Virus record (IMG/VR): IMGVR_UViG_2606217105_000017 | Source: a virus | Taxonomy: Duplodnaviria; Heunggongvirae; Uroviricota; Caudoviricetes | DNA length: 47,941 bases | Reading direction: 5' to 3' (one strand) | Part shown: piece after piece, positions 1 to 47,941 of the stretch | Layout of the letters: each line of letters opens with the position of its first letter | How positions within the stretch are numbered: the stretch's first letter is position 1 | The notes under the pieces: generated by a model | What the model was told of the DNA's origin: nothing | The model's database searches: none | What the model saw: the letters and a program-made list of their open reading frames with translations, nothing else | Position numbers and translations under genes: made by a program

Positions 1-1236
1 CTACGATAACCGTGCATTCAACATGGCTACCTGTTCGTCGTTCATGTCATCAATCCACATACCGTAAATTTCATACACCATCTGCGCAGTTTCATGCCCC
101 ATTTGGCTGGCTATAAATGCCGGGTTCGCTCCTGCCGTCAACAGCCAGCAGGCAAAAGTATGCCGCGTATGGTACGGATTACGGCGGCGAATACCAGCAC
201 GTTTTACTGCTGCATTCCACCTTGCCCCCAAACTGCTTACCGAGTAATAAGGTTTTTGTTTTCCGTTACACACCCTGGGCATGAAAACAAAATGCAGTTT
301 TTGCTTTTCGGTTCTGCCGTACTCCCGATGATAAAAGGTGATTTCGCTTTTGCGATGATGCCCGGTCAGTTTGTATTGCTCCTTCAGTGCTTCAAGAGCA
401 GGCTGCAGTAGTGTTACTGTCCGGATCCCGGCATTTGTTTTTGGGGGACCGAACATATCAAGTATCGTCAGGTTTCTTCTGACATTCACTATTCCCTTTT
501 CGAGATCCACATCCTCCCACGCCAGAGCTGCCAGTTCCCCGTGACGAAGTCCTGAGTAAACGGCAAATTTCCACAAGTTCTGGCTCTGTCCTTTTTCACT
601 TTCCATTAATGCATTGAATTCTGTTTTAGATAACGGATCAGGCTTTATTCTGTTTCGCTGTAATTTTTTTACTCCTTCAAATGGTTTGGTTGATATAAAT
701 CCCGACTGATACGCAAAACGTAACAGCGAACAGAGCAGGGCGATATAGTTATCAACTGTGCGTACGGTTCTTCCTTTTTTGTTGGATCTTGGATTATCCA
801 GGTAAAGCGTTTCTCCATGCAGCAGTTCATTCCGGTAATTTAAGATATCGCTATAACGAATATGTGATATCGGGGTACTTTCACAAATTATTATTCTGAG
901 TGTTTTTAATTGTGATTTCGTTTTCTTCATTGTGTTTGTTGTTAACTCTGTTTCTTTAATTTTTGTCCAGATATCACAAAGCTCCCCGAACGTTTTTATG
1001 ACTCTCGTTGTCACCATTTTTGCCCCAGTGCTGGACTGGGGAAAACGTCTTAAATACTCAAATTCACCGGAGTTTATTTCATGAACTATCAGCGCTCTTA
1101 AATTTCCGGCCTTTTTAATATTACTGTTTGTAATCTCCCAGCCTTTTAATGTTTCCCGACATCGTTTTCCTCGAAACATGAACCAGATGCGAATGTATCT
1201 ACCTCTAATCTCGACACCTGTTGGTAATTTAGACAT
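1..1236 (-). CDS. intR: Phage tyrosine integrase, Rac IntR-like (411 aa); complete, stop codon is the first triplet of the window
   Basis: Full ORF with ATG at 1234-1236; C-terminal tyrosine-recombinase catalytic region (..RNPYHTRHTFACWLL..YEIYG..); N-terminus MSKLPTGVEIRGRY recalled as Rac-type integrase. Confidence 0.85.
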   Translation of the reverse strand: MSKLPTGVEIRGRYIRIWFMFRGKRCRETLKGWEITNSNIKKAGNLRALIVHEINSGEFEYLRRFPQSSTGAKMVTTRVIKTFGELCDIWTKIKETELTTNTMKKTKSQLKTLRIIICESTPISHIRYSDILNYRNELLHGETLYLDNPRSNKKGRTVRTVDNYIALLCSLLRFAYQSGFISTKPFEGVKKLQRNRIKPDPLSKTEFNALMESEKGQSQNLWKFAVYSGLRHGELAALAWEDVDLEKGIVNVRRNLTILDMFGPPKTNAGIRTVTLLQPALEALKEQYKLTGHHRKSEITFYHREYGRTEKQKLHFVFMPRVCNGKQKPYYSVSSLGARWNAAVKRAGIRRRNPYHTRHTFACWLLTAGANPAFIASQMGHETAQMVYEIYGMWIDDMNDEQVAMLNARLS

Positions 1237-1237
1237 A

Positions 1238-1453
1238 TCATGATTCTTTGATAAACTGATTTATCTTTGGATAGTTGTACCAGATAATTCCTCGTTTGCT
1301 GTCTGGCTTACCTAAAGGAGATACTCGTTTGAAGTGGAAGCCCTCCACCCAACAGTTCTGGCGGTATGCTTCAATTTGTCTGACCCCCAGACCAGTGCGA
1401 AGCATCAGGCCGTATTCAACCATCCACTCTTCATTAAAGATTACTTGTGCCAT
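1238..1453 (-). CDS. xisR: Excisionase-like small DNA-binding protein (71 aa from internal ATG; ORF track extends to 1477 with a TTG)
   Basis: Immediately upstream of int on the same strand, 2-nt spacing; size and position typical of lambdoid Xis. Confidence 0.6.
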
Positions 1454-1552
1454 CGCATCACCTCTGGCAGGCGCCAATGTTAGACTGAAATTGACGCCCG
1501 ATGTTGATTATTAATAATCAGCTATGAAGTTTTAATTTGAATACAATGCAAC

Positions 1553-1753
1553 TCACGAGGACTGAAGTTTCTCGCAATTGAAATTAATCAGTTTTACTTT
1601 CTGCTCTCTGGAAACTCCTGCTTCTTTTTTACCTGAGAGCATTTTTTCGCATTCTGATTTCGTTAGTTTAGATTTTGAATATCTTGTCCAGTTAGTAGGA
1701 GTGCCACCTTCCTTTTCAATAGTGGCGGTAATTTTATACATGAACATCTCCAT
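1553..1753 (-). CDS. ydaC: YdaC-like small protein (DUF1187-like); alternative start at 1741 has the better SD
   Basis: ORF in Rac-like synteny between xis and ralR; three in-frame ATGs at 1753, 1747, 1741. Confidence 0.5.
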   Translation of the reverse strand: MEMFMYKITATIEKEGGTPTNWTRYSKSKLTKSECEKMLSGKKEAGVSREQKVKLINFNCEKLQSS

Positions 1754-1928
1754 TATTATTTCCAGTGGTTCGTTTATTCCATCTTTCGAGTGCTTCTTTT
1801 TCACTTCCACCATAACCGGTTCGGGATTCGCATGCGTTACACTTCGCTCGGTAATATCCTGAAATGGCTTTCACCGTTACTGATGGACAACCACAAAATG
1901 GACATGGTTTGACTTTTTCATACCGCAT
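1734..1928 (-). CDS. ralR: RalR/Lar restriction-alleviation protein, type I toxin (64 aa)
   Basis: Translation MRYEKVKPCPFCGCPSVTVKAISGYYRAKCNACESRTGYGGSEKEALERWNKRTTGNNNGDVHV, C4 zinc-ribbon, matches recalled Rac RalR; overlaps ydaC 5' end. Confidence 0.75.
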   Translation of the reverse strand: MRYEKVKPCPFCGCPSVTVKAISGYYRAKCNACESRTGYGGSEKEALERWNKRTTGNNNGDVHV

Positions 1929-1991
1929 TGTCTTTTCTCTCATATAATAAAATTTTGTGATGGCGGTGAGGCTACACCGCCAAAGTCAATA

Positions 1992-3095
1992 TTAGGATCC
2001 GATATATTCTGGTTTCATATCTGTCAGTGTCGTTTTATACGCCTCATATAATTCACCCAGATGTGGTCGAGCAGCATTCAGCGTATTTTCCAGAGCAGTA
2101 AATTTTTGTTCTGCTTCTGGATCACCTGATGAAGGCAGGTCATTTATCATCTTCTCGATACTGGCAATAGCATTGAGACGGTGATGACGCCGAACCACTT
2201 TTCCTTTAAGCTCGGCAAAGAATTCGCCGATCTGGTTTTTCTGATCCTCTATCTCTTGGCGTAATGCAGTGGTTTCCTCAGTCGTGGCCGCGCTTTCGAC
2301 ACGCTGCCGGAATTCATCAATCCACGCTTCGTCAATACGCTGTTCGATGGTTTCTGTTCGCTGCTCGCTTACCTCTCTATAATTCTGTACCGGCACAGGA
2401 TTGATGATTTTTTCCTGTGGCTCTTCCAGTTCGTCCGGGGTATACACGCCCAGGATGACGTCAGGACAATAAAGGCGAGCCCAGTATTTCAACGCCAGAT
2501 AGGCGAGCTGTTGTTTCGGGTTTGAGGTCCATAAAGGAGAATTACGCGTAATCACGCTGGAAAGAAACACCGGTTCTCCCCAGGTAATCTCACTTTCACC
2601 GCGAAGAACTGCACCAACTCGAACGGATAGACCATACTCATCTTCACTGGTCCAACATGGGATCGTTTCTTTTTTCTCATAGATTCCGCCTCCTTTGGCC
2701 GTTTTCTTAACGGTCTCCACTCGGGCGCGAGAGCATTTCTCCCAGTCTCCCTCGTACTTGTAATGGAAGCGGCCTACAATTGCACTTGAGCTAGAGATCA
2801 CAGCGTTAACAAGTTGTGCTTCATAACCCAGAACTCCGTTTACCAGGTGTGTTTTCTGAGCCACAGCGTAGGGGTTCATGCCCCATTGCATGGCTTGCAT
2901 GATGATTGCCATGCAGTCGGCAGGTTTTCCGCGAAGGTGATCGGGAACTGTGACGGTGGCCTGTGACATCAACCCGGCTACTTCCTGAAGTTGCGTCAAC
3001 GCCTGAACGTTAAAAATAGTGTTACTGGCAGAAATGGTATTTGGTGTCTGCTCTGTCGTGATGATATTGGTATTTTGCATGGTCAGGTTCTCCAT
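1992..3095 (-). CDS. RecT/Bet-family single-strand annealing protein (367 aa; SD-supported start may be the ATG at 3080)
   Basis: Directly downstream of and translationally coupled to the recE-like gene (TAATG overlap); central ..ADCMAIIMQAMQWGMNPYAVAQ.. segment resembles the RecT/Red-beta core; not identical to K-12 RecT. Confidence 0.65.
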   Translation of the reverse strand: MENLTMQNTNIITTEQTPNTISASNTIFNVQALTQLQEVAGLMSQATVTVPDHLRGKPADCMAIIMQAMQWGMNPYAVAQKTHLVNGVLGYEAQLVNAVISSSSAIVGRFHYKYEGDWEKCSRARVETVKKTAKGGGIYEKKETIPCWTSEDEYGLSVRVGAVLRGESEITWGEPVFLSSVITRNSPLWTSNPKQQLAYLALKYWARLYCPDVILGVYTPDELEEPQEKIINPVPVQNYREVSEQRTETIEQRIDEAWIDEFRQRVESAATTEETTALRQEIEDQKNQIGEFFAELKGKVVRRHHRLNAIASIEKMINDLPSSGDPEAEQKFTALENTLNAARPHLGELYEAYKTTLTDMKPEYIGS

Positions 3096-6000
3096 TAAGC
3101 CAGATGCAGTGCTTCAAGACGACGAAGATCAAAGTCGTTTAATTCGTCGGTATAACTTTCGGTAATCGGTGCTGGCCAGTTGTTTGTCTCTAGGGCTTCG
3201 TTTATCTGGCGTAGCGTCCGGCGATATTCCTGTCGACCAAGTTCCAGGAGTTCCTGCGAGGCTTCCACGACTGCCACCCAGTGATAGCCAACATCTTTGT
3301 TGACGAAGATCCAGAAAAATTTGTCCAGGTTTGCCACATCACAATACATTGCGGCGCTGAGGTGATAATCACGCTCAATAATTTCACGGTGCAGGCGATC
3401 TTTAAGTCGTTCCTGCCGCACATAACCGAGGCTGACTGACTTCACGTCAGCGCAAATGCTTTCGTATGGCAGCCGGATTTCGATATCAGGACGGACCCTG
3501 ATTTCCAGCCCGGTTTCTTCATCAAACCCGAAATAGCTGATTTCAGATTTGCGATCCGGGTGGTTGAGTAGCCTTGCTGTATCGGTATTGTTTTGCAGTG
3601 CCGCGTGAATATTTTTTGCCTGTTCATACATATCCGCACTGATAAACGTTTTCCCGGCGTTTTCTTCTTGCTGTCGTTTTTGCCAGTCCTCCAGTGTCAC
3701 CAGTTCCGGGCGAATTTTCCGTGCGATTTCGGTTAATTGCTCTTTTGTGCCACTGATGTTGTAAGGCAACGATTTAGCACGTTCTTTTTTTGCCAGTTCT
3801 GGATCTACAGTTTCAATTTGCTCCAGAAGCTGCTCCCGTGTTCCACTGGTTTTCAGCAGAGGAGGGAGGCTTGCGTTGTATTCTTTAATACAGGCTTTCA
3901 TTGCTGATGCTGTGTGTTTTTCCCCCTCAGGAATACGCCGAAATTCCTCCGGAAGCGAACCGTAAAGGATGCCTGTTTCTTCGGTCCCAGCGCTTACCGA
4001 CAGTGGCTGTATAAGAGTGCTGTTGTAGCTTTCGATCCACTCTTTCATCTGCTCTGGTGTCATCAGTGATGGCAGACTGGCATTGTATTTTTTAATGATG
4101 GTGATCAGTTCGTTAGAAGTAGTAACCACATATTCAGGAACCGGTACCGGAATGGCATATTCATCAGCGAATTTATCCGTTTCCAGAACGTAGCTGTGAA
4201 TGATCCGCCCACGCAGCAATGCATCACTTTCCTCGTTCGGAATAGTCCCGGCAATGTGCCGCCCGTGGTAATACATCAGACTGATGCGGGCATCCTTCAG
4301 CATTGTGCTGCTTATTCCGTTGGCGGAGTGATAAACCTCGTTCGGGAGGTTTTCATAGCGGCCAGGCTCGAAATATGACGGCCACATGATTTCAGTTGCT
4401 ACATTAGCTGACGCTTCACCAGTTTCATCACTGCAATCGTGATGCGGATGGTTGCCAGCATTCTCCTTGTGTGGATGTTCAGCGCTTTCCATTTCCTCCG
4501 GATCATTTTCCTGAACTTCAACCTGATTCTCTTCATCGAATGTTTCCTGGTATGTTGCGTCGCCCATCACCGCACCACAATCAGGGCAGTTGCCGCCGTC
4601 GGTCTGACCGCAGGCGGCGCAGGCTTTTTCCGGCTCCTGTTGCGTTATTGGCTCGGGTTGTTTCGTTTCTGGCTCGTTTTGTTGCGCATTTCGGCTGTTT
4701 TGTTCCGCTTTCTGGTCGTTCTGTTCCGTTTCTTGCTGGTTCTGATTCACTGAATCGCGGGTTTCAATCCCCTTCACCCATTTCGGATCGTTCGGGTCGC
4801 TAATTCCGTCAACAAATTCACCACGTGATGCAGCAAGTAATTTATCGGCATCGACAGGATTTTTTGATGGAATGTTTTTCCGGGCTTCATGGAGTTCTGC
4901 CCGCAGTTCCTGATATTTCGCATCAACAGAATTTACCTGTGACTGAGCATCCAGCGGCTGCGTGTCCTGATGATGTTCAGTTGCATTCGGTTCCACTGTT
5001 TCAGCCGTTGCCTGTTCATCTGCCATTGCGCCAGATGGTTGTGGCTTTTCTTCATCGTCCTGTTTTCCTTCTTCTGTCACACGCTGCGGCATCGGGGCAG
5101 AGGAGCGACCGCAGGCAATATCCACGATTTCCGGATCAGGGTTGGCATGATCAGTTTCAGTCAGTACTTTGTTCAGATATTCAGTGACGTGCGCGGGGAT
5201 GACCTCGATCCCAATTGGTGCTTCTTTCACGGACGCAACCACGGTGGCGCGGGAATAATCCAGCCCGCCAGGCATGGTGATGAATTTGTCGCGGAAAACA
5301 GAAAAGGGCGGTTTATTTTCAGCGATAATTTCCTCAATGCGTTTAGCGTGTGCCGGATGAAGGTTATAGATGTCCACGTCCATTGAACGGGCCAGTACGC
5401 CAGTGGCTACATCGCGTGCCAGTGACGTCAGATCGTGGACGAAACCTTCGCCGCGATCGGTGAGGTTCCCGCCGCCAGCATTAGCACCGGAAGCCGTGCG
5501 AGTGATGCGTGAAACACGATTCCCTTTCCTCCATTCTTTTGTCAGAAGACCACGATCAATGTGTTCGGTATCCAGCCAGGCTGAAATGAAATTCTTAAAT
5601 TCATAGGGCTGATGTTTTTTCGTGATAGAGAAAACTGCCTTAATTGCATCAGTCAGGCGGAGCAGGGCGGCATTATCCAGAGTTGTCGGTTCTGCCATGC
5701 CGCGTATGGCCAACAGCAGATTCTGGACATAGCTGTTTTCCTGGCCCATCTCAAGAGCAGTAATGTGTTCGCGTTGTTCACGGGTGGCATGATGCAGGTA
5801 TTTCCGATCCCCGGCCGCATACGTAAAAATGTGCAGAAGACGCTGTGTGAACCGCAAAGTGGCTACAGAAACTTCGCAATCCTGGCAATCCCCGTGGGCG
5901 TCTGCCTGCGCGTTTTCTTCCTGGCCTCCCGCCAGTTCTTTGGTTTCCTGGGTATTCTCCTGATGGTGAACGTCGTCTGGTGCTGCACCCGGTTTTAGTT

Positions 6001-6262
6001 CCCAGGTGATGGAGTCCTTGCCGAGTTGATAGCGTTCACACCACGTAAAATCGATCTCACCTTCAGGGGGAAGGTCATTAACGACAGGAAAATTAGTTGC
6101 AACAGTTTTAAAATAGTTGCTCAGTTTTTTACCTGACTTAACGATCAGGTAGTCCAGAGTGGCACTGGTCGATTCAAAATCGTCGCTTGCCCACAGGACG
6201 ACGTCAGGTTCACCGGATGATTTTTTCGCTTTCCGTAAAAGGAAGAGTGGTTTTGTGCTCAT
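3095..6262 (-). CDS. recE: RecE-like exonuclease VIII (1055 aa) with C-terminal PD-(D/E)xK exonuclease domain
   Basis: N-terminus [26 protein letters not shown] and central ..[37 protein letters not shown].. match recalled RecE; acidic linker with CxxC...CPDC motif. Confidence 0.8.
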
Positions 6263-6361
6263 TGTTTTTTAACCTCAACTCAGATTAAAATTACTGCGAG
6301 TGATGAATAAATGTCCCAGGTTCTTCACTCAGGCCTGCACACTGTGCAGGCTTTCTTTTTT

Positions 6362-6637
6362 TCAGATTTCACCGTTTAATTTCATTGCGATCAGAGTTGC
6401 CAGAAATCCAGCTTTTTTTTCTGCGGGCAGATTCTTTCCGATGTGAACCAGGCACATTTTTGTGACACCTTCATCAAGTGTTTTAACGTTGCCTGATGGA
6501 CCGTCGATATCAACCACAGTGAAAGGGGTTTCTTTATTTTCTGTTTTAATCACGTAGCCAATGCGCTTTCCTTCCAGATTCACCTCGTGAACAATGTCAT
6601 CGGTAGTTACAACAGTGGCTTCATAATTGGTAATCAT
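6362..6637 (-). CDS. racC: RacC-like protein (91 aa from SD-supported ATG)
   Basis: Translation MITNYEATVVTTDDIVHEVNLEGKRIGYVIKTENKETPF..; AAGGAG 6 nt upstream of ATG at 6637. Confidence 0.7.
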   Translation of the reverse strand: MITNYEATVVTTDDIVHEVNLEGKRIGYVIKTENKETPFTVVDIDGPSGNVKTLDEGVTKMCLVHIGKNLPAEKKAGFLATLIAMKLNGEI

Positions 6638-6711
6638 GTTTTTCTCCTTAATTAAGGTTGAGCGAATCTCTACCATTTCTGGCATAAATTCAGTTTCGAA
6701 TAGTCAATTAA

Positions 6712-6888
6712 TTAAAGTTCGTGTGCCATCTGGTCTTTTTCGGCACAGATTTCACTACAATATTTTTTCATTTCCGTCGTTGGTATAACTCCACGCATGA
6801 AATGAAGTGGTCTTGTAATGATTTTGCTTTCTTCAATTTCTTTATTGCAAAGGTGATAAGCACATTTTATTTTCTTAGTCATTACCAT
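6712..6888 (-). CDS. ydaE: YdaE-like Cys-rich small protein (58 aa; below the ORF-track size cutoff)
   Basis: Hand-translated [58 protein letters not shown]; start overlaps kilR stop. Confidence 0.55.
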
Positions 6889-7103
6889 GACTCCGCCTTT
6901 ACAGGTAAACCATCACGACCGAGGAAGACTTTAATCATGCAGTCAGAAATGCATGTTTTTGTAGTCAGGCTACGAATATAAAGTTTTCGCTTTTTAATAT
7001 TGTTTGCCGAGGCGATATATGTCCGACCTTCATGAAGAACATAATCGCCAGGGGTCACACACTGACGTGGTATTTCATCAGTTCCGAAGTGATGAGCAAT
7101 CAT
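6882..7103 (-). CDS. kilR: KilR-like FtsZ-targeting killing protein (73 aa)
   Basis: Translation [73 protein letters not shown]; GGAG 6 nt upstream of ATG at 7103. Confidence 0.75.
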
Positions 7104-7511
7104 AATTATCTCCATTTTTACAAATGAATTTTGTCGATGCGGTGCCTGGTGCCTCCAGGTGACGTTAACCAGTTAACAATTAACGCCGGATAATCCACCC
7201 ATAACACTGATGCTTTTAACTGCGCCGCGTGCGCTTAGCCGCATTCACCGCATCACAAAATTCACTTTAAAAAGGGGCGGCAGGGCAGCTACGGAGTAGA
7301 ACTGATGCCGCCAAAAACTAGACACAGCAATGTCGTTATTTACAACCGGAGGCGCACTCCCACCATTTAAATTTAACAGACAAGACCGACTCTTTATGGA
7401 TACCGGAAATGCGCCTTCGTATTGTGCCCGGTTTTATTTCACCACCTCCGGGCTTTGGTGGCCTCGGCTATACCCCTACAGCAAGAATATTGAATTAATC
7501 CAATAAATGGT

Positions 7512-7664
7512 TTAGCTGGTATTTTTGGCAAGCCAGCGACGTGCGCCAGCTTCGGTTTTAAACGATTTGCTTTTGGTATACGTCATGGCGGTGAATGTGC
7601 CGTCCTGATTGGGAAACACGCCACATACCAGAGATTCGTTGTTGCCAAGATCGATAGTATCCAT
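7512..7664 (-). CDS. Small early-left protein, possibly YdaF-like (50 aa from internal ATG; ORF track extends to 7727 via TTG)
   Basis: ORF with GAGG-type SD before ATG at 7664; first gene of the leftward operon. Confidence 0.45.
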   Translation of the reverse strand: MDTIDLGNNESLVCGVFPNQDGTFTAMTYTKSKSFKTEAGARRWLAKNTS

Positions 7665-7871
7665 GTTGACCTCATTTCCCCTTAACGCCGGGTGGCGGAA
7701 CGTTTTATCTACTGCGCTTTGTATCAATCAACAACTGCCGTCATGTTCGTATGCCTCAGGCTGGCTACTTAGCCCTGTTCAGTGGCTGGATAACTCGAGG
7801 TATTGTCCTGCCGTTCTCTGGTGGGGCGTTGTTTGGATATGCTTATTAAACACAACACGTTTTCTTATGTC

Positions 7872-7886
7872 AACACGATATGTGTT
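7872..7886. promoter_or_regulatory. Candidate OL operator AACACgatatGTGTT (15-bp inverted repeat)
   Basis: Perfect 5-bp half-sites; same architecture as two sites in the repressor/cro intergenic region; lies upstream of the leftward operon. Confidence 0.45.
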
Positions 7887-7915
7887 TTATGGTGGGTATC
7901 ATATGATGATGGTAC

Positions 7916-7939
7916 AAAAAAGCCCGCTGATAGCGGGCT
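7916..7939 (-). terminator. Rho-independent terminator downstream of the repressor gene
   Basis: Hairpin AGCCCGC-tgata-GCGGGCT followed on the minus strand by a T6 run. Confidence 0.5.
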
Positions 7940-7969
7940 GATTGGCATATTACTGTGATAGCAAGATCA

Positions 7970-8389
7970 TTACTCCGGTGGGGGATTATCTTTAAGCCTG
8001 CCTCTCAAATATTTTTCTACATACTCATCGATTTCTTTTAGCCGGACTTCAAATAGCTCAATCATTCGTTGTTGTTCTGAGCCCGGTAGCTGGTTAAACA
8101 ACTCAAGAAGTTTTCGTTGGGATTCATTTAACCACAATTCAGAAGATTCCTGTTCTCCAAAGAGGAGCTCAGGAGGAGATATGCCAAGTGCCTTTCCCAA
8201 TACGACAGCGTCATGCACTCCAACATTTCTGCTGCCCGCCTCATAGTTACCTATACGCGATTGCGTCCATCCGCAGATTTCAGCAAGTTTTCCTTGAGAT
8301 AAACCAAGCTTCTGCCTGCGCTCTTTAAGACGCATTGCAATTTTGTCATTGAGCCTACTAGCGGCAATTTTTTCGTTTTCTTTTTCCAT
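7970..8389 (-). CDS. Prophage repressor, XRE-family HTH (CI/RacR-like, 139 aa); no S24 peptidase domain visible
   Basis: N-terminal HTH ..LKERRQKLGLSQGKLAEICGWTQSRIGNYEAG..; divergent from a cro-like gene. Confidence 0.7.
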   Translation of the reverse strand: MEKENEKIAASRLNDKIAMRLKERRQKLGLSQGKLAEICGWTQSRIGNYEAGSRNVGVHDAVVLGKALGISPPELLFGEQESSELWLNESQRKLLELFNQLPGSEQQRMIELFEVRLKEIDEYVEKYLRGRLKDNPPPE

Positions 8390-8400
8390 TGCATCCTTGT

Positions 8401-8415
8401 ATCACGAATCGTGAT
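8401..8415. promoter_or_regulatory. Candidate OR operator ATCACgaatcGTGAT
   Basis: Perfect 15-bp palindrome 12 bp from the repressor start codon. Confidence 0.45.
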
Positions 8416-8446
8416 TTACATAAAACACAAAACAGCTTGACCATAT

Positions 8447-8461
8447 AACACAATATGTGTT
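8447..8461. promoter_or_regulatory. Candidate OR operator AACACaatatGTGTT
   Basis: Same half-sites as the OL candidate at 7872; about 25 bp upstream of the cro-like start. Confidence 0.45.
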
Positions 8462-8485
8462 TAAAATTGTCATCGGAGGTTTTCA

Positions 8486-8728
8486 ATGAACAAAATTTCA
8501 ACATATCGAAAACAGCTTGGGCTGTCTCAAAGACAACTTGCTGTTCAGTTAGGGTGGATACAAAGCCGACTGGCAAATTACGAAGCAAATTTTCGTACCC
8601 CTGGACTAGAGGAGTGCAGAAAAATTGTTTCTACCCTTAATCGGCTTGGCGCTCATTGTGGACTTGACGATGTATTCCCCCCAGACGGTAAGCATAGCGA
8701 AAACAGCATAGGAGCGGTTGATTCATGA
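8486..8728 (+). CDS. Cro-like / YdaS-like HTH regulator (80 aa)
   Basis: HTH ..QLGLSQRQLAVQLGWIQSRLANYE..; GGAGG 6 nt upstream; divergent from repressor. Confidence 0.65.
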   Translation: MNKISTYRKQLGLSQRQLAVQLGWIQSRLANYEANFRTPGLEECRKIVSTLNRLGAHCGLDDVFPPDGKHSENSIGAVDS

Positions 8729-9147
8729 AAATCAGGCATGAGCACATCGAATCAGTGTTGTTAGCCCTGGCAGCCGAAAAAGGGCAGGCGTGGGTCGCTA
8801 ACGCAATTACTGAAGAATATCTGCGCCAGGGGGGCGGCGAATTGCCCCTTGTACCAGGCAAGGACTGGAACAATCAGCAGAATATCTATCACCGTTGGTT
8901 GAAAGGTGAAACGAAAGCGCAAAGGGAAAAAATTCAGAAACTGATTCCTGCGGTTCTGGCAATTCTTCCGCGCGAGCTGCGTCACCGACTCTGCATCTTC
9001 GATACCCTGGAACGCCGTGCATTACTGGCGGCGCAGGAAGCGTTGAGTACGGCAATTGATGCGCATGATGATGCAGTTCAGGCCGTTTACCGGAAAGCAC
9101 ATTTCAGCGGTGGTGGTTCGTCCGGCGATTCTGTTGTTGTTCATTAA
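8725..9147 (+). CDS. ydaT: YdaT-like protein (140 aa), CII-position regulator or toxin-like
   Basis: ATGA overlap with the cro-like gene; size and position as in Rac ydaS-ydaT. Confidence 0.55.
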   Translation: MKIRHEHIESVLLALAAEKGQAWVANAITEEYLRQGGGELPLVPGKDWNNQQNIYHRWLKGETKAQREKIQKLIPAVLAILPRELRHRLCIFDTLERRALLAAQEALSTAIDAHDDAVQAVYRKAHFSGGGSSGDSVVVH

Positions 9148-9159
9148 GGTGATGTGGTG

Positions 9160-9456
9160 ATGGAAAAATATGAACTGAAAAAATACCGACTTAAAACACT
9201 GGAAGGCGAAACATTGCTTCAGCGTATAGCCCGAAATGTTGCCTGGTATGCCATACGACTCTCTCTGCATCGCCATCTTGTTAACGGGTATCCCTCGTCA
9301 ACGCTGTTGTTCATCAATATCAAAGATAAAGAAAAAGCCGCAGAACACATTCGGTGGATGGAACTGGCGCAGGGACAAGCTCTTGATATTGAGTATGGCG
9401 ATGAGATCGACTACAGCAAAGCTCAACCGCTGCGCCACGTAATTTTTAGGGGGTGA
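9160..9456 (+). CDS. Hypothetical protein (98 aa)
   Basis: ORF with AAGGTGA SD; no recognisable motif. Confidence 0.45.
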   Translation: MEKYELKKYRLKTLEGETLLQRIARNVAWYAIRLSLHRHLVNGYPSSTLLFINIKDKEKAAEHIRWMELAQGQALDIEYGDEIDYSKAQPLRHVIFRG

Positions 9457-9708
9457 TTATGACATCTTTTCTTTTAGCTTTTGTAGGGCAACGATCGGTT
9501 CATCAATTTGGGTTGCATCCATTATCAACTCCAGTTTGTGATAAGCCCCGTAATTTAGCTCCTGTGTGTGGAATTCCTGGGCAAGTATTTTTACTCCTCC
9601 GCGATTGAGCATTCCTGAGGTGCTAAAAATTTTTGACTCGGTTCCAGTAATACTGTCCACCCAAAATTTTTGGGGGAATGGAGCAGACTTATCAAATGTA
9701 AAAGACAT
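9457..9708 (-). CDS. Hypothetical protein (83 aa), opposite orientation to the early-right operon
   Basis: Strong SD AAGGAGG 6 nt upstream of ATG; stop codon abuts the stop of the 9160-9456 gene with no spacer. Confidence 0.5.
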   Translation of the reverse strand: MSFTFDKSAPFPQKFWVDSITGTESKIFSTSGMLNRGGVKILAQEFHTQELNYGAYHKLELIMDATQIDEPIVALQKLKEKMS

Positions 9709-9787
9709 GTCGAACCTCCTTTGGTTCTGTTGATTGGGGAATCACAGATTATATCCGGAGGAAGGTTCGACACCAGATGAGGCAATT

Positions 9788-10906
9788 ATGGTTAAGGCTA
9801 AAAATATGCCAAATCCCATGCCAAAAACTAAGGCAAACAATGAGCCTTATCGCAAGGTAAAAATAACGATATGGGATGATCCCAAATTTAGGGCGTTATC
9901 TCCTCTGCCTCCAAGTGGACAGAGTTTGTTTATTTATCTGCTGACCAGTCCATTTACCGGGATTATTCCTGGGTTGTTTAAAGCCGGGCGGGCAGCAATG
10001 GCTGAAGAGTTGGGGTGGGATATCGAAGCCTTTAACTTAGCCTTAGGAGAAGTCATGAATCTTGGCATGGTGAAAGCAGATATCAAAGCCAGAGTTTTTT
10101 GGCTCCCGAATGCTGCGAAACACAATCCGCCAAACTCGATAAATGTCATTAAATCCTGGGCAAAGGCATTCGCTTTAATTCCTGATTGCCCTCTCAAATG
10201 GGAGGCCAGAGAATCGCTGAGAGCCGCGTCCTACGGGGTTTCTGAGGCTTTGGGGATGGCATTCGATAAGGCAATCCCTTTGCCTGAGGATAAGCCTAAG
10301 GATAAGGCTAACGCTTTGTCATGCGGTATCCAGATAACAGATAACAGATATATAAACCCCACACATAACGCGCGCGAGAGTGCTCCGGCCAGTGAGGCAA
10401 ATGGCGTGCCGTTGCAGACAGCGGAACCTGATTACCTGGAAGGCCTGAGCGAACCCATCGGGAAATTTCCGATGACCGATGGCTGGCATCCGTCGCCGGA
10501 TTTTCGACGACGGGCGGCTCTGTGGGGAGTGGCTCTGCCGGAGCCGGAATTTACACCTGCTGAACTTGCCGCCTTCCGGGACTACTGGGCAGCGGAGGGG
10601 AAAGTTTTCACGCAGGTTCAGTGGGAGCAGAAATTCGCCCGTCACGTACATCACGTCAGGGCGCAGGTTAAACCAGTCAGCAAGGGGGTGAGCCATGCAG
10701 CAGCACCAGGCGGCACCGCATCACGGGCAGTTCAGGAAATTCGGGCAGCACGTGAGCAGTGGGAACGTGAAAACGGATTTATCAGCGACGGAAACGGCGT
10801 GGAAGCTGTGGGAACTCATGGGGGAGGTTTATTCGAACCGCTGGACCCAGAAGAACGGGGCCGCACCTTCGAAGCCCTGGATTGCACAGATTGGTGCGAT
10901 GACTGA
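9788..10906 (+). CDS. Replication initiation / replisome-organiser protein, O-like position (372 aa from ATG; ORF track starts at TTG 9734)
   Basis: Position after the switch region; C-terminal ..FTPAELAAFRDYWAAEGKVFTQVQWEQKFARHV.. resembles phage replication-protein C-terminal domains. Confidence 0.55.
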   Translation: MVKAKNMPNPMPKTKANNEPYRKVKITIWDDPKFRALSPLPPSGQSLFIYLLTSPFTGIIPGLFKAGRAAMAEELGWDIEAFNLALGEVMNLGMVKADIKARVFWLPNAAKHNPPNSINVIKSWAKAFALIPDCPLKWEARESLRAASYGVSEALGMAFDKAIPLPEDKPKDKANALSCGIQITDNRYINPTHNARESAPASEANGVPLQTAEPDYLEGLSEPIGKFPMTDGWHPSPDFRRRAALWGVALPEPEFTPAELAAFRDYWAAEGKVFTQVQWEQKFARHVHHVRAQVKPVSKGVSHAAAPGGTASRAVQEIRAAREQWERENGFISDGNGVEAVGTHGGGLFEPLDPEERGRTFEALDCTDWCDD

Positions 10907-11360
10907 GCAGCAAATCCGGCAGGTCTGCTGCCAGTGCATGGACCGCTGCAGGGCGGGTGAAACATGGCCTCCGGACCTGGCTGAGTTTGTGGCGCTGATT
11001 TCGGAAAGCGGAGCCAATCCATTCGGTCTGACGGTGGATGCCGTGATGGAGGAGTACCGACGCTGGCGCAATGAGTCCTGGCGATACGACGGAAGCGATA
11101 AATACCCGTGGACTCAGCCTGTGCTGTATCACATTTGCCTCGAGATGCGTTCAAAGGGGATTGAGCGTCAGATGACCGAAGGGGAGTTAAAACGACTTGC
11201 AGAACGGCAACTGGCGAAATGGGCAAAGCATGTTGGTGATGGCTTCAGCGTTCCGCCCGTACGGCGGCAACTGGCAGCACCAGAACGCCCGTCGGGACCA
11301 ACACCAATTGAGTTGCTGAAACAGGAATATGAACGCCGGAAAGCGGCGGGGTTTGTTTGA
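10695..11360 (+). CDS. Lambda P-like replication protein (helicase loader); overlaps the previous gene by 212 nt in another frame
   Basis: C-terminal half alignable by eye with lambda P (..YPW.. and ..[13 protein letters not shown].. region); AGGGGG SD before ATG 10695; alternative ATG at 10899. Confidence 0.6.
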
Positions 11361-11394
11361 GTTGAGAAGTGATTTTTACCGGGAGGAAATTTTA

Positions 11395-12156
11395 ATGGAG
11401 ACCGTTTTTGACGCACTGAAAGCAATGGGAAAAGCCACGTCGGTAGAGCTGGCTGAGCGACTTGATATCAGTCGTGAAGAAGTACTGAACGAGCTGTGGG
11501 AACTGAAAAGGGCTGGCTTCGTTGATAAAAGCGTATACACCTGGCGTGTGGCTGATAACAACGTTCAGCAGGAACAGCCAGCGCCAGAAGAACAGCCGGA
11601 AGAAACCACCACGGCGACAGTAGCGAAAATCTCAAAGTGCGATTTAACCGCAACGATTGAACAACGCGGACCACAAACGGCTGATGAGCTGGCTACATTG
11701 TTTGGTACCACATCACGCAAAGTGGCTTCAACGCTGGCAATGGCAATCAGCAAAGGTCGTCTGATTCGCGTAAATCAGGGCGGTAAATTTCGTTACTGCA
11801 TACCGGGCGATAATTTACCAGCAGAGCCGAAAGCAGCATCGGTAGCGGAAACTGATGGTAAGGCCTTTCCTCAGCCCGCAGGTGTTGCATTACCAGTACA
11901 GGAGGCTGCAACACAGGAAGATATTAAAACAGAAACGGGGGCGGACATTGTGCAATCGCTGCCATCGTTTACTGAAACGCGAGCGGATGACCTGGTTTTA
12001 CCATCGCTGCATATGGCAAACCGCGAACTGCGTCGGGCGAAAAATCATGTCCAGAAGTGGGAGCGAGTCTGCGCCGCGCTGCGGGAGCTGAACAAGCACC
12101 GGGATATTGTTCGACAGATTGTCGATTCCTCCAGTCGTATTGTGTCGGAAAAGTGA
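11395..12156 (+). CDS. Hypothetical nin-region protein with winged-helix-like N-terminus (253 aa)
   Basis: GGAGG 9 nt upstream of ATG 11395. Confidence 0.5.
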
Positions 12157-12171
12157 TTGCCGGAGGCACCT

Positions 12172-12594
12172 ATGGCAAAAGTATTTACACCAGAAGAGCG
12201 GGAAAAAATTAAAGGGCAGGTTGTTGAACTTGTACGTCTGAGCGGTCGCGAGACGTTACGGGCTCTGGAGGCTAAAACCGGTGCATCAAGGTATTACATA
12301 AGCACTCTCGCCAGAGAACTGGTCGCCAGTGGTGATGTTTACAATTCAGGCTACGGATTATTCCCGTCTGAGCAGGCGCGTAAAGACTGGCAAAACGCCC
12401 GCAAAAAACTCTCAAGGGCAAATCTGAAGAAACCATCTGTGGTTGATCCGGATCTTATCTGGTCATTACCAGATGGAGAAATACGCCGCTACAACAGGCG
12501 TCTGAACATAATTTGCCGTGAGTGCCGGAAGAGTGAGGTTATGCAGCGAGTGCTGGCGTTTTATCAGGGGAAATTTCAGGAGGTGATGCTGTGA
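12172..12594 (+). CDS. Hypothetical protein (140 aa)
   Basis: GGAGG 5 nt upstream of ATG. Confidence 0.45.
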   Translation: MAKVFTPEEREKIKGQVVELVRLSGRETLRALEAKTGASRYYISTLARELVASGDVYNSGYGLFPSEQARKDWQNARKKLSRANLKKPSVVDPDLIWSLPDGEIRRYNRRLNIICRECRKSEVMQRVLAFYQGKFQEVML

Positions 12595-12845
12595 GCGAAT
12601 CAAAATGTCAGGTTAATGGCAATCAGATAGAACCGTGTACGGCACTGGCAAAATCCCTTGAGCATGATGCTGAATACACGACGCGAAAAGGTCTGCTGAT
12701 ATACAAAATCTGGAATGAGAATTTAACTCGCGACCCTGATTTGGTGATGTTGCGTTCCGGTGAATTTTCTAAATTACCAGTGCGGGTTTCATTTTGTCCG
12801 TTCTGTGGTGAAAGTCTGAAAACGTGGGAGAACAGAAATGAATGA
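12591..12845 (+). CDS. Hypothetical protein with C-terminal CPFCG zinc-ribbon motif (84 aa, GTG start)
   Basis: AGGAGG SD; GTGA overlap with the previous gene. Confidence 0.45.
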   Translation: MSESKCQVNGNQIEPCTALAKSLEHDAEYTTRKGLLIYKIWNENLTRDPDLVMLRSGEFSKLPVRVSFCPFCGESLKTWENRNE

Positions 12846-13149
12846 AATTAGAGAAATACCAGTAGTACGTGATGAATATGGCTGCTGGACGCATCCTGAA
12901 TATGAAAAATTCTGTGATGGTAGAGAACTTATTTCAACGGAAGAGTTTAACGCCTGGATGGAGGAAAATAATCTTCAATACGTCCTCTGCTTCAGAGATG
13001 AAGGATGTGCTGACCTTGATGCGTGTGATGCTGATATTTCTGCATGGGAACCGGAACGACCAGAGGGCAATGGATGGTTTATTGGTTCAATACATGACAC
13101 CGAAGATGGCCCGGTTTGTGTATGGCTGAGAAATAAGGCCGAAGCATAA
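12838..13149 (+). CDS. Hypothetical acidic protein (103 aa)
   Basis: ORF overlapping the previous stop; operon-like packing. Confidence 0.45.
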   Translation: MNEIREIPVVRDEYGCWTHPEYEKFCDGRELISTEEFNAWMEENNLQYVLCFRDEGCADLDACDADISAWEPERPEGNGWFIGSIHDTEDGPVCVWLRNKAEA

Positions 13150-13454
13150 AGGCTATAAACCGACTAACAACTAAATACTGAAGATTTAAATCAGAAACGA
13201 TTTTTATTAAATCCTTAACCGGAGGGATTCTGCACCCTCAGAACATCAGGAGGCCGTCTGAAAGGGCGGAACAGATAATGCTTACGTTGAAACATTTTAT
13301 CGACATACCAACATGGTTAGCCGTCATTGCTTTTGTTAAAATACACATCCACTTTTCTGTGCAATGTTTAACCACTGGTCATATCAAATGGCATTCATGC
13401 GAACCATGATATAGAATCATGGCTTGAGAGAGTCGATGAAAGCGCAACTATGGT

Positions 13455-14027
13455 ATGAGAGACATTGATGTAAGAAAGGCTGTGCATGCCAAGATTCTGA
13501 GAGATCATCATAAAGATCCTGACACCCTAATCATTGATGAGTTTACGATGAATCTAGGGGCTAGCAGAGCTGATATAGCAGTGATCAATGGGCTTATACA
13601 TGGTTATGAGTTGAAGAGCAAGAGTGATAACTTGCTCAGATTACCAGCGCAGGTGCAACATTACTCATCAGTGATGGATAAAGTAACGTTGGTTGTCTCT
13701 GATTGCCATCTTTATGATGCTTTAAGCATAGTTCCATCATGGTGGGGGATAAAGCAAGTTACGCAAGGTGCACGGCAAGGTATCCATTTAAAAACAATTC
13801 GAACTAGCAAGTTGAATCCACAAGTGGACAAACTTTCCTTAACAATGCTTCTTTGGAAAGATGAATTGCTTTCCCTATTAAGTGATGTAGGGGAGCTACA
13901 GAATTTGAAAAATAAACCTAAACGCGTCTTATGGTCAAAACTCGCCAATAGTATGGATGTTGGCGAGCTTCGTGAAGCTGTTCGAGTTAAACTTAAAGCC
14001 CGTAAAGAGTGGCGAGTTGCTCAATAA
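13455..14027 (+). CDS. PD-(D/E)xK-type putative nuclease, sce7726-family-like (190 aa)
   Basis: Motif ..DTLIIDEF..RADIAVINGLIHGYELKSKSD.. gives a D...E-x-K core; AT-rich codon usage unlike flanking phage genes. Confidence 0.55.
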   Translation: MRDIDVRKAVHAKILRDHHKDPDTLIIDEFTMNLGASRADIAVINGLIHGYELKSKSDNLLRLPAQVQHYSSVMDKVTLVVSDCHLYDALSIVPSWWGIKQVTQGARQGIHLKTIRTSKLNPQVDKLSLTMLLWKDELLSLLSDVGELQNLKNKPKRVLWSKLANSMDVGELREAVRVKLKARKEWRVAQ

Positions 14028-15090
14028 CCTTAGTTATGTGATGGTTTTGCCCAATCCTACGCCATACCTCTGGGCTACCAAATTTATAGTTACCAGAGGG
14101 ATTGGCTTTGTAGGCTTGATACTCGTTTGCATAATATTCTATGTCTCTATCTCCCGCACAGAATGTAGGCCCTGAATATTCTCGATGAGCAAGAATATCC
14201 TCACTATGTTTACCATATTGTTCATAACCAAAGCGATTAGCTACTCTTCCTCGAAATACCCAAAAGTCATTATCTCCAGAGTATCTGACGCTGGCAGATA
14301 CGCTAGGGAATCGCGTCGAAAGCCTATTAAAGTCGGGGTGCTGTACTCCATAATCACTATAAATCACATTTCTGGCAAGTTCTTTTCTATTCATTAAACT
14401 CTGCCATAAAATCCACTCGATTCGAGGTTGAGAATATAGACCAACAGAAATATCACTGAGATCTGTAGGAAATGAACCCCCAGAAATAATCACTTTCCTG
14501 TATTCATTGAGGTGCGCCAGATTGTTTATCAATCCCATTGCCAAAGTATATAGTTCGCCGGAATTAAGTTTATCCTCGGTTAACTCATCTCTTAAGTCAA
14601 TAATTATATCAATATTTGATAAAGGAATTCCCAGATGATTAATGTAATGCGTTATTAATTGTGGGTTAACCAGATCTAACGTAGTTAATCTCAAGCATAT
14701 TTCATTCTGCATTAATTCTTCAATCGCTCTTTTATAGTTAGATGGGCGAGTTGGTGAACTGACAGGAATAACTCTTATTCCCATATCTCTAACTTGATTA
14801 ACCGCATTCATTATAGGGTAATGATCTTCAGGAGAAATAAAATGCTCTTCAATTAATAATCCATCAATATAAACACCTTGCATATCTGAGCAAGATTTTG
14901 AGACTTTCTTTCCGAACTCTATAAGAGTCTCGTTATAACTCTTTAAGGCAATACCTGAATCAGGGTCAATTGGCACTGGTTCAATTTCGAGTAATGGCAA
15001 AATTTTTGATTTCTTTTCAATGGATAGCTGCGATAAAGCTGATAACTCAGAACGTTTCGCTTTCAGAATAGGAATATATGAAATTGTCAT
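13993..15090 (-). CDS. Beta-protein / sce7725-family-like protein (365 aa), convergent partner of the 13455-14027 gene
   Basis: Long AT-rich ORF; recalled resemblance to the Beta_protein family (P4 beta type); 3' end overlaps the partner by 35 nt. Confidence 0.5.
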   Translation of the reverse strand: MTISYIPILKAKRSELSALSQLSIEKKSKILPLLEIEPVPIDPDSGIALKSYNETLIEFGKKVSKSCSDMQGVYIDGLLIEEHFISPEDHYPIMNAVNQVRDMGIRVIPVSSPTRPSNYKRAIEELMQNEICLRLTTLDLVNPQLITHYINHLGIPLSNIDIIIDLRDELTEDKLNSGELYTLAMGLINNLAHLNEYRKVIISGGSFPTDLSDISVGLYSQPRIEWILWQSLMNRKELARNVIYSDYGVQHPDFNRLSTRFPSVSASVRYSGDNDFWVFRGRVANRFGYEQYGKHSEDILAHREYSGPTFCAGDRDIEYYANEYQAYKANPSGNYKFGSPEVWRRIGQNHHITKVIEQLATLYGL

Positions 15091-15590
15091 GTTAATACCT
15101 TATACAGAATCAATTAACAATTAATGGTTCTTCGGACATTGAAATTTATATCGCAAAAATTGGCAAACTCTCCTCGACTACTCACTTGTGGGTATCCTGG
15201 CGTAAAAGGAATGACTTGGCAATACCCGGTGTGATCATAAGTCATTGAAAATGATCATTTTTATCAGTCTTTCTTCCATGATGAATGCTAATGCCATTTG
15301 ATTTGTTGAGGTGAAAACTATTAAAAATCAAAACGATGTAATTGAAATGAACGTTCGGTAGCATTCACGCTTTAAATGTTTCTTTTGTGCTGATTGGATG
15401 AATTTTGGTCACTTATGATGAGAGATGTTGCAGGAAAAGAAGTTGGCATTGATCTATTGGATAGTTAGAATTGCTGCGGGTGCTTGAGGCTATCTGCCTC
15501 AGGCATGAACACCAAAAGGCAGATAGAGAAAAGCCCCAGTTAACATTACGCGTCCTGCAAGACGTTTAACATTAATCTGAGGCCATATCT

Positions 15591-15650
15591 ATGCGACACA
15601 TAGAGATTAGCCTCTTACGGACCGAAAGGTCAAGGAGAAGCAGGCTATGA
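15591..15650 (+). other. mok-like leader ORF overlapping the hok start
   Basis: Short ORF whose TGA overlaps the hok ATG (ATGA). Confidence 0.3.
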
Positions 15651-15802
15651 AGCAGCAAAAGGCGATGCTAATCGCCCTGATCGTCATCTGTTTAACCGTC
15701 ATAGTGACGGCACTGGTAACGAGGAAAGACCTCTGCGAGGTACGAATCCGAACCGGCCAGACGGAGGTCGCTGTCTTCACAGCTTACGAACCTGAGGAGT
15801 AA
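15647..15802 (+). CDS. hokD: Hok-family type I toxin, HokD/RelF-like (51 aa)
   Basis: Hand-translated MKQQKAMLIALIVICLTVIVTALVTRKDLCEVRIRTGQTEVAVFTAYEPEE; below the ORF-track cutoff. Confidence 0.85.
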   Translation: MKQQKAMLIALIVICLTVIVTALVTRKDLCEVRIRTGQTEVAVFTAYEPEE

Positions 15803-15869
15803 GAGACCAGGCGAGGGAGAAATCCCTCGCCACCTCTCATGTGTCAGGCATCCTCAACGCACCCGCACT

Positions 15870-15893
15870 AAACCCGCTTCGGCGGGTTTTTTG
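15870..15893 (+). terminator. Rho-independent terminator of the hok transcript
   Basis: Hairpin CCCGC-ttcg-GCGGG followed by TTTTTT. Confidence 0.6.
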
Positions 15894-16077
15894 TTGCGTG
15901 CTGAATGCGCAGGGTGAAAAATAACCATATATTTGATTATATACACAACAAAAAATAAAAGTCATTGTACCTGCACATTAAATAATCAAATATACAGCGT
16001 GAAATAAATATTTTTCAGATTAATATTTTTGTCTCTATGTGGATATAACCGTTTGTACTTATAAACTCGGAGGCATC

Positions 16078-16290
16078 GTGGAAAAAATAAAGAAACTATT
16101 TAGTTGCAAATACGCAGTCATACGTCGTGATGACCTGTCAGTTATAGTCGAAATGGATTACTTCCCTGAACCCCCAAAATCAATGATGTATCGTAATGGT
16201 CGAAAGGCAATTTTTTTACCGATGAGGGTAAGTGACATTATGGGAAATGATAAACTGCTGGATGAATTGCGAGTCAGAGCATCCTGTTAG
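16078..16290 (+). CDS. Hypothetical protein (70 aa from GTG; ORF track starts at 16039)
   Basis: GGAGG 5 nt upstream of GTG 16078. Confidence 0.35.
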   Translation: MEKIKKLFSCKYAVIRRDDLSVIVEMDYFPEPPKSMMYRNGRKAIFLPMRVSDIMGNDKLLDELRVRASC

Positions 16291-16361
16291 TATTGGCATT
16301 AATTCTGGTATACTACATAACGGGCTGAACACCCATTCTACTGCGCCAGCGGAGAACTACG

Positions 16362-16961
16362 ATGGCGCATATACAACTGGTCAAACAAACCTCTTCCGGA
16401 TTACTTCTCCCGGCGACGCCGGAGAGTTGCGATTTTTTGCATCAAATCAAAATAGGTGAGTGGATACACGCAGACTTTAAGCGGGTGCGTAACTACGCAT
16501 TCCACAAGCGTTTTTTCAAACTCCTGCAACTGGGATTCGATTACTGGACTCCGGTCGGTGGGGCGATCACGCCTCGCGAACGAAAACTGGTATCAGGCTT
16601 CGTTGATTACCTGTGCGAATCAGTAGGTCGGGAACACACTCCAGCCCTGAGTGATGCCGCAGAGCAATACCTTAATACAGTTGCGACATGCAGAACCCGG
16701 GATACGGCATTGCTAAAGTCGTTTGACGCTTTCCGCGAGTGGGTAACCATTCAGGCCGGATTTTACACCGAGCATATTTATCCTGATGGTAGTCGTGGGC
16801 GCAGGGCAAAATCTATCGCATTTGCGAACATGGACGAAACCGAGTTTCAGCAGGTTTATAAATCTGTACTGAATGTGCTGTGGAACTGGATCCTGTTCCG
16901 TAAATTTTCCTCTCCGGTGGAAGTCGAAAATGTGGCCGCGCAGTTACTGGAGTTTGCGTAA
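16362..16961 (+). CDS. DUF1367-like nin-region protein (199 aa)
   Basis: GGAGAA SD; conserved position upstream of the YbcO-like and Q genes. Confidence 0.55.
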   Translation: MAHIQLVKQTSSGLLLPATPESCDFLHQIKIGEWIHADFKRVRNYAFHKRFFKLLQLGFDYWTPVGGAITPRERKLVSGFVDYLCESVGREHTPALSDAAEQYLNTVATCRTRDTALLKSFDAFREWVTIQAGFYTEHIYPDGSRGRRAKSIAFANMDETEFQQVYKSVLNVLWNWILFRKFSSPVEVENVAAQLLEFA

Positions 16962-17251
16962 TGGTGGATTTACGTAAAGCGGCGCGGGGGCAGATGTGCA
17001 CCGTCAGAATTCCTGGCTACTGCAATCACAATCCCGAAACTTCTGTGCTGGCGCATTACAGGCTGGCGGGGACGTGCGGAACAGCGATAAAGCCACACGA
17101 TATGCAGGCAGCGATTGCCTGTAGCTCGTGCCACGATTTAATCGACGGGCGGGTAAAAACCAGCGATTACACCAAAGAAGAATTACGCCTGATGCATGCA
17201 GAAGGTGTTTTTCGCACACAAGAAATCTGGAGAAAGGAGGGATATTTATGA
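16961..17251 (+). CDS. YbcO-like (DUF1364) Cys/His-rich putative nuclease (96 aa)
   Basis: Translation MVDLRKAARGQMCTVRIPGYCNHNPETSVLAH..CSSCHDLID.. resembles DLP12 YbcO. Confidence 0.65.
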   Translation: MVDLRKAARGQMCTVRIPGYCNHNPETSVLAHYRLAGTCGTAIKPHDMQAAIACSSCHDLIDGRVKTSDYTKEELRLMHAEGVFRTQEIWRKEGYL

Positions 17252-17790
17252 TTTACCCAACGAATACAGGAAAAAGCGGAGAACACCTTCGTCTCACCAC
17301 GCTGGAAAGTGTCTGGATTCAGGGAAAACTGCGCATGTGGGGGCGCTGGTCGTATATTGGCGGCGGTAAGACGGGGAATATGTTCAACCAGTTGTTGGCC
17401 TCTAAAAAGCTGACAAAAACGGCAATTAACGAGGCGCTCCGGAGGATGAAAAAAGCAGGTCTGAACAAGTCTGAACTTGAGGCTTTTTTGCGGGATATGA
17501 TTAACGGTAAGCAAAAGAGCTGGCTGGCGCATTGTACTGATGCAGAGGCGTTATGTATTGATCGGGTGATTAGTGAAGTGCTGGCAGAACACCCAGGATT
17601 GATTTTTATCCTCCGGCAACGATATGAAGGGAGGGGGATGACTAAGCGAAAAATGGCTGAATTGCTAAATGATGCACACCCTGAGTGGTGTTTTAGCACA
17701 TGCGAAAAGCGAATTGCTAATTGGTTGGCTGTTGCTGAGTATGCGCTATACGTTCCCATGCGAGAATCATTCGCTCAAAAAATAGCTTGA
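17248..17790 (+). CDS. Late-gene antiterminator Q-like (180 aa)
   Basis: ATGA overlap with the YbcO-like gene; followed by promoter-proximal terminator and late genes; W-rich N-terminal segment reminiscent of QuuD-type Q proteins. Confidence 0.6.
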   Translation: MIYPTNTGKSGEHLRLTTLESVWIQGKLRMWGRWSYIGGGKTGNMFNQLLASKKLTKTAINEALRRMKKAGLNKSELEAFLRDMINGKQKSWLAHCTDAEALCIDRVISEVLAEHPGLIFILRQRYEGRGMTKRKMAELLNDAHPEWCFSTCEKRIANWLAVAEYALYVPMRESFAQKIA

Positions 17791-17873
17791 TTTTTTACGC
17801 ATAAACTGCTTCAATTCCGGTATGCTTCGCAAAGCTGTATCGCGAGGCGAATAGCAGTTTTGAACATCTAAAG
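17791..17873 (+). promoter_or_regulatory. Probable late promoter (pR'-like) and qut region
   Basis: Position between Q stop and tR'-like terminator; hexamers not confidently assigned. Confidence 0.3.
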
Positions 17874-17897
17874 ACCCCGCTTAATGCGGGTTTTTTT
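17874..17897 (+). terminator. tR'-like rho-independent terminator
   Basis: Hairpin CCCGC-ttaat-GCGGG followed by T7. Confidence 0.6.
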
Positions 17898-18144
17898 ATG
17901 CCCAAAAACGAAGTAGTGCGTTAAAATGTGATGGTCGGGAGTATACAGACTTTTATATAGCACTGCGTAAAAATCAATTTATCCGGGGTAAATGTCAATT
18001 TGCTTATAAAAAAACAAAAAGATAAATTTATAGCAATTGTGTTTCTTTGGGTTGAAAGTTTTAATGTCGTCAGTATTATCTGAAGCGGTTCTGAGGAGGG
18101 GGTTTCCATTGCTCGGCCACGATACTTCCGAGGAACCAATTAAC

Positions 18145-18220
<76 letters not shown>

Positions 18221-18223
18221 TAT

Positions 18224-18298
<75 letters not shown>

Positions 18299-18344
18299 GC
18301 AGAGGACGATGCTAGGCTGTTTCAGGCACTGACACATTATATGT

Positions 18345-18623
18345 GTGGGATGTTTTACCCTAACTCCTTACCACATCCTGTTCTGTAATGAATATTATTT
18401 ATTACGGTACCAGTGTTGTTTTTTTACAATAGTGGAATGGTGCATTACTGGTGGAGATTTGTATTTCCTGGCAGGGCTGGTAATGTATCATTCCGGTGTT
18501 GTAAATAACACCCCAGAGACGTTCCTCAGTGCGAGGGTGGTTGAAAGAGTCGGTTTTGCGGGAAACCACAGCATCCATGCAGGACTGGATGTTTCGGGAG
18601 GCACCCGACGTCTCTGGTCATAA
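18345..18623 (+). CDS. Hypothetical ORF (92 aa, GTG start) in the post-tRNA cargo position
   Basis: ORF followed by a good terminator; no SD or motif recognised; may be non-coding. Confidence 0.2.
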   Translation: MGCFTLTPYHILFCNEYYLLRYQCCFFTIVEWCITGGDLYFLAGLVMYHSGVVNNTPETFLSARVVERVGFAGNHSIHAGLDVSGGTRRLWS

Positions 18624-18663
18624 TAAAATCATAGTGTTCTCTTCATGCCATTTTATGCCATAG

Positions 18664-18688
18664 ACCGCCACGCCAGGCGGTTTTTTTT
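18664..18688 (+). terminator. Rho-independent terminator
   Basis: Hairpin ACCGCC-acgcca-GGCGGT followed by T8. Confidence 0.6.
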
Positions 18689-18870
18689 ATTCAGAATTCA
18701 GTATTTATGCGGCTCGCTACGGCGGGCCTTTTTCATATCCGCGCCACGCCCGGCGCATATCAAAAACCACAGAGCCTTTCAGGGGTGAGCTTACGGGATG
18801 GTCAGTGTGACTTTCTCTGTGGGCTGGTCACCCCCGGGCGCAGGCCCACCCACTAAGAGGAAACGTCACT

Positions 18871-19297
18871 ATGTTTGGTATTTTCAAAAAGAAAACCCGC
18901 AAGGCCATTACTGAAGTGAAGAAAATGGAGAACCGCGACGCGGTGGAGGCGACCGTCTGGGGTGCATATTCCATTGCATACGCTGACGGCACCTGTGACG
19001 CGAAAGAAATCGCGGTACTGGAAAAAAACCATTGCAGCACTTCCTGTCTTTGCGCCGTTCTCCGGTGAGATTGCACAAATGAGTGCAAATATCCGCGCCC
19101 GTTATGAAGCGTCGCCGCGTTCTGCCAATGCCGAAGCTCTTCGTCAGCTGGCTGATGTTGCCGGTACTGATGATGCAGTTAATGTGCTGTGCCTGTGTCT
19201 GGATATCGCTGACCAGGACGGTATCGGTCAGGAAGAAGAAGCGCAACTGAAGAAAATTGCGCAGGCGCTGCAGTTGCCGCTGGAGCAGTACCTGTGA
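18871..19297 (+). pseudogene. TerB-like protein gene interrupted by a frameshift at an A7 run (19022-19028)
   Basis: Frame 1 (18871-19068) and frame 2 (to 19297) together give a TerB-like protein (..AYSIAYADGTCDAKEIAVLEK / ..LCLCLDIADQDGIGQEEEAQLKKIAQAL..); AAGAGGA SD. Confidence 0.6.
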
Positions 19298-19446
19298 AAA
19301 GTGCGCGCCTTGTGCTGGCTGTCATCCTGTTGTTTCTGGTAGTGGTGGTTGATTTCACCGGACGACTGATGTCGGTGCTGGCAGATGGTGTGCTGGTGGC
19401 GATGGCGCTGGTCGTGCTCCGGCCTTTACTGCGTAAATCTGAATAA
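19294..19446 (+). CDS. Small hydrophobic membrane protein (50 aa, GTG start)
   Basis: Hand-translated VKSARLVLAVILLFLVVVVDFTGRLMSVLADGVLVAMALVVLRPLLRKSE; GTGA overlap with TerB-like stop. Confidence 0.4.
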   Translation: MKSARLVLAVILLFLVVVVDFTGRLMSVLADGVLVAMALVVLRPLLRKSE

Positions 19447-19532
19447 CATCACACAAAAGGCATCTGCGGATGCCTTTGACGGGGTGTTTTTTACGGGTCG
19501 CTGGTGGCCCTTTTTTATTTTCAGGAGGAAGT

Positions 19533-19925
19533 ATGTCTGAACCCTTATCCGGTTCCGGCACGGCTGCGGCGCTGGGTGGCGCGACGGTATTCGGGCTGTT
19601 TACCGGGATGGATTTCGGGATTGTGTTTGGCGCGTTCGCCGGGGCGTTATTTGTGGCAACGATGCCGCAGTCACTTTCAGTCTGGCGCGTGGTGGCACAT
19701 TTTCTGGTGTCGTTTATTGTCGGCGTGCTGGGAGCGCGTGTGCTGTCAGCCTGGATTGCATCAAAAACAGGGTATGACGGTACATCAGCAGATGCGCTTT
19801 GCGCGGTGCTGGTCTCGGTTGTGTCGGTGAAGATTCTCTCGTTCATCCACCAGCAGGATATTGCATCGCTGGTGTCCGGTGTGTTCTCCCGCCTGCGGGG
19901 TGGAGGAGGCGGCAATGTTAAGTAA
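19533..19925 (+). CDS. Putative holin (130 aa, multi-TM)
   Basis: AGGAGG SD; Gly/Ala/Phe-rich transmembrane segments; precedes endolysin. Confidence 0.5.
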   Translation: MSEPLSGSGTAAALGGATVFGLFTGMDFGIVFGAFAGALFVATMPQSLSVWRVVAHFLVSFIVGVLGARVLSAWIASKTGYDGTSADALCAVLVSVVSVKILSFIHQQDIASLVSGVFSRLRGGGGGNVK

Positions 19926-20190
19926 CCTTCCCGGATTGCTGAATGTGGTGTTATGCACAGTTATCGTGCTGACGCTCTTTTTTTATCGTCGCCGTGATTC
20001 CAGACATAAACCGCTGGTGTCATGGCTGGCCTGGCTGCTGATGCTGCTGTATGCCTTTGCGCCCCTCAGTTATCTGTGTGGTCGCCCGTTAGCAACGGGC
20101 TGGCTGGAAGTGTTTTTTAACCTGCTGTTCTGCGTGCTGGTGATACGCGCACGCGGGAACGTCACAAAAATCTTTCCATTGTTGAGGTGA
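19915..20190 (+). CDS. Second lysis-cassette membrane protein (91 aa), holin or antiholin-like
   Basis: GGAGGAGG SD; two or three hydrophobic helices; between holin and endolysin. Confidence 0.45.
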   Translation: MLSNLPGLLNVVLCTVIVLTLFFYRRRDSRHKPLVSWLAWLLMLLYAFAPLSYLCGRPLATGWLEVFFNLLFCVLVIRARGNVTKIFPLLR

Positions 20191-20192
20191 AT

Positions 20193-20570
20193 ATGTCGGG
20201 TAAATTCAGATTTAGTCGTCGCAGCGAAAAGAATCTGGAGGGCGTTAAACCACAGCTGGTTGCTGTCGTTCGCCGTGCGCTGGAGCTGACGGAGGTTGAT
20301 TTCGGTATTACGGAAGGGCTGCGCACGAAAGAACGCCAGAAACAGCTGGTCGCGGAAGGGAAAAGCCAGACCATGAACAGCCGCCACCTGACCGGTGATG
20401 CGGTGGATGTTGTTGCCTGGGTTGGCAGCCAGGTGTCATGGGACTGGCCTCTGTACGAGAAAATCGCGCAGGCATTTAAGCAGGCTGCCGCAGAGCTGGG
20501 AACTGCCATCGAATGGGGCGGGGACTGGAAAACACTGAAAGACGGACCTCACTTTCAGTTGAAACGCTGA
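20193..20570 (+). CDS. Endolysin, peptidase M15-type (L-alanyl-D-glutamate peptidase-like), 125 aa
   Basis: Motifs ..SRHLTGDAVDV.. and ..WGGDW.. typical of M15 / VanY-like endolysins. Confidence 0.7.
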   Translation: MSGKFRFSRRSEKNLEGVKPQLVAVVRRALELTEVDFGITEGLRTKERQKQLVAEGKSQTMNSRHLTGDAVDVVAWVGSQVSWDWPLYEKIAQAFKQAAAELGTAIEWGGDWKTLKDGPHFQLKR

Positions 20571-20584
20571 TAACCAGGTGTGTT

Positions 20585-20767
20585 ATGAGCAGAAAACACT
20601 GGACACACAGAATACCGCGAGTGGCGGCGAAATGGGCACTGGTAGCGATACTGGTGCCTTTTTTATTGGTGGGATGCGTCAGCCTGGATAAGGCGCGCCA
20701 GCTTTTCGATACAGCTTCTCAGGTCTGTGAAATTGTCGACGGTGTTCGGCAGTGTATGCAGAACTGA
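20585..20767 (+). CDS. Small lipoprotein (60 aa), possible o-spanin-like lysis accessory protein
   Basis: Signal peptide ending in lipobox LLVGC, then a 29-aa Cys-containing mature part; AGGTG SD. Confidence 0.5.
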   Translation: MSRKHWTHRIPRVAAKWALVAILVPFLLVGCVSLDKARQLFDTASQVCEIVDGVRQCMQN

Positions 20768-20940
20768 TCGCCTGTAATAGCAGAATATTTTACTGAAAAA
20801 TGAAGGGTGCGCCAGCGTCCGGAAAGCATGAAATTCTGCTGCGTGTGCCAATTTTATCTTATTCATCCTAAATCTTGCCGAATCAAGATGAACTTTGATC
20901 AACTGCCTGGCGGCAAGGGGCATTAAAACAGGAGAAAATT

Positions 20941-21048
20941 ATGTGGAAATCTACAGGTGACAAGTTAATCACCGCGTTGATTGACGGCAAGCCACAATAC
21001 TTACGCATTGAAATGAGTGGTCAGCATGCTCGTTTGATTCGTGAGTAA
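20941..21048 (+). CDS. Small ORF (35 aa)
   Basis: AGGAG 7 nt upstream of ATG; hand-translated MWKSTGDKLITALIDGKPQYLRIEMSGQHARLIRE. Confidence 0.25.
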   Translation: MWKSTGDKLITALIDGKPQYLRIEMSGQHARLIRE

Positions 21049-21171
21049 CAGGCATTACAGCAGCCCTTCAGTGTGAGGGGCTGCGATAATGTCAAAGCTC
21101 GTTATCAGCACCCGCCGCGCACCCAGCGCACTGGCCGATAGCGGGCTTTTTTATTCATAAAGCGAGTCTGT

Positions 21172-21963
21172 ATGAGCGAGAAATTGAAGATCGGCTATCG
21201 CCCTTTACAAGAACTGTCTCCGTATGCACACAACGCCAGGACACACAGCCCTGAGCAGGTGGCACAACTGGTAGAAAGCATTAAGCAATTCGGCTGGACT
21301 AATCCGGTGCTGATTGATGAAAAGGGCGAAATTATTGCTGGTCACGGTCGCGTTATGGCGGCTGAAGTGCTCAAAATGGATTCCATTCCGGTCATCGTTC
21401 TGTCTGGTTTGATGGATGATCAGAAAAAGGCGTACCGCCTGGCAGATAATCGCCTGCCGATGAATGCTGGCTGGGATGAAGATCTGTTACGGATGGAGCT
21501 GTCGGACCTAATCAATGCTGATTTTGATGTCTCCCTGACAGGCTTCAGCCCGACAGAAATTGATGAACTGTTGACGGATGTTTTGCCCGGTACAGGAAAT
21601 GAGGAGGAGCCGTATACGACGAAAATTGATACGCCTGTTTATGAGCCGTCGGGCGGTAAACCGGATATCAGTGAACTGTACGACGATACGAAAACTCAGG
21701 AGCTGATCAGCCGGATACGTTCGGCGTCCCTTGATCCTGATATTGAGAAATTCCTCCTGTGTGCGGCAGAACGTCACACGGTGTTTAATTTCAGCAGAAT
21801 TGCGGACTATTACGCTCACGCCCCCGCTGAAATTCAGTGCCTTTTCGAGGATTCGGCGCTGGTGATCATTGATTATCAGCAGGCTATTGAAAATGGATTT
21901 GTCCGGATGACGCAGCGCATGGTGGAGATCATGCATGGCGGGGAGGAGGAGGAATATGCGTGA
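21172..21963 (+). CDS. ParB-like nuclease domain protein (263 aa)
   Basis: N-terminal ParB/Srx motif ..PVLIDEKGEIIAGHGRVMAA.. Confidence 0.7.
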   Translation: MSEKLKIGYRPLQELSPYAHNARTHSPEQVAQLVESIKQFGWTNPVLIDEKGEIIAGHGRVMAAEVLKMDSIPVIVLSGLMDDQKKAYRLADNRLPMNAGWDEDLLRMELSDLINADFDVSLTGFSPTEIDELLTDVLPGTGNEEEPYTTKIDTPVYEPSGGKPDISELYDDTKTQELISRIRSASLDPDIEKFLLCAAERHTVFNFSRIADYYAHAPAEIQCLFEDSALVIIDYQQAIENGFVRMTQRMVEIMHGGEEEEYA

Positions 21964-22888
21964 TGATTTTTGCGCCTTTATTCTGACTCACGGGCGACCG
22001 GACAAAGTTCTGACTTACCGGACGTTGCGTCGTGCTGGCTATACCGGGAACATTTTTATCGTTGTTGATGATGAAGATAAGACACGGCATCAGTACATAG
22101 CTGAATTTGGTGAACAGGTGCTGGTGTTTTCCAAATCCGATATCGCCAGTCGTTTTGACGAAGCCGATAATTTCGGTGACCGCCGCTCAATTTTTTACGC
22201 CCGTAATGCTTGTTTCGACCTGGCAAAACTGGTCGGGTGTAAATTCTTCATTCAGCTCGATGATGATTATCACGAGTTCCAGTTTCGGGTGGATCGCAAC
22301 TATGACCAGGCCTATTTTCCGATAAGAAAACTGGATGCGATCCTTTCTGAAATGCTGGCGTACTACGAATCAATACCTGCGCTTTCCATCGCTATGTCGC
22401 AGGGCGGGGATTTTCTTGGTGACAATGGCGGCCATGCTTCGTGGGTGAAACGCAAGGCAATGAACAGCTTTATCTGTTCGGTTGATCGACCGTTCTCATT
22501 CATGGGACGCATTAACGAGGATGTGAATACGTACACGAATCTCGGTCGCTGTGGTGAATTGTTTATGACGATCGGTGCTGTCCAGTTAGGGCAGAAACAG
22601 ACGCAGAAAAACAGCGGCGGAATGACCGAGCTGTATCTGGATTCCGGAACCTACGTTAAAAGTTTTTACTCCGTCATGTATGCGCCGTCGTGCGTAAAAA
22701 TCTCACTGATGGGTGCCAGCCATAAACGCATTCACCATCAGGTCACCTGGAACAACGCTGCAGTAAAAATCCTTCACGAAAAATACAGGAAGAAGACACC
22801 CTGCATATCAATGGGGGTGACAAATGATTCCGTATTCGAAAGTCGAGTCTCTGGCAGCGTGCCGGATGACTGCACAACAAATCGCTGA
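21956..22888 (+). CDS. Putative GT-A-fold nucleotide-sugar transferase-like protein (311 aa)
   Basis: Strong SD GGGAGGAGGAGG; motifs FIVVDDED and IQLDDDY look like DXD motifs; no methyltransferase PPY motif. Confidence 0.4.
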   Translation: MRDDFCAFILTHGRPDKVLTYRTLRRAGYTGNIFIVVDDEDKTRHQYIAEFGEQVLVFSKSDIASRFDEADNFGDRRSIFYARNACFDLAKLVGCKFFIQLDDDYHEFQFRVDRNYDQAYFPIRKLDAILSEMLAYYESIPALSIAMSQGGDFLGDNGGHASWVKRKAMNSFICSVDRPFSFMGRINEDVNTYTNLGRCGELFMTIGAVQLGQKQTQKNSGGMTELYLDSGTYVKSFYSVMYAPSCVKISLMGASHKRIHHQVTWNNAAVKILHEKYRKKTPCISMGVTNDSVFESRVSGSVPDDCTTNR

Positions 22889-23075
22889 CGTTCTGGATGT
22901 TGATCTGAACCGACTGAAAGAAAATCGGGAAGCAATGACAAATTTTTATGCGTCCATCCGTAAGGGCAGAGCGAAAGGTGAAGCCGAGCTACGGGCGGCA
23001 TTGTTTAAGCTTGCCAGAAAAGGGGATGCCTTTGCCCTGCGCGAACTACTCAGGGTGGATAAAAATCAGGATTAA
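22824..23075 (+). CDS. Hypothetical small protein (83 aa), overlaps the previous gene's 3' end
   Basis: GGGGGTGA SD before ATG 22824. Confidence 0.4.
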   Translation: MIPYSKVESLAACRMTAQQIADVLDVDLNRLKENREAMTNFYASIRKGRAKGEAELRAALFKLARKGDAFALRELLRVDKNQD

Positions 23076-23078
23076 CTG

Positions 23079-24170
23079 ATGAGCAGACCGGACTGGGGGG
23101 CGTTGCAGCAGGAGTATATTGCTGAATACACCCGCTCCGGTATATCTCCGGTGGCATGGTGTGAAGCAAGGGGACTGAATTACGCAACAGCCCGTCGTTA
23201 CATCAAAAAACCTCCGAAAAATGCGCAGACAGAAATGCGCAAAACTGCGCAAAAAAGTGCGCAGAAAAAATCTGCGCAGACTGCGCAAAAGCAGAACGGA
23301 AAATCTCAGAAAAAAAAGCCAGTATCCGATGCGTGCCTGAATAAGGGCGACACGGAGGAATTTTCGTTCTGTCCCGATGAATTCGGCATCTCAGAGCAGC
23401 AGACGAAATTTGCGATGCTGGTTGCACAGGGGAGAAAACTCGTTGAGGCATATCGCCTGGCAGGATACGAGTCAGAGGGGAATGCGGCCTACGTCACTGC
23501 CAGCCAGCTCCTAAGAAATCCTAAGGTTTATCGGGCTATCTCATGGTTCCGCAATCAGTACCAGAAACGCTATACCGCAGACCTAGATTTACTGGTGAGT
23601 CAGTTGATGGCCATTGTCCAGGCCGACCCCAATCAGTTGGCACAATTTCGCCGTGTTAACTGCCGTTATTGCTGGGGCGAGAATCATCTCTACCAGTGGC
23701 GTGATATTGCAGAATTCGATAAGGCAGCGGCACAGGCCTCCAGAGATGGCAAACCCGAGCCGGAATATGGAGGCCTCGGCTTTGTTGATAACGCCATACC
23801 CAATCCGGACTGCCCGAAGTGCTGCGGTGAGGGAACGGGACAGCTTTATATGGCTGATACCACTCTGCTTGATGGGGATGCGCGACAATTATATGCAGGG
23901 GCAAAGCTCGGGAAATTTGGTGTTGAGATCCTGCTGGAGGATAAGGCTGCCGCCCGGCGCGAACTTATCAAGCTGATAATGGCGACGAAAGGAGGTTCTG
24001 CTAGTGGTGCAACTGACAGTCGCAATGATCTGGAGCTTGAAGGACTGAGGCTTCGCAACGAAAAGCTGCGCACTGAGATTGAAAACCTCAAAAAAGGCGT
24101 GGGTGGTGAGAATAACGAAATAATTATCCACAACTCTCTGCCGATGCCGGGAGTGGATAATGTCGATTGA
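23079..24170 (+). CDS. Terminase small subunit (363 aa)
   Basis: Segment ..AYRLAGYESEGNAAYVTASQLLRNPKVYRAI.. resembles the TerS signature; directly upstream of TerL with overlap. Confidence 0.65.
   Translation: MSRPDWGALQQEYIAEYTRSGISPVAWCEARGLNYATARRYIKKPPKNAQTEMRKTAQKSAQKKSAQTAQKQNGKSQKKKPVSDACLNKGDTEEFSFCPDEFGISEQQTKFAMLVAQGRKLVEAYRLAGYESEGNAAYVTASQLLRNPKVYRAISWFRNQYQKRYTADLDLLVSQLMAIVQADPNQLAQFRRVNCRYCWGENHLYQWRDIAEFDKAAAQASRDGKPEPEYGGLGFVDNAIPNPDCPKCCGEGTGQLYMADTTLLDGDARQLYAGAKLGKFGVEILLEDKAAARRELIKLIMATKGGSASGATDSRNDLELEGLRLRNEKLRTEIENLKKGVGGENNEIIIHNSLPMPGVDNVD
23220..23290 (+). repeat. Array of six TGCGCA(G/A)A direct repeats inside terS
   Basis: Copies spaced 9-15 bp apart; encodes the AQK-rich low-complexity linker. 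Confidence 0.5.
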
Positions 24171-25488
24171 AATCTACCTCCCAAAACCTCATGAGGGGCA
24201 AATAGCTGCATGGACGGCGGCAATAGAGGAACGCTTCCACGCGGTATGCTGTGGTCGTCGCTGGGGTAAAACGGTGATGCTGGTGAACATCGCTACCAGT
24301 TTCGCGACGCGGAAATTTGCCGTTCCTACCACCGGGCAGCTTATCGCGGGTAGGGTGGGGATTTTTACCGCACAATACCGACAGTACCAGGAAATCTGGG
24401 ATGAAATTAGCGCCGTTCTGCAACCGCTGATCCTCAGTCAGTCAAAAAATGAAAAGCGCATCATTCTCCGGAACGGTGGCCGCATCGACTTTTGGGTAAC
24501 GGACAATAACAAACTGGCCGGACGTGGGCGTAAGTATCACGCTGTGCTGATTGATGAGGCCGCATTCACTAAATCGCCGGAAATGCTCGAGGAAATCTGG
24601 CCCCGCGCTATACGCCCGACGCTTGTCGATTACCGCGGCTGTGCGTGGGTATTTTCCACACCAAACGGTATCGACGAGAGCAATTTTTTCTACGCGATAT
24701 GCCACGATGAATCCCTGGGATTTGTCATGCACCATGCGCCAACTTCATCGAATCCGTATATTCCGAAAGAAGAACTGGAGGAAACGGAGAAGAAATCTGA
24801 TCCGCGCGTCTGGCAGCAGGAATATCTTGCCGAGTTCGTGGACTGGTCCAAAGATGCGTTACTCGATGTCGATAAGCTGCTGGTGGACGGTCAGCCGATT
24901 GAGATGCCACCGCATTGCGACATGATTTTCGCAGTGATGGATACGGCGCTGAAAGGCGGGACCGAAAATGATGGTACTGGCGTGGTGTATTTCGCTTATG
25001 AGTCAACGTATTCGGACGAGCCAAAACTGACGATTATTGACTGGGATGTGACGCAAATTAAAGCGTCATTGCTTCCTGAATATATCCCGGGCGTTTATGA
25101 CAACCTCGAGCGCCTGGCGAAATTATGCCGTCCGCGTCTGGGCAGCCAGGGAATTTTTATGGAAGACGCTGCGATGGGGGCAATCCTCAACCAGAAGGCG
25201 GAAACCGAAGGTTGGGATATGACGCCGATTAAATCGGCACTAACCAGCAAAGGCAAAGACGAACGGGCGGTGATGGCATCCAGCTACCACTATCAGGGGA
25301 TGTGCAAAATCGTCCGGGAGGCTTACGACAAGACCGTTTCATTCAAACGCACCACCGCAAACCACCTCATTAAGCAAATAGCCGGGTTCCACCTGGCAGA
25401 CAAAGACGCACATAAACGTGCTGATGACCTTTTCGATTGTTACACCTACGGATTGATTATCGCGCACGGTAATTACGCGGAATTGTAA
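24160..25488 (+). CDS. Terminase large subunit (442 aa)
   Basis: Walker A-like ..CCGRRWGKT..; C-terminal nuclease-domain acidic residues. Confidence 0.85.
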   Translation: MSIEIYLPKPHEGQIAAWTAAIEERFHAVCCGRRWGKTVMLVNIATSFATRKFAVPTTGQLIAGRVGIFTAQYRQYQEIWDEISAVLQPLILSQSKNEKRIILRNGGRIDFWVTDNNKLAGRGRKYHAVLIDEAAFTKSPEMLEEIWPRAIRPTLVDYRGCAWVFSTPNGIDESNFFYAICHDESLGFVMHHAPTSSNPYIPKEELEETEKKSDPRVWQQEYLAEFVDWSKDALLDVDKLLVDGQPIEMPPHCDMIFAVMDTALKGGTENDGTGVVYFAYESTYSDEPKLTIIDWDVTQIKASLLPEYIPGVYDNLERLAKLCRPRLGSQGIFMEDAAMGAILNQKAETEGWDMTPIKSALTSKGKDERAVMASSYHYQGMCKIVREAYDKTVSFKRTTANHLIKQIAGFHLADKDAHKRADDLFDCYTYGLIIAHGNYAEL

Positions 25489-25506
25489 AAATCTGGATTT
25501 TTTCTG

Positions 25507-26943
25507 ATGGCTGAGATCGAGATTTCTGTAAATCTCAGTTCTTCGCTGATGCGCATTCTTGAGGCTGAAGAAATTCAGCCGGGAACCGACATTGGCTATG
25601 AACTGTGTAAACTGCTGTGGCAGTACCACCCGCTGGGCGGGAAACTTGTCGAAAAACCCATACTGATGGCGATGTGTAAGCCGCGCCAGTACAACGTGGA
25701 GACAGACCCTGACGAGCGGGTTGTGCGGCGTTTTCAGGAGGTATGGGAACGTATGAAGGTTAACGAGAAGATTAAAAATCTTTTTTTTCTGTCTCGTTGC
25801 TACGGTGCTGCAGCGATCGGCGTGGGCACCGACAGTGTTTCATGTCGTGAACCGCTTCCGACGTTCGGACTGACAGAAGAGGATGTGTATATCAACGCGT
25901 GGGATCCGTTGAACGCTTCCGGTTCGATGGTGACTGACCAGAACCCAAACAGTCCGTTTTTCCAGGAAGCCAATAAAAAGCTGAAGATTGGCGGAAAAGA
26001 CTGGCATCCGTCACGCACACTAAAAATCTTCAACGGCACACCGATTTATCTGGAGTTTCAGAGTTCATCGTTCGGATTCACCGGGCGAAGCGTATTTCAG
26101 CGCGTTCTTTATTCCCTGAAATCCTATATCAATACGATGGAGGCGAATGATCTCGTCAGCCAGAAGGCGGGCGTACTGGTAGCTAAAGTTGTGCAGTATG
26201 GCTCGAAACTTGACGGGATCATGGCTGCCGCCACGGGACGAAAAAGGGAAAACGTCAAAGAGGCAAAAAATAAAGGTGTGCTTAGTATCGGGAAGGATGA
26301 GGATGTTACCTCGCTGAATCTACAAAACATCGATGGTGCGCTAAACGCTGCACGCGACAATATTATTTCCGATATTGCGTCAGGGAGTGACGTTCCGGCG
26401 ATCCTTATTAAAGAGGAAGCCTTTTCGAATGGTTTCGGTGAGGGGACCGAAGATTCGAAAGCCGTCAGCCAGTATATCGATGGTGTACGCCAGCAGATTG
26501 AACCTGTGATGGATTATTTCGAACGCCTGGTGCAGTACATCGCCTGGAACGAGGAATTTTATCAGTCGCTGAAAAATGATTACCCGGACATCATAACTGA
26601 CGACTATAAAACCACGTTTTACCAGTGGCGACGTGAATTTACCGCGACGTGGCAGGAGCTGGTGGAGGAGTCGCCGGACAAACGCCGGGAAAGCGACAGT
26701 AAAGTGATTCAACAGGCGATAGCACTTTTCTCTGCTGTGTCGCCACAGGTTGATCCTGAAAACCGCGCCGCCGTCACTGAATGGCTGGCAAGCCTTGTTA
26801 ATGCCACGCAAACCTATGGCGAAGCTCCACTCATCATTGATGTGGACGCGCTGGCGAATTATGAACCACCGAAGCAGGAGACGCCTGATGGCAATTTCCA
26901 TCCGGGCGGTGAGGAAGAAGAAACGGATCAGGACGCTGTATGA
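25507..26943 (+). CDS. Portal protein (478 aa)
   Basis: Size and position immediately after TerL; acidic C-terminus. Confidence 0.6.
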   Translation: MAEIEISVNLSSSLMRILEAEEIQPGTDIGYELCKLLWQYHPLGGKLVEKPILMAMCKPRQYNVETDPDERVVRRFQEVWERMKVNEKIKNLFFLSRCYGAAAIGVGTDSVSCREPLPTFGLTEEDVYINAWDPLNASGSMVTDQNPNSPFFQEANKKLKIGGKDWHPSRTLKIFNGTPIYLEFQSSSFGFTGRSVFQRVLYSLKSYINTMEANDLVSQKAGVLVAKVVQYGSKLDGIMAAATGRKRENVKEAKNKGVLSIGKDEDVTSLNLQNIDGALNAARDNIISDIASGSDVPAILIKEEAFSNGFGEGTEDSKAVSQYIDGVRQQIEPVMDYFERLVQYIAWNEEFYQSLKNDYPDIITDDYKTTFYQWRREFTATWQELVEESPDKRRESDSKVIQQAIALFSAVSPQVDPENRAAVTEWLASLVNATQTYGEAPLIIDVDALANYEPPKQETPDGNFHPGGEEEETDQDAV

Positions 26944-27721
26944 GGTTCTGACGGATGCCGTTAACTACTACGTAAATCACGGGTGGGATAGCGAAAAATC
27001 ATTGCTCGAATGGTGCCGGAAACTCCGTGTAGCCGCTCAGCGAGAAACCCCTGATGATACCGTAGCCAGAAAACATCTCACCGCTATCTACAGCCGTCTT
27101 GTCATCGACGGCGGGGCATTACGGGATCAGCCTCCTGACGGCCCTAAAAAAATCACTGTTGAAAAACTGAAACCTGAGTTTCGCAAGGAACTCGACAGGC
27201 GAATTTTCGCCAGTGCCAACCTGATAAAACTCAACCGCGAACAGGCTATCGAGAAAACCATACAGCGTTTTCAGGGATGGGTTACGTCCATTCCGCCTGA
27301 CGGGGTGAGCGAAATTGATCGCCGGGAAGTGAAGTCCGGTTTTCAGAAGTCCGTGAAGGATATGGATTTTATCAGTCGCCGGGTAGCAATTGACCAGGGA
27401 CATAAGCTGGCGAGCAACGTTAAGTATCTGCTGGCTGTTCAGAGTGGTGCGATTGCTCTGCGCTGGCATTCGAACTGGCGGCGTCCAGGCTACAAATACC
27501 GACAGGACCACAAAGAGCGCGACGAGAAAATTTATCTCCTCCGCGATTCGTGGGCGCTGGAGCAGGGGCTGATTAAGCCCGTATATGGTTTTTATGACGA
27601 AATCACTGCTGCCGGGGAGGAGGTTTATTGCAGTTGCGATGCACTGCCGATCTACGCCCCTCAGAAACTACCCGACGAATTTTTAACGGAGAAGGGCAAA
27701 CGTGAGTTTAACCGAGCTTGA
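26888..27721 (+). CDS. Head morphogenesis / minor head protein (278 aa from ATG; ORF track starts 26750)
   Basis: Position after portal; AGGAG SD before ATG 26888. Confidence 0.4.
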   Translation: MAISIRAVRKKKRIRTLYEVLTDAVNYYVNHGWDSEKSLLEWCRKLRVAAQRETPDDTVARKHLTAIYSRLVIDGGALRDQPPDGPKKITVEKLKPEFRKELDRRIFASANLIKLNREQAIEKTIQRFQGWVTSIPPDGVSEIDRREVKSGFQKSVKDMDFISRRVAIDQGHKLASNVKYLLAVQSGAIALRWHSNWRRPGYKYRQDHKERDEKIYLLRDSWALEQGLIKPVYGFYDEITAAGEEVYCSCDALPIYAPQKLPDEFLTEKGKREFNRA

Positions 27722-29024
27722 AGTGGCAGAACGCATCAGGGACGGAACCGTACCGTCTCCGGTGAAATTCTCCAACATGTGGCTGGTGAATTTGCGAATA
27801 ACCGGAACCGGGCTCGCCTATCGCGCCGGGCTGAAAGAGCACGTATGGCGTGATCCAAAGCTCTATCTGAACGAGGAGTTTCTAAGGCGATGCAATGGCC
27901 TTCCGGTTATCGCAAACCATCCTGACGACGCAGTTCTGACGGAGGAGGACTTTAAATCGCGGATCGTCGGCAGTGTCATGCTGCCGTATATCCGGGGTGA
28001 CGAGGTATGGGCGGTGTGCCGCGTTTACCTCCATAGCATTGTTGAAGAAATCACTGAGGGGGATGTTTCGACAAGTCCGTCGGTGGTGTTCAACAGCACA
28101 TCAGGAAATGTGGAAGTACAGGAAGGTGACACCAATTTTTTAATCGAGGGCGTTCCTTTCCTTGTTGATCACATCGCCCTGGTGACGAAAGACCACGGCT
28201 CGCTGGGCGTGTGGGATAAAGACCGGATCCCCGCAGGGGTTGAAGTGACAAATACAGGTGAAATCGAGATGGGAAAAGAAGAACTCCAGGCCCTGTTACA
28301 GGGGGTGGTGAACGATGCCCTGAGTGGCATTAATCAGAAAATCGATGGCGTCGTCACGCGCATGGACTCACTGGAACAGCGGGACAAAGCGCGGGCGGAT
28401 GCGGAAGAGCAGGCGAAAAAAGAGGCCGAAGAAAAGGCCAAAGCCGATGAAGCCGCAGAGGAACAGCGTAAAGCTGATGAAGCTGCGGCAAAGGAGGCGG
28501 AAGAAAAAGCCAAAGCTGACGAGGCGGCAGCTAAAGACGCTGAGGAGAAAGCAAAGGCTGATTCCGAAGCGGAAGAACAGCGTAAGGCTGACGAGGAGGC
28601 AGAAAAAGAACGCAATGACTCTGCCCTGGCAGAAGCACAGGCTAAAGCCGACTCCGCATTCAGTGCCTGCGGTAAAAACGCGCCAGCACCGTTTTCTGGT
28701 GAAAATGCGCTGGACTACCGCAAGCGTGCGCTAATCGCTATGCAGAAACACTCTCCGGCACATAAGGACGTCAATATTCGCGCGATTGCGGATTCTGCAA
28801 CGCTGGCTGTGCTTGAGGACGCAATTTTCAGTGCTGCCCGTCAGTCCATCGAAAAAGAAATGATGAGTACGCAGGGGCAACTGCATAAACGTATCCGCAA
28901 CGATGAAGCCGGGCGTCGCATTACTGAATATCAGGGCGATCCGAACGTCTGGCTAAGTGCTTTCAAAATTCCGGGGCGTCGTCTGGCAAAAATTAACACT
29001 CAAGGGAGCCTGAACAATGGCTGA
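27702..29024 (+). CDS. Putative prohead protease / scaffold protein with Ala/Glu/Lys-rich coiled-coil repeats (440 aa, GTG start)
   Basis: Position before capsid gene; central repeat (A)EEKAKADEAA x5. Confidence 0.45.
   Translation: MSLTELEVAERIRDGTVPSPVKFSNMWLVNLRITGTGLAYRAGLKEHVWRDPKLYLNEEFLRRCNGLPVIANHPDDAVLTEEDFKSRIVGSVMLPYIRGDEVWAVCRVYLHSIVEEITEGDVSTSPSVVFNSTSGNVEVQEGDTNFLIEGVPFLVDHIALVTKDHGSLGVWDKDRIPAGVEVTNTGEIEMGKEELQALLQGVVNDALSGINQKIDGVVTRMDSLEQRDKARADAEEQAKKEAEEKAKADEAAEEQRKADEAAAKEAEEKAKADEAAAKDAEEKAKADSEAEEQRKADEEAEKERNDSALAEAQAKADSAFSACGKNAPAPFSGENALDYRKRALIAMQKHSPAHKDVNIRAIADSATLAVLEDAIFSAARQSIEKEMMSTQGQLHKRIRNDEAGRRITEYQGDPNVWLSAFKIPGRRLAKINTQGSLNNG
28390..28620 (+). repeat. 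In-frame tandem repeats of about 30-36 nt encoding EEKAKADEAAA-type units
   Basis: Visible repetition of gaagaaaaagccaaagc(t/c)ga(t/c)ga(a/g)gc. Confidence 0.5.
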
Positions 29025-29634
29025 TATTAACTTTCATCCGTTTAAAAACCGTGGAGCATTTGGTGGCCTTTTTAACGTCGAATCCCGTGGGCTGATGCAG
29101 GGGGATGCGCAGGATGATCCGGCAATTCGTCTGCAACTTTGCTCCGGTCGACTGGACAGCAAAATCACTGAGCCGGTATGGGGTGGCGTTGGAGTTATGG
29201 AGTGCATTGCTCCCGCGAAAGACAGCGTTAACGGCGCGGTAATTAAGCAGGCTACACAAAACGCATGTAACGCCTTTACGGTCTTTAATCAGGCATTTCA
29301 TGGCATTACCACGCCGGATAATCCGGTGCCGTTATATCTCGCGGGTGGCTTTGTTCACTATTACCGCGTTGGCTCAGGTGCCCGCATTCCTCTCCCTGTC
29401 AGTGCAGAAGTTGTTGCGCTGGCTGATGGTAATAACACCGTTGCTGCCAGTGGTTTTGTGTGGGATCTGACGAAAAACATGGTTGATGTTTATTCGGGAT
29501 CACCCGGAGCTAATCCGAAAGTGGATATTAAATTGCTGATGGTTTCAGTTGACGGAAACCTGACGGTGAAAAAAGAGGATGGCGGTAACGTTGTCTGGGA
29601 AATCGGCAAACCGTGCGGCCTGTTTTTAATTTAA
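29017..29634 (+). CDS. Head-associated structural protein (205 aa), possibly decoration protein
   Basis: Position between scaffold and major capsid genes. Confidence 0.35.
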   Translation: MADINFHPFKNRGAFGGLFNVESRGLMQGDAQDDPAIRLQLCSGRLDSKITEPVWGGVGVMECIAPAKDSVNGAVIKQATQNACNAFTVFNQAFHGITTPDNPVPLYLAGGFVHYYRVGSGARIPLPVSAEVVALADGNNTVAASGFVWDLTKNMVDVYSGSPGANPKVDIKLLMVSVDGNLTVKKEDGGNVVWEIGKPCGLFLI

Positions 29635-29648
29635 GGGGATATTAATTA

Positions 29649-30677
29649 ATGAGCGCATTTACTCCTGCGACTACTATTGTGTCGCCGTCAATGGTGCTGC
29701 CGGAAATGATCGTGCAACAGAGCATGGCTTCCGGGGCGTTTGAAGTCCTGGCTGGTGGTGCTCCAGCGGTAAAAATCAGTTCCAGTGACTTGATGGTCTA
29801 TCAGAAATATTTGCGTATGACCTCGCAGGCGCAGGTCAGCCAGTCTCTGCCGGGCCAGTTGCCGTCTTCCAGTATTTCTGGCGGCTATGACGGGATGATG
29901 ACTTACCGAATTTCTTCCCGCTCGCAATACAGCTATCTCGATACTGATGCAGCAGATCGCTGGGGCTATTCTCTGATTGAAGGCCTCCGCCTGGCGAACC
30001 GCCAGGGACACGCTCAAATGTTGCGTAATATGCTGCTGTATGGCGTGAATGCAGCTAATAACGAGGGGATCACCAACTCCCCGAACGCAGTGACGCTGAA
30101 TCTGGGCAACGACAGCAAAGGGAATGATTCATATACCACCTGGGATTCCGGCGAGATGGCTAAATTAATGCTTGGCCTGATTGCTGACCAGAAAACCCGC
30201 ATGTTGCTGCTGGGGCAGCCATTAACGACTGTCATTCTGAGTCCGCAGCGATTCATGAAGGCGCTGGAGTGGACAGGAATTGTTGAGCTGACCAGTTACC
30301 AGCGTCCTGGTGGCGGTACCGGAACGGTGGGAACGATGGTTAAAGACGTCGCTGATAAGGCGACAGGCGATGACATCATTTTCTGCCAGGACGACACGCT
30401 GATCGGTAAAGGCGCTGGTGGTAATGATCTGATCATCGTTACGAACCCGACGATTGAGGTTCCGGAAGCGCGTCACGCCATTAACACCAATATTTTCTCC
30501 ACGCTGGTCCCGAACCAGCAGGCCGTCAACGTGATGTTCTGCGATATGGCAGCGCCGACGGAGATCCCATCTCCCATGCCGGATGGCGGCCTGACCACGT
30601 TGTATACCATGCGCGCGACGCCGGGCTGGAACTTCCGCCCTGAGGGGATCACCCTGTTGTCTGCCAAATACGCATAA
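29649..30677 (+). CDS. Major capsid protein (342 aa)
   Basis: Size and position; followed by a strong terminator. Confidence 0.55.
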   Translation: MSAFTPATTIVSPSMVLPEMIVQQSMASGAFEVLAGGAPAVKISSSDLMVYQKYLRMTSQAQVSQSLPGQLPSSSISGGYDGMMTYRISSRSQYSYLDTDAADRWGYSLIEGLRLANRQGHAQMLRNMLLYGVNAANNEGITNSPNAVTLNLGNDSKGNDSYTTWDSGEMAKLMLGLIADQKTRMLLLGQPLTTVILSPQRFMKALEWTGIVELTSYQRPGGGTGTVGTMVKDVADKATGDDIIFCQDDTLIGKGAGGNDLIIVTNPTIEVPEARHAINTNIFSTLVPNQQAVNVMFCDMAAPTEIPSPMPDGGLTTLYTMRATPGWNFRPEGITLLSAKYA

Positions 30678-30697
30678 ACGTTCAATCTGAAAACGCG

Positions 30698-30720
30698 GGG
30701 AGCTAAATGCTCCCTTTTTT
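30698..30720 (+). terminator. Rho-independent terminator after the capsid gene
   Basis: Hairpin GGGAGC-taaat-GCTCCC followed by T6. Confidence 0.65.
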
Positions 30721-30733
30721 GTGGGAAAAATTT

Positions 30734-31204
30734 ATGAAGCTCTACATCGCTAACTGCTCACGTCAGCCGCACACGTTCAACTACAAACTCCCCGAAAAAA
30801 CGCAGTCGTTCGGTGTGACAATTCCGTCCGGACGTCAGCATATGATCGAAAATCAGTCCGATATTATCGACCACATCATCCGACAGCATGAGCCTTACGG
30901 ATTCCAGCGTTGTGACAAGGTGGACAAGAATTTTTCCGGTATCTGCTATTCCATCGATAAACCTGTGAGCGTCGGTCGCATTGAGGATTGCGCGGAGCAG
31001 AAAACGGAAAATCTGGAATCCATGTCAGAGGAAATTCTCGCGGCCAGCGCCGTATCGCTGAATAACGCAGTGGATCAGGCAGTGATTCAGAGTGGCGAAA
31101 AACCTCAACCGGGCGGTATTGAGATGGAAATCACCGGGGAAGCGATCAACACCGAACAGGAAAATCCGCCCAGCACAAAGCGAAATATTAAGGTTAAAAA
31201 ATAA
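30734..31204 (+). CDS. Head-tail joining / structural protein (156 aa)
   Basis: ORF in structural operon; ORF-track start 30707 lies within the terminator. Confidence 0.4.
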   Translation: MKLYIANCSRQPHTFNYKLPEKTQSFGVTIPSGRQHMIENQSDIIDHIIRQHEPYGFQRCDKVDKNFSGICYSIDKPVSVGRIEDCAEQKTENLESMSEEILAASAVSLNNAVDQAVIQSGEKPQPGGIEMEITGEAINTEQENPPSTKRNIKVKK

Positions 31205-31644
31205 TGAACCTGCGTCCGTCACTGGAGGGATTTATCCGCTTCGTTCGTGATGACATGCAAGTACCGGTTCACGCTATTGCTGACGATGATCCGACGCTGG
31301 AATGTTGCTTTCAGTCTGCGATGGAGCTAATCCCTCACGATCAGGGGCTGGAGCGTTTACCCATCATCTATGTGCGAACGGTTTATAACGCTGCCGCCTC
31401 ATTTCTCCTGAATTTCGCTCCCGGCTCGTGGTTTGCCGACCTGAGAAAAAAACTCAACCTTGGGAAGCTGGCTACCGGGCTTGTCAGCGCGGCAGCAGAC
31501 CAGGGGACATCAGGCTCGATCACCATCAGCGACGCGCTGAGTAATCTGTCTTTGCTGGATTTGCAGATGTTGCAGGATCCGTATGGACGACAGGTTGTTG
31601 CGGTGCTGATGCAGATGGGCACGGTATGGGGGTACACGCCATGA
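31204..31644 (+). CDS. Head-tail connector protein (146 aa)
   Basis: Translationally coupled ORF in structural module. Confidence 0.4.
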   Translation: MNLRPSLEGFIRFVRDDMQVPVHAIADDDPTLECCFQSAMELIPHDQGLERLPIIYVRTVYNAAASFLLNFAPGSWFADLRKKLNLGKLATGLVSAAADQGTSGSITISDALSNLSLLDLQMLQDPYGRQVVAVLMQMGTVWGYTP

Positions 31645-32081
31645 AACTTTGTTTTGGGGTTATCGACCAGCCGTATGACTACGGCGACGAACCGGGAAAA
31701 ACCACGTTTGACGTGGCCTGTGACCTCGAGGAGCGATACGAAATTTTTACGCACTTCTGGGAAATGCATAAGGACGAGATTATCCAGGAGGCAGGGGAGA
31801 TGGTCGCGTTCCAGCTCATTAGCCATCTCAAAAATAAAGTGCCGTTGCCACCTGTGCAGGTTATGGGCGATACCCGCGGGATTTTTCACCGTTTTCTGGA
31901 AGCTGAGGAAATGGCCGGGATGACTATTAATGGGAATGAGATCCCAACTTGGGCCGCCCGAAGGGGGGTTAATTCTAGGTTAAAAGATAAATATACCGGG
32001 ATACGACGCCCGTCATTCATAGACGGCGGCCTGTTTAAGGGCAGCTTTATAGCGTGGATAGATAACAATGCCGAGTCTTGA
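31641..32081 (+). CDS. Structural protein (146 aa from ATGA-overlapping ATG)
   Basis: ATGA overlap with the previous stop. Confidence 0.4.
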   Translation: MKLCFGVIDQPYDYGDEPGKTTFDVACDLEERYEIFTHFWEMHKDEIIQEAGEMVAFQLISHLKNKVPLPPVQVMGDTRGIFHRFLEAEEMAGMTINGNEIPTWAARRGVNSRLKDKYTGIRRPSFIDGGLFKGSFIAWIDNNAES

Positions 32082-33012
32082 GGAATTAGCCGAACAGCAC
32101 AGTTCGCAGCTCTCGTCCGTTCTTAAATCCGCAGTTGAAACCATCTCGTCAGACCAGGAAATCACGTTCAGGCTTTATGTCCGGCAGGTTCTACCGCTGG
32201 ATGGCTTTGTCTATTGGGTTAATGCGGAAATCATCAGTTGCGATGAACTGTGTCGCCTGAATATTGAGTCACCAACTCGTCTGAAAATCAAAGGCAGCCT
32301 GCATCGTCAGATTATTGCGATTCAGGACGAGTCTGTCTCGAAGGATGTGAACAACATTATTTTCACGCCTGTTCAGCAGGTTGATGATTTTAATGTGGAA
32401 AATCCCGATGCGATCTATCTCGGTGAGTACGGCGGCGTCCAGTTCGCTTTTTCACGAATGGAGAGCCGTTATCAGCAGTCGGGTATTTGTCATTATCGCG
32501 GTATGGCGATTTTACCAACCATGCGCTCTCAGATTATCGACTGCGAGGAGGATATCAGCGACGAGCAGATCATCTCCAACAGCATCCCGATCTGGCTGCA
32601 AATGAAAGATGCCGCGACCGTGTATCCGTCTTACCTGGTACCTCAGAACCTTCGTCCTCCGTATATCGCGGTGGATGTTCGCAAAAGTATTCCTTTGCAG
32701 GTGGCTCCCGTTGTTTTCGGTGGTGAGCGGTTTCAGCTCGTCCAGGATTCGGTTCGCCTGACGCTTTACGGATTCAGCAACAAAATGGCGCTGGATCTTG
32801 TCGACTCGGTGGTGAACAGGGCGCTGGAGGAGGAAAAGTTTGGTGTAACCAATATTCCGGTGGTTCAGGACGCAAAGTCGGGACAGGTTGAAATCAACGC
32901 TCTGGCGAAGAAAAAGATTATCGATTTTGACGTGAATTACTACCAGAGCACCGCCCGGGAAATATCCCGGCAGTTGATTGAAAAAGTTATTTGTAAATAT
33001 GAGGTTAAATAA
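32068..33012 (+). CDS. Structural protein (314 aa)
   Basis: Coupled ORF before the putative sheath gene. Confidence 0.4.
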   Translation: MPSLEELAEQHSSQLSSVLKSAVETISSDQEITFRLYVRQVLPLDGFVYWVNAEIISCDELCRLNIESPTRLKIKGSLHRQIIAIQDESVSKDVNNIIFTPVQQVDDFNVENPDAIYLGEYGGVQFAFSRMESRYQQSGICHYRGMAILPTMRSQIIDCEEDISDEQIISNSIPIWLQMKDAATVYPSYLVPQNLRPPYIAVDVRKSIPLQVAPVVFGGERFQLVQDSVRLTLYGFSNKMALDLVDSVVNRALEEEKFGVTNIPVVQDAKSGQVEINALAKKKIIDFDVNYYQSTAREISRQLIEKVICKYEVK

Positions 33013-34349
33013 TGGGATTTAATATCGTCACGGTGAATGTGTCCCAGACCATCGGGGCCATTCCCTCGAATTTGCAGCAGATGTCTGCGGTTCTCTCGTT
33101 TGGTTCCACGACTCATGAGCCGGGAAAACCCGTATTACTCACGCGTAATCAGGACATTAACGATCTGGTTAAAAATCCGATTGCTGCGTTGTCGGCGGCT
33201 GCCACAGGAAAATCTGCGGCAAACGTCACCGTTACGATGACGCTTCTGGAGGGGAGTAATATCCGGCGCGAAAACAGTTCTGAGGTGAAAATTGTTGTTT
33301 CCGGGTGTTCGCCCGACGCGTGGAATGGCGAATATACTGCTACCGTCACGGATGAAAAAACACTGACCTGGACAATAGCTGATTCTCAGCTTTCCGGTTC
33401 GCCAGTGACACTGGGCCAGTTTTCCATTGCTGGCAGTGAAAATCTGGTGACGGCGGTGAACACATTTTTTGCCCAGGGAAATTCAGTCGGGACTTACCTG
33501 CTGGAACTGGGTGTGCAGACAGGCGGAGTCAGTAAGGAAATCGCTGCGCTGAAATATTATATGGAAGATCCGCTCCAGCGTTTTTACGCTTACCTGGTAC
33601 CGCAGACGTGGGATGGCGACGCAGAGTTTATCAGTCTGGCAAAACTCTACACCGCCAACGAAGCGATGCAGTATTTCTTCGTGCTGACGAAAACGCCGGA
33701 CGACACGAATTACGTTTCGCCTTATGCCGGTATTAAGTCGGTTATTGCAACGGTGGATGATACGTATCCGGCGACAAACGCGGCAGCAGCCGTAATGTGG
33801 AACTATGTTTCCGCATCACCTTCAGAAATCAACAAGGTGCCGCCGATGGCATTTCGCTATCTACAGGCGGTAAACGCCCACAAGGGCAAAAATTCAATTC
33901 TGGTCACGATGACGAAGCAGAATATTAACTACGTCGACACGGGGACTGAGGGGGGAATTTCCAACACGATTCTGGTGAAAGGCGTTACCAGTGACGGTAA
34001 CGATATGACGTACTGGTATTCGGTGGACTGGGTGCAGATTAATGTCGATATGCAGCTCGCCAACACGGTGATCAACGGCAGCAATAACTCAATTAACCCG
34101 CTTTACTACAACCAGGACGGGATCGACCGTCTACAGCAGGTCGCACAGGCGGTGTTCAATACGGGCGTATCTTACGGCCTGGTCAACGGCCAGCCTGTCG
34201 TCGATGCAGTGCCTTTCCGCCAGTATATCAACACTAATCCCAATGATTACGGTATCGGGCGTTATGCAGGCCTTTCGGCCTCCTATACGCCGATGCGCGG
34301 ATTTGTCGAAATCATTTTTAACATCAATGTGACAATGCAGCTTTCGTGA
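33012..34349 (+). CDS. Putative tail sheath protein (445 aa)
   Basis: Size and order: sheath, tube, chaperone, tape measure. Confidence 0.45.
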   Translation: MGFNIVTVNVSQTIGAIPSNLQQMSAVLSFGSTTHEPGKPVLLTRNQDINDLVKNPIAALSAAATGKSAANVTVTMTLLEGSNIRRENSSEVKIVVSGCSPDAWNGEYTATVTDEKTLTWTIADSQLSGSPVTLGQFSIAGSENLVTAVNTFFAQGNSVGTYLLELGVQTGGVSKEIAALKYYMEDPLQRFYAYLVPQTWDGDAEFISLAKLYTANEAMQYFFVLTKTPDDTNYVSPYAGIKSVIATVDDTYPATNAAAAVMWNYVSASPSEINKVPPMAFRYLQAVNAHKGKNSILVTMTKQNINYVDTGTEGGISNTILVKGVTSDGNDMTYWYSVDWVQINVDMQLANTVINGSNNSINPLYYNQDGIDRLQQVAQAVFNTGVSYGLVNGQPVVDAVPFRQYINTNPNDYGIGRYAGLSASYTPMRGFVEIIFNINVTMQLS

Positions 34350-34360
34350 GGGACTGAACC

Positions 34361-34804
34361 GTGCCTAATCCAATGATCCCCGTTGGCACCCTTAACCGGG
34401 TTCGCGCCAGCGTTAAATTCACCTCCCATTCTGAACTGAATGTGTCCGCCTCTTTTCTGGCAAAAGAAGGCGTCGAATTGTCCTTTCAGGGCAATATCAC
34501 GGAGTTTTTACCCGCTATGACGGGAGCCGTGCAGTCGCCGCAGCCATACATGATTTTACAGGCGCGTGTTCATCTGCTGCGTAGCCAGGCGCTGGGAAAA
34601 CAATTCAAGGGGCAATGGGAAAAGAATGCCACTATCGGCGACGCAAAAGTGTATAGCGACAGCACGGTGTTCGGTGACTTCGATATCTATAACACGGCGA
34701 TCACCAACGTGCAGGATATGACCTTCGCCGGGGGCGAGCCGGGTGTGGCCATCACCATTACTGGTACGTATTACATCAACTCTGAAATGTGGGATCTGGT
34801 ATGA
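34361..34804 (+). CDS. Putative tail tube protein (147 aa)
   Basis: Size and position. Confidence 0.4.
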   Translation: MPNPMIPVGTLNRVRASVKFTSHSELNVSASFLAKEGVELSFQGNITEFLPAMTGAVQSPQPYMILQARVHLLRSQALGKQFKGQWEKNATIGDAKVYSDSTVFGDFDIYNTAITNVQDMTFAGGEPGVAITITGTYYINSEMWDLV

Positions 34805-35484
34805 AAATCGCGCGAAATTTAAACCTGATTATTCCTGTCCGGACAGAAAAGGGTAATGGCTGGATCCATGCCACGCCGATCAGCAAAGAGGTGTTTAAAG
34901 AGCATTTCTTCATTCTGAGTAAAACTTTTTCTGCCATTTTTTCAGAAGGTCTTGGCGTCGTTGCGGGTCCGCGTATCGCTTTTTTGATGCTGGAGCGGAT
35001 CTCGCGTGATTCTAATATCTGGGAAGGTGATAAAGGGGTCCGTAATACACTTGTTAATGAGGTCATTCGCCTGGCAAACCTTGTTTACCCAGTGGAGGGT
35101 AAAGGCTACGACACAATCCCTCTCGATATGGCGCTGGAGCGTGAAATCATTGATTTGGATGAAGTGGCGGGGGGGCTCATTTTTTTTTCATGCGTCTCGT
35201 CGATAAAATTCACCGGAGCAGGCGAAGGGGACTATGGATGTGGTCAATGGAGTATGGAGCACTCAATGCTCGTTATTGAATCTTACGGAATGGATCGCTT
35301 CATTGCCGACATTGAAATCAGCCGCCAGTTCTGGCGCGACGGCGAACACGTCATCAGCGACATCCTCGACTACTCAGCCGGAGCCGGATTCAGAGACATC
35401 TGTGCAGATTCCGGCCTAAATGTAAAAACAGCAGCTCAGTTTCGTGAGCTGCTCAAATTCAAAAATCCCGCAGGAGTATTGTGA
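34801..35484 (+). CDS. Putative tail assembly chaperone (227 aa)
   Basis: ATGA overlap with tube gene; lies directly before the tape measure gene; contains G7 and T8 homopolymers. Confidence 0.35.
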   Translation: MKIARNLNLIIPVRTEKGNGWIHATPISKEVFKEHFFILSKTFSAIFSEGLGVVAGPRIAFLMLERISRDSNIWEGDKGVRNTLVNEVIRLANLVYPVEGKGYDTIPLDMALEREIIDLDEVAGGLIFFSCVSSIKFTGAGEGDYGCGQWSMEHSMLVIESYGMDRFIADIEISRQFWRDGEHVISDILDYSAGAGFRDICADSGLNVKTAAQFRELLKFKNPAGVL

Positions 35485-37559
35485 TGGCTGGTAACCAGAT
35501 GCCAGTTCTGACGCTGGATGTTAATGAAGAACATCTCAGGCGGCTTGAGGCGATATTTGAAAAGTATCGCAACGGACTGATGATTGGCCCTGCCGGTACG
35601 CCGCTTAAAATACCTTCAAATACAGGGCCGGGAGGTGGCTCTTGGCAGACAACCACAGGCGGAGAAGCCAATCAGGCTCCCAGGAAACCATCTTCACCCG
35701 CGCCAGTTCTGGCTGCTTCCACTGATGGACGTTTAAGGGATGAAAAATGGCGCTTTGTTGGCAGCGGGAAAACACCTGATTCGCTGGTGAGCAACTATAA
35801 AGGTCGCGGCGAAACGATGTTTGATAAGTACCTCAGCGGGCTGGGGAAAAACGCCAAACAGACGCTGAAAACTTACAAGCAGATCAATTCTACGCTACGG
35901 ACGACCACTTCGAGATTAAACAACCTGTTTAAAACCACCGTATCGTGGGGGACAAAACTTGCGGTTATGGGCGTTGCAGGGCCGTTTGGCTTTGGCATGA
36001 TGGCTCGTAATGTTGTAGAGAAACAGAAAAATGCTGATGAATTGCAGGCAACGCCAGGAGAGTTAAAGGCGGCAGAAAGCACTTATTCGCCTTATTTTTC
36101 CGGTGTTGGTAATTTGCTCAATACACTGGCAGCCGCGCAAAATGACACTCAGCATCCTGCCTACAACGGGCTAATTGGATTAGGGATAAATCCTAAAAAA
36201 GGGGCAGCAGAAAATCTTCCTGTATTGTTAGAAAGAGTTGCTGCTCTTGCAAAGGAGTATGAGGGAACCGGACTTACTCAGAGCATGCTCAGAGGTCGTG
36301 GCCTTGGATGGGTAAATTTTGGTATTGCTAACCAGTTAGTCAAATATCAGGACAAAATACCTGAACTCAACAAAGAGTTTTTATCGCGAGCTTCTCAGAA
36401 TGACTCGTTGCTCACCTCTGGACATACAAGCCAGTATCAGAATCTTACCAGCAACTTAGAAAATAACTGGGATCAACTTACCAGCGGATTTCAGGGGGCA
36501 ATGTCGGGTAACTCTGTACAGCTAATTAGAATATCTAATGGTGTAAAGAATGCTGGTCTAAATTTCCTTAACGGTGAGAACTTTAAAAGAATTTTGACTG
36601 ATGTTGAAACAGGTCTGGATAAACTTGGTAAGTATGTAAATGGCCCGGATTTTAATAACGACCTGAATAATTTTGCCGAAAATGTTGCAAAGGTTGTTAA
36701 GGCACTTAGCGGGTTTGTTGGTTTTGCGGTTGAACATCCCTGGCTTTTTGGGGCCGCAGTACTTGCTGGACCATCGAGAGTTGGTGCTGTGGCAGCCACA
36801 ACGACCGGAGTTGCCGCCCGTGTTGTTGGTGGAAGTCTTCTTGGGGCTACAGCCGGAACAGTAGCTGGATTGGCTATTCCTACAAATGACACACCTACCA
36901 CCAGTGAGGAAATGAAAGGGCTGGAGGGGCGTTTCAACTTTGATTATTTTAACGAAGTGCAGGAGTGGCAAAAAAACAATCCGGGTAAGGTCTGGCCTGG
37001 AGGATTGCAGGGATTTTCAAATCAAGTAAACAGATCTGCATATTTATCCAGAGGGATCAGGAATAACAATCCCGGAAATCTTAATTTCGCAGGACAAAAA
37101 GGGGCTACCCTGGAATCGGGGCCAAATGCCCGTTTTGCCAGCTTCCCGACGATGCTGGAAGGCATTGCTGCCTTAGATCGGCAGGTAATGCTATACCTGA
37201 AACGCGGCAAAAATACGATTGATCAGATTATTGATATTTATGCCCCTTCATCTGATGGAAATAACACATCGTCCTATAAAAGCTATCTCGCTCAGTACAC
37301 CGGATTAGGTGTTAAGGAGAAAATCGATGGTTCTAATTTTGAGATAATGAGAAAGCTAATTCAGGGCATTATTAACCATGAAAATGGGGACGCCGCTCGT
37401 GCAGTAAGTGGCGATGATGTGATGCGGGCGCTGGCAATGAACCGGGGGAACGTATATTCACCAAATAATACTTCTCAGGTAATCAGGCTCGACGTTCAAC
37501 AAAAACCAGGTTCCGACATACTGGCACAACTCGCCGGAATGCAACAAATATCGGGGTAA
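35484..37559 (+). CDS. Tail tape measure protein (691 aa)
   Basis: Largest tail ORF; Gly/Ala-rich hydrophobic central region; AGGAG SD. Confidence 0.5.
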   Translation: MAGNQMPVLTLDVNEEHLRRLEAIFEKYRNGLMIGPAGTPLKIPSNTGPGGGSWQTTTGGEANQAPRKPSSPAPVLAASTDGRLRDEKWRFVGSGKTPDSLVSNYKGRGETMFDKYLSGLGKNAKQTLKTYKQINSTLRTTTSRLNNLFKTTVSWGTKLAVMGVAGPFGFGMMARNVVEKQKNADELQATPGELKAAESTYSPYFSGVGNLLNTLAAAQNDTQHPAYNGLIGLGINPKKGAAENLPVLLERVAALAKEYEGTGLTQSMLRGRGLGWVNFGIANQLVKYQDKIPELNKEFLSRASQNDSLLTSGHTSQYQNLTSNLENNWDQLTSGFQGAMSGNSVQLIRISNGVKNAGLNFLNGENFKRILTDVETGLDKLGKYVNGPDFNNDLNNFAENVAKVVKALSGFVGFAVEHPWLFGAAVLAGPSRVGAVAATTTGVAARVVGGSLLGATAGTVAGLAIPTNDTPTTSEEMKGLEGRFNFDYFNEVQEWQKNNPGKVWPGGLQGFSNQVNRSAYLSRGIRNNNPGNLNFAGQKGATLESGPNARFASFPTMLEGIAALDRQVMLYLKRGKNTIDQIIDIYAPSSDGNNTSSYKSYLAQYTGLGVKEKIDGSNFEIMRKLIQGIINHENGDAARAVSGDDVMRALAMNRGNVYSPNNTSQVIRLDVQQKPGSDILAQLAGMQQISG

Positions 37560-37562
37560 ACC

Positions 37563-38231
37563 ATGTCACTTAATTACTTTGGACAAGCTTTCAAACTGGC
37601 GTTTGAAGTATCGCCCATTCTTTTAGTTGATGGCATAGCGTCGAAAATTCCCGGCGGGGTGATGCCGATTGCTGTTTTGACCGAAGGCCTAAGCATTGTG
37701 AACGGTCTGCTGCATGGCGAGATTCGTACACGCTCGATGGCGGCATTTACCCCGATGGCGGGGACAACGTTGGTTCAGCAGGATATTTGCAACCTGAATT
37801 TCTATAACCAGGTGACGGCAGCGAATGCAACCGTCAAGAAGCCTAACCGGGTAGTCATGCAGATGATCCGTCCGGCATCAACGGAGGACGGTGGCTACAT
37901 CACTAAGGGGATGACATTCACGGCGCTGAAAATGGCGCTCGATATGCATAACCAGTATGGCGGTTGTTACACCGTAATGACGCCATCTTTCATCTACACG
38001 CGCTGTCTGATGCGGTCGTTTATCGATACATCCGGTTTCTCTGAGCAGAACAAGCAGGTTCAGCACACCTGGCAGATTGAGTTTGAGCAACCATTGTCGT
38101 CTGTCGAACAAACGGTAAAAACGCTGGCGAGCGTTCTGGATAAATTTGATAAAGGGATGCCGTCAGACGGGGCGCTATCGTGGTCAGGTATTAAGAACCA
38201 GGTCGTGCAGGAGTTTGGTTTTGGCTTATGA
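37563..38231 (+). CDS. Tail / baseplate protein (222 aa)
   Basis: Position after tape measure. Confidence 0.4.
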   Translation: MSLNYFGQAFKLAFEVSPILLVDGIASKIPGGVMPIAVLTEGLSIVNGLLHGEIRTRSMAAFTPMAGTTLVQQDICNLNFYNQVTAANATVKKPNRVVMQMIRPASTEDGGYITKGMTFTALKMALDMHNQYGGCYTVMTPSFIYTRCLMRSFIDTSGFSEQNKQVQHTWQIEFEQPLSSVEQTVKTLASVLDKFDKGMPSDGALSWSGIKNQVVQEFGFGL

Positions 38232-38494
38232 CAACGTTAATTCCTTTCAAACCTGACGGGCGAGGACCATTTCAGTTCACGGCCAGAATCGGAGAATATG
38301 AAACATTCGCCCGCGTTCCGTTTAATCTGTATGCAAATCGTTATTACCTGGAACTGAAAGACAGTTCAGGCGACGTGATTGTATACATGCCTTTAATCGC
38401 GTCACCTGACAGTTACGACATCAATCTGGCGCTGCCTTGCTCACCGGGGAAACTTGTTTTTCGCGAAAGTACGAATCAGTTTGAGGTTTCGTAA
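38228..38494 (+). CDS. Small tail protein (88 aa)
   Basis: Coupled ORF. Confidence 0.4.
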   Translation: MTTLIPFKPDGRGPFQFTARIGEYETFARVPFNLYANRYYLELKDSSGDVIVYMPLIASPDSYDINLALPCSPGKLVFRESTNQFEVS

Positions 38495-39501
38495 TGCGTT
38501 ATTACCGACTGGAAATTATTAATCCTAAAACAGGCAAGCCGCCAGTGGATAGCAATGGAAAACCCATTGGACCTTTTGATACCAATGAAACACCAGGATG
38601 TGGGTTGCATGTTGAATTTGACTTTGAAGTAACCGGCCTGGATGTAGTCTGTTCGGGTACGATGCTGACGATCTATGGATTACCAATTGACATGCTGAAG
38701 CAAAGCGTAAGTTTGCAGGGTTGTCTGGTACGTATGAAAGCAGGCTTTGTTCAGGGGTTACCACTGGCAAATAAGGATCAACAGGGGGAGGTAATCTATG
38801 GTGAAATTTATCTGGCCTATGCCAACTGGATCGGCACGAACCAGACTTTAAACCTGGTAATAAATCCAAGCATACGCAAAACCGATGACGGTAAACCTTT
38901 TTCAATTGAGGGGCAGGGGGAAGCAGGGGAAAGGGTGGGTGATGTTTTAGTCCGCGCTTTGCAAAAAGCATATCCCAATAAACTTATTGATTGCACAGTC
39001 AGCGACAACCTGGTTTTGCCAGAGCCGTGGACGGGCAAATATACGGAGATTGGTTCGCTGGCTATGGTCGTAAAAAACGCCTCTATTGCGATGATGCGTA
39101 ATGAAAGGTATAGCGGAATCGCCATCAGTATTCTTTCCGACAGAATACGAATCTACGATAACGCATCGGCAAAGTGGGGTGAGCCAAAAACAATTCATGC
39201 CCATGAACTGGTCGGGCAGCCGACATGGATAGCGCCGTTTACCGTCAGTTTCAAATGCCCTATGAGAGGCGATATCAGATGTGGTGATGTGATTAAACTG
39301 CCGGAGGGGCTATATTCTGGCGCTGCGTCGATTGTGATGGCTAATACAACGGCACCCAGCGTTATCGCAAAAAATTCGACCACGTTCACCGGGAAATTTC
39401 TTGTGAAATCAGTCAGACACATTGGTTCGTATCTGACAGCCGATGGCGATGCCTGGGTGACGGTATTTGAGGCATATGCTGAGAACTGGGCGAGGGTGTA
39501 A
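38494..39501 (+). CDS. Baseplate hub-like protein (335 aa)
   Basis: Coupled ORF in baseplate region. Confidence 0.4.
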   Translation: MRYYRLEIINPKTGKPPVDSNGKPIGPFDTNETPGCGLHVEFDFEVTGLDVVCSGTMLTIYGLPIDMLKQSVSLQGCLVRMKAGFVQGLPLANKDQQGEVIYGEIYLAYANWIGTNQTLNLVINPSIRKTDDGKPFSIEGQGEAGERVGDVLVRALQKAYPNKLIDCTVSDNLVLPEPWTGKYTEIGSLAMVVKNASIAMMRNERYSGIAISILSDRIRIYDNASAKWGEPKTIHAHELVGQPTWIAPFTVSFKCPMRGDIRCGDVIKLPEGLYSGAASIVMANTTAPSVIAKNSTTFTGKFLVKSVRHIGSYLTADGDAWVTVFEAYAENWARV

Positions 39502-40214
39502 TGTCAAACGCTCAAAAATTACCGTTTCTCCGAACACTGTCGGAGATGATGACCAGTTCTGGTAACCAGCAAGCCGAGCTTAAAGGCCGCGAATTGCCCT
39601 GCCATGTTGTTGATATCTGCGGGCAAATAGTGACAGTTCAGTTTGATATGCTGCCGGAGGGGATCAACTTCCCGCAGATAACAATCCCTGTCGCCACATT
39701 CCCGTATATCCGTTACCCGATACAGCCGGGCGATCGAGGAGTAACAATTGCCGCTGATGTATCACTGCGCGGTGTGTCCGGATTGGGAACCGGTATGGCA
39801 ACGCTTTCTTACTCGATGTCGCTCACTCCCCTGTTTTTCGTGCCACTGGCAAACAAGGAGTGGTCCGACGAAGATCCGCAAAAAATCGTTTTGTACGGTC
39901 CGGATGGCGCGATCCTCAAAACAGAGGACGGCAGTAGCTCGGTAATGGTGGCTCTGGAAGAAATCAGGCAAAAGTCGAAAGCTGTTTACCTCGAGGCCGA
40001 AGATATTTTCCTGAACGGGAAAATTCACCTCAACGGACCGATCGTCCAGGACAAAGCCCAGATGAAGGATACAACCGCTTCGCTGATTGGTCCTCTTAAT
40101 GTCGAGATGGATGCAGTTATCAACGGCGTGAGCGTCAGCGGCCACAGCCACGATGTGACTGGTGTTCAAAGCGGCGGCAGCACGATCACGTCGAAGCAAC
40201 CAAATCCGGGTTAA
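39501..40214 (+). CDS. Baseplate spike (gpV-like) protein (237 aa)
   Basis: C-terminal ..SVSGHSHDVTG.. His motif typical of spike tips; position. Confidence 0.45.
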   Translation: MSNAQKLPFLRTLSEMMTSSGNQQAELKGRELPCHVVDICGQIVTVQFDMLPEGINFPQITIPVATFPYIRYPIQPGDRGVTIAADVSLRGVSGLGTGMATLSYSMSLTPLFFVPLANKEWSDEDPQKIVLYGPDGAILKTEDGSSSVMVALEEIRQKSKAVYLEAEDIFLNGKIHLNGPIVQDKAQMKDTTASLIGPLNVEMDAVINGVSVSGHSHDVTGVQSGGSTITSKQPNPG

Positions 40215-40253
40215 TTCCGGTTCATTTCACTTTAAATTCTATCCATAAAGCGA

Positions 40254-40288
40254 AAGCCCCGAACTGTTGCAGCAGTCGGGGCTTTTTG
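40254..40288 (+). terminator. Rho-independent terminator after the spike gene
   Basis: 10-bp stem GCCCCGA..TCGGGGC followed by T5. Confidence 0.55.
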
Positions 40289-40358
40289 TTTCTGACCTTG
40301 AATAAGGCAAGGAGAAGTCGTGTTTGATTTTAGCAAACTGATTCGGGAGATTCGAGTT

Positions 40359-40457
40359 ATGGCTGAAAAATTATCCACCTGGAAGTTTTTGCTTATTTGG
40401 TTGGTCTTTCTGATTCTGGCGTCTGGTTATTTTGTTGGCCAGATCCGATGGTGGTGA
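40359..40457 (+). CDS. Small membrane peptide ORF (32 aa)
   Basis: Hand-translated MAEKLSTWKFLLIWLVFLILASGYFVGQIRWW; weak SD; may be non-coding. Confidence 0.2.
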   Translation: MAEKLSTWKFLLIWLVFLILASGYFVGQIRWW

Positions 40458-40464
40458 GGGCACG

Positions 40465-40812
40465 ATGAGAACATGGGGCCGCGTCACCGACGCGAACGGC
40501 AACAAAAAATGGGTTGCAGTAGAATCTGACGCCAACGGTGATTTCTCCTACGGCTGGCTGACGACGCTCATTCAAACGTTAAAGCTGGGATTGGGGGAGT
40601 CGCCGTTTTACGCGAATTACGGTATTCCTGCGCAGCAGTGCATCGTGCAGCAGATTTACCCGGACTACTATGTGAACATGGTTCAGCAACAGTTTGCCGG
40701 CTATTTTGCATCATTGGCAATTTCAAAGGTAGATGGAGCAGATAACCCCACCTATAACATCGATGTTGTGTTTTTTAATGGGACCAGTTACCGGACGCAG
40801 GTGCCGGTATGA
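40465..40812 (+). CDS. Baseplate gpW/gp25-like protein (115 aa from ATG; ORF track starts 40432 with TTG)
   Basis: Size and position between spike and baseplate J-like genes. Confidence 0.35.
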   Translation: MRTWGRVTDANGNKKWVAVESDANGDFSYGWLTTLIQTLKLGLGESPFYANYGIPAQQCIVQQIYPDYYVNMVQQQFAGYFASLAISKVDGADNPTYNIDVVFFNGTSYRTQVPV

Positions 40813-40962
40813 ATCACAGTTTTATGATAAAACTTTTACCTTGGTTTGGAGTGCTGTAGAGAGATATTTTAGGGGAGGCGAGTAATTTTCTAAGCTGGAG
40901 CATATTGACATATATTATTTCGGATTTGCAAAATACAGATTGTAACCATGGAGGAGACAAGC

Positions 40963-42123
40963 ATGGAAAATTTTGCAAATAAGTTAAAAATACACACAGA
41001 GCATGTTGCAAAAATGGGGGTGTTTTGTACAACTGAAGAAACGACAAAACAAGCACTCATTATGCCATTACTAGATATTCTTGGTTTTACTCCGTATGAT
41101 CCAAGAAAAGTCAAAGCTGAGTATAGTGCTGACTTCCCCGGGGTTAAGGCTAATGAACGGGTTGATTACGCTTTATTTTGTCATGATGTTCCTGTGATGT
41201 TCATTGAGGCGAAATCGTTTTCAGAACAAATTGATAATCACTGCCCACAGCTATCAAGATATTTTAATTCAACACCGGAAGTTACTATATCAGCCATTAC
41301 AAATGGTGTTGAATGGCGTTTTTTTACGGATTTGAAACAAAAAAACATAATGGATTCAACGCCGTTTTTAAAATTAAGAATGGATTCTCTAACTCACTCC
41401 GATATTACACAATTATTTCGTTTTCGTTATGATAAATTCAAACCAGAGGCTTTACGGACACTGGCTGAAGAAAGTGTTTATTTGAATTCATTTACTAAAA
41501 CAATCAGTTCTAGTCTTCGTGAAGTTGATCTGGAGTTTGTTCGATATGTTGCTAGTCGTTCAAATATTGAGAGGCAACTTAATCAGAGATTTCTTGAGTT
41601 CGTGACTCCATTAGTTAAACAGGCCGTTGAGCGCGCTGTTAGCGCAATGGTGGTTTCCGGGCTATCTACACAACCGGTAGAGCAAACTAAAGAAAATGAT
41701 GCAACGGATACACAAGTTAATAACGCCATTGTTGATGAAGAAAACCCCAACATAATAACCACAGCCAAAGAATTGGAGCTATTTGAAAGGGTAAAACAAA
41801 TCATACAAACAGAAGATAATATAGAATATAAAGATACTGAGTCATATTTCGGTGTACTATTGAATGGTAAAACTAATAGATGGCTGTTAAGATTTTATGA
41901 TAAAAAATCTTCATTTATAACTTTACCTATTTCGCTTAGTGAAGTTCAGTTGAATGAAATAAGACGAGCTCGACTTGATACGGATGGTAAAAGGATACAT
42001 ATAACTAATCCGGAAGATATACTTCGCATATCTGGTTTGATTCTGGATTCATACGAGTATGTTAAAAATGATGATAATTTCCGCCGAGGGTCCAGAGTGA
42101 GCAGTTTAGAAGAGGTTGAATAA
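40963..42123 (+). CDS. Moron: PD-(D/E)xK nuclease-domain protein (HsdR-N-like N-terminus), 386 aa from SD-supported ATG
   Basis: AT-rich gene with GGAGGAG SD; motif ..ERVDYALFCHDVPVMFIEAKS..QLSRYF..ITNGVEWRFF..; followed by a bidirectional terminator; interrupts baseplate gene order. Confidence 0.6.
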   Translation: MENFANKLKIHTEHVAKMGVFCTTEETTKQALIMPLLDILGFTPYDPRKVKAEYSADFPGVKANERVDYALFCHDVPVMFIEAKSFSEQIDNHCPQLSRYFNSTPEVTISAITNGVEWRFFTDLKQKNIMDSTPFLKLRMDSLTHSDITQLFRFRYDKFKPEALRTLAEESVYLNSFTKTISSSLREVDLEFVRYVASRSNIERQLNQRFLEFVTPLVKQAVERAVSAMVVSGLSTQPVEQTKENDATDTQVNNAIVDEENPNIITTAKELELFERVKQIIQTEDNIEYKDTESYFGVLLNGKTNRWLLRFYDKKSSFITLPISLSEVQLNEIRRARLDTDGKRIHITNPEDILRISGLILDSYEYVKNDDNFRRGSRVSSLEEVE

Positions 42124-42127
42124 GTAA

Positions 42128-42151
42128 AAAACCCGCGAAAGCGGGTTTTTT
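42128..42151. terminator. Bidirectional rho-independent terminator
   Basis: A6-ACCCGC-gaaa-GCGGGT-T6. Confidence 0.65.
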
Positions 42152-42163
42152 AATGGAGTAAAT

Positions 42164-43390
42164 ATGTCAGAAATACCAATTACTATGACCAGTGCGGGTG
42201 CGCAGCCTACGCCACCCAATGATTTGCTCGCGAATCTTATCACTAGAGTTGCTGAAAAAGTACCTGGATATACAGCCAACCTTCCGGCGGGGCTTATTAC
42301 AGACCTTGCCAGCACGGCTGTCGGGGCGCTGGCATTAATAGACCAGGCGCGGGTGGACCTTATTAACTCCGTAAGCCCATACGGCGCGAATATTCCGTTA
42401 CTGATGCAACTCGGAAACATATATGGAGCACAGAAGGGATTAAGTACAAATACGGCGGTATACGTGGTGTTTGAGGCGTTGCCGGGGTTTGGTATCCCTA
42501 AAGGATTTGTTGTCGGTGACGGCAACTACCAGTATGCGGTTTCCCGCGATACCGTGGTACCGGAAAACGGGCAGACTGAGCCAGTCTACTGTGTGGCCAC
42601 AACGTCAGGCTCATGGGCTGTACCGGAAGGGACCGTGACGCAGGTCATTACCTCAGTACCCAAAGACCAGCCTGTAAAATGCACCAACTTTACCGCAGGA
42701 ATGCCCGGTCAGGAGGCGCAAACGTGGGCATCTTACCGCGCCGAAGTCATGGAGTCCGGCATGTTTGGTGTGCAGGGAACACCGGATTGCTTTAAAGCTA
42801 TGCTCAAATCAGTAAGCGGTGTGCGAGAAAACCTGATTTCTTTCCGGCAGTCGTCGCTGGGGAAATGGGTTGCGGTTGTTGGTGGCGGTGATCCGTATGA
42901 TGTGGCTTATGCGATTTACAAATCTGTACCGGATATTTCGAAACTGACCAACGATGTAAGCAATCCATCCGGTGCGGCAGTGGAAAAACGCACGGTTTCA
43001 ATAACCGTTTCGCCGGACGTTTATCAGGTGCCTTTCGTTATCCCGTCATCACAAAACGTCATGGTGCTAATCACCTGGAACACGGTGTCTGATGATTATG
43101 TTGATCCGGCGGGTATTGCTATGGCTGTGCAGCAAAACGTTGCTGATTACATCAATTCAATTGAAGTCGGACACCCGATAAATCTTCTGCGTATCCAGGA
43201 TATTTTTACCAGTTCTGTCAGGTTGCTGGTTGATGCGACGTTGATCTCAACAATCAGTGTGAGCATTGGTATTAACGGTCATATTGTTCTTCCGGCGAAA
43301 GACACAAGCCTGGTTTATGGCGATACCTATTCCTATTTTTCAACGGTGGCATCACAGGTTCAGGTCAACAAGTATGCAATATCTGACTGA
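42164..43390 (+). CDS. Baseplate J-like protein (408 aa)
   Basis: Size and order J, I, fibre, Tfa; GGAG SD. Confidence 0.55.
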   Translation: MSEIPITMTSAGAQPTPPNDLLANLITRVAEKVPGYTANLPAGLITDLASTAVGALALIDQARVDLINSVSPYGANIPLLMQLGNIYGAQKGLSTNTAVYVVFEALPGFGIPKGFVVGDGNYQYAVSRDTVVPENGQTEPVYCVATTSGSWAVPEGTVTQVITSVPKDQPVKCTNFTAGMPGQEAQTWASYRAEVMESGMFGVQGTPDCFKAMLKSVSGVRENLISFRQSSLGKWVAVVGGGDPYDVAYAIYKSVPDISKLTNDVSNPSGAAVEKRTVSITVSPDVYQVPFVIPSSQNVMVLITWNTVSDDYVDPAGIAMAVQQNVADYINSIEVGHPINLLRIQDIFTSSVRLLVDATLISTISVSIGINGHIVLPAKDTSLVYGDTYSYFSTVASQVQVNKYAISD

Positions 43391-44000
43391 GAAAATTCTC
43401 CCTGCTTATCCATTTGCGCAGTACAGAGATGATCCGAATGTTGTTGCGTTCTTTGATGCATACAATGAAATTGCTCAGGAATACCTCGATTCACTCAACA
43501 ATCTGGCATTGCCATGCTGGACATCGGAATCAATAACCGGGCAATTACTGGACTGGATTGCACTCGGGATTTATGGCGTTGAAAGGCCTTTACTACAGGT
43601 TTCCGAGGAGGCTATTGCACGCGGCGCATACGATACCATTGAATACAATACGATCCCGTATGCAGCAATGCGGAATTATGTTCCGGGGCAGGCATCGTAT
43701 GTACCTGATGATTATTTCAAACGAATATTAACGTGGAATTTTTATAAGGCTGACGGTTCGCATTTCTGCATTGACTGGTTAAAGCGCCGTGTGGCGCGGT
43801 TCATTCATGGGAAAAACGGAATAGACCCGCCGTTGCAGCACACTTTTGATGTGAGCGTGACTGTATCGGACAGTGTTTTTTCTATTCAGATACCAGAATA
43901 TGGTGATGGTATAGGCTATTTTCTGAAAGATGCCATTGACCAGAAATATGTAAAACTCCCTTTTATTTATTCCTATGCAACAACGGTGATTCAAAAATGA
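43374..44000 (+). CDS. Tail protein I-like (208 aa)
   Basis: Overlaps J-like stop; position before the fibre gene. Confidence 0.5.
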   Translation: MQYLTEKILPAYPFAQYRDDPNVVAFFDAYNEIAQEYLDSLNNLALPCWTSESITGQLLDWIALGIYGVERPLLQVSEEAIARGAYDTIEYNTIPYAAMRNYVPGQASYVPDDYFKRILTWNFYKADGSHFCIDWLKRRVARFIHGKNGIDPPLQHTFDVSVTVSDSVFSIQIPEYGDGIGYFLKDAIDQKYVKLPFIYSYATTVIQK

Positions 44001-45547
44001 TTCTTGGATTCGGCAATAACGTTGTTTCAGCACTGGCTGGTGATATTACGACGATTCAGACTGATATTCCGGTGATGCCGGGCACGGGAGCTAAATTTGC
44101 AAAATTGCTTTCTGCCGATTTTGAAAATAAATCGAACGGGCAACGCGTCTATGCAAAAATTACGCTTACCGATAATAAAGAGTCAGCGTTTGAGATTTGT
44201 CACCTGGTATCGGTAAGCGGTGATGTGCTGAAAGTCATTCGTGGGCAGGAAGGAACAACCGCGAAAGGTTGGTCCCTTAATGACGTTGTGGCTAACTTTG
44301 CCACACGTGGATCGGAAAACTATTTCGTACAGATAGCGCAGCTTCAGAGCGGTCATTATATTGCAGGTGTCGCTGGCGGCACTGCAAATGCACTGACGCT
44401 GGAGCTTCCCGCGACGTTTTTTGTTAATGGAGGTACAGATTGGACGCTACGAACTCCTATTATCGTTTTCCCCGTTCAGAACAATACCAACGCCGCAACG
44501 CTTCAATTGACACTGGGCGGAAAGGTTCTTGGTACGTTTCCACTTTATAAGGGGAACAAGTCCGGGCTGGTAGCGAACGATATCATTAAAGGTATTCCCT
44601 TAATTTGCCTTCTTGATAGCGAGAAAAGCTATTTCAGCGTGATAAACCCCGGCAATATCTATTCAGATTTTGATCTGCGATATGTAAAAAAATCTGGTGA
44701 TTTGATGACCGGGGAGCTGAAAATCCGTGGTGTTAATGCACTGAGGATTTTCAACGACGCTTTTGGTCTGATTTTTCGTCGTTCGGAAGAGTGCCTGCAC
44801 CTTATTCCTACCAGTGAAGGTCAGGGCGAGAATGGCGATATTGGTCCACTTCGACCGTTCACTATTAATCTGCGGACGGGTGAAATATCCATGTCGCATA
44901 AAGTGTCTGTTGGCGGTGGTTCTCAGGTCAATGGTGCGCTGGGTATCGGCGTTCAGAACGCGCTGGGCGGAAACTCAATTGCTTTCGGGGATAACGATAC
45001 AGGTATAAAACAAAACGGCGACGGCATTCTGGATGTTTATGCGAATGGACAGCATGTATTTCGTTTCCAGAATGGTGTGGCGATAGCGTTAAAAAATATT
45101 CAGGCCGGAAATGCTAAAAAATTCACGTTATCCAGCGCCAACAACTCAACGAAAAACGCAACGTTTAATTTATGGGGCAATTCGTCCCGTCCTGTAGTTG
45201 CAGAGCTTGGTGATGATTCCGGCTGGCATTTTTACAGCCAGAGAAATACGGATAACAGTATAACGTTCGCTGTAAACGGACAGATGGTCCCGTCAAATTA
45301 TGGAAATTTCGATGCCCGTTACCAGACCAAATCAGGGGGCGTGCAGAATTTTCAGTACACCAGTGAGGTGTTTTACAACCCTGGTGGGAATGAGCGCAGC
45401 TGGACGTTTCGGGCACCTTCTGGTTGTGTTTTGTCAGGCATTAATGTTCAGGACACTGGCAGTAACTCTGCAGATAATATCGGTGGCGTGTATTACAAAC
45501 AGGCTCAGATTTATATCAATGGTGCATGGCGATCCGTATCAGGTTAA
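43997..45547 (+). CDS. Tail fibre protein (516 aa)
   Basis: Gly/Asn/Ser/Thr-rich beta-rich sequence followed by a Tfa gene. Confidence 0.55.
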   Translation: MILGFGNNVVSALAGDITTIQTDIPVMPGTGAKFAKLLSADFENKSNGQRVYAKITLTDNKESAFEICHLVSVSGDVLKVIRGQEGTTAKGWSLNDVVANFATRGSENYFVQIAQLQSGHYIAGVAGGTANALTLELPATFFVNGGTDWTLRTPIIVFPVQNNTNAATLQLTLGGKVLGTFPLYKGNKSGLVANDIIKGIPLICLLDSEKSYFSVINPGNIYSDFDLRYVKKSGDLMTGELKIRGVNALRIFNDAFGLIFRRSEECLHLIPTSEGQGENGDIGPLRPFTINLRTGEISMSHKVSVGGGSQVNGALGIGVQNALGGNSIAFGDNDTGIKQNGDGILDVYANGQHVFRFQNGVAIALKNIQAGNAKKFTLSSANNSTKNATFNLWGNSSRPVVAELGDDSGWHFYSQRNTDNSITFAVNGQMVPSNYGNFDARYQTKSGGVQNFQYTSEVFYNPGGNERSWTFRAPSGCVLSGINVQDTGSNSADNIGGVYYKQAQIYINGAWRSVSG

Positions 45548-45560
45548 TTAAGGAGAAATA

Positions 45561-46091
45561 ATGGAACTCGTAAACGTTACGCGTTACTACCCTGAAGATA
45601 TGCCTTATGGTGAAGGCATTCAGTATTTCCGTAGTGAAGACGGGCAGGATTTTTATGAATCACTGGATAAGTTCACGAAGAAATACAAGCTGTGCACACA
45701 TCCTGAAACCGGCGTTATTTATTCCATGGCGGAAGATGTATCCCGCCTTTATCCCGTTGGTTTTACCATTGTGGAAGTGGATGAACTACCGGAAGGATTT
45801 TGTATTGAAGCCCGCTGGTATTATAAAGACGGTGAAGTACTGCCGGTCCCTGTTGACTCCCGGCAGCAGGCCGAGTCGGAGCGTGCACGTCTTACTGCGA
45901 TTGCCGAACGGGAAATATCCGATAAGAAGACGGATTTACTTCTGGGAATCATCAGTGATGAAGAAAAAGAAAAGTTGACAGCCTGGCGCATTTACGCGAA
46001 ATCGCTGCAGGCGATGGATTTCAGCACCATCGCTGATAAAACCTCATATAACGCCATTGAATGGCCCGTCTCTCCGGAAGCCTCTTCCTGA
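45561..46091 (+). CDS. Tail fibre assembly protein (176 aa)
   Basis: Tfa-like layout: ..ARLTAIAEREISDKKTDLLLGIISDEEKEKLTAWRIY..W.. Confidence 0.6.
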   Translation: MELVNVTRYYPEDMPYGEGIQYFRSEDGQDFYESLDKFTKKYKLCTHPETGVIYSMAEDVSRLYPVGFTIVEVDELPEGFCIEARWYYKDGEVLPVPVDSRQQAESERARLTAIAEREISDKKTDLLLGIISDEEKEKLTAWRIYAKSLQAMDFSTIADKTSYNAIEWPVSPEASS

Positions 46092-46114
46092 TTTAATTTA
46101 TCGCGAGAAAAACT

Positions 46115-47941
46115 ATGTCTGTAGTGATATCAGGTGCGCTGATAGATGGCGCAGGCATCCCCATGTCCGGATGCCACATAATTCTGAAATCCCGGGTAAA
46201 CACCTCAGAGGTGGTGATGCGCACAGTTGCCGACGTGGTGACAGGAAACTGTGGCGAGTACTGTTTTAAGGCGCAGACCGGAAAATATTGCGTATATCTG
46301 AAACAGGACTGGCGCGACGAGTACTATGTTGGCGACATTGCTGTATACGACGACTCAAAGCCCGGCACGCTGAACGACTTTCTGACTGCCCTTGATGAAG
46401 GCGATTTAAAGCCGGATGTAGTGAAACGATTTGAGGAAATGGTGGTGCAGGCACAGCAGAGTGCTGAAATCGCAGCATCATGTGCAGAACAGGCAGGGCA
46501 AATATTAAATAACATCCAGGAGGTTGCAGGGCAGCTTTCCACAGTACGCTTCGAAAATTTTAACGATATTAGCAGGCGGTGTACGACAGCCATGCTGAAG
46601 CTGGAACAACCCGAGGTTGTTAATACATCAATATCTTTAAAAATAAAAGAAAATATCGATTTTAATTATGTCGGTGCAGTTAACGGATATTGCGATATTC
46701 CTGAACCTGAAAAGTATAAAGTCGAAATGTATGCTTATACAACTGGAGAGTATTTTAACGGCGACGCTAATTTGAATAGTGACGGAACTTTCTATTTCAG
46801 ACGTTGCTGGACGGGAGCAAAACAGTTTCGTCTTATTCGGATTGAGGATAATGCGTGGATCACAACGCTGGAATTTCCGCTGCTCATTCGTAGTTACTGG
46901 ATGCCAGAGGACGCAGATCCTGACGTGATCAGGGTGATGAAAGACCGATGTTACACGTATGACCAGGCGCTGGCAGCACTGGCGTTGATGGTTCAGCGAC
47001 ATGAAGCTGTGGAAAGATACGTTTCAGGTTTGTGTGCACTTGTTGATGAAAACGGCGGGGTGAAATTTTTTGTTAACAGGCTGTCGGCCATGTCTTCGCG
47101 CGCCTATTATCGACTGGGCAATGCGGCATGGGTTTACTATGCCCTTGCGTTCTATCTGGAGAAATACCCGGACGGAGCACAGGTAAATATTGTTCGGGCA
47201 AAGTTGTTATCTGGCATCAGCTGGCTGGATTCTTTCCTGGTAACCGCCCCTGGTGATTTACGTGAAGGCCTGTATAAAGGCGGCCTTGGTCGTTATGTAA
47301 ATGGCGAATTTGACGCCAGTTTCGTTGCCGAATGGTGCGCACTGGAGCATAACGTTGATATCTGGTTTTTGTTTGAACTGATGGGGAGACTGGAATTTAA
47401 CGGCTTCATTCAACGCGCCGATGCGCTGGCAAAAAGTATCATCAGGGGGTTCTGGATGGAAGAGGAAGGCCGGTTCCGGCAGGGAGTACACCCAACCAGT
47501 TATGATAACGCGGCGGCTCTCGATCAATCGTCATGGGGCGGGCTGTTTGTAGCGAATATAGACATGGCTAAAGCTGTACGTTGTCGTAAGTATATGGGGC
47601 GTTTCTTTTTTGGCACCCGCGAAGCCACGGGTTACACACCTTACCACCCCGATTATGGATACAGTGGTCACAGTCGAGGTGTATGGGTGGAAGGGACCGC
47701 AGGAGTGGCACTTTTTGAGAGAAAGCTTGGAAACGAGGTTACAGCAGTGAATCTCATTGCAGCAATGGCACCGCTTCGTGATGAATACGGCTATCGTGAT
47801 TCATGCGATGACCCGGCATATGATGTGCTCCCACCCTGGCCATCAACAACAAACACGGCGTGGGTAATCCTGACAGTAAAACCTGATAATTTTTGGCTGG
47901 TAGATTCACCGATCATGGACGTTGGCATGATTCGATACTGA
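46115..47941 (+). CDS. Second tail fibre / tailspike: side-tail-fibre N-terminal anchor plus putative enzymatic C-terminal domain (608 aa)
   Basis: N-terminus MSVVISGALIDGAGIP..DSKPGTLNDFLTALDEGDLKPDVVKRFEEMV.. resembles lambdoid Stf N-termini; C-terminal 450 aa non-fibrous, Trp/Tyr-rich; stop is the last triplet of the window. Confidence 0.55.
   Translation: MSVVISGALIDGAGIPMSGCHIILKSRVNTSEVVMRTVADVVTGNCGEYCFKAQTGKYCVYLKQDWRDEYYVGDIAVYDDSKPGTLNDFLTALDEGDLKPDVVKRFEEMVVQAQQSAEIAASCAEQAGQILNNIQEVAGQLSTVRFENFNDISRRCTTAMLKLEQPEVVNTSISLKIKENIDFNYVGAVNGYCDIPEPEKYKVEMYAYTTGEYFNGDANLNSDGTFYFRRCWTGAKQFRLIRIEDNAWITTLEFPLLIRSYWMPEDADPDVIRVMKDRCYTYDQALAALALMVQRHEAVERYVSGLCALVDENGGVKFFVNRLSAMSSRAYYRLGNAAWVYYALAFYLEKYPDGAQVNIVRAKLLSGISWLDSFLVTAPGDLREGLYKGGLGRYVNGEFDASFVAEWCALEHNVDIWFLFELMGRLEFNGFIQRADALAKSIIRGFWMEEEGRFRQGVHPTSYDNAAALDQSSWGGLFVANIDMAKAVRCRKYMGRFFFGTREATGYTPYHPDYGYSGHSRGVWVEGTAGVALFERKLGNEVTAVNLIAAMAPLRDEYGYRDSCDDPAYDVLPPWPSTTNTAWVILTVKPDNFWLVDSPIMDVGMIRY

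What the first reader, a model, noticed from the sequence alone, without database searches (positions are those of the whole stretch)
13150..15100. AT-rich island with a convergent, 3'-overlapping two-gene module (PD-(D/E)xK sce7726-like plus beta-protein-like): candidate defence or addiction system
Between the replication/nin genes and the Q region sits a compositionally distinct insert. It carries a 190-aa protein with a D...E-x-K nuclease core (RADIAVING..GYELKS) and a 365-aa partner that I recall as beta-protein/sce7725-like. The two genes converge and share 35 nt at their 3' ends (13993-14027), so transcription of each would be antisense to the other's 3' end. A hokD toxin locus lies immediately beside it. 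Position, composition and domain content fit a phage-carried anti-phage or abortive-infection cassette whose mechanism is not established.
Basis: partly seen in the sequence, partly recalled or inferred. Interest (0 to 1): 0.85.

Follow-up and report, generated by a model that had tools for sequence, protein, structure and literature searches.

The report
Prophage beta–cII nuclease gene pair
An AT-rich insert in a lambda-like prophage carries two tail-to-tail overlapping genes, a nuclease and a TIM-barrel partner, which are the shared core of two known anti-phage systems but here stand alone, so this is a likely, still untested, minimal defence cassette.

Summary
ORFs 13455-14027 (+, 190 aa) and 13993-15090 (-, 365 aa) converge and share 35 nt, inside the lowest-GC stretch of the window (about 13270-15465, GC 0.377 against 0.478), next to hok/sok.

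The small protein is a sce7726 / Phage_P4_cII family PD-(D/E)xK nuclease with an intact E29-D40-E52xK54 motif. The large one is a Pfam Beta_protein TIM barrel; it is not a sce7725 member.

The pair is not an orphan. It is homologous to the beta and cII genes of the P4 gop-beta-cII defence system, and the beta protein also matches PD-lambda-2 component C. Neither gop nor PD-lambda-2 A/B is present in the window.

Surveys of 80 genome, 61 viral and 80 metagenome loci show sce7726 almost never without a convergent beta gene. All 147 overlapping pairs have an overlap length equal to 2 mod 3, and conserved motifs lie 33 nt apart on opposite strands in 67 of 76 loci. Beta, in contrast, can occur without sce7726.

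The pair recurs at accessory-gene sites of P2-like, P4-like and lambdoid elements. The most likely function is a toxin-antitoxin-like anti-phage cassette with the nuclease as effector. This is inferred, not shown. I rate it a new variant of a known kind.

The parts
13270..15465 (.). AT-rich cargo island (about 2.2 kb) holding the two-gene module and its two flanking non-coding regions
   Evidence: GC 0.377 against 0.478 for the window; lowest of 915 sliding windows. Boundaries come from phage vB_EcoS-640R1, which shares window 13206-13269 and 15466-15646 but carries other cargo between them.
13455..14027 (+). sce7726 / Phage_P4_cII family gene (190 aa): N-terminal PD-(D/E)xK nuclease core (E29, D40, E52-x-K54, Q66) plus a C-terminal helical region
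13993..15090 (-). beta family gene (365 aa): divergent TIM barrel with near-invariant Y5, P7, E15, D76, D165, R223, D246, Y270, W343, H351 (true numbering)
13993..14027 (.). 35-nt dual-coding, frame-locked 3' overlap of the two genes
   Evidence: All 147 overlapping homologous pairs have overlap = 2 mod 3. sce7726 W186 codon and beta H350 codon lie 33 nt apart in 67/76 loci. Wobble positions are frozen opposite invariant partner residues.
13937..13970 (-). Candidate intrinsic terminator hairpin for the beta transcript (CTCGCCAA...TTGGCGAG followed by UUUU), embedded in the sce7726 coding sequence; weak evidence
   Evidence: RNA fold of 13870-14000 (- strand): -29.3 kcal/mol, z -2.66. Not a family-wide feature: 9/111 loci against 3.9 % of control windows.
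13388..13417 (+). Promoter-like site (ATGGCA-18-TAGAAT) 38 nt upstream of the sce7726 start; weak evidence
   Evidence: Consensus scan, 9 of 12 matches; the number of such sites in the region equals the shuffle expectation.
15091..15465 (-). AT-rich (GC about 0.35) upstream region of beta. The promoter was not identified, and its two small ORFs (15114-15245, 15242-15364) are not conserved.
   Evidence: the small ORFs and the intergenic DNA are found only in near-identical E. coli copies.
13206..13269 (.). 64-bp junction element shared with an island-less lambdoid phage; marks the left edge of the cargo site
   Evidence: 93.8 % identity to vB_EcoS-640R1 (L144 3001-3065). In copies L097 and L111 homology to the window begins at about 13206.

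Best explanation
The locus is a self-contained two-gene 'beta-cII' cassette, carried as accessory cargo in a Rac-like lambdoid prophage. One gene encodes a Beta_protein TIM-barrel protein; the other encodes a sce7726 / Phage_P4_cII PD-(D/E)xK nuclease. It is the bare core of a family whose elaborated forms are the validated anti-phage systems gop-beta-cII (P4) and, in part, PD-lambda-2. Shown: family membership, an intact nuclease motif, a near-obligate convergent frame-locked pairing, absence of gop and of PD-lambda-2 A/B, patchy distribution, and occurrence at accessory-gene sites of P2-like, P4-like and lambdoid elements. Inferred mechanism: the nuclease is the hazardous effector. Beta is the partner it depends on, acting as neutraliser and/or sensor and probably as an enzyme or ligand-binder. 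Infection by another phage upsets this balance, so the nuclease cuts nucleic acid and infection is aborted or excluded. The tail-to-tail overlap forces co-inheritance. Because most loci lack a terminator between or within the genes, each mRNA is likely to be antisense to the other's 3' end, giving reciprocal control of expression.
For: Identity: (HMM and BLAST matches to sce7726, PADLOC cll, Beta_protein and PD-Lambda-2_C). RefSeq names the genes the same way in 93 of 5426 complete E. coli genomes. P4 itself has beta and cII convergent. Validated relatives: gop-beta-cII protects against lambda and P1, and gop is toxic without beta (PMC9122126); it is triggered by phage orf184 (bioRxiv 10.1101/2023.04.06.535777); PD-lambda-2 needs its beta-like C for defence (PMC9519451). 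Nuclease competence: E29, D40, E52, K54 and Q66 in 110/110 sequences; nuclease fold. Beta looks enzyme-like: TIM barrel with near-invariant Asp/Arg/His that fall at or just after predicted strand ends when compared with the secondary structure. Dependency asymmetry: sce7726 has a convergent beta in 77/78 pairs from the genome survey (window included) and in 55/55 intact viral loci, whereas 8 of 24 PD-lambda-2-type loci with room have beta but no sce7726. Portability and location: between Rz and Nu1 in another lambdoid prophage; beside a P4-type primase with Abi_2, Fic or HNH genes nearby; between the portal gene and gpA in P2-like prophages; near a type II R-M pair; lowest-GC segment of the window. 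No third conserved gene.
Against: No experiment exists for the two-gene form. The validated systems each contain additional toxic components (Gop; PD-lambda-2 B), which are absent here. The PD-lambda-2 clone extends only about 396 bp beyond gene C, so defence there probably did not need sce7726. One viral contig (L114) has beta split by a rearrangement while sce7726 is intact, which argues against beta being an indispensable antitoxin, although it is a single case. Promoters were not convincingly identified, and antisense regulation is inferred only from geometry. Beta has no specific structural relative, so its chemistry is unknown. P4 cII is traditionally labelled a 'regulatory protein' in database names.
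Confidence: 0.55

Rival explanations
1. Restriction-modification-like pair. Beta is a TIM-barrel enzyme that modifies DNA or a nucleotide pool on the host or prophage, and sce7726 is the cognate nuclease that cuts unmodified invading DNA. The convergent layout would then resemble that of many type II R-M systems.
Against: The DNA-enzyme hits rank no better than dozens of unrelated TIM barrels, and Foldseek TM-scores normalised to the query are at most 0.41. In P4, beta neutralises Gop, a 133-aa protein whose N-terminal half is largely hydrophobic (sequence), not a nuclease. Beta is required for PD-lambda-2 defence in a clone that probably lacks a complete sce7726 gene. Beta also occurs without sce7726. 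No methyltransferase or known base-modification domain was detected.
Confidence: 0.12
2. A pure addiction (post-segregational killing or stabilisation) module that keeps the prophage or satellite in the host, with no role against other phages.
For: Toxin-antitoxin-like dependency asymmetry. It sits beside another addiction-type locus, hok/sok. It is always carried on mobile elements.
Against: The two characterised relatives both give phage resistance. The cassette occupies variable accessory-gene sites of the elements rather than maintenance regions. The convergent architecture does not fit classical co-transcribed type II toxin-antitoxin operons.
Confidence: 0.12
3. Roles reversed. Beta is the effector enzyme, and sce7726/cII is its DNA-binding regulator or sensor, for example recognising phage DNA ends or structures and thereby activating or repressing beta.
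For: P4 cII homologs are named 'regulatory protein' in some databases. sce7726 has a C-terminal helical region in addition to the nuclease core. sce7726 is the slower-evolving partner (mean pairwise identity 0.46 against 0.33). Beta alone (with A/B) appears sufficient for PD-lambda-2 defence.
Against: A full catalytic PD-(D/E)xK motif is kept in 110/110 sequences, which is unusual for a purely regulatory protein. In P4, beta behaves as the protective partner, not the toxic one. The partner that never occurs alone is sce7726.
Confidence: 0.1
4. A phage-beneficial DNA-processing function in the nin region (recombination, repair, or counter-defence), not an immunity function.
For: Neighbouring nin-region genes include the putative nuclease YbcO. 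sce7726 tends to be co-directional with the flanking phage genes. The best structural match, 3dnx, is an uncharacterised protein, and one homolog is labelled MmcB-like DNA repair protein.
Against: The pair is present in only 93 of 5426 complete E. coli genomes, although lambdoid prophages are common. It sits at several unrelated positions in different elements. It is also chromosomal and fused to toxin-antitoxin-like PD-lambda-2 A/B operons in many phyla. It is compositionally foreign.
Confidence: 0.08

Closest known systems
P4 gop-beta-cII anti-phage system (DefenseFinder Rst_gop_beta_cll; PADLOC gop_beta_cll; Rousset et al. 2022, PMC9122126)
   Same: Homologous beta (Pfam Beta_protein) and cII (sce7726 / Phage_P4_cII) genes in the same convergent orientation, carried as cargo of a mobile element.
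   Different: There is no gop gene anywhere in the window. The proteins are only 23 % and 28 % identical to the P4 ones. The window's beta hits the PADLOC 'beta' model only at E 5.4e-5. P4 cII has an extra C-terminal region of about 75 aa. The P4 genes are separated by 27 nt containing an annotated terminator, rather than overlapping. The carrier is a lambdoid prophage, not a P4 satellite.
PD-lambda-2 (Vassallo et al. 2022, PMC9519451): HigB-like A, Xre-M78 peptidase B, beta-like C
   Same: The window's beta is closer to PD-Lambda-2_C models (E 3.2e-42 and 8.8e-39) than to P4 beta. Many PD-lambda-2-type loci in other phyla also carry a convergent, frame-locked sce7726 gene: 15 genome loci and 16 metagenome loci.
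   Different: Components A and B are absent from the window. The published system is defined without a sce7726 gene, and 8 of 24 such loci with room truly lack one.
NCBIfam sce7726 / sce7725 neighbouring families of unknown function
   Same: The 190-aa protein is a clear sce7726_fam member. The literature mentions sce7725 and sce7726 proteins together in genomic islands without giving a function.
   Different: The partner here is a Beta_protein, not a sce7725_fam member: 12.4 bits against a cutoff of 60, sharing only the N-terminal 35 residues.
Convergently arranged type II restriction-modification systems and enzyme-antitoxin toxin-antitoxin systems (analogy from general knowledge)
   Same: A PD-(D/E)xK nuclease that never occurs without a specific enzyme-like partner, in tail-to-tail gene order on mobile elements.
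   Different: No methyltransferase or known modifying domain was found. Beta also partners non-nuclease toxic components (Gop, PD-lambda-2 A/B). No chemistry has been demonstrated.

Membership tests
NCBIfam NF033832 sce7726_fam / Pfam PF26915 Phage_P4_cII | Profile score above the curated cutoff over the full length | tested here: met
   191.1 bits against a cutoff of 70, profile positions 1-183 of 184. Homologs as close as 99 % identity (P0001) carry precomputed PF26915. The local Pfam copy lacks that model.
PD-(D/E)xK nuclease superfamily | Core fold with acidic residues and lysine in the D...(D/E)xK arrangement | tested here: met
Pfam PF14350 Beta_protein | Profile score above the gathering threshold over the full length | tested here: met
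   179.4 bits against 27, profile positions 1-341 of 342. RefSeq annotates the 99.8 % identical locus as 'beta family protein'.
NCBIfam NF033831 sce7725_fam | Profile score above the curated cutoff (60 bits) | tested here: not met
   12.4 bits, E 0.096, N-terminal 35 residues only.
gop-beta-cII system (P4 type) | Presence of a gop gene directly upstream of beta | tested here: not met
   tblastn and phmmer with P4 Gop find nothing near the module; the best hit in the window is E 0.02-0.06 at 19.8-20.2 kb. No gop in 80 genome or 61 viral loci.
gop-beta-cII system (P4 type) | cII-type and beta-type proteins matching the system's models | tested here: inconclusive
   PADLOC 'cll' E 2.4e-28 is met. 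PADLOC 'beta' reaches only E 5.4e-5 over residues 4-41. The P4 proteins score 8e-113 and 8e-188 on the same models.
gop-beta-cII system (P4 type) | Convergent beta / cII gene order | tested here: met
   P4: beta 651-1718 +, cII 1746-2540 -. Window.
PD-lambda-2 system | HigB-like component A and Xre-M78 peptidase component B upstream of C | tested here: not met
   Profiles built from verified A and B homologs (PADLOC E 1.5e-32 and 2.8e-140) find nothing in the six-frame translation of the window (best E 0.18-0.22).
PD-lambda-2 system | Beta-like component C | tested here: met
   PADLOC PD-Lambda-2_C E 3.2e-42 and 8.8e-39.
Anti-phage defence system (functional class) | Reduces phage plating or aborts infection when expressed | not testable with these tools
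   Only indirect support: validated relatives and location at accessory-gene sites. PADLOC and DefenseFinder system-level calls were not run. From my own knowledge of their model definitions, an incomplete gene set would not be called.
Classical type II toxin-antitoxin operon | Co-directional, co-transcribed toxin and antitoxin genes | tested here: not met
   The genes are convergent with a 3' overlap, as in 147 of 150 surveyed pairs.

The most novel reading that the evidence does not exclude
The beta-sce7726 pair is an autonomous, very widespread two-gene anti-phage system that current defence-finders miss. The sce7726 family alone has 5365 representatives at 50 % identity, across many phyla. 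In this reading, beta is a new kind of TIM-barrel enzyme that senses infection or licenses effectors, and serves as a common hub for interchangeable effectors (cII nuclease, Gop, HigB/Xre-peptidase). The ancient frame-locked antisense overlap is itself the regulatory switch: a change in read-through or convergent transcription during infection or prophage induction tips the nuclease/beta ratio.
Probability: 0.2. Interest if true: 0.8.

Novelty: new variant of a known kind. Interest (0 to 1): 0.6.

Why it matters
If the bare pair is active, four things follow.

1. It defines the minimal core of two defence systems, gop-beta-cII and PD-lambda-2, that are currently catalogued as unrelated. It also recasts them as one hub (beta) with swappable effectors.

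2. It adds a widespread candidate system that, as far as I know, neither PADLOC nor DefenseFinder would call. It occurs in prophages, in P2-like and P4-like elements, and in chromosomes of many phyla.

3. It offers a clean genetic model, two genes in 2.2 kb in E. coli, for finding out what the uncharacterised Beta_protein TIM barrel does.

4. It provides an unusually deep example of a conserved dual-coding antisense overlap, whose regulatory meaning can be tested directly by uncoupling the genes.

For annotation, it shows that the 'sce7726 family' and 'beta family' labels hide a probable defence module.

Tried and rejected
1. A degraded gop gene upstream of beta: tblastn, phmmer and three-frame inspection of 15091-15646 found none.

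2. A hidden small third gene. The ORFs 13278-13409 (+), 15114-15245 (-) and 15242-15364 (-) are found only in near-identical E. coli copies and are absent from relatives at 60-72 % identity. Rejected.

3. The 'partial beta' cluster P0155 (215 aa, 123 member sequences) as evidence that beta is often truncated: it is a contig-end artefact.

4. An embedded intrinsic terminator as a conserved feature: 9/111 and 4/111 loci against 3.9 % of control windows. The window's own hairpin is kept only as a weak candidate.

5. Promoter prediction: the number of promoter-like sites equals the shuffle expectation, so it is uninformative.

6. Recovering the validated ECOR42 PD-lambda-2 locus to see whether a sce7726 gene lies downstream. 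The protein search with a PD-lambda-2B homolog returned more than 7000 hits, with no E. coli entry among those listed. Only the clone coordinates were obtained.

7. Ghisotti et al. 1990, the original P4 gop/beta/cII paper, is not held in the library, so statements about cII come from secondary sources.

8. A PADLOC/Pfam census of about 150 neighbour ORFs was abandoned. Naive ORFs in high-GC loci are unreliable and the input was too large. It was replaced by annotated contexts from the look-up of encoding contigs.

9. Sequence searches of the PDB found no solved relative of either protein.

10. Literature searches on sce7726, sce7725 and PF14350 found only passing mentions.

11. Numbering slip: alignments A2 and A4 and the beta model lack Met1, so their residue numbers are true numbers minus 1. 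The report uses true numbering for beta (noted).
Full report
OBSERVATION. ORF 13455-14027 (+) encodes 190 aa. ORF 13993-15090 (-) encodes 365 aa. They converge and share 13993-14027, which is 35 nt. Both are genuine genes. The small protein scores 191.1 bits on NCBIfam sce7726_fam (cutoff 70). The large one scores 179.4 bits on Pfam Beta_protein (cutoff 27), covering profile positions 1-341 of 342.

The region is compositionally foreign. The island 13270-15465 has GC 0.377 against 0.478 for the window and is the lowest of 915 sliding windows of its length. GC3 is 0.30 for beta and 0.36 for sce7726, against 0.48-0.55 in the DUF977, DUF1367, YbcO and DUF1627 genes; the two small ORFs just to the left are also fairly low, at 0.32-0.41. 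A hok/sok locus follows immediately: sok RNA at 108 bits, 15478-15649, and hok at 15647-15802.

A 99.8 % identical stretch in E. coli strain 214-4 is annotated 'sce7726 family protein | beta family protein'. It lies between replication genes, DUF1627, DUF977 and two small genes on one side, and hokD, DUF1367, DUF1364 and DUF1133 on the other. The only deposited phage with the full module is Rac-SA53.

The 365-aa protein is not a sce7725 family member: 12.4 bits against a cutoff of 60, over the N-terminal 35 residues only.

BOUNDARIES AND CONTENT. Phage vB_EcoS-640R1 shares window 13206-13269 and 15466-15646 but carries about 1.1 kb of unrelated small genes between them. The site just upstream of hok/sok is therefore a cargo-exchange spot, and the insert runs from about 13270 to 15465.

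Nothing else in the insert is conserved. The three small intergenic ORFs and the intergenic DNA itself occur only in near-identical E. coli copies, not in relatives at 60-72 % identity. The conserved unit is exactly the two genes.

WHAT THE PROTEINS ARE. In an alignment of 38 sequences the sce7726 protein has invariant E29, R38, D40, N45, G46, E52, K54, S55, D58, R62 and Q66. Across 111 non-redundant pairs, E29, D40, E52, K54 and Q66 are present in all 110 full-length sequences.

Its near-invariant residues, in true numbering, are Y5, P7, E15, D76, D165, R223, D246, Y270, W343 and H351. Set against the predicted secondary structure, the Asp and Arg residues fall at or just after the ends of predicted strands. 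By general knowledge that is the catalytic face of TIM barrels, so beta looks like an enzyme or ligand-binder rather than a passive antitoxin. This is an inference.

RELATION TO KNOWN SYSTEMS. PADLOC models gave the key lead: sce7726 hits 'cll' (E 2.4e-28), and beta hits 'PD-Lambda-2_C' (E 3.2e-42) but 'beta' only weakly (E 5.4e-5).

In P4 (NC_001609), gop lies at 247-648 (+), beta at 651-1718 (+), and cII at 1746-2540 (-). RefSeq labels cII 'sce7726 family'. So beta and cII are convergent in P4 as well, separated by 27 nt that hold an annotated terminator. The window proteins are 23 % identical to P4 beta (E 2e-9) and 28 % identical to P4 cII (E 2e-17).

Three experimental results bear on these relatives.
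- gop-beta-cII protects E. coli against lambda and P1, and Gop is toxic without beta (PMC9122126).
- Its toxicity is triggered by a phage accessory gene, orf184 (bioRxiv 10.1101/2023.04.06.535777).

The window contains no gop and no A or B homolog.

NEIGHBOURHOOD SURVEYS. Three surveys were run.

(i) With the sce7726 alignment as query, 410 species-representative genomes encode a relative, and 80 loci from many phyla were fetched. In 77 of them a beta-family ORF lies immediately downstream on the opposite strand. Of the other three, two are cut by contig ends. The third, Xenorhabdus L011, has a kinase-like ORF instead.

(ii) With beta as query in viral contigs, 55 of 61 loci have the convergent sce7726. 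The other six have disrupted or truncated beta genes or are contig ends. None has gop or A/B.

(iii) With PD-lambda-2B as query in metagenomes, 30 loci have A+B and no beta, 16 have A+B+beta plus a convergent sce7726, and 8 have A+B+beta but no sce7726 despite at least 1 kb of room.

In the genome set, 15 of 77 pairs are preceded by a verified PD-lambda-2B. Nine of these also have HigB-like A, and five have a DUF6932 protein in its place. The rest have no recurrent third gene.

Two conclusions follow. First, the bare pair is the commonest form in these samples, and the only form seen on viral contigs. Second, the dependency is asymmetric: sce7726 essentially never occurs without beta, but beta can occur without sce7726.

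The sce7726 family is large, with 5365 representatives at 50 % identity at E <= 1e-3 and 3315 at E <= 1e-10.

THE OVERLAP. The convergent 3' overlap is a family trait, not a quirk of this window. Counting the window together with the 77 genome loci, 76 of 78 pairs overlap, by 11 to 158 nt. All 55 viral pairs and all 16 metagenome pairs overlap as well.

Every one of these 147 overlaps has a length equal to 2 mod 3. The first base of the sce7726 W186 codon and the first base of the beta H350 codon are exactly 33 nt apart in 67 of 76 loci. Eight of the remaining nine differ by multiples of 3. So the conserved C-terminal cores of the two proteins abut tail-to-tail on opposite strands.

The overlap is truly dual-coding. 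sce7726 codon 188 is highly variable as an amino acid (entropy 2.94), but its third base is nearly fixed (0.50). The third bases of beta codons 360 and 363 (0.43 and 0.36) are frozen where, by the codon register read from the sequence, they face the second bases of invariant W186 and R183.

The two proteins track each other in divergence (Pearson 0.87 over all pairs, but only 0.27 among the more distant pairs), and beta evolves faster: mean pairwise identity is 0.33 against 0.46 for sce7726.

Embedded intrinsic terminators are not general: 9/111 and 4/111 loci, against 3.9 % of control windows. In most loci each transcript must therefore either run antisense into its partner or be stopped by Rho. 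This is an inference. In the window, a hairpin at 13937-13970 on the minus strand, followed by UUUU, is a weak terminator candidate for beta.

GENOMIC CONTEXT. The near-identical module occurs in 93 of 5426 complete E. coli genomes. Diverged versions occur in five other settings.
- Between the lysis genes and terminase Nu1 of other lambdoid prophages.
- Next to a P4-type primase in elements that carry Abi_2, Fic or HNH genes nearby.
- Between the portal gene and gpA of P2-like prophages in Serratia.
- Beside an Ogr/Delta remnant in Vibrio.
- 4.5 kb from a type II R-M pair in Acinetobacter.

[quoted passage not shown] By my own knowledge of P2 genome layout, the portal-gpA position corresponds to that region, but cos was not located in these loci.

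HOW IT MOST LIKELY WORKS. The shown facts are the identity of the two proteins, the nuclease motif, the near-obligate frame-locked pairing, the modularity, and mobile-element carriage at variable accessory-gene sites.

The inferred model is this. sce7726 is the hazardous effector, because it is the partner that never occurs alone and it keeps a complete catalytic motif. Beta is the hub it depends on, because it is protective towards Gop in P4, required for PD-lambda-2 defence, and able to exist without sce7726. Infection disturbs beta's control, and the nuclease then acts, giving abortive infection or exclusion. The overlap guarantees co-inheritance and probably lets each transcript act as antisense to the other. 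I put this at about 0.55 overall, with the antisense and enzymatic details much less certain.

Evidence against the model:
- No phenotype has been measured for the two-gene form.
- Both validated relatives contain other toxic proteins.
- The PD-lambda-2 clone extends only about 396 bp past gene C, so it probably lacked an intact sce7726.
- One contig (L114) has a disrupted beta with an intact sce7726.

The rivals are an R-M-like pair, a pure addiction module, reversed roles, and a phage-beneficial DNA-processing function. They are listed with the tests that would separate them.

NOVELTY AND VERDICT. The genes are already named by RefSeq, and the convergent beta/cII pair has been in the P4 sequence since 1990, so this is not categorically new. 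To my knowledge and in the literature I could search, four points are new:
- a stand-alone two-gene form that is widespread and occurs at variable accessory-gene sites of several mobile elements;
- the link showing that many PD-lambda-2-type loci carry a fourth, convergent cII-type gene, which unites the two catalogued systems around a beta hub;
- the asymmetric dependency between the partners;
- the deep, frame-locked dual-coding overlap.

I classify it as a new variant of a known kind, with interest 0.6. It is well above ordinary, because it is a compact, testable route to the unknown biochemistry of the Beta_protein family and to a probable unrecognised defence system.

Noticed in passing
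window 15478-15892: A complete hok/sok-type type I toxin-antitoxin locus lies immediately right of the island: Rfam sok at 108 bits (15478-15649), hok ORF 15647-15802, and a terminator-like hairpin at 15870-15889. The hairpin is overlapped by a sub-threshold isrK match (31 bits against a gathering score of 50).
   Followed up: partly
window 13206-13269 and L144 (ON470612) 3001-4346: The same site in phage vB_EcoS-640R1 holds a different cargo of about 1.1 kb (three small ORFs plus a minus-strand ORF annotated 'hornerin'), between a shared 64-bp element and hok/sok. The spot upstream of hok is therefore a cargo-exchange hotspot.
   Followed up: partly
L145 (E. coli SA53-3) 1707-2401; phage Rac-SA53 KU052037: An IS1 element is inserted in the non-coding region just upstream of sce7726. 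Both genes remain intact, but the native sce7726 promoter region is possibly altered.
   Followed up: partly
L157-L236 (metagenome loci): HigB-like A plus Xre-M78 peptidase B pairs occur without any beta gene in 30 of 54 loci with enough room. A/B is therefore a stand-alone module, and beta (with or without sce7726) is an optional addition. The B family is very large: at least 7050 protein clusters (90 % identity) at E <= 1e-10 among the 8000 candidates scored.
   Followed up: partly
L039, L047, L078, L081, L082 (second ORF upstream of beta, e.g. L082 8879-9394): In five PD-lambda-2-type loci a DUF6932 protein (weak PADLOC PDC-M63A hit) occupies the position of the HigB-like component A.
   Followed up: no
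L011 (Xenorhabdus koppenhoeferi) 6001-7000: This is the only genome locus with enough flank where sce7726 lacks a beta partner. The downstream ORF contains an HRDLKPxN-type protein-kinase motif instead.
   Followed up: no
L114 (IMGVR_UViG_2531839440_000004) 4442-7905: Beta is split near window coordinate 14400 by an inversion or insertion, while sce7726 stays full-length. It is a single natural case of the nuclease gene without an intact beta.
   Followed up: partly
L237/L238 (Serratia), L150-L152 (E. coli), L153-L156 (Enterobacteriaceae), L241 (Acinetobacter), L239 (Vibrio): Diverged copies of the pair occupy several positions: between portal and gpA in P2-like prophages, between Rz and Nu1 in lambdoid prophages, next to a P4-type primase with Abi_2, Fic or HNH genes nearby, 4.5 kb from a type II R-M pair, and beside an Ogr/Delta remnant.
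   Followed up: yes
viral loci L083-L143 and window flanks: sce7726 tends to be co-directional with the surrounding phage genes, with beta antisense to them: 45 of 64 flanks are more than 70 % co-directional. Read-through from phage operons would then favour sce7726 and oppose beta. The sample is not phylogenetically independent.
   Followed up: partly
window 13993-15090 (-), residues 5-39: NCBIfam sce7725_fam shares only the N-terminal 35 residues with beta. This suggests that sce7725 proteins are a distant or mosaic relative that pairs with sce7726 in other lineages (for example Leptospira, PMC12457778).
   Followed up: no

What the first reader, a model, noticed from the sequence alone, without database searches (positions are those of the whole stretch)
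15450..15900. Intact hok/mok-type type I toxin locus adjacent to the candidate defence pair
A 51-aa Hok-family toxin ORF (15647-15802) is preceded by a short overlapping mok-like ORF and followed by a clean terminator. The locus is missed by the 60-aa ORF cutoff. The antisense Sok RNA would lie opposite the leader; I could not place its promoter confidently. Hok next to a nuclease module suggests a composite toxin/defence islet.
Basis: partly seen in the sequence, partly recalled or inferred. Interest (0 to 1): 0.5.

Follow-up and report, generated by a model that had tools for sequence, protein, structure and literature searches.

The report
Intact prophage hokD/mok/sok toxin–antitoxin cassette
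This is a complete copy of the well-known hok/sok "host-killing" toxin–antisense-RNA cassette carried by a lambda-like prophage of Escherichia; it is ordinary, already annotated in thousands of genomes, and not specifically linked to the neighbouring defence-like genes.

Summary
Window 15443-15896 holds a complete hok/mok/sok type I toxin-antitoxin cassette. The 51-aa ORF (15647-15802) matches Pfam HOK_GEF (1.2e-23) and is 100% identical to E. coli K-12 HokD. The leader matches Rfam RF01794 at 108 bits (gathering score 59). A sigma-70 promoter puts the transcript start at 15478, and an intrinsic terminator lies at 15870-15892. All 65 pairs of a consensus fold built from 38 family mRNAs are canonical in this copy, including the tac/fbi 5'-3' clamp. 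That fold is 97% paired overall and has 20 covarying pairs.

The mok leader ORF is a short allele of 19 codons (15591-15650) whose UGA overlaps the hok AUG. Eleven of 80 viral loci carry the same allele. I placed the antisense Sok promoter by homology to the mutationally defined sokW -10 of prophage Sp5: -35 TTGACC and -10 TAATCT on the minus strand. The predicted Sok RNA runs about 15597 to 15525.

The "composite toxin/defence islet" idea is not supported. Only 92 of 4724 E. coli genomes carrying this cassette, and 3 of 80 viral loci, have the Beta-protein/sce7726 pair beside it.

Verdict: already known, low interest.

The parts
15443..15471 (+). hok mRNA promoter: -35 TTGGCA (15443-15448), 17-nt spacer, -10 TAGAAT (15466-15471). 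Predicted start is G15478.
   Evidence: Promoter scan, 10 of 12 matches. The start coincides with position 1 of the Rfam model and with the conserved 5' end of the family alignment.
15478..15895 (+). Full-length mok-hok mRNA, about 418 nt
   Evidence: MFE fold -176 kcal/mol, z=-10.1 against shuffles, with the 5' and 3' ends paired. All 65 consensus pairs are canonical in this copy.
15478..15489 (+). tac (translational activator element), GGGUGCUUGAGG
   Evidence: Pairs with fbi in the MFE fold. Consensus helix cols 1-6/424-429 is 99.6% paired, with UA<->CG covariation in 12 sequences. It pairs with ucb when the 5' 63 nt are folded alone.
15532..15537 (+). ucb, the mok anti-Shine-Dalgarno sequence, AGCCCC
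   Evidence: Pairs with the mok SD region 15578-15583 in the consensus fold (helix 3). Element definition taken from PMC9841398.
15579..15582 (+). mok Shine-Dalgarno GAGG, sequestered in the full-length fold
   Evidence: Read from the sequence; helix 3.
15591..15650 (+). mok leader ORF, short allele: 19 codons plus a UGA that overlaps the hok AUG (AUGA)
   Evidence: Translation. The same allele is in 11 of 80 IMG/VR loci, and an equivalent 19-codon mok is in E. ruysiae and E. whittamii hokC.
15610..15614 (+). dcb, GCCUC, which pairs with the mok SD GAGGC in the truncated (open) conformation
   Evidence: Isolated fold of 15570-15625. Corresponds to the third stem of the Rfam RF01794 consensus.
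15604..15633 (-). Sok promoter, read on the minus strand: -35 TTGACC (15633->15628), 18-nt spacer, -10 TAATCT (15609->15604)
   Evidence: Positional homologue of the R1-type and sokW promoters. The sokW 'pro-less' primer mutates exactly this -10 box. The TTG of the -35 and positions A2 and T6 of the -10 are invariant in all 38 family sequences. The stringent promoter scan did not call it because the -10 matches only 3 of 6.
15525..15597 (-). Predicted Sok antisense RNA, about 73 nt: single-stranded 5' tail, long hairpin, U-rich tail. The ends are inferred.
   Evidence: Fold -28.7 kcal/mol, z=-4.9. The published sokW northern probe covers the homologous stretch 15570-15598. The hairpin shows covariation (cols 77/119, 82/115, 83/114).
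15632..15637 (+). hok Shine-Dalgarno AAGGAG, 9 nt before the AUG
   Evidence: Read from the sequence.
15647..15802 (+). hok toxin gene (HokD, 51 aa)
   Evidence: The start-codon region 15645-15655 is sequestered by 15771-15782 in the consensus fold.
15810..15831 (+). 3' stem-loop, predicted protective end of the processed (truncated) hok mRNA
   Evidence: Helix 12: 8 pairs, 4 of them with compensatory changes. Its role is inferred from PMC9841398.
15852..15864 (+). fbi (fold-back inhibition element), CCUCAACGCACCC
15870..15892 (+). Intrinsic terminator of the hok mRNA
   Evidence: Terminator scan.

Best explanation
This is an intact hok/mok/sok type I toxin-antitoxin cassette of the hokD/hokW (prophage) subgroup. 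It sits in the nin/Q-proximal region of a Rac/Qin-like lambdoid prophage.

Mechanism, by homology with R1 hok/sok and Sp5 hokW-sokW:
1. A constitutive promoter makes a stable mRNA of about 418 nt. Its 5' tac pairs with the 3' fbi. In this closed form the mok SD is held by ucb and the hok start region by a downstream helix, so nothing is translated and Sok cannot bind.
2. Slow 3' trimming back to the 15810-15831 stem-loop removes fbi.
3. tac then pairs with ucb and the mok SD pairs with dcb. This exposes the mok translation start and the Sok target.
4. While the labile antisense Sok (about 73 nt) is made from its own promoter inside mok, it pairs with the mok leader and the duplex is destroyed (RNase III).
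5. If Sok synthesis stops, ribosomes translate the 19-codon mok, run through the hok SD, terminate at the UGA that overlaps the hok AUG, and start on hok. Sok could stop on loss of the element, on transcription shut-off, or possibly when early-right phage transcription reads convergently across the sok promoter at induction.
6. Hok inserts into the inner membrane and collapses it.

Shown here: every sequence and structure element, its conservation and its covariation. Inferred: transcription of Sok, 3' processing, coupling through the short mok, toxicity, and the biological role (prophage maintenance, help with lysis at induction as for hokW-sokW, or exclusion of other phages).
For: Pfam HOK_GEF 1.2e-23. 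100% identical to K-12 HokD and 42% identical to R1 Hok. Rfam RF01794 at 108 bits against 59. Promoter and terminator found by scan. Full-length fold z=-10 with tac/fbi closure. The consensus fold of 38 family mRNAs is 97.4% paired, against 39-45% when the partners are slid; 20 pairs covary, against 9.6 in shuffles (0 of 500 shuffles reach 20). All 65 pairs are canonical in the window. The alternative tac/ucb and mok-SD/dcb stems form in isolated folds. The Sok hairpin has z=-4.9. The Sok -10 box is homologous to the one whose mutation abolished sokW function, and the sokW probe covers the predicted Sok (PMC8621323). mok translation only needs to reach the hok SD and start codon (PMC9841398). 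The short-mok allele recurs in 11 of 80 viral loci and in other Escherichia species. RefSeq annotates the region as hokD in 98-99% identical E. coli genomes, and phage Rac-SA53 annotates it as mok and hok.
Against: There is no expression data for this copy. The Sok -10 box matches the consensus at only 3 of 6 positions with an 18-nt spacer, and the generic promoter scan missed it. Chromosomal hokA, hokB and hokC loci were reported unable to mediate post-segregational killing (cited in bioRxiv 10.1101/2025.08.07.668861), so an intact sequence does not guarantee activity. The 19-codon mok is a minority arrangement: 3 of 37 in the family sample, against 27 of 37 in frame with hok.
Confidence: 0.9

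Rival explanations
1. It is a silent relic. The cassette looks intact, but Hok is never produced, for example because the 19-codon mok no longer couples translation to hok, or because the locus behaves like the chromosomal hok loci reported as inactive.
For: The short mok is a minority arrangement. Chromosomal hokA/B/C loci did not give post-segregational killing in earlier work (cited). K-12 hokD is a truncated remnant whose homology covers only window 15633-15891.
Against: All 65 consensus pairs and all named elements are preserved. The short allele recurs in 11 of 80 viral loci and independently in hokC of two other Escherichia species. R1 mutagenesis shows that mok need only be translated up to the hok SD and start codon. 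The close homologue hokW-sokW is functional (PMC8621323). Truly decayed copies look different: they lack tac or fbi, or have a frameshifted ORF (L009, L010, L019, L051).
Confidence: 0.08
2. It is a composite toxin/defence islet. Hok would work together with the adjacent sce7726/Beta_protein pair (resembling gop-beta-cll and PD-Lambda-2) as one defence unit.
For: Physical adjacency in the window, in E. coli 214-4 and in phage Rac-SA53. The neighbours match PADLOC models cll (2.4e-28) and PD-Lambda-2_C (4e-42). R1 hok/sok is reported to reduce T4 plating (cited).
Against: The junction is present in only 92 of 4724 hokD-bearing E. coli genomes, in 3 of 80 viral loci and in none of the 46 genome-contig loci tested. 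The cassette's homology starts abruptly at 15466 and it has its own promoter and terminator. The Beta gene is divergently transcribed. hok is not enriched near defence systems in a genome-wide survey.
Confidence: 0.03

Closest known systems
hokW-sokW of Sakai prophage 5 (Stx2 phage Sp5), PMC8621323
   Same: Both are prophage-borne hok/sok cassettes. The leader sequence is nearly identical: the published primers and probes align to window 15478-15530, 15570-15598 and 15604-15637. The Sok -10 box is in the same position. Both toxins are 51 aa.
   Different: HokW ends in ...VFVDYESEK, whereas this Hok ends in ...VFTAYEPEE. The sokW promoter reads TTGCCT-17-TAACCT, against TTGACC-18-TAATCT here. 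In hokW-type leaders mok is in frame with hok; here mok is 19 codons ending at the hok AUG.
E. coli K-12 hokD (relF) in the Qin prophage
   Same: The Hok protein is 100% identical. The 3' UTR, fbi and terminator are the same, and so is the downstream neighbour rem.
   Different: The K-12 copy is truncated upstream by relBE, and homology starts only at window 15633. It therefore lacks the promoter, tac, ucb, Sok target, mok start and Sok -10 box. The window holds the un-rearranged, complete form.
hok/sok (parB) of plasmid R1
   Same: The element order and the alternative RNA folds are the same. Both belong to Pfam family PF01848.
   Different: Only 42% protein identity. The Sok hairpin is about 19 nt longer here. 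Location is a prophage rather than a plasmid. R1 mok is 70 codons overlapping hok.
mok/hok of Escherichia phage Rac-SA53 (KU052037)
   Same: The genomic context is the same: sce7726-like gene, beta, mok/hok, rem, DUF1367, Q. DNA identity is 93-94%.
   Different: In Rac-SA53 mok is annotated as a 70-aa ORF in frame with hok, and the terminator region diverges.

Membership tests
[quoted passage not shown] | Small Hok/Gef-family membrane toxin ORF of about 50 aa | tested here: met
   PF01848 at 82.9 bits, E=1.2e-23. NCBIfam Hok-family models match but score below their curated cut-offs (48.5 bits against 73; 40.2 against 89).
[quoted passage not shown] | hok mRNA leader with the conserved sequence and structure (Rfam RF01794) | tested here: met
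   108.3 bits against a gathering score of 59, full model 1-157.
[quoted passage not shown] | Long-range tac/fbi pairing that closes the full-length mRNA | tested here: met
   GGGUGCUUGAGG (15478-15489) pairs with CCUCAACGCACCC (15852-15864) in the MFE fold. The pairing is conserved with compensatory changes across 38 family members.
[quoted passage not shown] | Alternative pairings ucb/mok-SD (closed form) and tac/ucb plus mok-SD/dcb (open form) | tested here: met
   Consensus helix 3 and isolated folds. These are predictions only, with no structure probing.
[quoted passage not shown] | mok leader ORF with its own SD, translated at least up to the hok SD and start codon | tested here: met
   GAGG, 8 nt, then ATG at 15591. 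The 19 codons end at a TGA overlapping the hok ATG. The requirement is defined in PMC9841398. Coupling itself was not tested.
[quoted passage not shown] | Cis-encoded antisense Sok RNA with its own promoter and terminator, complementary to the mok translation-initiation region | tested here: inconclusive
   The promoter and hairpin/U-tail were placed by homology and folding. The generic promoter scan does not call it. There is no transcript evidence for this copy.
[quoted passage not shown] | Hok toxicity, 3' processing of the hok mRNA, and RNase III cleavage of the Sok/hok duplex | not testable with these tools
   These need experiments. They have been shown for R1 and in part for hokW-sokW.
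HokD (K-12 relF) orthologue | Protein identity and downstream synteny (rem) | tested here: met
   51 of 51 residues identical. rem follows in both.
HokD (K-12 relF) orthologue | relBE immediately upstream, with the leader truncated | tested here: not met
   The window has the complete leader and no relBE. K-12 homology starts at 15633.
gop-beta-cll / PD-Lambda-2 defence systems (neighbouring genes, considered as part of one unit with hok) | Conserved co-occurrence of hok with the Beta/cll-like pair | tested here: not met
   92 of 4724 genomes; 3 of 80 viral loci. Hok has no PADLOC hit.

The most novel reading that the evidence does not exclude
The frame relation between mok and hok is polymorphic in this family. 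Three classes were seen: an in-frame ORF of about 70 aa that is an N-terminally extended Hok, a +1-frame overlapping ORF, or a 19-codon ORF ending in AUGA, as here. The AUGA allele could be a distinct termination-reinitiation tuning of toxin output. Separately, hok is co-oriented with the early-right (Q-proximal) phage genes in 67 of 69 viral loci. Induction-time read-through transcription could therefore silence the convergent sok promoter, which would explain the unexplained RecA-dependent loss of sokW RNA reported for Sp5.
Probability: 0.25. Interest if true: 0.35.

Novelty: already known. Interest (0 to 1): 0.1.

Why it matters
It matters little beyond correct annotation. The cassette falls below ORF-length cut-offs, and neither mok nor Sok is annotated in the matching RefSeq records, so placing every element is useful housekeeping. 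It shows that this prophage carries the complete ancestral form of the truncated K-12 hokD. It also removes a tempting but unsupported 'defence islet' reading. The mok-frame polymorphism and the constant orientation relative to phage early transcription are small leads for people who study type I toxin regulation in prophages.

Tried and rejected
1. The generic sigma-70 scan did not find the Sok promoter. I placed it instead by alignment to R1-type and hokW-type loci and from the published sokW promoter-less primer.
2. I first labelled the conserved helix CUCUUAC (15612-15618) / GUAAGAG (15799-15805) as ucb/dcb. After reading PMC9841398 I corrected this: ucb is the mok anti-SD AGCCCC (15532-15537) and dcb is GCCUC (15610-15614). 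The CUCUUAC/GUAAGAG helix is an additional conserved long-range helix.
3. My recalled R1 sequence put mok in the +1 frame. The R1-type plasmid copy I fetched (L005) has mok in frame. Published R1 data imply an out-of-frame mok. I therefore treat the frame as variable.
4. Fetching 933W 10-24 kb to find hokW gave no hit. I used the primer sequences from the paper instead.
5. PADLOC has no Hok model hit, and no solved structure of a relative exists.
6. Sub-threshold Rfam hits to isrK (31 bits against 50) and rsmX on the hok 3' UTR reflect a generic two-hairpin-plus-terminator architecture, so I dropped them.
7. A local stem-loop around the TadA-type UACG motif is not supported by folding (z=+0.25).
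8. An unrestricted duplexfold of the whole 5' and 3' flanks over-extended the pairings. I replaced it with a tac-only duplex search.

Full report
**Observation.** The region reads as described. The ORF at 15647..15802 (+) encodes MKQQKAMLIALIVICLTVIVTALVTRKDLCEVRIRTGQTEVAVFTAYEPEE. It matches Pfam HOK_GEF at E=1.2e-23 and is identical to E. coli K-12 HokD over 51 of 51 residues. It is 42% identical to Hok of plasmid R1. The upstream 'mok-like' ORF is real but needs exact coordinates: ATG 15591 to TGA 15648-15650, 19 codons, with its stop overlapping the hok start as AUGA. A terminator (8-bp stem 15870-15889 plus a T-run) follows. Rfam RF01794 matches 15478-15649 at 108 bits against a gathering score of 59. 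That model is written in the sense of the hok mRNA leader, so it marks the Sok-complementary region rather than Sok itself. On the minus strand only a 14.7-bit fragment is seen.

**Anatomy.**
- A sigma-70 promoter (TTGGCA, 17 nt, TAGAAT; 15443-15471) places the start at G15478. This is exactly where the Rfam model and the family alignment begin.
- The 419-nt stretch 15478-15896, taken as the predicted transcript, folds at -176 kcal/mol (z=-10.1). Its first 12 nt (tac, GGGUGCUUGAGG) pair with 15852-15864 (fbi, CCUCAACGCACCC).
- To test whether this is more than one sequence's MFE fold, I collected hok-family loci from genome contigs of Escherichia, Kluyvera, Photorhabdus, Pantoea and Citrobacter, from phages and from an R1-type plasmid.
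- In every intact member, a 12-14-nt complement of the 5' end lies 45-56 nt after the hok stop, with compensatory changes: GGGUGC/GCACCC against GGGCGC/GCGCCC, and GAGG/CCUC against GAGA/UCUC.
- An alignment of 38 distinct mRNAs gives an RNAalifold consensus of 65 pairs. On it, 97.4% of cells are paired, against 39-45% when the partners are slid. Twenty pairs show changes on both sides, against 9.6±1.8 in shuffles (0 of 500 shuffles reach 20). The slid controls are the more meaningful ones, because the sequences are related.
- All 65 pairs are canonical in the window's copy.

I use the element names of PMC9841398.
- ucb, the mok anti-SD: AGCCCC, 15532-15537. It holds the mok SD (GAGG, 15579-15582) in the closed form.
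- The 5' 63 nt folded alone form the tac/ucb stem, and 15570-15625 forms the mok-SD/dcb stem (dcb is GCCUC, 15610-15614). This is the open form, and it is also the structure encoded in the Rfam model.
- Further conserved helices sequester the hok AUG (15645-15655 with 15771-15782) and join CUCUUAC (15612-15618) to GUAAGAG (15799-15805, spanning the hok stop).
- The stem-loop at 15810-15831 corresponds to the protective 3' end of the processed mRNA.

**Sok.** Alignment with R1-type and hokW-type loci puts it on the minus strand: -35 TTGACC (15633->15628), an 18-nt spacer, and -10 TAATCT (15609->15604). The TTG of the -35 and positions A2 and T6 of the -10 are invariant in all 38 sequences, although these bases also overlap the hok SD region and so carry more than one constraint.

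Independent experimental support comes from the hokW-sokW study of prophage Sp5 (PMC8621323):
- Its 'promoter-less' primer replaces TAGGTTAG with CCGGCTCG, which is exactly the homologous -10 box, and that mutation released HokW toxicity.
- Its sokW northern probe covers the stretch homologous to 15570-15598.
- Its hokW-specific probe lies over the promoter region, outside Sok.

A start near 15597 gives an RNA of about 73 nt. It has a single-stranded 5' tail, a long hairpin and a CUUUUCUCU tail (-28.7 kcal/mol, z=-4.9). The ends are inferred.

**mok.** Across the 37 of these 38 mRNAs that have an ATG at the mok position, its frame relative to hok varies:
- in frame, an N-terminally extended Hok of about 70 aa: 27 of 37;
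- +1 frame: 7 of 37;
- 19 codons ending in AUGA: 3 of 37 (the window, and hokC of E. ruysiae and E. whittamii).

Among 80 IMG/VR loci encoding the identical Hok, 77 have the full leader and 11 carry precisely the window's short-mok allele. R1 mutagenesis shows that mok must be translated up to the hok SD and start codon but not beyond. The short allele is therefore compatible with coupling, here presumably by termination-reinitiation. That step is inferred.

**Intact versus decayed.** Decayed copies look different.
- K-12 hokD keeps only 15633-15891 behind relBE.
- L009 and L010 lack tac.
- L019, a hokC-type copy in an E. coli chromosome, has lost fbi.
- L051 has a frameshifted ORF and no fbi.

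The window shows none of these defects.

**Context and the 'islet' idea.** The window is a Rac/Qin-like lambdoid prophage. It carries RalA (1557-1735), DicF (7275-7326, minus strand), replication genes, then sce7726-family (13455..14027, +) and Beta_protein (13993..15090, -), then hok, rem (16039..16290), DUF1367, DUF1364, a Q-like gene and two tRNAs. The upstream pair matches PADLOC models cll (2.4e-28) and PD-Lambda-2_C (4e-42), so it is a plausible defence module. I found no nuclease domain in it.

The association with hok is incidental:
- 4724 of 5426 complete E. coli genomes contain this cassette, with a median of 2 copies, but only 92 have the Beta-hok junction. In most genomes homology begins sharply at 15466.
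- Only 3 of 80 viral loci have the pair upstream.
- None of the 46 genome-contig loci tested has it.
- A 2026 preprint reaches the same general conclusion: hok is not enriched near defence systems (12% against 9.4%) but is enriched in prophages (23% against 5%).

**Function.** The regulatory mechanism is that of hok/sok, and the best-explanation section marks which steps are shown and which are inferred. For the biological role in a prophage, the only direct data are for hokW-sokW. There, sokW RNA disappears after mitomycin C in a RecA-dependent way, HokW is made, and phage release doubles. In 67 of 69 viral loci with enough flank, hok is co-oriented with the downstream genes. Early-right read-through would therefore be sense to hok and convergent to sok. 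That is a possible, untested cause of the Sok loss.

**Verdict.** This is a textbook system in a well-populated subgroup. RefSeq already annotates it as hokD, and at least one phage record annotates it as mok and hok. It is correctly spotted and is intact, but it is not part of a composite defence unit. Novelty: already known. Interest: low.

Noticed in passing
window 13455-15090: A convergent gene pair overlapping by 35 bp. The sce7726-family protein (NCBIfam NF033832, 191 bits; PADLOC 'cll' 2.4e-28) is on the plus strand. The Beta_protein (PF14350 1.8e-52; PADLOC PD-Lambda-2_C 4e-42) is on the minus strand. It resembles gop-beta-cll and PD-Lambda-2 defence modules, but no gop or PD-Lambda-2 A/B partner was looked for and no nuclease domain was detected.
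   Followed up: partly
window 1553-1813: A second type I toxin-antitoxin system. RalA antitoxin RNA (RF02694, 218 bits) lies at 1557-1735 (+), opposite an ORF at 1553..1813 (-) that contains the RalR toxin sequence (MYKITATIEKEGG...). This marks the window as a Rac-like prophage.
   Followed up: partly
window 7275-7326 (-): DicF sRNA (RF00039, 54.6 bits against a gathering score of 48), as in the dicB operon of Qin-type prophages.
   Followed up: no
window 18145-18298: Two phage-borne tRNA genes, tRNA-Thr(TGT) and tRNA-Gly(TCC), downstream of the Q-like gene. The same pair is annotated in E. coli 214-4.
   Followed up: no
window 15591-15650 and alignment A2: The reading frame of mok relative to hok is not conserved in the family: in frame (27 of 37), +1 frame (7 of 37), or 19 codons ending in AUGA (3 of 37). 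In the in-frame majority 'Mok' is simply an N-terminally extended Hok.
   Followed up: partly
window 15785-15790: TACGAA (Hok Tyr47-Glu48) is invariant in all 38 family mRNAs. UACG is the TadA A-to-I editing motif reported to recode Tyr to Cys in hokB, and similarly in hokC/D/E (cited in bioRxiv 10.1101/2025.08.07.668861). A local stem-loop was not supported by folding.
   Followed up: partly
window 15466: In most E. coli genomes and phages, homology to the cassette begins sharply at the -10 box of the hok promoter (query position 67; 767). Yet differently flanked copies still have a TTGGCx -35 at the right distance. This suggests the cassette boundary used in recombination lies inside the promoter spacer.
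   Followed up: no
window 15811-15892: The hok 3' UTR gives a sub-threshold, full-length match to Rfam isrK (a Gifsy-1 prophage sRNA): 31 bits against a gathering score of 50, E=1e-5 in a small search. It probably reflects a generic hairpin-plus-terminator architecture.
   Followed up: partly
L001 9248-9412 (E. coli 214-4): The closest E. coli relative carries a 9-nt tandem duplication (CTAATCGCC) inside hok, which gives a 54-aa HokD with three extra residues in the transmembrane segment.
   Followed up: no
window 42126-42148 (-): A 23-nt, 91% identical copy of the hok terminator hairpin sequence lies elsewhere in the prophage. It is probably another bidirectional terminator.
   Followed up: no

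Follow-up and report, generated by a model that had tools for sequence, protein, structure and literature searches.

Phage P1 carries a small group of genes in which tciA is followed by tciB and then by tciC, the last of which is 108 nt long, with tRNA genes flanking the group. All three genes were scored as non-essential in a CRISPRi screen (PMC10695390). The TerB family, to which TciA belongs, is also represented by TerB of the terZABCDE tellurite-resistance operon and by the solved TerB-like proteins 2ou3 and 2h5n. A different kind of precedent is given by homopolymer 'pseudogenes' that are rescued by transcriptional slippage, as described by Baranov et al. 2005 (PMC1088944) and for Citrobacter rodentium tssM (PMC4256274). 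In these cases an ORF that is otherwise intact is interrupted by the gain or loss of one A in a poly(A) run, and its wild-type protein would be recovered by slippage.

The locus described here combines a gene of the first kind with a lesion that resembles the second. It lies in a window of 47,941 nucleotides, the whole stretch of DNA that was analysed, and by sequence comparison the broken gene is a close homologue of P1 tciA and a member of the TerB family. Once repaired, it encodes a protein of the same length as P1 TciA (141 residues), and P1 tciA has a run of six A (A6) at the codons where the window has seven (A7), as a DNA alignment showed. In both elements a small hydrophobic ORF (tciB or DUF3927) begins next to the stop codon or overlaps it, and there are tRNA genes in the vicinity. 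Unlike P1 tciA, the prophage gene is placed in the late region of a lambdoid, Rac-like prophage upstream of the holin genes, is inactivated by the extra A and is not accompanied by tciC, since the 87 nt between the DUF3927 ORF and the holin gene (19447-19533) hold no ORF. It also differs from TerB of the terZABCDE operon in that no other ter genes are found near it. Like the rescued 'pseudogenes', it is a poly(A) run with a single-A indel that splits an intact ORF, and slippage would restore its wild-type protein just as it does theirs; however, the runs in the cases of Baranov et al. are ~9 or more A/T (PMC1088944) while this one has 7 A, and the split arrangement has not been seen conserved outside one prophage lineage. 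A literature search for TciA, TciB and DUF3927 found no experimental paper on the prophage gene, the P1-related papers alone being relevant, and the 'tellurite resistance' name of the gene is one given by homology only.

With a 721-nt query, the window was found to be 100% identical to the chromosome of E. coli strain E275 a (NZ_CP035865.1, assembly GCF_018884485.1). The frameshifted TerB locus is already known, being flagged as a pseudogene in the RefSeq annotation: the RefSeq/PGAP entry for 'tellurite resistance TerB family protein' covers exactly 18871-19297 and is labelled pseudo and frameshifted, and this is the sole 'frameshifted' feature among the 67 annotated features of the 48-kb window. 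The features that the following argument needs, all on the + strand, are these.

18145..18298, + strand: prophage tRNA-Thr(UGU) and tRNA-Gly(UCC), the upstream marker of the A7 prophage lineage (ARAGORN, Rfam, PGAP)
18662-18690 and 18711-18735, + strand: two tandem intrinsic-terminator-like hairpins upstream of the tciA-like gene (consensus matches only)
18871..19068, + strand: 5' part of the broken gene (tciA, TerB family), with 52 native codons ending in ...VLEK and then 13 out-of-frame codons before a premature TGA at 19066-19068
19022..19028, + strand: A7 homopolymer, the site of the one-base insertion; ancestral A6, codons GAA AAA ACC (Glu-Lys-Thr)
19029..19297, + strand: 3' piece, shifted to +1 with respect to the start; it encodes native residues 53-141 and has no stop before the native one at 19295-19297
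19079..19297, + strand: 72-aa ORF (MSANIR...), reported by gene callers in frameshifted alleles
19187..19201, + strand: CTGTGC-CTGTGT-CTG hexanucleotide tract encoding LCLC, with in-frame expansion to 3-5 units in some other A7 alleles
19294..19446, + strand: intact 50-aa hydrophobic ORF, DUF3927 / TciB-like (PF13064, PHROG 1470, PGAP protein WP_000833653.1)
19495..19516, + strand: terminator-like hairpin and T-run between the DUF3927 ORF and the holin gene (consensus match only)

The window is a Rac-like (lambdoid) prophage at ttcA. Upstream of the locus are the DUF1367, DUF1364 and DUF1133 (Q-like) genes followed by tRNA-Thr and tRNA-Gly, and downstream are two holin genes, an M15 endolysin gene and the terminase genes; this place, between the late antiterminator/tRNA region and the lysis cassette, is a typical lambdoid 'moron' position. 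The interval from the Q-like DUF1133 gene to tciA holds tRNA-Thr(UGU) and tRNA-Gly(UCC) in the window, and in sister prophages a DNA methyltransferase gene with tRNA-Ile, tRNA-Arg and tRNA-Arg. The tciAB module was seen repeatedly beside phage tRNA clusters, and tciABC of P1 is tRNA-flanked as well. On both sides of the tciA-tciB pair there are terminator-like hairpins, a tandem pair upstream and a single one downstream, which gives the layout of an insulated, moron-like cassette, and 11 terminator-like sites were counted in the region where 2.5 were expected. The 570-nt gap between the tRNA genes and tciA also contains a long hairpin-like stretch (18418-18510) with Rfam matches to miRNA precursors that are below threshold (32.7 bits against a gathering score of 100) and probably reflect just a stable hairpin.

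Some further features of the prophage were recorded. Its head genes are lambda-like while its contractile-tail genes are P2-like, and the tail region carries an IS66-family (ISCro1) insertion at ~41234-43849. Identical xisR genes are present near both ends (~646-2098 and ~46328-47780), each beside an integrase gene; the two integrases differ and one of the pairs adjoins ttcA, an arrangement suggestive of a Rac-like element that is tandem or composite. Near hokD, in the early region (~13549-15184), a 'beta family protein' gene and a 'sce7726 family protein' gene form a convergent, slightly overlapping pair, an uncharacterised cassette of two genes like those that occur in defence islands.

The broken gene itself consists of two overlapping ORFs in the ORF listing of the window. 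The first (18871..19068, +) is in frame 1, starts with ATG and encodes 65 aa; the second (18962..19297, +) is in frame 2, starts with GTG and encodes 111 aa. Inspection of the sequence placed the homopolymer at 19022-19028 in the context GG-AAAAAAA-CC, and reading across it from the start gives ...GTA CTG GAA AAA AAC CAT.... When one A was deleted from the run in silico, a continuous 141-aa ORF was obtained, with the junction peptide ...AVLEKTIAALPVFAPFSGEIAQMSANIR in the full-length product across the run. The exact 141-aa sequence is a natural intact protein present on 258 contigs, and therefore the join of the two frames is not a matter of chance. The sequence-only reading of this DNA had proposed that the two ORFs meet at the A7 run and represent one split gene, and both points are borne out by the ORF listing, the sequence and the natural protein. 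It had also described each ORF as half of a TerB-like fold, of which the single fold stands but the halves do not: there are 52 native codons 5' of the run and 89 codons 3' of it, and the break, after 52 of 141 residues, interrupts the second of the six helices in the predicted structure.

The assignment to the TerB family, which that reading had also made, holds for the repaired protein, with a score of 32.4 bits against Pfam TerB (PF05099; cut-off 24.4), while the separate fragments stay below the same cut-off (20.2 bits for the 5' piece and 13.8 bits for the other fragment). PF05099 is present in 106 of the 120 listed homologues in a precomputed table, and PHROG 632 ('tellurite resistance', moron category) matches residues 1-141 with an E value of 2.8e-64. 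A tblastn search aligned residues 1-141 of the repaired protein with P1 TciA at 85.8% identity (E 2e-75) and gave homologues in 94 phage records. Sequence searches against PDB chains with the repaired protein and with a 30-sequence profile gave chance-level matches only (E >= 0.04) and no TerB entry, so a comparison of folds was needed. The structure predicted for the repaired protein has a TerB-like, all-helical fold and its best structural matches are 2h5n and 2ou3, proteins whose similarity to it is too low for phmmer or hmmsearch. Among the NCBIfam models only a chance-level DjlA match was found, and the PADLOC defence-system models matched neither the TerB-like nor the DUF3927 protein.

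The downstream ORF is assigned as well, with 54.2 bits against PF13064 (cut-off 25) and a match to PHROG 1470 ('TciB-like') at E 3.3e-23. Its GTG start overlaps the upstream TGA stop in the sequence GTGA (19294-19297), in agreement with the overlap between a 50-aa hydrophobic ORF (19294-19446) and the 3' end of the split gene that had been noted before, and a GGAG motif lies 8 nt upstream of the GTG. In one 196-aa homologue from a Logan contig (P0119), PF05099 and PF13064 are both present in a TciA-TciB fusion, which presumably arose by loss of the overlapping stop codon.

Comparison with homologues defines the intact state of the run. Intact E. coli alleles are 426 nt long and have A6 at the site (GAA AAA ACC, Glu-Lys-Thr), so that the window has one A more. 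All 30 homologues compared, the most distant at 74% identity, have L-E-K-T at the site, indicating that the A6 run exists because the E-K-T codons are conserved and is not maintained as a tract. It had been suggested that intact homologues would have A8; this was not the case, since those compared, including P1, carry A6, and A8 would enter frame 3 and stop at the TGA at 19080-19082. Only A6 or A9 restores the gene.

The A7 allele is widespread. Of 79 complete E. coli genomes, 9 matched an 81-nt probe across the run with the identical A7 sequence, and PGAP calls the gene 'frameshifted' in all 9. Exact-pattern scans that admitted A5 to A9 gave 28 A6 and 6 A7 contigs in IMG/VR (n = 34), four matches in metagenome contigs, all of them A6, and none in genome contigs with one genome per species. 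Across at least 55 loci the run length was only 6 or 7, and neither A5 nor A8 nor A9 was found in the pattern scans of IMG/VR and metagenomes or in the complete genomes; the lack of A5 is mild evidence that slippage is not frequent. The 65-aa frameshift product, with its aberrant tail, occurs in identical form on 452 contigs (NCBI, MGnify, Logan, ENA) and is indexed in 803 blocks of an assembly collection, one of which is a metagenome assembly.

The state of the run follows the prophage lineage. All 13 loci with tRNA-Thr/Gly and DUF1133 upstream have A7, while 36 of the 37 loci with a DNA methyltransferase and tRNA-Ile/Arg upstream have A6 and the remaining one has A7. Every one of the six records at least 99% identical to the window over 721 nt has A7, and no A6 revertant of the A7 lineage was seen among them. 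The carriers include several O169:H41 strains from different years and places, and all have A7.

The association has exceptions that bear on the origin of the allele. A7 is found with a different synonymous haplotype in codons 14-33 at three loci (L004, L031 and L059), on the full marker background of the A6 lineage in locus L064 (GCA_900448925.1), and on A6-lineage markers that are further recombined downstream in locus L048 (IMG/VR 2531839436_000010). One genome carries both states, with one A6 copy and one A7 copy (L036 and L037). The occurrence of A7 on the A6-lineage background possibly results from gene conversion between co-resident prophages, with a tract of at most 950 nt, or from a second, independent insertion. 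Because positions 1-950 around the run hold no fixed lineage marker besides the run itself, conversion and recurrent insertion are both possible, and A7 may have had one origin or more. The upstream gene set of L064 is itself different and comprises RusA, a PF03589 antiterminator and TfpB.

From these results, we consider it highly probable that the A7 locus is a heritable pseudogene of a non-essential moron gene, produced by a one-base insertion that turned A6 into A7. Among the three options that the sequence-only reading had named, which were a pseudogene, a sequencing error, and a slippage or phase-variable switch, the first fits the evidence and is also how RefSeq/PGAP annotates the locus. 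For ribosomes that start at 18871, the frame is native for 52 codons and wrong from the A-run onwards, with termination at 19066-19068, which leaves 1.7 of the six predicted helices of the TerB-like fold. The mutation is inherited with a particular prophage lineage and is present on a second marker background as well. The insertion itself may have been a replication slip in a homopolymer whose presence is dictated by the conserved Glu-Lys-Thr codons, and its spread to the second background would be due to recombination between prophages or to a second insertion. The allele may persist because the gene is dispensable, P1 tciABC being non-essential. Any full-length protein would arise only from background errors, either a +1 slip of tRNA-Lys on AAA-AAA or the loss of one A by RNA polymerase. 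Since each of these events recreates the exact wild-type protein, a low level of rescue is conceivable.

The 3' part of the gene bears on the age of the pseudogene. It is completely open in every A7 allele examined, which implies that the pseudogene is young or that it is not entirely free of constraint. The changes observed there are Y78H in one sub-lineage and in-frame expansions of an LC repeat in another, and as point substitutions number only two, a test for selection on the 3' part would have no power to separate a young from a constrained sequence. The CTGTGY tract has two units in the window (LCLC) and three, four or five in other A7 alleles (L008, L010, L034, L060-L063 and L065), while expansion was found in none of the ~36 A6 alleles. 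Such expansion, seen in A7 alleles only, may be due to the instability of a microsatellite or to constraint having been relaxed once the frameshift was in place.

The first alternative is that A7 still yields full-length TciA by recoding, either because tRNA-Lys slips by +1 on AAA-AAA-C or because one A is lost by slippage during transcription. Either slip would restore the exact wild-type protein, and the 3' frame is intact in all A7 alleles. Non-programmed frameshift suppression of ~1% has been described in E. coli, with one frameshift mutant that needed a -1 slip (PMC10861913), and RNA polymerase slippage can rescue disrupted ORFs at slippery runs (PMC1088944). However, detectable slippage of E. 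coli RNA polymerase, or bypass of indels by it, has been reported to require a run of 7 T or longer and a still longer run of A, so that 7 A is too short for appreciable slippage (PMC6260861). Of 108 bacterial genomes in one analysis, a large proportion show selection against slippery runs once these reach ~9 nt (PMC1088944). Nor is the split arrangement conserved, as P1 tciA and the 140-142-aa homologues examined are single in-frame ORFs with A6. No downstream structure was found when 19000-19110 was folded (z = -0.05 against shuffled sequence), there is no Shine-Dalgarno-like stimulator, and the codon next to the run, AAC, is not a slow one. An Rfam search of 17700-19700 at a permissive threshold passed the two tRNAs alone, with all other matches far below their gathering scores. 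The heptamer A-AAA-AAC favours a -1 shift, which leads into a dead end. This -1 frameshift was considered as a candidate in its own right and rejected, because it enters frame 3 and meets the stop at 19080-19082. A slippage site is thus not supported by the in-frame A6 homologues or by any stimulatory structure, and recoding is very unlikely in our view; trace amounts of full-length TciA are conceivable but would be noise and not a programmed product.

Still less likely, and strongly disfavoured, is a contingency switch in which the A-tract gains or loses a base at high frequency and turns tciA on and off within a population. Its appeal is that the lesion lies in a homopolymer, that two tract lengths occur in nature, and that A7 is found on more than one marker background (L064 and L048 against L001), which could mean recurrent slippage. 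Several observations speak against it: the tract is A6 or A7 only, without A5, A8 or A9; A7 is lineage-bound, in 13 of 13 loci against 1 of 37; the six close records are all A7 with no A6 revertant; and O169:H41 and other carriers from various years and places are A7 throughout. Moreover, the A6 run is accounted for by the invariant E-K-T codons. Known contingency loci have tracts that are far longer than an A-tract of 6-7 nt in mismatch-repair-proficient E. coli. A state that follows lineage, shows no revertant and sits in a codon-derived run has the pattern of an inherited mutation and not of a contingency locus.

It is extremely improbable that the locus works as a split gene, in which a 65-aa N-terminal peptide and a 72-aa C-terminal peptide re-initiated at the ATG at 19079 keep or alter the function and feed translation into the tciB-like ORF. 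Re-initiation as such is possible from the sequence, as this ATG lies in the native frame 11 nt past the premature stop, with GGTGAG (19064-19069) 9 nt upstream. The 72-aa ORF is called in every frameshifted locus checked (10 of 10), its exact sequence occurs on 248 contigs, and PHROG 9865 (74 aa) is a family of such C-terminal fragments; the DUF3927 ORF is also intact in all A7 carriers. On the other hand, the break lies inside predicted helix 2 of a six-helix bundle and the 72-aa ORF lacks native residues 53-69, so that neither piece is a folding unit. Because the fragment would be without helices 1-2 and part of helix 3 in the structural model, independent function is unlikely. The GGAG of the DUF3927 ORF, 8 nt upstream of its start, means that coupling is not needed, and the LC-repeat expansions, confined to A7 alleles, suggest relaxed constraint on the 3' piece.

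A sequencing or assembly error, by which a homopolymer miscall would have added an A to a true A6, has a negligible probability in spite of the homopolymer indels that are the typical error of long reads and of several carriers that we take to be long-read assemblies (CP024xxx and CP035xxx records), and is effectively refuted by the same A7 in 9 complete genomes of different projects, 6 IMG/VR draft-genome contigs and a metagenome assembly, by the exact 65-aa product on 452 contigs (NCBI, MGnify, Logan, ENA), by the tight linkage of A7 to one prophage lineage, unlike that of random errors, and by the lack of any other 'frameshifted' gene among the 67 features of the 48-kb window.

The inherited pseudogene carries little weight beyond annotation hygiene. 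We see only a slight chance, though a better one than for any of the alternatives above, that A7 is not dead and has spread in many prophages of enterotoxigenic-type E. coli since a down-tuned or split TciA is advantageous while the TciB-like peptide stays intact. If this were true, TciA would be made at ~1% or less by error-level +1 or transcriptional slippage, or would be replaced by the re-initiated 72-aa fragment, and the homopolymer would tune a prophage membrane-stress or exclusion module slowly and in a way that evolution can reverse.

As an inherited pseudogene, the locus is an example of how a frameshift at a homopolymer, in an accessory gene of a prophage, can persist as a stable and widely inherited allele that is neither an assembly error nor a switch. 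The tciA/tciB (TerB and DUF3927) module is common in P1-like and lambdoid phages and is functionally uncharacterised, and the natural A6/A7 pairs in near-identical prophages could serve as ready isogenic material for the function of this module.

Follow-up and report, generated by a model that had tools for sequence, protein, structure and literature searches.

A conserved pair of ParB-like and TAGT-family glycosyltransferase genes beside the phage terminase genes, and its possible role as a two-subunit DNA modification cassette

TAGT glycosyltransferases, ParB-assisted enzymes and the locus compared with them

The TAGT family of glycosyltransferases was reportedly defined by Iyer et al. in 2013. 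To our knowledge, all of its characterised members transfer to a hydroxyl group. Canonical DNA has no hydroxyl except at its ends. The phage enzymes of this family (PF20691) glycosylate 5hmC that is made by a C5-methyltransferase and a phage TET, and those TET-linked glycosyltransferases that were tested are active in E. coli without a ParB (Burke 2021, PMC8256090; Pyle 2023/2024). 'Solitary' TAGTs are found in 288 of 753 TAGT-encoding phage genomes (PMC13216743), and solitary glycosyltransferases make up ~65% of the mined glycosyltransferase contigs (Pyle et al.); the role of such enzymes is left open by recent papers. In a separate class of phage enzymes, the thymine dioxygenase 5mYOX176 requires ParB176 on dsDNA (O'Toole 2026, PMC13229309).

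Here we analyse a gene pair in an E. coli prophage stretch of 47,941 nucleotides (Caudoviricetes; IMG/VR record IMGVR_UViG_2606217105_000017), referred to as the window. A first-pass annotation had described a ParB-like gene paired with a DXD-motif protein upstream of the terminase genes, and this layout holds: both ORFs are on the + strand, with TerS and TerL downstream. The features of the locus are:

21040..21165, + strand: structured intergenic RNA, two G+C-rich hairpins, judged by fold energy against shuffles
21172..21963, + strand: partner (putative adaptor) gene, ParB/Srx-like, 263 aa, pI 4.5; Pfam ParB_N, PHROG 620
21613..21648, + strand: linear motif of the partner, Y148-T-T-K-I-D-T-P155-V-Y157-E-P, inside a linker predicted to be disordered
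21667..21891, + strand: acidic helical C-terminal module of the partner, aa 166-240, its most conserved part
21940..21963, + strand: coupling junction, with the Shine-Dalgarno run at 21940-21954, the TAGT ATG at 21956 and the ParB stop TGA at 21961-21963
21956..22888, + strand: TAGT gene, putative catalytic subunit, 310 aa, soluble GT-A glycosyltransferase, PF20691
22866..23075, + strand: HTH ORF of 69 aa, similar to a portion of a small terminase subunit; a PGAP CDS in a near-identical genome
23079-24170, + strand: TerS; together with TerL covered by Pfam Terminase_2 / Terminase_6N and PHROG 51 / PHROG 2
24160-25488, + strand: TerL, directly downstream with TerS; Pfam and PHROG matches

The window enzyme shares with the TET/JBP-linked TAGTs the PF20691 domain, the GT-A fold, the R/DDD/ED catalytic set, its phage origin and a location that is often near ParB and terminase genes. 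However, a Pfam scan of the window ORFs of at least ~95 aa and a few shorter ones found no TET/JBP, thymidylate-synthase-like hydroxymethylase or DNA methyltransferase, no C5-methyltransferase or TET/JBP is conserved near the pair, and the partner is obligate here. With 5mYOX176/ParB176 the locus has in common a modification-family enzyme encoded beside a ParB that is predicted to consist of an NBD, a helix-helix segment, an unstructured linker and a CTD but to lack a DNA-binding HTH. In both cases terminase genes are frequent neighbours, and the NTP-binding residues may be neither indispensable nor fully conserved. In contrast to 5mYOX176, the enzyme here is a GT-A glycosyltransferase and not an Fe/2OG dioxygenase, and its dependence on the partner is proposed by analogy. 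The core of the partner also differs from ParB176, in that it consists of an acidic C-terminal module and a Y-T-x-K...P-x-Y motif, which can occur without the ParB domain.

The ParB-fused phage DNA methyltransferases (PHROG 498; PDLC03229; Kaljevic 2025, PMC12704722) are close to the N-terminal 140 residues of the partner (E 4e-38 to 6e-50), are likewise found in prophages beside terminase genes, and likewise have a ParB module that serves a modification enzyme. Here, by contrast, the enzyme stands as a polypeptide of its own and belongs to the sugar transferases, and a dedicated adaptor module, not covalent fusion, would link it to the ParB domain.

PHROG 842 and RefSeq label this TAGT family 'T2/T6 beta-glucosyl-HMC-alpha-glucosyltransferase' (ggt). 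The window protein and T6 ggt are phage GT-A enzymes that both exceed the PF20691 threshold, T6 ggt with only 35.8 bits, but orthology to it (L162:12138-12923(-)) is rejected by BLASTP (best E 1.6) and hhalign (probability 0.1%). In addition, T6 has a dCMP hydroxymethylase and an alpha-glucosyltransferase beside ggt, whereas neither of these, nor a beta-glucosyltransferase, occurs among the window ORFs scanned. On these comparisons, transferring the ggt annotation to the window protein is unwarranted. The protein is also named 'GREB1-related' in NCBI and UniRef. GREB1 is an animal protein O-GlcNAc transferase that acts on the oestrogen receptor (PMC7968844); it has the same Pfam domain but is large, multidomain and eukaryotic and has no ParB partner, and its sole bearing here is to prove that TAGT-family enzymes can use protein acceptors.

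A conserved transferase-partner pair

The 310-aa protein matches PF20691 over profile positions 4-205 of 205 (122.8 bits, E 2.4e-35; cut-off 27.5) and PHROG 842 with an E-value of 2.9e-102. It has the GT-A (nucleotide-diphospho-sugar transferase) fold, and its best-matching GT-A enzymes are polymer or protein glycosyltransferases. Thus the suggestion that this is a sugar or nucleotide transferase proved sound, with no sign of a non-transferase fold, and no methyltransferase family matches the protein, in keeping with the absence of methyltransferase motifs noted before. The key residues are R14, D38/D41 in FIVVDDED (residues 34-41, nt 22055-22078), the D102-D104 DXD in IQLDDDY (residues 99-105, nt 22250-22270) and E188-D189 in NEDVN. 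In an alignment of 20 sequences, down to 58% identity, D38, D41, D102, D103, D104 and Y105 are invariant, which bears out the two acidic motifs first picked out by eye. The catalytic set R...DDD...ED[Y/F] of Pyle et al. is likewise invariant there (R14, D102-D103-D104, E188-D189), although the third position of the ED motif is an invariant V instead of Y/F. At the C-terminus, an enterobacterial extension of ~25 residues overlaps the following ORF. Two conserved loops of the TAGT (69-76 and 216-237) are of low model confidence. PADLOC contains no match to the TAGT, and matches the partner only through the ParB part of a methyltransferase model, which leaves no known defence or anti-defence system at this locus.

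In the partner, the Pfam ParB_N (PF02195) match is marginal (E 2.7e-6, 27.7 bits vs. a cut-off of 26.3), while PHROG 620, 'ParB-like partition protein', matches at 3.8e-88. The protein consists of a ParB/Srx NTP-binding-type domain (aa 1-95), a helix-helix segment (aa 103-134), a disordered linker and a helical C-terminal module. In an AF2 model built on a fairly shallow alignment of enterobacterial homologues, the NBD is confident, the overall pLDDT is 68.5, and residues 136-166 fall below 50. The N-domain of the model matches Noc, ParB, PadC and KorB (Foldseek, E 4e-6), with weak matches to Srx and SerK. Over residues 7-144, the partner matches the N-terminal part of ParB-fused type II DNA methyltransferases at 4.4e-38 (PADLOC MTase_II, PDLC03229), and PHROG 498, which holds ParB-domain-fused DNA methyltransferases, matches at 6e-50. 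A canonical partition ParB (ParABS) was rejected, since TIGR00180 gives 35.7 bits against a cut-off of 58.45, there is no HTH domain, and no parA was found among the window ORFs scanned. Neither the partner nor the TAGT has a 19-residue hydrophobic window above 1.4, so both are soluble. The family median pI is acidic for the partner (4.74) and basic for the TAGT (8.68).

The ParB domain is not the constant part of the partner. The window protein carries GHGR (57-60, box II GxxR) and ADNR (91-94, box III). In 38 diverse partners, G57 is invariant and N93 is kept in 37/38, but R60 is kept in 33/38, the box II Arg being replaced in the other 5. Furthermore, the entire domain is missing from 19 of 145 partners (13%), and it is thus an optional add-on. 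What remains constant is the unannotated acidic C-terminal module together with a Y-[T/S]-x-K-x3-P-x-Y motif, in which Y148, P155 and Y157 are invariant in 38/38 partners and position 149 is T or S in 37/38. This motif could serve the transferase as a docking site or be an acceptor for O-glycosylation. The invariant residues of the module are L195, R201, A211, Y214, Q222, E226, L230, I233, D234 and A238. The module has no sequence relative in Pfam, NCBIfam or PDB; armadillo-repeat matches in the PDB sequence search were judged spurious, none being significant. Because it is acidic, the module is unlikely to bind DNA. A profile of the motif and module retrieves 80 metagenomic loci, with a TAGT gene downstream in 78 of the 79 that have room for one; the module is specific to TAGT-linked proteins.

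The longest form of the TAGT ORF (21935-22888) has 317 aa. PGAP uses the ATG at 21956 in a 99.9%-identical genome, which gives 310 aa; the ORF first reported as 311 aa is therefore real, with the length corrected by one residue. This ATG follows a purine-rich Shine-Dalgarno run, GGGGAGGAGGAGGAA, at 21940-21954, and the partner stop and TAGT start overlap by 8 nt (ATGCGTGA), as expected if the two genes are translationally coupled. Downstream, the 5' end of the HTH ORF overlaps the 3' end of the TAGT gene by 23 nt, and a longer, 83-aa form of this ORF (22824-23075) matches PHROG 309 at 2.5e-22. Upstream, the intergenic RNA at 21040-21165 folds at -58.6 kcal/mol (z = -7.3 vs. 200 shuffles). Its second hairpin, which ends in GCGGGCUUUUUUAUU ~15 nt 5' of the ParB start codon, resembles a terminator and may act as one; a simple terminator scan made no call at 21040-21165, the loop being too long. 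The cassette sits in the late operon, behind the lysis genes and the terminator-like hairpin, through which Q-antiterminated late transcription would read it.

The pairing of partner and TAGT holds in both directions across 158 loci of many phyla. Starting from the TAGT, the partner lies directly upstream in ~72 of the 77 testable loci among 80 from many phyla. In 142 full pairs the median distance between domain ends is 29 nt, with 129/142 at or below 120 nt, and the two proteins show correlated pairwise distances (r = 0.51, a value reached in 0/500 permutations). Terminase large subunits of at least 5 Pfam families are encoded within two genes downstream of the pair. Lactobacillus phage phi jlb1 and the archaeal virus HHTV-2 share this gene order, and the arrangement thus extends to virulent-type and archaeal viruses; c5 and NTR1 are further complete phages with the pair. 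Identity stays at 45-58% between E. coli and relatives in Bacteroidota, Bacillota, CPR bacteria and a haloarchaeal virus, which implies a near-universal substrate. We found no description of a ParB-TAGT pair in lambdoid prophages in the literature.

In E. coli the module is present in ~29% of complete genomes. The intact proteins of 310 and 263 aa are the representatives of clusters with 2693 and 1812 sequences, respectively. Many E. coli copies are truncated or joined to tail-fibre fragments; in K-12 all that is left is the N-terminal ~85 residues of the partner, as the 87-aa YnaK stub, and YdaY, considered as a TAGT remnant, is unrelated. A scan of viral contigs yielded almost only E. coli relatives. 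Two apparent partner-TAGT fusions were discarded: P0081, considered as a Rosetta-stone case, is a decayed copy with an in-frame stop and internal deletions in its contig, and P0373 is a deletion derivative.

Possible acceptors of the transferred sugar

A supplier of hydroxylated bases was searched for in and around the pair. The Pfam scan of the window ORFs of at least ~95 aa gave no hidden base-hydroxylating or base-methylating enzyme. At ~75 diverse loci, no such family occurs among the top 25 listed for each scan of the +1/+2 and -1/-2 genes: terminases dominate downstream, no family recurs upstream, and 5mYOX, considered as a conserved neighbour, is not among the families listed. Nor is a base-hydroxylating enzyme encoded between partner and TAGT in the 7 exceptional loci that have genes there. 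All genes inserted into the pair or fused with it code for enzymes that build or tailor glycans (a second TAGT, Methyltransf_23, a sulfotransferase, CofD/HAD plus a nucleotidyltransferase). Some operons have nucleotidyltransferase and phosphatase genes inserted, and two TAGTs (P0154, P0203) carry P-loop kinase-like N-terminal fusions. Within the families listed at the ~75 loci, the conserved unit thus appears to include no base-hydroxylating enzyme. The prophage has no known route to 5hmC or 5hmU, on which enzymes of this family usually act.

We tentatively favour, at somewhat less than even confidence, the reading that the cassette encodes a two-subunit, late-expressed DNA glycosyltransferase, analogous to the ParB-dependent phage T-dioxygenases and with an undefined acceptor. 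The locus would be a self-contained, translationally coupled two-gene phage cassette, in which the TAGT uses a nucleotide-sugar donor via a DXD/Mn2+ site. The partner would be an acidic adaptor, whose motif and C-terminal module probably bind and activate the TAGT in a physical complex, and whose ParB/Srx domain, of the phage methyltransferase type, probably loads the enzyme onto dsDNA, as ParB176 does for 5mYOX176. From its place at the head of the late packaging operon, the cassette would modify phage DNA fresh from replication, shortly before it is packaged or while this goes on, and the sugar would shield this DNA against the nucleases of the next host. The points in favour are the two-way linkage, the terminase-side position, the type of ParB domain, the ParB176-like layout, the basic TAGT and acidic partner, and the 45-58% identity across phyla. 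Against it count the failure to find a supplier of hydroxylated bases in the window ORFs scanned and the listed neighbour families, the use of a hydroxyl by all characterised family members when canonical DNA has one only at its ends, the loss of the presumed DNA-loading domain in 19/145 partners and of the box II Arg in 5/38, the acidic constant module, the protein glycosylation by GREB1 (PMC7968844), and the absence of any report that we could find of modified DNA in cultured pair-carrying phages, including those of Lactobacillus, among which only HHTV-2 was specifically searched for it. The DNA half of the first proposal, DNA or host-surface modification, is therefore kept as an unproven target.

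A further reading, to which we give limited credence, is that the cassette is self-sufficient and needs no prior hydroxymethylation of its substrate: it might modify canonical DNA directly, at a base or an end, or assemble a glycan on its adaptor's invariant Tyr/Thr motif. Given the hydroxyl-only acceptors in the family and the lack of hydroxyls within canonical DNA, direct DNA glycosylation would be new chemistry.

The main rival, unlikely on balance, is protein O-glycosylation, either of the partner's own Tyr/Thr motif in a glycogenin-like priming reaction or of a phage or host protein that the adaptor presents. No hydroxylated base is required for it. The only strictly constant companion of the TAGT is a module with conserved hydroxyls (Y148, T/S149, Y157) in a disordered linker, although a docking peptide would equally show an invariant linear motif. 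A ParB domain is lacking in 13% of partners, which can evidently do without it, and the acidic module has no DNA-like binding potential, but most partners retain a ParB domain of the DNA-methyltransferase-associated type, and the terminase-side position and basic TAGT suit a DNA-linked role. GREB1 O-GlcNAcylates a protein, and the operon inserts and fusions extend or tailor glycans with no need for base chemistry; against this, a glycosylated adaptor has no evident function.

It is distinctly unlikely that the DNA reading should give way to a small-molecule or nucleotide target, in which a metabolite (an immune signalling nucleotide or the nucleotide-sugar pool) is glycosylated or the donor hydrolysed, for anti-defence or metabolic takeover, with the ParB/Srx fold as an NTP-binding or phosphotransfer enzyme like sulfiredoxin or the serine kinase SerK. 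This fold does include true enzymes, in line with the weak Foldseek matches to Srx and SerK, and the kinase-like fusions and the inserted nucleotidyltransferase and phosphatase genes point the same way. However, an enzymatic partner fits poorly with the loss of the box II Arg in some partners and of the whole domain in 13%, the best GT-A matches are polymer or protein glycosyltransferases, and the lack of a TAGT match in PADLOC leaves no tie to known signalling-based defences.

Very unlikely, in our judgement, is a hydroxymethylated base obtained from elsewhere, i.e. from a divergent oxidase encoded at another site, or in the hmC/hmU DNA of superinfecting phages that the prophage would exclude. 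The known chemistry of the family, sugar onto 5hmC, 5hmU or glucosyl-hmC, would make this natural; thousands of contigs hold divergent dioxygenases that escape PF12851 (O'Toole et al.), and an antiviral use of prophage glycosyltransferases was suggested by Pyle et al. Yet neither a dioxygenase nor a ThyA-like enzyme is found among the window ORFs of at least ~95 aa, no such gene is conserved within +/-2 genes (families listed, ~75 loci) or between the pair (7 loci), the late-operon place behind the lysis genes and the terminator-like hairpin is not that of a lysogen-expressed gene, and virulent-type and archaeal viruses have the same arrangement.

Conversion of the host surface (O-antigen, LPS or teichoic acid), the other half of the first proposal, is highly improbable. 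Unlike Gtr-type seroconversion loci, the cassette has no membrane segments, no GtrA/GtrB/Gtr(type) families occur among the window ORFs of at least ~95 aa or the neighbour families listed at the ~75 loci, and its position is in the late, packaging operon; furthermore, identity holds at 45-58% between hosts, haloarchaea and CPR bacteria among them, whose envelopes are unrelated, and the obligate partner is cytoplasmic, acidic and of ParB type. Least probable of all is that the pair assists packaging and transfers no sugar, or is a relic in decay, which would fit the truncated and tail-fibre-fused E. coli copies and the K-12 YnaK stub but not the catalytic residues invariant across phyla, the two intact window ORFs, or the intact forms heading their large clusters.

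Implications for 'solitary' TAGT enzymes

Taken together, the linkage data indicate that the 'solitary' TAGT is not solitary, but comes with an obligate adaptor module that was previously undescribed, and the locus offers a tractable E. coli model for these enzymes. If the target is DNA, the cassette would represent a new route to glycosylated DNA, with a bearing on the evasion of restriction and Type IV defence, on host range in phage therapy and on sequencing artefacts. If it is protein, a whole branch of phage 'DNA glycosyltransferase' annotations would be wrong. Finally, should the cassette be self-sufficient, it would define a new and very widespread class of phage modification, now mislabelled as a T-even gentiobiosyl transferase, that is present in ~29% of complete E. 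coli genomes, in many bacterial phyla and in a haloarchaeal virus.

The two genes and the glycosyltransferase

The first-pass annotation described a ParB-like nuclease-domain gene paired with a DXD protein upstream of the terminase genes, and both ORFs are real:

21172-21963, + strand: the partner, 263 aa, with a ParB/Srx N-terminal domain (Pfam, PHROG 620, Foldseek)
21956-22888, + strand: the glycosyltransferase (TAGT), 310 aa from its most probable start, ATG 21956

This ATG is preceded by the ribosome-binding run GGAGGAGGAGG, and the ORF that it opens shares 8 nt with the stop-codon end of the partner. At the sequence level, these two features point to translational coupling of the partner and TAGT.

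The second protein, earlier suggested to be a transferase, is a strong member of Pfam PF20691 (‘TET-associated glycosyltransferase’, TAGT; 122.8 bits against a cut-off of 27.5), and its best matches in a viral structure library are other TAGT-domain phage proteins. The two acidic motifs that prompted the suggestion are residues 34-41 and 99-105, with aspartates that do not vary among homologues down to 58% identity. The alignment of homologues also shows R14, D102-D104 and E188-D189 as invariant. They correspond to the R...DDD...ED[Y/F] site described for phage GT-A enzymes that act on DNA and for the base-J glucosyltransferase of trypanosomes. TAGT of the window is a soluble, mildly basic protein (family median pI 8.68). 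Elsewhere in the family, the TAGT domain is fused to a SAM methyltransferase, a sulfotransferase, a second glycosyltransferase or a P-loop domain. Three metagenomic members (P0154, P0191 and P0203; 462-474 aa) carry an N-terminal extension of about 180 residues that matches no Pfam family and contains a Walker A motif (GxSCAGKS/T); this extension is a P-loop kinase-like domain and recalls the DNA kinases that take part in thymidine hypermodification.

The label ‘beta-glucosyl-HMC-alpha-glucosyltransferase’ (PHROG 842, RefSeq) is not justified for this protein. The experimentally defined T6 enzyme passes the same Pfam model with only 35.8 bits, and neither pairwise nor profile comparison finds any similarity between it and the TAGT of the window. 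It should be noted that RefSeq spreads this name, which implies hydroxymethylcytosine DNA, of which no evidence came up here, to TAGT homologues including that of an archaeal virus: NC_021340.1 (HHTV-2) gp22, NC_024206.1 (phi jlb1) jlb1_025, and proteins of Lactobacillus phages c5, LL-Ku, phiLdb and Ld17 and of Vibrio and Porphyromonas phages.

Architecture of the partner and its linkage to TAGT

The partner's N-terminus barely exceeds the Pfam ParB cut-off (27.7 bits); PHROG 620 matches at 3.8e-88 and Foldseek returns Noc, ParB and PadC for the ParB domain. This domain is a close relative of the N-terminal part of ParB-fused type II DNA methyltransferases (PADLOC 4.4e-38, PHROG 498 6e-50), and the box II arginine is kept in 33 of the 38 aligned partners. 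In the same 38-sequence alignment, the best-conserved parts are not the ParB domain but the following:

Partner residues 148-159: linear motif Y148-[T/S]-x-K-x3-P155-x-Y157-E-P
Partner residues 166-240: helical module with invariant L195, R201, A211, Y214, Q222, E226, L230, I233, D234 and A238

AlphaFold places the motif in a predicted disordered linker, within a layout of NBD, helix-helix, unstructured linker and CTD that has no HTH. The same layout has been described for ParB176, which activates a thymine dioxygenase of a phage (PMC13229309). The C-terminal module has no relatives by sequence in Pfam, NCBIfam or the PDB. This module is acidic (pI 4.5; family median 4.74), in contrast to the basic TAGT. 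Among 145 decidable partners, 19 consist of motif and module only (110-150 aa), and a search across the locus found no ParB domain in 17 of these.

The association holds in both directions. One genome per prokaryotic species was scanned for TAGT, which gave 80 loci at 45-98% identity in Enterobacterales, Bacteroidota, Bacillota, Chlorobiota, Planctomycetota, Verrucomicrobiota, Acidobacteriota, Actinomycetota, Alphaproteobacteria, CPR bacteria and others. Enough flank was available at 77 loci, and about 72 of these carry a partner homologue directly upstream, usually with an overlap of a few bases. In the reverse test, a profile of only the partner's C-terminal 108 residues was run on metagenomes, and TAGT follows on the same strand in 78 of 79 loci with room, mostly 15-40 nt away. 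Pooled, the two sets hold 142 complete pairs (median spacing 29 nt), and pairwise distances among the partners correlate with those among the TAGT proteins (r = 0.51, reached by none of 500 permutations). Cultured viruses with the same order include Lactobacillus phage phi jlb1 (ParB, TAGT, TerS, TerL, portal) and haloarchaeal virus HHTV-2. At seven loci a gene intervenes: a second TAGT, sometimes methyltransferase-fused; a Methyltransf_23 enzyme; a CofD/HAD protein with a MobA-like nucleotidyltransferase; or a histidine-phosphatase/cytidylyltransferase fusion. The intervening and fused genes all build or tailor a glycan, and none prepares a base.

Genomic position and spread in E. coli

Terminase large subunits of at least five Pfam types, together with small subunits, are the families met most often in the first two genes after TAGT; the upstream neighbours are mixed (SSB, RusA, VRR-NUC, polymerases, lysis genes). 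The cassette thus moves as a unit and inserts at the head of the packaging operon, whatever the terminase type.

The window is a complete Rac-like lambdoid prophage of E. coli, ordered as integrase, RecT/RecE, repressor with YdaS/T-type regulators, replication genes, Q-like antiterminator, two holins, M15 endolysin, partner and TAGT, terminase, portal, and head and tail genes. Since the cassette comes after the lysis genes and an intergenic RNA with a strong, terminator-like structure (z = -7.3), it would be expressed from the Q-antiterminated late transcript.

At ≥90% nucleotide identity, 21172-22888 occurs in 1566 of 5426 complete E. coli genomes, 889 of them with near full-length copies, and in ten sequenced Escherichia/Salmonella phage records. 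Of the partner, E. coli K-12 retains YnaK alone, a stub of the 87 N-terminal residues; it has no TAGT and is therefore a clean reconstitution host. K-12 YdaY, considered as a remnant of TAGT, is unrelated. In genomes near-identical to the window, PGAP calls ynaK a truncated pseudogene (‘missing C-terminus’, 258 nt), despite an intact 263-aa ORF in NZ_CP024273.1 (6001-6792, equivalent to 21172-21963). The call apparently stems from the use of the 87-aa K-12 stub as the reference protein, which leaves the conserved C-terminal module invisible in RefSeq annotation. The first 421 nt of the cassette (the ParB domain) alone match 15 mostly conjugative enterobacterial plasmids at 94% identity (e.g. 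NZ_CP034659.1, 361545-361965), and so the ParB module also circulates apart from the C-terminal module and TAGT.

Several other regions of the prophage are of separate interest. A two-gene low-GC island (0.38-0.41) in the early region, 13455-15090, looks like a candidate prophage-borne anti-phage defence module; its genes (13455-14027, +; 13993-15090, -) encode a 190-aa sce7726-family protein (PADLOC ‘cll’, 2.4e-28) and a 365-aa ‘Beta protein’ (PADLOC PD-Lambda-2_C, 3.2e-42). Among the tail genes, a 391-aa ORF (40948-42123, +; segment GC 36%) looks like a moron of foreign origin. It weakly matches a type I restriction endonuclease in NCBIfam (E 3e-4), and is probably the source of an HSDR_N match (Pfam; type I restriction R-subunit N-terminal, PD-(D/E)xK-like) to one of 23 late-region ORFs scanned together. 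Overlapping ORFs between the Q-like gene and the holins (18871-19068, +; 18962-19297, +) have as counterpart in a near-identical genome a PGAP ‘tellurite resistance TerB family protein, frameshifted’. For the portal protein (25507-26943, +; Pfam Phage_portal_3, 1.8e-13), PGAP gives the name ‘anti-CBASS protein Acb1 family protein’ in a genome with 99.9% identity, probably an annotation artefact.

Probable target of the pair

The partner and TAGT would form a complex. Of the two options in the earlier proposal, a module modifying DNA or one modifying the host surface, DNA is the most likely target, albeit tentatively. This view rests on the activity of characterised family members on DNA, on a ParB domain of the kind associated with methyltransferases, and on the resemblance in architecture to an enzyme whose modification of DNA was shown by experiment to depend on a ParB; the position of the pair and its very high conservation also suggest a universal substrate, dealt with at packaging. 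There is a serious chemical objection. To our knowledge, every characterised TAGT family member transfers its sugar to a hydroxyl group, and this prophage puts none on its DNA: no TET/JBP dioxygenase, thymidylate-synthase-like hydroxymethylase or DNA methyltransferase was found among the window ORFs scanned, and none recurs beside the pair in neighbour-gene scans of diverse loci.

The main rival, less probable and yet of some weight, is protein O-glycosylation, perhaps on the partner's own invariant Tyr/Thr motif. It is favoured by the dispensable ParB domain, the acidic constant module of the partner and the precedent of GREB1 (PMC7968844). A small-molecule target is improbable, and slightly more so is a need for a hydroxymethylated base from another source or for the hmC DNA of other phages. 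Host-surface conversion, the other option in the earlier proposal, is very unlikely, and a non-catalytic or decayed pair is the least likely of all.

Earlier work has reported ParB, glycosyltransferase and terminase genes together near phage dioxygenases (PMC8256090, PMC13229309, Pyle et al.). According to two recent papers, TAGT enzymes commonly have no base-modification partner that can be recognised, and the function of such enzymes is undefined (PMC13216743; Pyle et al.). In the literature searched, which did not extend to the founding paper of Iyer et al. (2013), we found no description of the obligate adaptor module with its invariant motif, of the optional nature of the ParB domain, or of an E. 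coli Rac-type prophage example. Taken together, the pair is a conserved cassette in which a GT-A glycosyltransferase and its dedicated acidic adaptor are translationally coupled, located at the start of the packaging operon in very diverse tailed viruses.

Follow-up and report, generated by a model that had tools for sequence, protein, structure and literature searches.

A stand-alone HsdR-N-type nuclease gene carried as cargo between baseplate genes of a Rac-type Escherichia coli prophage, with a putative role in anti-phage defense

Introduction

Type IIM and Type IV enzymes, such as DpnI, MspJI, PvuRts1I, and Mrr, work independently of a methyltransferase and combine a cleavage domain with a separate recognition domain. 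Free-standing homing enzymes of the I-TevI type also have a modular layout. Among DNA-reading modules, MotA of phage T4 uses a double-wing fold to read glucosyl-hmC DNA. In phage lambda, rexAB, an abortive system, is placed after the repressor gene cI.

Here, we describe a gene for a 386-aa protein in a window of 47,941 nucleotides, that is, the whole stretch of DNA analyzed, from a virus of the class Caudoviricetes (IMG/VR record IMGVR_UViG_2606217105_000017). The protein combines an HsdR-N-type nuclease domain with a small C-terminal domain, and its gene is encoded as cargo between two baseplate genes. We lean towards a defense or exclusion nuclease that is expressed in the lysogen and independent of a methyltransferase. 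No experimental or functional study on any member of this family was found in the literature, where the sole mention of the family is correlative and concerns a phage-resistant C. jejuni strain.

Results

Carrier prophage and cargo slot

The carrier of the nuclease cassette is a Rac-SA53-like (Rac-type) E. coli prophage integrated at ttcA. The original prediction had placed an insert at 40814–42151, and comparison with Rac-SA53 and vB_Apl-pPE4 (pPE4) gave boundaries very close to these: the blastn match to both (96–97% identity) breaks off at 40823 and restarts at 42156. At the same breakpoints, Rac-SA53 and pPE4 carry ant and hypothetical genes instead of the nuclease gene. The slot is laid out as follows.

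40465..40812, plus strand: left flanking conserved gene, 115 aa, in the W-like position (phrog_7986, function unknown); conserved in Rac-SA53 and pPE4
40824..42155, no strand assigned: variable cargo cassette, 1332 bp, GC 0.36, without counterpart in Rac-SA53 and pPE4
42164..43390, plus strand: right flanking conserved gene, baseplate J / wedge subunit (phrog_6, E=2e-37; PGAP 'baseplate J/gp47 family')

The gene order proposed for this region (W-like, J, I, fiber) held for J, which matches phrog_6, and for the fiber gene. The 'W-like' label is purely positional, since 40465–40812 matches phrog_7986 only.

We investigated how the slot is filled in other genomes. The nuclease gene occupies the W-like/J slot in 25 of the 5426 complete E. 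coli genomes, and these 25 belong to about 90 E. coli prophages with shared flanks. About 65 further E. coli prophages have the same flanks with ant-type, ant plus LprI-family, or other cargo. Among the matches listed, out of 94 records, we saw no empty slot; it always held alternative cargo, which indicates a generic hot spot. Another plus-strand cargo of the same slot likewise closes with its own A-hairpin-T terminator just 5' of J. The cassette is AT-rich (GC 0.359; ORF GC3 0.26) relative to the flanking baseplate genes (0.47–0.49) and the whole window (0.478), and this composition marks it as foreign.

Of the features by which a moron is recognized, the cassette shows absence from close relatives with sharp boundaries (40823/42156 against Rac-SA53 and pPE4), deviating base composition in both GC and GC3, and a terminator of its own (hairpin at 42125–42152, in silico). 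Homologs of the nuclease are not conserved structural baseplate components, and the close phages and the E. coli prophages with the same flanks and other cargo agree with the original prediction of a moron inserted between baseplate genes. We read the cassette as a horizontally mobile single-gene cargo (moron) at a recombination hot spot with a baseplate gene on either side. The 12-nt repeat GTTTTTTAATGG, which flanks the cassette, was considered as a target-site duplication and set aside as not clean, because its left copy lies 43 bp within conserved sequence.

Open reading frame and expression signals

The cassette holds the following gene and signals.

40905..40934, plus strand: candidate sigma-70-like promoter, TTGACA (40905–40910), 18-nt spacer, CAAAAT (40929–40934); 10/12 consensus matches
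40950..40956, plus strand: Shine-Dalgarno sequence GGAGGAG, 6 nt 5' of the ATG, read from the sequence
40963..42123, plus strand: ORF of the 386-aa stand-alone nuclease, stop included (PHROG 4225, full-length match, E=1e-148)
42125..42152, no strand assigned: symmetric intrinsic terminator (A-tract, CCCGC-GAAA-GCGGG hairpin, T-tract), usable in both directions

The description of an AT-rich 386-aa gene with a strong Shine-Dalgarno sequence was borne out by the ORF at 40963–42123, its GC3, and GGAGGAG at 40950–40956. Translation from another in-frame ATG, at 40948, would yield 391 aa; we prefer the start at 40963 because GGAGGAG lies 6 nt upstream, PGAP annotates the same start in E. coli 214-4, and homologs begin there.

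Two upstream hexamers had been proposed as a promoter. TTGACA at 40905–40910 was retained, whereas TATATT (40911–40916) cannot serve as its −10 element because it directly adjoins the −35 hexamer. TTGACA-18-CAAAAT is instead the best promoter-like site in 40200–42600 by in silico consensus scan; promoter-like sites were mildly enriched (10 found versus 5.8 ± 2.9 expected), and such sites are common in this AT-rich DNA. The inverted pair ATTTGCAAAA around the promoter and start codon was tried as an operator and rejected, as its right arm consists of the codons N-F-A-N and its count is not significant (3 found versus 0.76 expected; at least 3 in 9% of shuffles).

The symmetric A-hairpin-T terminator predicted 3' of the gene proved to be a strong hairpin. 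TAAAAAACCCGC-GAAA-GCGGGTTTTTTA is a perfect 12-nt inverted repeat with a T6 run after the hairpin, and it folds at −17.4 kcal/mol (z = −4.5), which none of 200 shuffles matched. The consensus scan did not pick up this terminator at 42125–42152, probably as a result of the stem continuing into the A/T arms. An Rfam search on 39800–42400 returned only sub-threshold, terminator-driven matches. Elsewhere in the window, a Q-like antiterminator gene lies at 17248–17790.

Domain organization of the nuclease

The ORF was divided into four regions.

40963..41427, plus strand: residues 1–155, HsdR-N / RecB-like PD-(D/E)xK nuclease domain (Pfam HSDR_N, E=5e-14; HSDR_N_2, E=2e-9)
41164–41166, 41206–41208, and 41212–41214, plus strand: catalytic codons D68, E82, and K84 of this domain, which also has the QxxxY motif Q96–Y100
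41428..41667, plus strand: residues 156–235, conserved helical region, low-confidence model, possibly a linker or oligomerization element
41668..41742, plus strand: residues 236–260, acidic (pI 4.1), poorly conserved (12–16% identity), disordered linker (pLDDT 30–60)
41743..42072, plus strand: residues 261–370, compact 110-aa alpha/beta C-terminal domain with a predicted YdhG/YjbR/MotA-CTD-like 'double-wing' fold

The N-terminal domain had been described as an HsdR-N/Mrr-like PD-(D/E)xK core, and profile and predicted structure both support a nuclease fold. Beside the Pfam matches, a Foldseek search with the predicted structure ranked the V. vulnificus HsdR fragment 3h1t at the top (probability 0.99), with BpuSI and EcoR124I HsdR next. 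The predicted motif, D..FIEAK..Q..Y..NG..W.F, is exact (D68, F80-I-E82-A-K84, Q96, Y100, N114-G115, W118). Across 78 sequences, down to 31% identity, D68, E82, K84, R99, and Y100 never vary, and Q96 is nearly invariant. The AF2 model of this domain has pLDDT mostly >90, with a dip to 72–77 at residues 51–70. The PDB, searched by sequence and by profile using the protein itself and the profiles of the family and of the C-terminal part, gave only chance-level hits (haemagglutinin, chemoreceptors, and an antibody chain), and no relationship to Mrr_cat, SRA-like, or winged-helix domains was found by sequence or profile.

The remaining part of the protein, taken in the original prediction as one uncharacterized C-terminal domain of 250 aa, is not one domain: it comprises the helical region, the linker, and the alpha/beta domain listed above. 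In the helical region, mean identity within Enterobacterales is 84%, and AF2 places helices at residues 161–184, 190–199, and 208–234 with pLDDT of 46–79. The fold of the C-terminal domain is confidently predicted; it has the conserved motifs TT..E, YKDT..YF, and W..R..D, and evolves 2–3 times faster than the nuclease domain. Its top structural matches are the YdhG/YjbR/MotA-CTD group, in which DNA binding is documented or predicted. However, the domain is mildly acidic (pI 5.5) and the fold class also includes protein binders (T3SS chaperones, immunity proteins, PsiB, and AcrIIA11), so DNA binding by this domain is not secure. A Pfam scan of 40 C-terminal domains found nothing consistent, and a structure search of BFVD gave weak hits only (Bacillus phage G gp643, MotA, and Alc, E≥0.01). 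The C-terminal domain is probably a target-recognition or sensor module. A search for fusions of this domain to other effectors yielded only fragments from the same family; one TerD-fusion representative was also encountered.

Distribution, naming, and genomic contexts of the family

The nuclease family corresponds to PHROG 4225, and the names attached to its homologs are annotation labels only. It comprises at least 1356 homologs and, at E≤1e-30, occurs in 473 IMG/VR contigs and 289 clusters (50% identity) from Proteobacteria, Firmicutes, and Bacteroidetes. The nuclease ORF is under purifying selection (dN 0.09–0.25 with dS saturated across the family). The match to the NCBIfam HsdR equivalog is sub-threshold (19 bits versus a cut-off of 729), and none of the families in PADLOC-DB v2.0.0 matched at E≤1. 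Neither the DefensePredictor paper nor a paper on domain-centric discovery mentions the family in its text or supplements. For C. perfringens homologs, some sources give the name 'DNA polymerase III subunit epsilon', which is a label only. Two leads from the literature were rejected: the exclusion gene olg1 of Pseudomonas phage Fc02 encodes a DEDDh exonuclease, and gp28 of mycobacteriophage Panchino is a large fused R-M-S protein.

In 47 of the 80 best IMG/VR relatives (47 of 55 after leaving out W-like/J-slot loci and loci without upstream DNA), many of them near-duplicates of one Klebsiella-type prophage, a cI-type repressor lies 12–176 nt upstream on the same strand. These repressor-linked loci include at least three repressor types. 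Phage IPP25 of S. pneumoniae has a repressor, a hypothetical gene, the nuclease gene, and an integrase, in this order. Stx2 prophages carry the nuclease gene on the opposite strand between Q and stx; in Porphyromonas phages, it adjoins HicAB; and in Clostridium, it adjoins Schlafen-type helicases, a MazG-like gene, and nSTAND3. Some copies, in Gilliamella (where the neighbors are pdxST and a GFA gene) and in C. perfringens, are ordinary chromosomal genes without prophage or defense neighbors, so the family cannot be regarded as strictly one of phage or defense genes. No conserved neighbor or adjacent methyltransferase was found in the contexts from E. coli, Citrobacter, Morganella, Klebsiella, Clostridium, Streptococcus, Lacticaseibacillus, and Porphyromonas. 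One Stx prophage has, two genes from the nuclease gene, an MTase that is missing in the sister locus.

Discussion

Proposed function

With moderate confidence in the explanation as a whole, we read the 386-aa protein as an ATP-independent endonuclease with an intact HsdR-N-type catalytic domain, presumably acting on DNA. We infer its anti-phage role, its expression in the lysogen, and the basis of its self/non-self discrimination. In the lysogen, transcription would start from the gene's own sigma-70-type promoter and stop at its own terminator; during lytic growth, a Q-type antiterminator would let late transcripts pass the terminator into J and the fiber genes. The nuclease, without a methyltransferase partner, may then attack incoming foreign (phage) DNA and protect the lysogen from superinfection. 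Self DNA could be spared in two ways: the C-terminal domain may recognize a feature absent from host DNA, following a Type IV / Type IIM-like logic, or it may hold the nuclease off until an infection cue. Most relatives lie directly behind a repressor, and this context lends further weight to the idea of lysogenic conversion or superinfection exclusion.

The explanation that survives best beside this one, although we consider it unlikely, is an abortive-infection or toxin-like effector, in which the C-terminal domain would serve as a protein sensor or an auto-inhibitor and a phage protein would free a non-specific nuclease against host and phage DNA. It fits a C-terminal domain that is acidic, diverges faster than the nuclease, and belongs to a fold class rich in protein-binding modules (T3SS chaperones, PsiB, immunity proteins, AcrIIA11), and the post-cI position is that of lambda rexAB. 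However, the top structural matches of the domain point to the group with documented or predicted DNA binding, and no antitoxin-like partner gene is present. This alternative is also a mechanistic variant of the main explanation, and nothing separates the two experimentally.

We give still less credence to a nuclease for the DNA metabolism of the phage or cell itself (recombination or repair, lytic degradation of host DNA, or processing of replication intermediates) rather than for defense. Conserved single-copy homologs stand among housekeeping genes in the chromosomes of Gilliamella and C. perfringens, the polymerase III epsilon label of some C. perfringens homologs (a source label only) points the same way, and the gene in the window is co-oriented with the late operon, with which it would also be transcribed late. 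Conversely, the gene is dispensable for this phage type, as Rac-SA53, pPE4, and about 65 E. coli prophages do without it, and its high AT content sets it apart as foreign. The stereotyped linkage of the gene connects it with a lysogen-expressed repressor rather than with replication or recombination genes, and in some relatives it is found beside TA and defense genes.

A free-standing homing endonuclease, which would cleave cassette-free relatives at a specific site and whose gene would enter the W-like/J region through recombinational repair without benefiting the lysogen, appears very improbable: the layout of catalytic domain, linker, and small putative DNA-binding domain may resemble that of I-TevI-type free-standing enzymes, the insertion between conserved structural genes is precise, and the same ORF, conserved alone without its flanks, sits at several unrelated positions in different phages, but the loci listed include no empty target allele and the slot always has alternative cargo, most relatives occupy one stereotyped place co-transcribed with the repressor, stable chromosomal copies exist, purifying selection is strong over long divergence across the family, and HsdR-N-type domains, to our knowledge, belong to no recognized homing endonuclease class.

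If the preferred reading of a lysogen-expressed defense nuclease is correct, a compact, one-gene, ATP-independent nuclease would join the prophage-encoded defenses, the presence of this gene behind the repressor in hundreds of prophages would be explained, and the systematic misannotation as 'type I restriction endonuclease' would be corrected. A wider proposal, which we regard as speculative and hold with little confidence, is that temperate phages widely carry this family as an unnamed single-gene immune nuclease that typically shares a transcript with the repressor, and that its double-wing domain, as modeled, would read modified or non-self DNA and license HsdR-type cleavage; its members would then form a novel class of restriction enzymes that need no methyltransferase and have a novel recognition module. 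Developers of restriction enzymes or modified-DNA readers would also take an interest in a nuclease steered by a double-wing domain. If the inference fails, it is one more uncharacterized phage nuclease. The W-like/J junction of Rac-SA53-like prophages is a cargo hot spot that could be mined for further accessory genes.

Comparison with known systems

The N-terminal PD-(D/E)xK domain is homologous to that of HsdR (EcoR124I HsdR; V. vulnificus 3h1t), with D...ExK and QxxxY in both. However, HsdR has about 1000 aa versus 386 aa here, and the C-terminus here is different. Pfam found no SF2 helicase/translocase (ResIII/DEAD, Helicase_C) in the 386-aa protein, and the AF2 model has no motor domain. 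There are no hsdM/hsdS partners; the neighbors are baseplate genes here and a repressor, Q, HicAB, or housekeeping genes in relatives. Its PGAP name, 'type I restriction endonuclease', is a misnomer because there is neither a helicase motor nor an adjacent methyltransferase, and the protein does not qualify as a Type I R subunit.

In layout, the protein resembles DpnI, MspJI, PvuRts1I, and Mrr, with which it shares a solitary PD-(D/E)xK domain, a separate small putative recognition domain, and the lack of a cognate methyltransferase; in the window and the relatives examined, the nuclease is solitary in this sense. It differs from these Type IV and Type IIM enzymes in the recognition domain, which is predicted to be YdhG/YjbR/MotA-CTD-like, unlike Mrr_cat, SRA-like, and winged-helix domains. 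Sequence identity of the C-terminal domain to T4 MotA CTD, MmcQ/YjbR (DUF419), and YdhG-like (DUF1801) proteins is only 8–13%, and it gave no Pfam or PDB sequence-profile match to the MotA, YjbR, or YdhG families.

With respect to genomic position, most relatives resemble lambda rexAB and BstA (3' of the BTP1 repressor), which have the same position and orientation, immediately downstream of a cI-type repressor. This position implies expression in the lysogen. The RexAB and BstA proteins are unrelated to the nuclease family. Furthermore, unlike rexAB and BstA, the gene described here does not lie at the repressor but in a hot spot of the baseplate region, with its own promoter-like site and terminator.

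The nuclease gene and its signals

A complete prophage of the Rac type makes up the window; E. coli 214-4 matched positions 40400-42600 at 99.9%, with the prophage flanked by ttcA/intR and ompN/uspF. The original prediction placed an AT-rich 386-aa nuclease gene within a W-like, J and fibre gene order. The J and fibre genes were confirmed, whereas the 'W-like' gene had its sole match in a PHROG of unknown function.

Features of the prophage (window positions)
17248-17790, Q-like antiterminator gene (phrog_753, E = 6e-79)
38494-39501, baseplate hub gene, confirmed neighbour
40465-40812, 'W-like' gene, 115 aa
40905-40910 (TTGACA) and 40929-40934 (CAAAAT), promoter candidate, 18-nt spacing, 10/12 matches, best site of the region
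40963-42123, + strand, nuclease ORF, 386 aa
42125-42152, terminator, inverted repeat with perfect 12-nt arms TAAAAAACCCGC / GCGGGTTTTTTA and a GAAA loop, 1 base past the stop codon
42164-43390, baseplate wedge/J gene, confirmed neighbour
43997-45547, tail fibre gene, confirmed neighbour

The ORF has a GC content of 0.357 (GC3 0.26) against 0.47-0.49 in the adjacent baseplate genes. An alternative in-frame ATG farther upstream (40948) would extend the protein to 391 aa; the start at 40963 is preferred because GGAGGAG, the strong SD foreseen from the sequence, lies 6 nt upstream, PGAP uses the same start, and homologues align from there. The symmetric hairpin terminator predicted directly after the gene was also borne out (−17.4 kcal/mol, z = −4.5), with equally good folding in 0 of 200 shuffles. 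In lambdoid phages, Q-modified polymerase passes intrinsic terminators, so that a strong terminator placed midway along the late operon need not stop J and fibre expression; by analogy, Q-driven read-through may also occur here.

Of the two promoter hexamers proposed earlier, TTGACA is real, but TATATT directly abuts it and cannot serve as the −10 element. Promoter-like matches were only mildly enriched in this AT-rich region (10 observed vs 5.8 ± 2.9 expected in a scan); the candidate promoter would presumably be active, and the gene expressed, in the lysogen. A perfect 11-nt inverted repeat, ATTTGCAAAAT / ATTTTGCAAAT (40924-40934 and 40970-40980), spans the −10 candidate and codons 3-6; its 35-nt loop contains the SD and ATG. 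Late read-through transcripts could fold here into a hairpin enclosing the start site; the right arm of the repeat is coding, and the motif count was without significance.

Elsewhere in the prophage, tRNA-Thr(TGT) and tRNA-Gly(TCC) lie directly 3' of the Q-like gene (18145-18298), and the early region (1-20400) carries hokD, kilR, ralR and recE/recT, as annotated in a matching genome (L019). PGAP labels a protein of the portal region 'anti-CBASS protein Acb1 family' (5108-6544 of comparison locus L008, approximately window 25507-26943). A second AT-rich accessory island in the early region (13455-15090, GC 0.34-0.41) consists of convergent, overlapping ORFs, 13455-14027 (+) and 13993-15090 (−), which PGAP names 'sce7726 family' and 'beta family'. 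In PADLOC, the pair hit 'cll' (E = 2e-28) as well as 'PD-Lambda-2_C' / 'beta' (E = 3e-42), and the island resembles a defence module of the gop-beta-cll / PD-Lambda-2 kind. A stretch of ~193 bp (40265-40457), which separates the W-like gene from the 237-aa baseplate gene, matches unannotated DNA of ~39 Stx1/Stx2-converting phages and H-19B at 83-85% identity, with nothing else of the region in common; its counterpart in Rac-SA53 overlaps a 45-aa ORF, 'rac58'.

A slot for variable cargo

Two close phages free of the nuclease gene, Escherichia phage Rac-SA53 and vB_Apl-pPE4, share 96-97% identity with the window flanks. Homology to both ends at 40823, 11 nt past the stop of the 115-aa gene, and returns at 42156, 8 nt 5' of the baseplate J ATG. 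The variable cassette is therefore 40824-42155, nearly the 40814-42151 proposed from sequence alone. The slot holds an antirepressor with two hypothetical genes in Rac-SA53 and with one in vB_Apl-pPE4, all on the opposite strand. The latter phage (PP818812.1, 'Actinobacillus phage vB_Apl-pPE4') is 96.7% identical to the window prophage over the baseplate region, and its deposited host, Actinobacillus pleuropneumoniae, looks doubtful.

The nuclease gene occupied this slot in 25 of 5426 complete E. coli genomes, and ~65 others had the same flanks with non-nuclease cargo, namely AntA/AntB or Ant cassettes that vary in size, or a combination of Ant and an LprI-family gene. Ant or AntA/AntB cargo with one or two hypothetical genes lies on the minus strand; one locus with alternative cargo is that of E. 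coli 401651 (L020, 5232-5978). The LprI-family ('lysozyme inhibitor') gene lies, as does the nuclease gene, on the + strand, and its cargo ends in its own A-tract/GC-hairpin/T-tract terminator directly 5' of the J ribosome-binding site. Since other cargo occupies the same breakpoints, the slot is a general exchange point rather than a private insertion site, and it could be mined as a hot spot.

The 12-nt GTTTTTTAATGG occurs exactly twice in the window (40770-40781 and 42145-42156; 0.01 expected). The right copy ends at the right breakpoint; the left copy, within the W-like gene at its 3' end, lies 43 bp outside the left breakpoint, and a clean target-site duplication was rejected on that ground. 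The copies may be microhomology for cassette exchange.

Domains and selection

Pfam matched the protein to HSDR_N (E = 5e-14, residues 63-128) and HSDR_N_2 (E = 2e-9, residues 25-126) and to no other family, and PHROG 4225 ('endonuclease') covered its whole length (E = 1e-148). In an alignment of 78 family members from Enterobacterales and Clostridia (identity down to 31%), the PD-(D/E)xK triad (D68, E82-x-K84), R99 and Y100 were invariant and Q96 nearly so, giving the QxxxY motif of HsdR/RecB-type nucleases; the predicted N-terminal HsdR-N-like core thus stands. An AlphaFold2 model built on this alignment (mean pLDDT 79) comprised four parts.

Parts of the AlphaFold2 model
Residues 1-155, alpha/beta nuclease domain, confident
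Residues 156-235, helical region, low confidence, well conserved
Residues 236-260, acidic linker, disordered
Residues 261-370, compact C-terminal domain, confident

Foldseek against the PDB agreed with Pfam on the nuclease fold, ranking first a V. vulnificus HsdR fragment (3h1t, probability 0.99), followed by BpuSI, EcoR124I HsdR and other restriction-endonuclease-like folds, with modest E-values (≥0.012) for all matches. Modelled alone, the C-terminal domain (pLDDT 89, pTM 0.79) had an alpha-beta4-alpha-beta-alpha topology, and its conserved positions concentrate in TT..E, YKDT..YF and W..R..D.

Structural matches to the C-terminal domain, with scores
9t2w, YdhG-like / DUF1801: 8.7 (99 residues, 2.8 Å)
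2a1v, DR2400, DUF419: 6.6
2fki, E. coli YjbR: 6.2
5jlt, T4 MotA C-terminal DNA-binding domain: 6.0
6k4y_M, T4 MotA (full length, sigma appropriation complex): 5.8
2kfp, PSPTO_3016: 5.6

YjbR-family proteins have a MotA-like 'double-wing' DNA-binding fold, and in defence contexts they occur as fusions with GIY-YIG and PLD nucleases (PMC7641849).

Against four homologues (68-85% amino-acid identity), dN was 0.09-0.25 with synonymous sites saturated, which indicates strong purifying selection. Non-synonymous change in the C-terminal domain was 2-3 times that of the nuclease or helical parts, and identity within Enterobacterales was 63% vs 80-84%; this faster divergence would fit a specificity module.

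Relatives and their neighbourhoods

Word-seeded searches returned 1356 and 2660 matches, a full scan gave 289 clusters (50% identity, E ≤ 1e-30), and 473 viral contigs in IMG/VR carried a relative. Members were uniform in architecture and length (~350-400 aa), and a search for fusions to other effector domains found none but one TerD-fused representative. This protein (P0285, 509 aa) joins an N-terminal TerD domain (Pfam E = 2e-10) to the nuclease and may be either a true fusion or an artefact of gene calling.

Contexts of the best 80 IMG/VR loci
W-like/J slot, near-identical to the window: 22
cI-type repressor 12-176 nt upstream, same strand: 47, of at least three repressor types (overstates independent events, because many loci nearly duplicate one Klebsiella prophage type)
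Adjoining Q antiterminator: 2
Other context: 6
No upstream DNA: 3

In Citrobacter prophages, the nuclease gene lies 22 nt 3' of a cI-type repressor (HTH_3 + Peptidase_S24) and shares its strand, with a cro/YdaS-YdaT pair opposite; only 8 nt separate the two in Morganella prophages, whose replication modules vary between loci, and in Klebsiella phage KpF5 the gene follows a 'Rac prophage repressor'. In S. pneumoniae phage IPP25, a hypothetical gene separates the repressor from the nuclease gene, which is followed by the integrase; the unannotated genes of Lacticaseibacillus phage P7.1 are arranged similarly, and in Clostridium phage CWou-2020a the gene is 3' of HTH regulators. A homologue with 78% nucleotide and 85% amino-acid identity was present in three E. 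coli genomes, on the opposite strand and with Q on one side and the stx2/late region on the other. Across contexts the ORF alone is common, and upstream and downstream sequences differ. Neighbours include toxin-antitoxin and defence genes: HicAB in Porphyromonas phages, among structural genes, and three Schlafen-type helicases, a MazG-like gene and nSTAND3 beside a chromosomal Clostridium copy. In Gilliamella and C. perfringens, the gene holds a fixed position among housekeeping genes, with no prophage or defence neighbours.

Proposed function

The gene encodes an intact, selected, solitary nuclease and moves among classic lysogen-expressed or moron positions of temperate phages: after cI, in the Q-late gene gap and in the tail-gene hot spot. 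In the best-supported explanation, the lysogen would express the nuclease, which would act on DNA and attack that of superinfecting phages. The C-terminal domain would give target recognition, or hold the enzyme inactive until infection, as the proposed basis of self/non-self discrimination. We lean slightly towards such a defence or exclusion role; within it, a modification- or feature-reading, Type IV/IIM-like mechanism is rather unlikely, and a sensor-released abortive one about equally so.

A selfish homing endonuclease would suit the modular protein and the precise insertion, but this idea loses ground because none of the slot loci inspected was empty, the slot carries alternative cargo, and the family's position behind the repressor is stereotyped. 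A nuclease for phage or cell DNA metabolism, a reading that the chromosomal copies support, is weakened by the gene's dispensability in sister phages and its foreign base composition. The original prediction was correct overall in observation and structural interpretation, with minor corrections, and its idea of lysogenic conversion or superinfection exclusion is plausible and now better grounded. The gene is a clean, cheaply testable single-gene defence candidate whose recognition domain is unusual, although many comparable candidates exist.

Comparison with known systems

The family is catalogued but uncharacterised: no experimental work on it was found in the literature consulted, and an earlier description is possible. 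The only literature mention, a correlative one, was of a same-annotation Campylobacter gene (~347 aa) that a phage-resistant strain has and a phage-sensitive strain lacks. No model in PADLOC-DB v2.0.0 matched the nuclease, and its domain combination is absent from that catalogue.

The nuclease domain is that of the HsdR N-terminus, but the protein is without a helicase motor, scored only 19 bits against the NCBIfam HsdR cut-off of 729, and has no hsdM or hsdS nearby; nor was a conserved methyltransferase or other partner gene present in any neighbourhood examined. Two of three defining HsdR features failed, so the protein is not a member of HsdR, and its PGAP name, 'type I restriction endonuclease', is misleading, given the missing motor and hsdM/hsdS. 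DpnI, MspJI and PvuRts1I are two-domain, methyltransferase-independent restriction enzymes. No homology to their domains was detected; in layout and logic, it is this type that the nuclease most closely resembles.

Follow-up and report, generated by a model that had tools for sequence, protein, structure and literature searches.

The window, i.e. the whole stretch of 47,941 nt analysed here, represents a complete prophage from integrase to tail, and this element is best explained as a temperate, phiP27-like myovirus inserted at the Rac site. The three genes considered in the following are, like all features described below, located on the plus strand. The gene for fibre 1 (43997-45547), the first receptor-binding fibre with 516 aa, matches the PHROG tail-fibre families 6859 and 454, and its distal tip diverges from position 45076 onward from an otherwise 99% identical prophage. 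It is followed by the gene for Tfa1 (45561-46091), the tail fibre assembly chaperone of fibre 1 (PF02413 Caudo_TAP, E 2e-22; phrog_136, E 1e-55), and, starting 23 nt past the latter, by the gene for fibre 2 (46115-47941), with which the gene series of the E. coli prophage ends. The fibre 2 reading frame is intact from the ATG at 46115 to the TGA at 47939-47941, where the stop codon coincides with the end of the window, and it encodes a 608-aa chimera of an Stf-type anchor and a glycosidase-like module. The original prediction of a second receptor-binding protein downstream of a complete fibre and Tfa pair agrees with the two upstream reading frames and is supported by synteny, as phiP27 and Rac-SA53 show the layout fibre 1, Tfa1, Stf-anchored fibre 2 and Tfa2. 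Fibre 2 matches PHROG 4128 over its full length (E 5.8e-217), PHROG 13714 at residues 130-608 (E 6.3e-266) and PHROG 7032 (E 1.9e-169), all of which are annotated as 'tail fiber' only. A 99.6% identical protein, WP_000117759, exists in E. coli 214-4, where the gene has uspF and ompN as neighbours.

Anchor, junction and cassette history

The assumption that the first approximately 130 aa resemble the N-terminus of lambdoid side-tail fibres was fully substantiated. Residues 1-129 (46115-46501) match positions 1-129 of the 134-position profile PF08400, 'Prophage tail fibre N-terminal' (phage_tail_N), with an E value of 2.4e-61 and a score of 206.1 bits versus a gathering cut-off of 26.6, and residues 1-93 match the solved N-terminus of lambda Stf (9e7m chain Ta, E 1.3e-17). 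In the full-length AlphaFold2 model, the anchor comprises a beta-sandwich (residues 1 to ~90, with strands at 2-77) and the start of a long helix at residues 100-140 (46412-46534). The pLDDT of this helix is 39-57, a level expected for a coiled coil that is modelled as a monomer. Judged from its family, the Stf-type domain would dock fibre 2 on the tail, while the helix of about 40 residues probably assembles into a coiled-coil stalk of three chains.

The left recombination junction, where the imported module joins the phiP27-type anchor, is located at 46469-46543. The DNA identity to phiP27 and Rac-SA53, which amounts to 93-94% over the first 354 nt, stops at 46468 according to blastn, the identity in 30-nt windows drops from 27-30 to 23, 18 and finally to the random level by about 46505, and the homology of the module across other anchors begins at residue ~144 (46544). 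An AT-rich segment at about 46600-46800 had been regarded as a sign of domain shuffling. The low GC content is real (0.335-0.37 in 200-nt windows over 46500-46800 and 0.36 over 46631-46876, compared with 0.51 in the flanks) and shuffling was directly shown, but this segment lies inside the module, where it encodes a beta-sandwich; its interpretation as the recombination junction is refuted by the DNA identity profiles, which place the junction upstream. At a 99.6% identical locus, only the last 36 codons of tfa2 are left directly after the fibre 2 stop codon. The module has taken the place of the distal fibre 2 region and of most of tfa2 in a phiP27-like phage.

At least five anchor types carry the same module, in prophages that are myo-, sipho- and podovirus-like. 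In the deposited genome of the lambdoid phage phiSTEC1575-Stx2k, the anchor plus module architecture is placed after gpJ and lom; in a Baseplate_J-type myovirus-like prophage the module lies behind a fibre and Tfa pair, in a siphovirus context it follows a GpJ-like protein, and in a P2-like prophage it is placed after gpD. In a podovirus-like prophage it occupies the gene slot immediately ahead of the lysis cassette, a layout known for the sole tailspike of epsilon15-like phages. A Tfa gene after the module was found in none of these five other contexts, and only the stump mentioned above exists at the 99.6% identical locus. In every context examined, the gene behind the module is not a Tfa gene, and the module is regarded as a portable cassette that works without a chaperone. 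Between E. coli, Salmonella, Citrobacter and Yersinia, the identity of the module amounts to 72-85%, and its dN/dS of ~0.08 at a dS of 0.8-0.9 demonstrates strong purifying selection.

Predicted fold and candidate active site

The part behind the anchor had been described as 450 Trp/Tyr-rich and globular-looking residues. Composition and structure models agree with this description, only the length has to be corrected to ~478 aa; tryptophan and tyrosine make up 2.7% and 5.9% of the C-terminal part versus 1.5% and 3.6% in the other long reading frames of the window, and two AlphaFold2 models show this part as globular. At the level of predicted structure, each chain ends in a self-contained module (residues ~144-608) composed of a beta-sandwich and an (alpha/alpha)6 barrel. 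The beta-sandwich (residues 173-254, 46631-46876) corresponds to the AT-rich segment, has its strands at 174-253 in the models and is conserved jointly with the barrel in relatives of at least 40% identity. The barrel (residues 269-588, 46919-47878) is predicted to consist of twelve helices arranged as an inner and an outer six-helix barrel, i.e. a fold like that of six-hairpin glycosidases. In the fold search, the nearest solved neighbours of the module were nearly all glycoside hydrolases or transglycosylases, while the (alpha/alpha)6 fold is also shared by epimerases, isomerases, a dehydratase and terpene cyclases. Two more conventional architectures were discarded. A right-handed beta-helix tailspike domain is refuted by the model, which contains no beta-helix, and the protein has no pectate-lyase-like match, whereas a Tfa-dependent fibre tip of the lambda Stf, P2 H or Mu S type is ruled out by the models and the synteny.

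In 60 distant relatives, with a column identity averaging 15%, the residues Y282, G335, G390, E411, L469, D470 and E526 are invariant, and D283 (kept in at least 90% of them), H412 and D415 are nearly so. The invariant and near-invariant positions are mostly (17 of 25) found no more than five residues from the N-terminal starts of helices 2, 4, 6, 8, 10 and 12, while none of the 25 is near the start of an odd-numbered barrel helix. The conserved acids are situated at the N-terminal ends of the inner helices of the barrel, the location of the active site in six-hairpin glycosidases, and the helix register suggests that the invariant residues cluster in one pocket. Structure prediction and fold search, which had been proposed as a check on a possible depolymerase, spoke for this idea, with a predicted enzyme-like fold and invariant acidic residues at the expected active-site mouth.

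Four codons are of special interest. D283 (46961-46963, motif YTYDQA), two residues into helix 2, is a candidate substrate-binding or acid residue; E411 (47345-47347, motif W-x3-E-H-N-x-D), one residue into helix 6, is the candidate general acid; D470 (47522-47524, motif LDxSSWGG) is an invariant acidic residue at the N-terminus of helix 8, 1-2 residues into it; and E526 (47690-47692, motif VWVEGT), one residue into helix 10, is the candidate general base. In such an assignment, D283 and D470 would line the pocket. The conservation of E411, D470, E526, D283, H412 and D415 persists from enterobacterial prophages down to relatives of about 25% identity. Phage proteins of Microbacterium, Thermus and Coprococcus also belong to the family at 22-30% identity.

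The searches for a known enzyme family gave little. No Pfam or NCBIfam model covers the module, a PDB sequence search with the C-terminal part was likewise empty, and no GH15, GH78 or other glycoside-hydrolase model of Pfam matched the protein even at E<=1. The Pfam scan of the 60 distant relatives yielded only three marginal MGH1-like_GH matches (E 0.0055). When the family profile was compared with PDB sequences by hmmsearch, the sole match was MmpH (E 0.078), an endo-alpha-1,4-mannosidase whose activity is abolished by the exchange E262A and drastically reduced by D47A and D50A (PMC9883506). The MmpH family alignment was rebuilt from 80 mycobacterial loci for a comparison by hhalign, in which the profile-profile link to the module was weak (probability 9-13%), hence the residue mapping is suggestive only: D283 is paired with Asp50 of MmpH by hhalign, and E526 falls 1-3 residues off the catalytic base Glu262 in the weak alignments of HMMER and hhalign. 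The gene neighbourhoods of stand-alone bacterial homologues gave no hint of a substrate. In the literature, activity data were found for no member of the family, and the search for a characterised alpha/alpha-toroid or six-hairpin tail fibre retrieved bulk fold surveys only. In surveys of phage depolymerases, this fold accounts for ~1% of the predictions, namely 11/984 and 29/~3,900 (PMC11326577, PMC12491483).

Proposed function and its alternatives

The barrel is most likely an active glycoside hydrolase, and we assign a probability of roughly 0.6 to the reading that fibre 2 is a virion-borne, probably inverting glycosidase acting as receptor-binding protein. By analogy with the nearest structural neighbours, the enzyme would be inverting and act on alpha-linked sugars, and endo action is possible in this fold as exemplified by MmpH. 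The enzyme would bind and cut a surface polysaccharide of the host, for which O-antigen, LPS core, enterobacterial common antigen (ECA), colanic acid or capsule are candidates. The cutting of the glycan would permit the baseplate and fibre 1 to reach the outer membrane, and in this way fibre 2 would contribute to the host range.

A lectin-like domain for receptor binding, catalytically silent and with a borrowed glycosidase fold, is an unlikely, yet conceivable alternative; the module would then bind its glycan without cutting it. Such a domain would be in line with the missing matches to glycosidase sequence models and the marginal link to MmpH, and the very low dN/dS is equally compatible with a conserved binding site. 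However, E411, D470 and E526 never vary and D283, H412 and D415 hardly do, all at N-termini of inner helices and across distant relatives, and pure binding sites seldom retain such an acidic constellation across hosts with unrelated envelopes. An enzyme with another chemistry, i.e. a polysaccharide lyase, a transglycosylase/phosphorylase or a sugar epimerase/isomerase acting on a surface glycan, appears quite improbable, because the characterised enzyme nearest in sequence is the hydrolase MmpH, and the invariant Glu...Glu pair on helices 6 and 10 resembles the acid/base layout of clan GH-L in GH15 and GH125 (PMC9883506). Moreover, epimerases of this fold rely on histidines, and H412 is the only histidine conserved in the fibre 2 family.

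Finally, the gene could represent a recombination scar, that is, a chimera that is no longer built into virions in a decaying prophage. Its position as the final gene ahead of the attachment site, with a truncated tfa2 behind it, and its disruption by IS elements at some E. coli loci would fit such a fate. Against it stand the intact reading frame, which is 99.6% identical in at least eight complete genomes with exact protein sequences on hundreds of contigs, the low dN/dS of the module (0.08), the recurrence of the same anchor and module in phiSTEC1575-Stx2k, the whole-length catalogue entry phrog_4128 and the complete integrase-to-tail prophage in the window, so that we regard this explanation as very improbable.

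The glycosidase reading can be extended, albeit tentatively and with considerable doubt from our side. The module might be the founder of a glycoside hydrolase family not yet classified, employed by temperate enterobacterial phages with each of the three tail types as a receptor-binding enzyme that needs no chaperone. It would target a glycan conserved among Enterobacterales (e.g. ECA or LPS core) rather than serotype-specific O/K antigens, which would make it a broad-range 'universal' depolymerase. A conserved target is suggested because the module shows 72-85% identity across genera and a dN/dS of ~0.08; a serotype-specific glycan would explain this strong cross-genus conservation no better than a conserved one.

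Enzymatic receptor-binding proteins decide on the host choice of phages and are mined as anti-capsule and anti-biofilm reagents. To our knowledge, almost all characterised examples are beta-helix tailspikes. Current depolymerase predictors were not trained on alpha/alpha-toroid enzymes, because too few are known. The fibre 2 module would be a rare variant of the enzymes with which phages cut bacterial surface sugars, and fibre 2 provides a well-defined and widespread example from pathogenic E. coli, among them ETEC O169:H41 and O27:H7 as well as a Stx2k phage, with clear domain boundaries, four clear candidate catalytic residues and a traceable cassette history. If active, it would define a glycosidase family that is new and whose substrate may be useful in diagnosis or therapy, and the unusual conservation of the module could point to a common enterobacterial glycan as phage receptor.

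Comparison with known systems

Fibre 2 shares the PF08400 anchor with lambda Stf, L56 of phiP27 and tail3 of Rac-SA53, and the latter two occupy the same slot behind fibre 1 and Tfa1 at the end of the prophage. These three proteins go on as long fibres that need a downstream Tfa (L57 and tail4 in phiP27 and Rac-SA53, respectively), whereas fibre 2 continues beyond residue ~128 with a globular enzyme-like module and is accompanied by a tfa2 cut to 36 codons. Among the enzymes, the mycobacterial methylmannose-polysaccharide endo-alpha-(1->4)-mannosidase MmpH (PDB 7QSJ) has 13% sequence identity to the module; it is a cytoplasmic, stand-alone protein of 345 aa without beta-sandwich and phage anchor, and the invariant E411 of the fibre 2 family has no counterpart in it. 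The GH15 and GH15-like enzymes (dextran dextrinase 9JU0, glucodextranase 1ULV, glucoamylases, 5Z3A) and the GH78 alpha-L-rhamnosidases are 10-14% identical to the module, but these exo- or transglycosidases serve in metabolism and are not part of virions. An exchangeable N-terminal anchor combined with a C-terminal enzymatic receptor-binding module likewise characterises the endorhamnosidases of P22 and Sf6, the CBA120 TSPs, HK620 and G7C gp63.1. The classical tailspikes and G7C gp63.1 resemble fibre 2 also in the lack of a Tfa chaperone and in the horizontal shuffling of the module among morphotypes. The difference lies in the catalytic fold, which is a right-handed beta-helix in the classical tailspikes and an SGNH esterase in G7C gp63.1, but a predicted alpha/alpha toroid in fibre 2.

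Gene context and junctions of the cassette

The original prediction of a second receptor-binding protein, in which an Stf-type anchor is fused to a non-fibrous and possibly enzymatic domain, is supported at the computational level. The corresponding ORF at 46115-47941 (+), here called fibre 2, is undisrupted and has a product of 608 aa. Its start lies 23 nt past the stop of the Tfa gene, and its TGA coincides with the window end. As had been stated, it follows a fibre and Tfa pair, namely a 516-aa fibre (43997-45547) and the tail-fibre assembly protein (Tfa, 45561-46091; PF02413, E 2e-22), with a Baseplate_J gene (42164-43390) further upstream. The window is a complete prophage extending from a tyrosine integrase at one end (1-1236, minus strand) over Rac-like recE and recT to fibre 2 as last gene. 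In E. coli 214-4, the 99.6% identical gene is also the terminal prophage gene and adjoins uspF and ompN. The early region (1-6262) is Rac-like, comprising an integrase with Arm-DNA-binding domain, RecT and a 1054-aa RecE/exonuclease VIII, and the late region is phiP27-like. Hence, the element, which occupies the Rac attachment site, is a mosaic of Rac and phiP27. Within the baseplate operon, GC drops to 0.30-0.40 in an island at 40900-42123. The only domain in its 391-aa ORF (40948-42123, +) is HSDR_N (PF04313, E 5.6e-14), which type I restriction R subunits carry as their nuclease domain; at the matching spot Rac-SA53 carries other cargo (ant, rac61, rac62), and the island is possibly a hot spot for morons or defence genes.

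The related phages phiP27 and Rac-SA53 have the late-region order fibre 1, Tfa1, Stf-anchored fibre 2 and Tfa2 in common, with L56 (490 aa) and tail3 (1061 aa) as fibre 2 and L57 and tail4 as Tfa2, respectively. The left junction is clear: DNA identity to both phages reaches 46468 and decays to random by ~46505; it amounts to 93% over 45939-46468 and 87% over 45290-46468 in blastn, and to 94% on the first 354 nt of the fibre 2 gene in megablast. The right junction is seen in the E. coli 214-4 locus (L001), where 36 codons immediately past the fibre 2 stop codon, QAQVERNDAIYQRQREMKSELSNLENLKSIRDLRLD, match the L57 C-terminus of phiP27, AQAQVDRNDEIYQRQRELKEELSSLGDLNSVRNFIVE; this remnant is annotated in RefSeq as partial DUF4376. 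According to these two junctions, the cassette took the place of the distal fibre 2 and of almost the whole tfa2 gene. The L57-type tfa2 remnant is located at 9830-9940 of L001, just past the window end, and a 10-bp GC-rich inverted repeat (GCCGCGGTTC...GAACCGCGGC) lies between it and uspF. Moreover, 45076-45938 is the sole stretch of the window unaligned with the otherwise 99% identical E. coli 214-4 prophage. It takes in the fibre 1 distal tip plus two-thirds of Tfa1, counted from the N-terminus, and resembles a classic exchange of a tip-plus-chaperone cassette; fibre 2, the putative enzyme, is constant.

Predicted architecture and fold class

The first 129 residues match PF08400 (prophage tail fibre N-terminal, E 2.4e-61) and the solved lambda Stf N-terminus 9e7m (E 1.3e-17), and past residue 130 Trp and Tyr are enriched ~1.7-fold over the remaining long ORFs in the window. 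A GC dip is present as well (0.335-0.37 in 200-nt windows across 46500-46800; 0.36 over 46631-46876 versus 0.51 on both sides). Anchor match, composition and GC dip thus show that all elements of the initial observation are real. However, the AT-rich segment encodes a domain inside the imported cassette, and its interpretation as recombination junction is rejected, since identity to phiP27 and Rac-SA53 ends at 46468. The suspected domain shuffling itself is borne out by the anchor/module junction after this position and by the occurrence of the module on several other anchors.

AlphaFold2 models (residues 130-608: pLDDT 87.1, pTM 0.89; full length: pLDDT 81, pTM 0.72) show a predicted architecture of anchor, stalk, beta-sandwich and barrel. 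The Stf anchor is modelled as beta-sandwich (residues 2-77), followed by a single long helix (residues 100-140; pLDDT 39-57 as monomer) that would form a trimeric coiled coil, a small neck (residues 146-162), the seven-strand beta-sandwich encoded by the AT-rich DNA (residues 174-253), twelve helices (residues 269-588) and a short C-terminal strand (residues 605-607). A beta-helix or chaperone-dependent tip, which would have refuted the original prediction, was found neither in these models nor by Foldseek and PDB comparison. Foldseek against PDB returned 100 matches at E<=1e-3. The best were GH78 alpha-L-rhamnosidases aligned across 570-590 columns, which is consistent with a common beta-sandwich plus barrel layout; further structural neighbours are dextran dextrinase (9ju0, 31.2), the mycobacterial methylmannose-polysaccharide mannosidase MmpH (7qsj, 29.7) and a GH15-related glycosidase (5z3a, 27.5). 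By sequence, the module matches no curated family in Pfam or NCBIfam and belongs neither to GH15, GH78 nor any other Pfam GH family, and the matching PHROGs 13714, 4128 and 7032 bear no label other than tail fiber protein. The protein is a PF08400 member by its anchor and, by its predicted structure, a member of the six-hairpin fold class.

Conserved residues and spread of the module

An exhaustive HMMER search yielded 489 cluster representatives at E<=1e-3, 60 of which were aligned down to ~24% identity. Y282, G335, G390, E411, L469, D470 and E526 are invariant in these 60 relatives, and S260, D283, A285, G314, R333, A338, A343, W407, H412, D415, W447, G457, D464, W474, G506, W524, G527 and W583 reach 90% conservation or more. 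Seventeen of these 25 positions, including all conserved charged residues, are at most five residues from the N-terminal start of helices 2, 4, 6, 8, 10 or 12; odd-numbered helices have none near their start. Prediction and comparative genomics together place a conserved acidic constellation at the modelled barrel mouth. In six-hairpin glycosidases, the inner helix N-terminal ends form the active-site funnel, as described for MmpH, GH15 and GH125 (PMC9883506). MmpH, an endo-alpha-(1->4)-mannosidase with Glu262 as base (E262A is inactive) and Asp47 or Asp50 as acid (PMC9883506), was the only match of the family profile among PDB sequences (E 0.078). When the MmpH alignment was rebuilt from 80 mycobacterial loci and the profiles were compared by hhalign, the motif YTYD283Q was placed on DPWD50H and W524-V-E526-G on W-V-T-G-A-E262 of MmpH; because the probability was low (9-13%), this mapping is suggestive, not proven. 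Relative to two diverged copies the module has a dN/dS of 0.08 (dS 0.8-0.9), i.e. it is under strong purifying selection, which rules out a decayed relic. Collectively, comparative genomics shows cassette replacement, the position of a second fibre gene, and purifying selection.

The module (from residue ~144 on) is also fused to anchors of the types PF12571 (tail-collar fibre), PF18668 (TSP1/Gp66 tailspike N-terminus), PF03406 and PF25613, and further copies carry various tailspike-type PHROG N-termini or lack a recognised anchor. In the lambdoid phage phiSTEC1575-Stx2k (88% aa identity), gpJ and lom precede it; a Baseplate_J-type myovirus-like prophage has it behind a fibre and Tfa pair, a siphovirus prophage behind a GpJ-like protein, and a P2-like prophage behind gpD. 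In a podovirus-like prophage it lies just upstream of the holin and endolysin cassette, a position that is the sole-tailspike slot in epsilon15-like phages. In none of these five contexts does a Tfa gene follow. The same anchor-plus-module gene ends the P2-like prophage of E. coli C012 after gpD (L093, 3001-4827), and in E. coli E275a (L092, 1-2829) it adjoins an IS66 insertion that removed the upstream tail genes. In a 644-aa relative (P0076), the usual order is reversed, with the glycosidase-like module N-terminal and a virion structural protein domain (phrog_2935, phrog_1037) C-terminal. Among 50,697 phage records, close copies occur in only two coliphages and distant ones (22-30% identity) in Microbacterium, Thermus and Coprococcus phages; only four viral structures in BFVD match at E<=1e-3. 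Full-length copies exist in 20 of 5,426 complete E. coli genomes, and module identity is 84% in Yersinia, 85% in Salmonella and 72-73% in Citrobacter.

Proposed mode of action and known systems

In the proposed mechanism, three chains would be joined via anchor and coiled coil, thereby displaying three globular modules, each of which would bind and hydrolyse a host surface polysaccharide. By analogy with most of the nearest neighbours, an alpha-glycosidic bond is probably cleaved with inversion, and the action may be endo as in MmpH. Polysaccharide cleavage would then give the baseplate and fibre 1 access to the outer membrane. The high cross-genus conservation and low dN/dS hint, speculatively, at a conserved glycan as putative substrate rather than a serotype-specific one.

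Enzymatic receptor-binding proteins as such are well known. Phage examples with an alpha/alpha-toroid have been noticed in bulk fold surveys only, namely 11 of 984 predicted depolymerases, which were left out of model training as too few (PMC11326577), and 29 of ~3,900 in Klebsiella prophages (PMC12491483). Our literature search found neither a characterised member of the module family nor a paper on it. Fibre 2 provides a clean, testable example of this rare predicted phage enzyme class in pathogenic E. coli.
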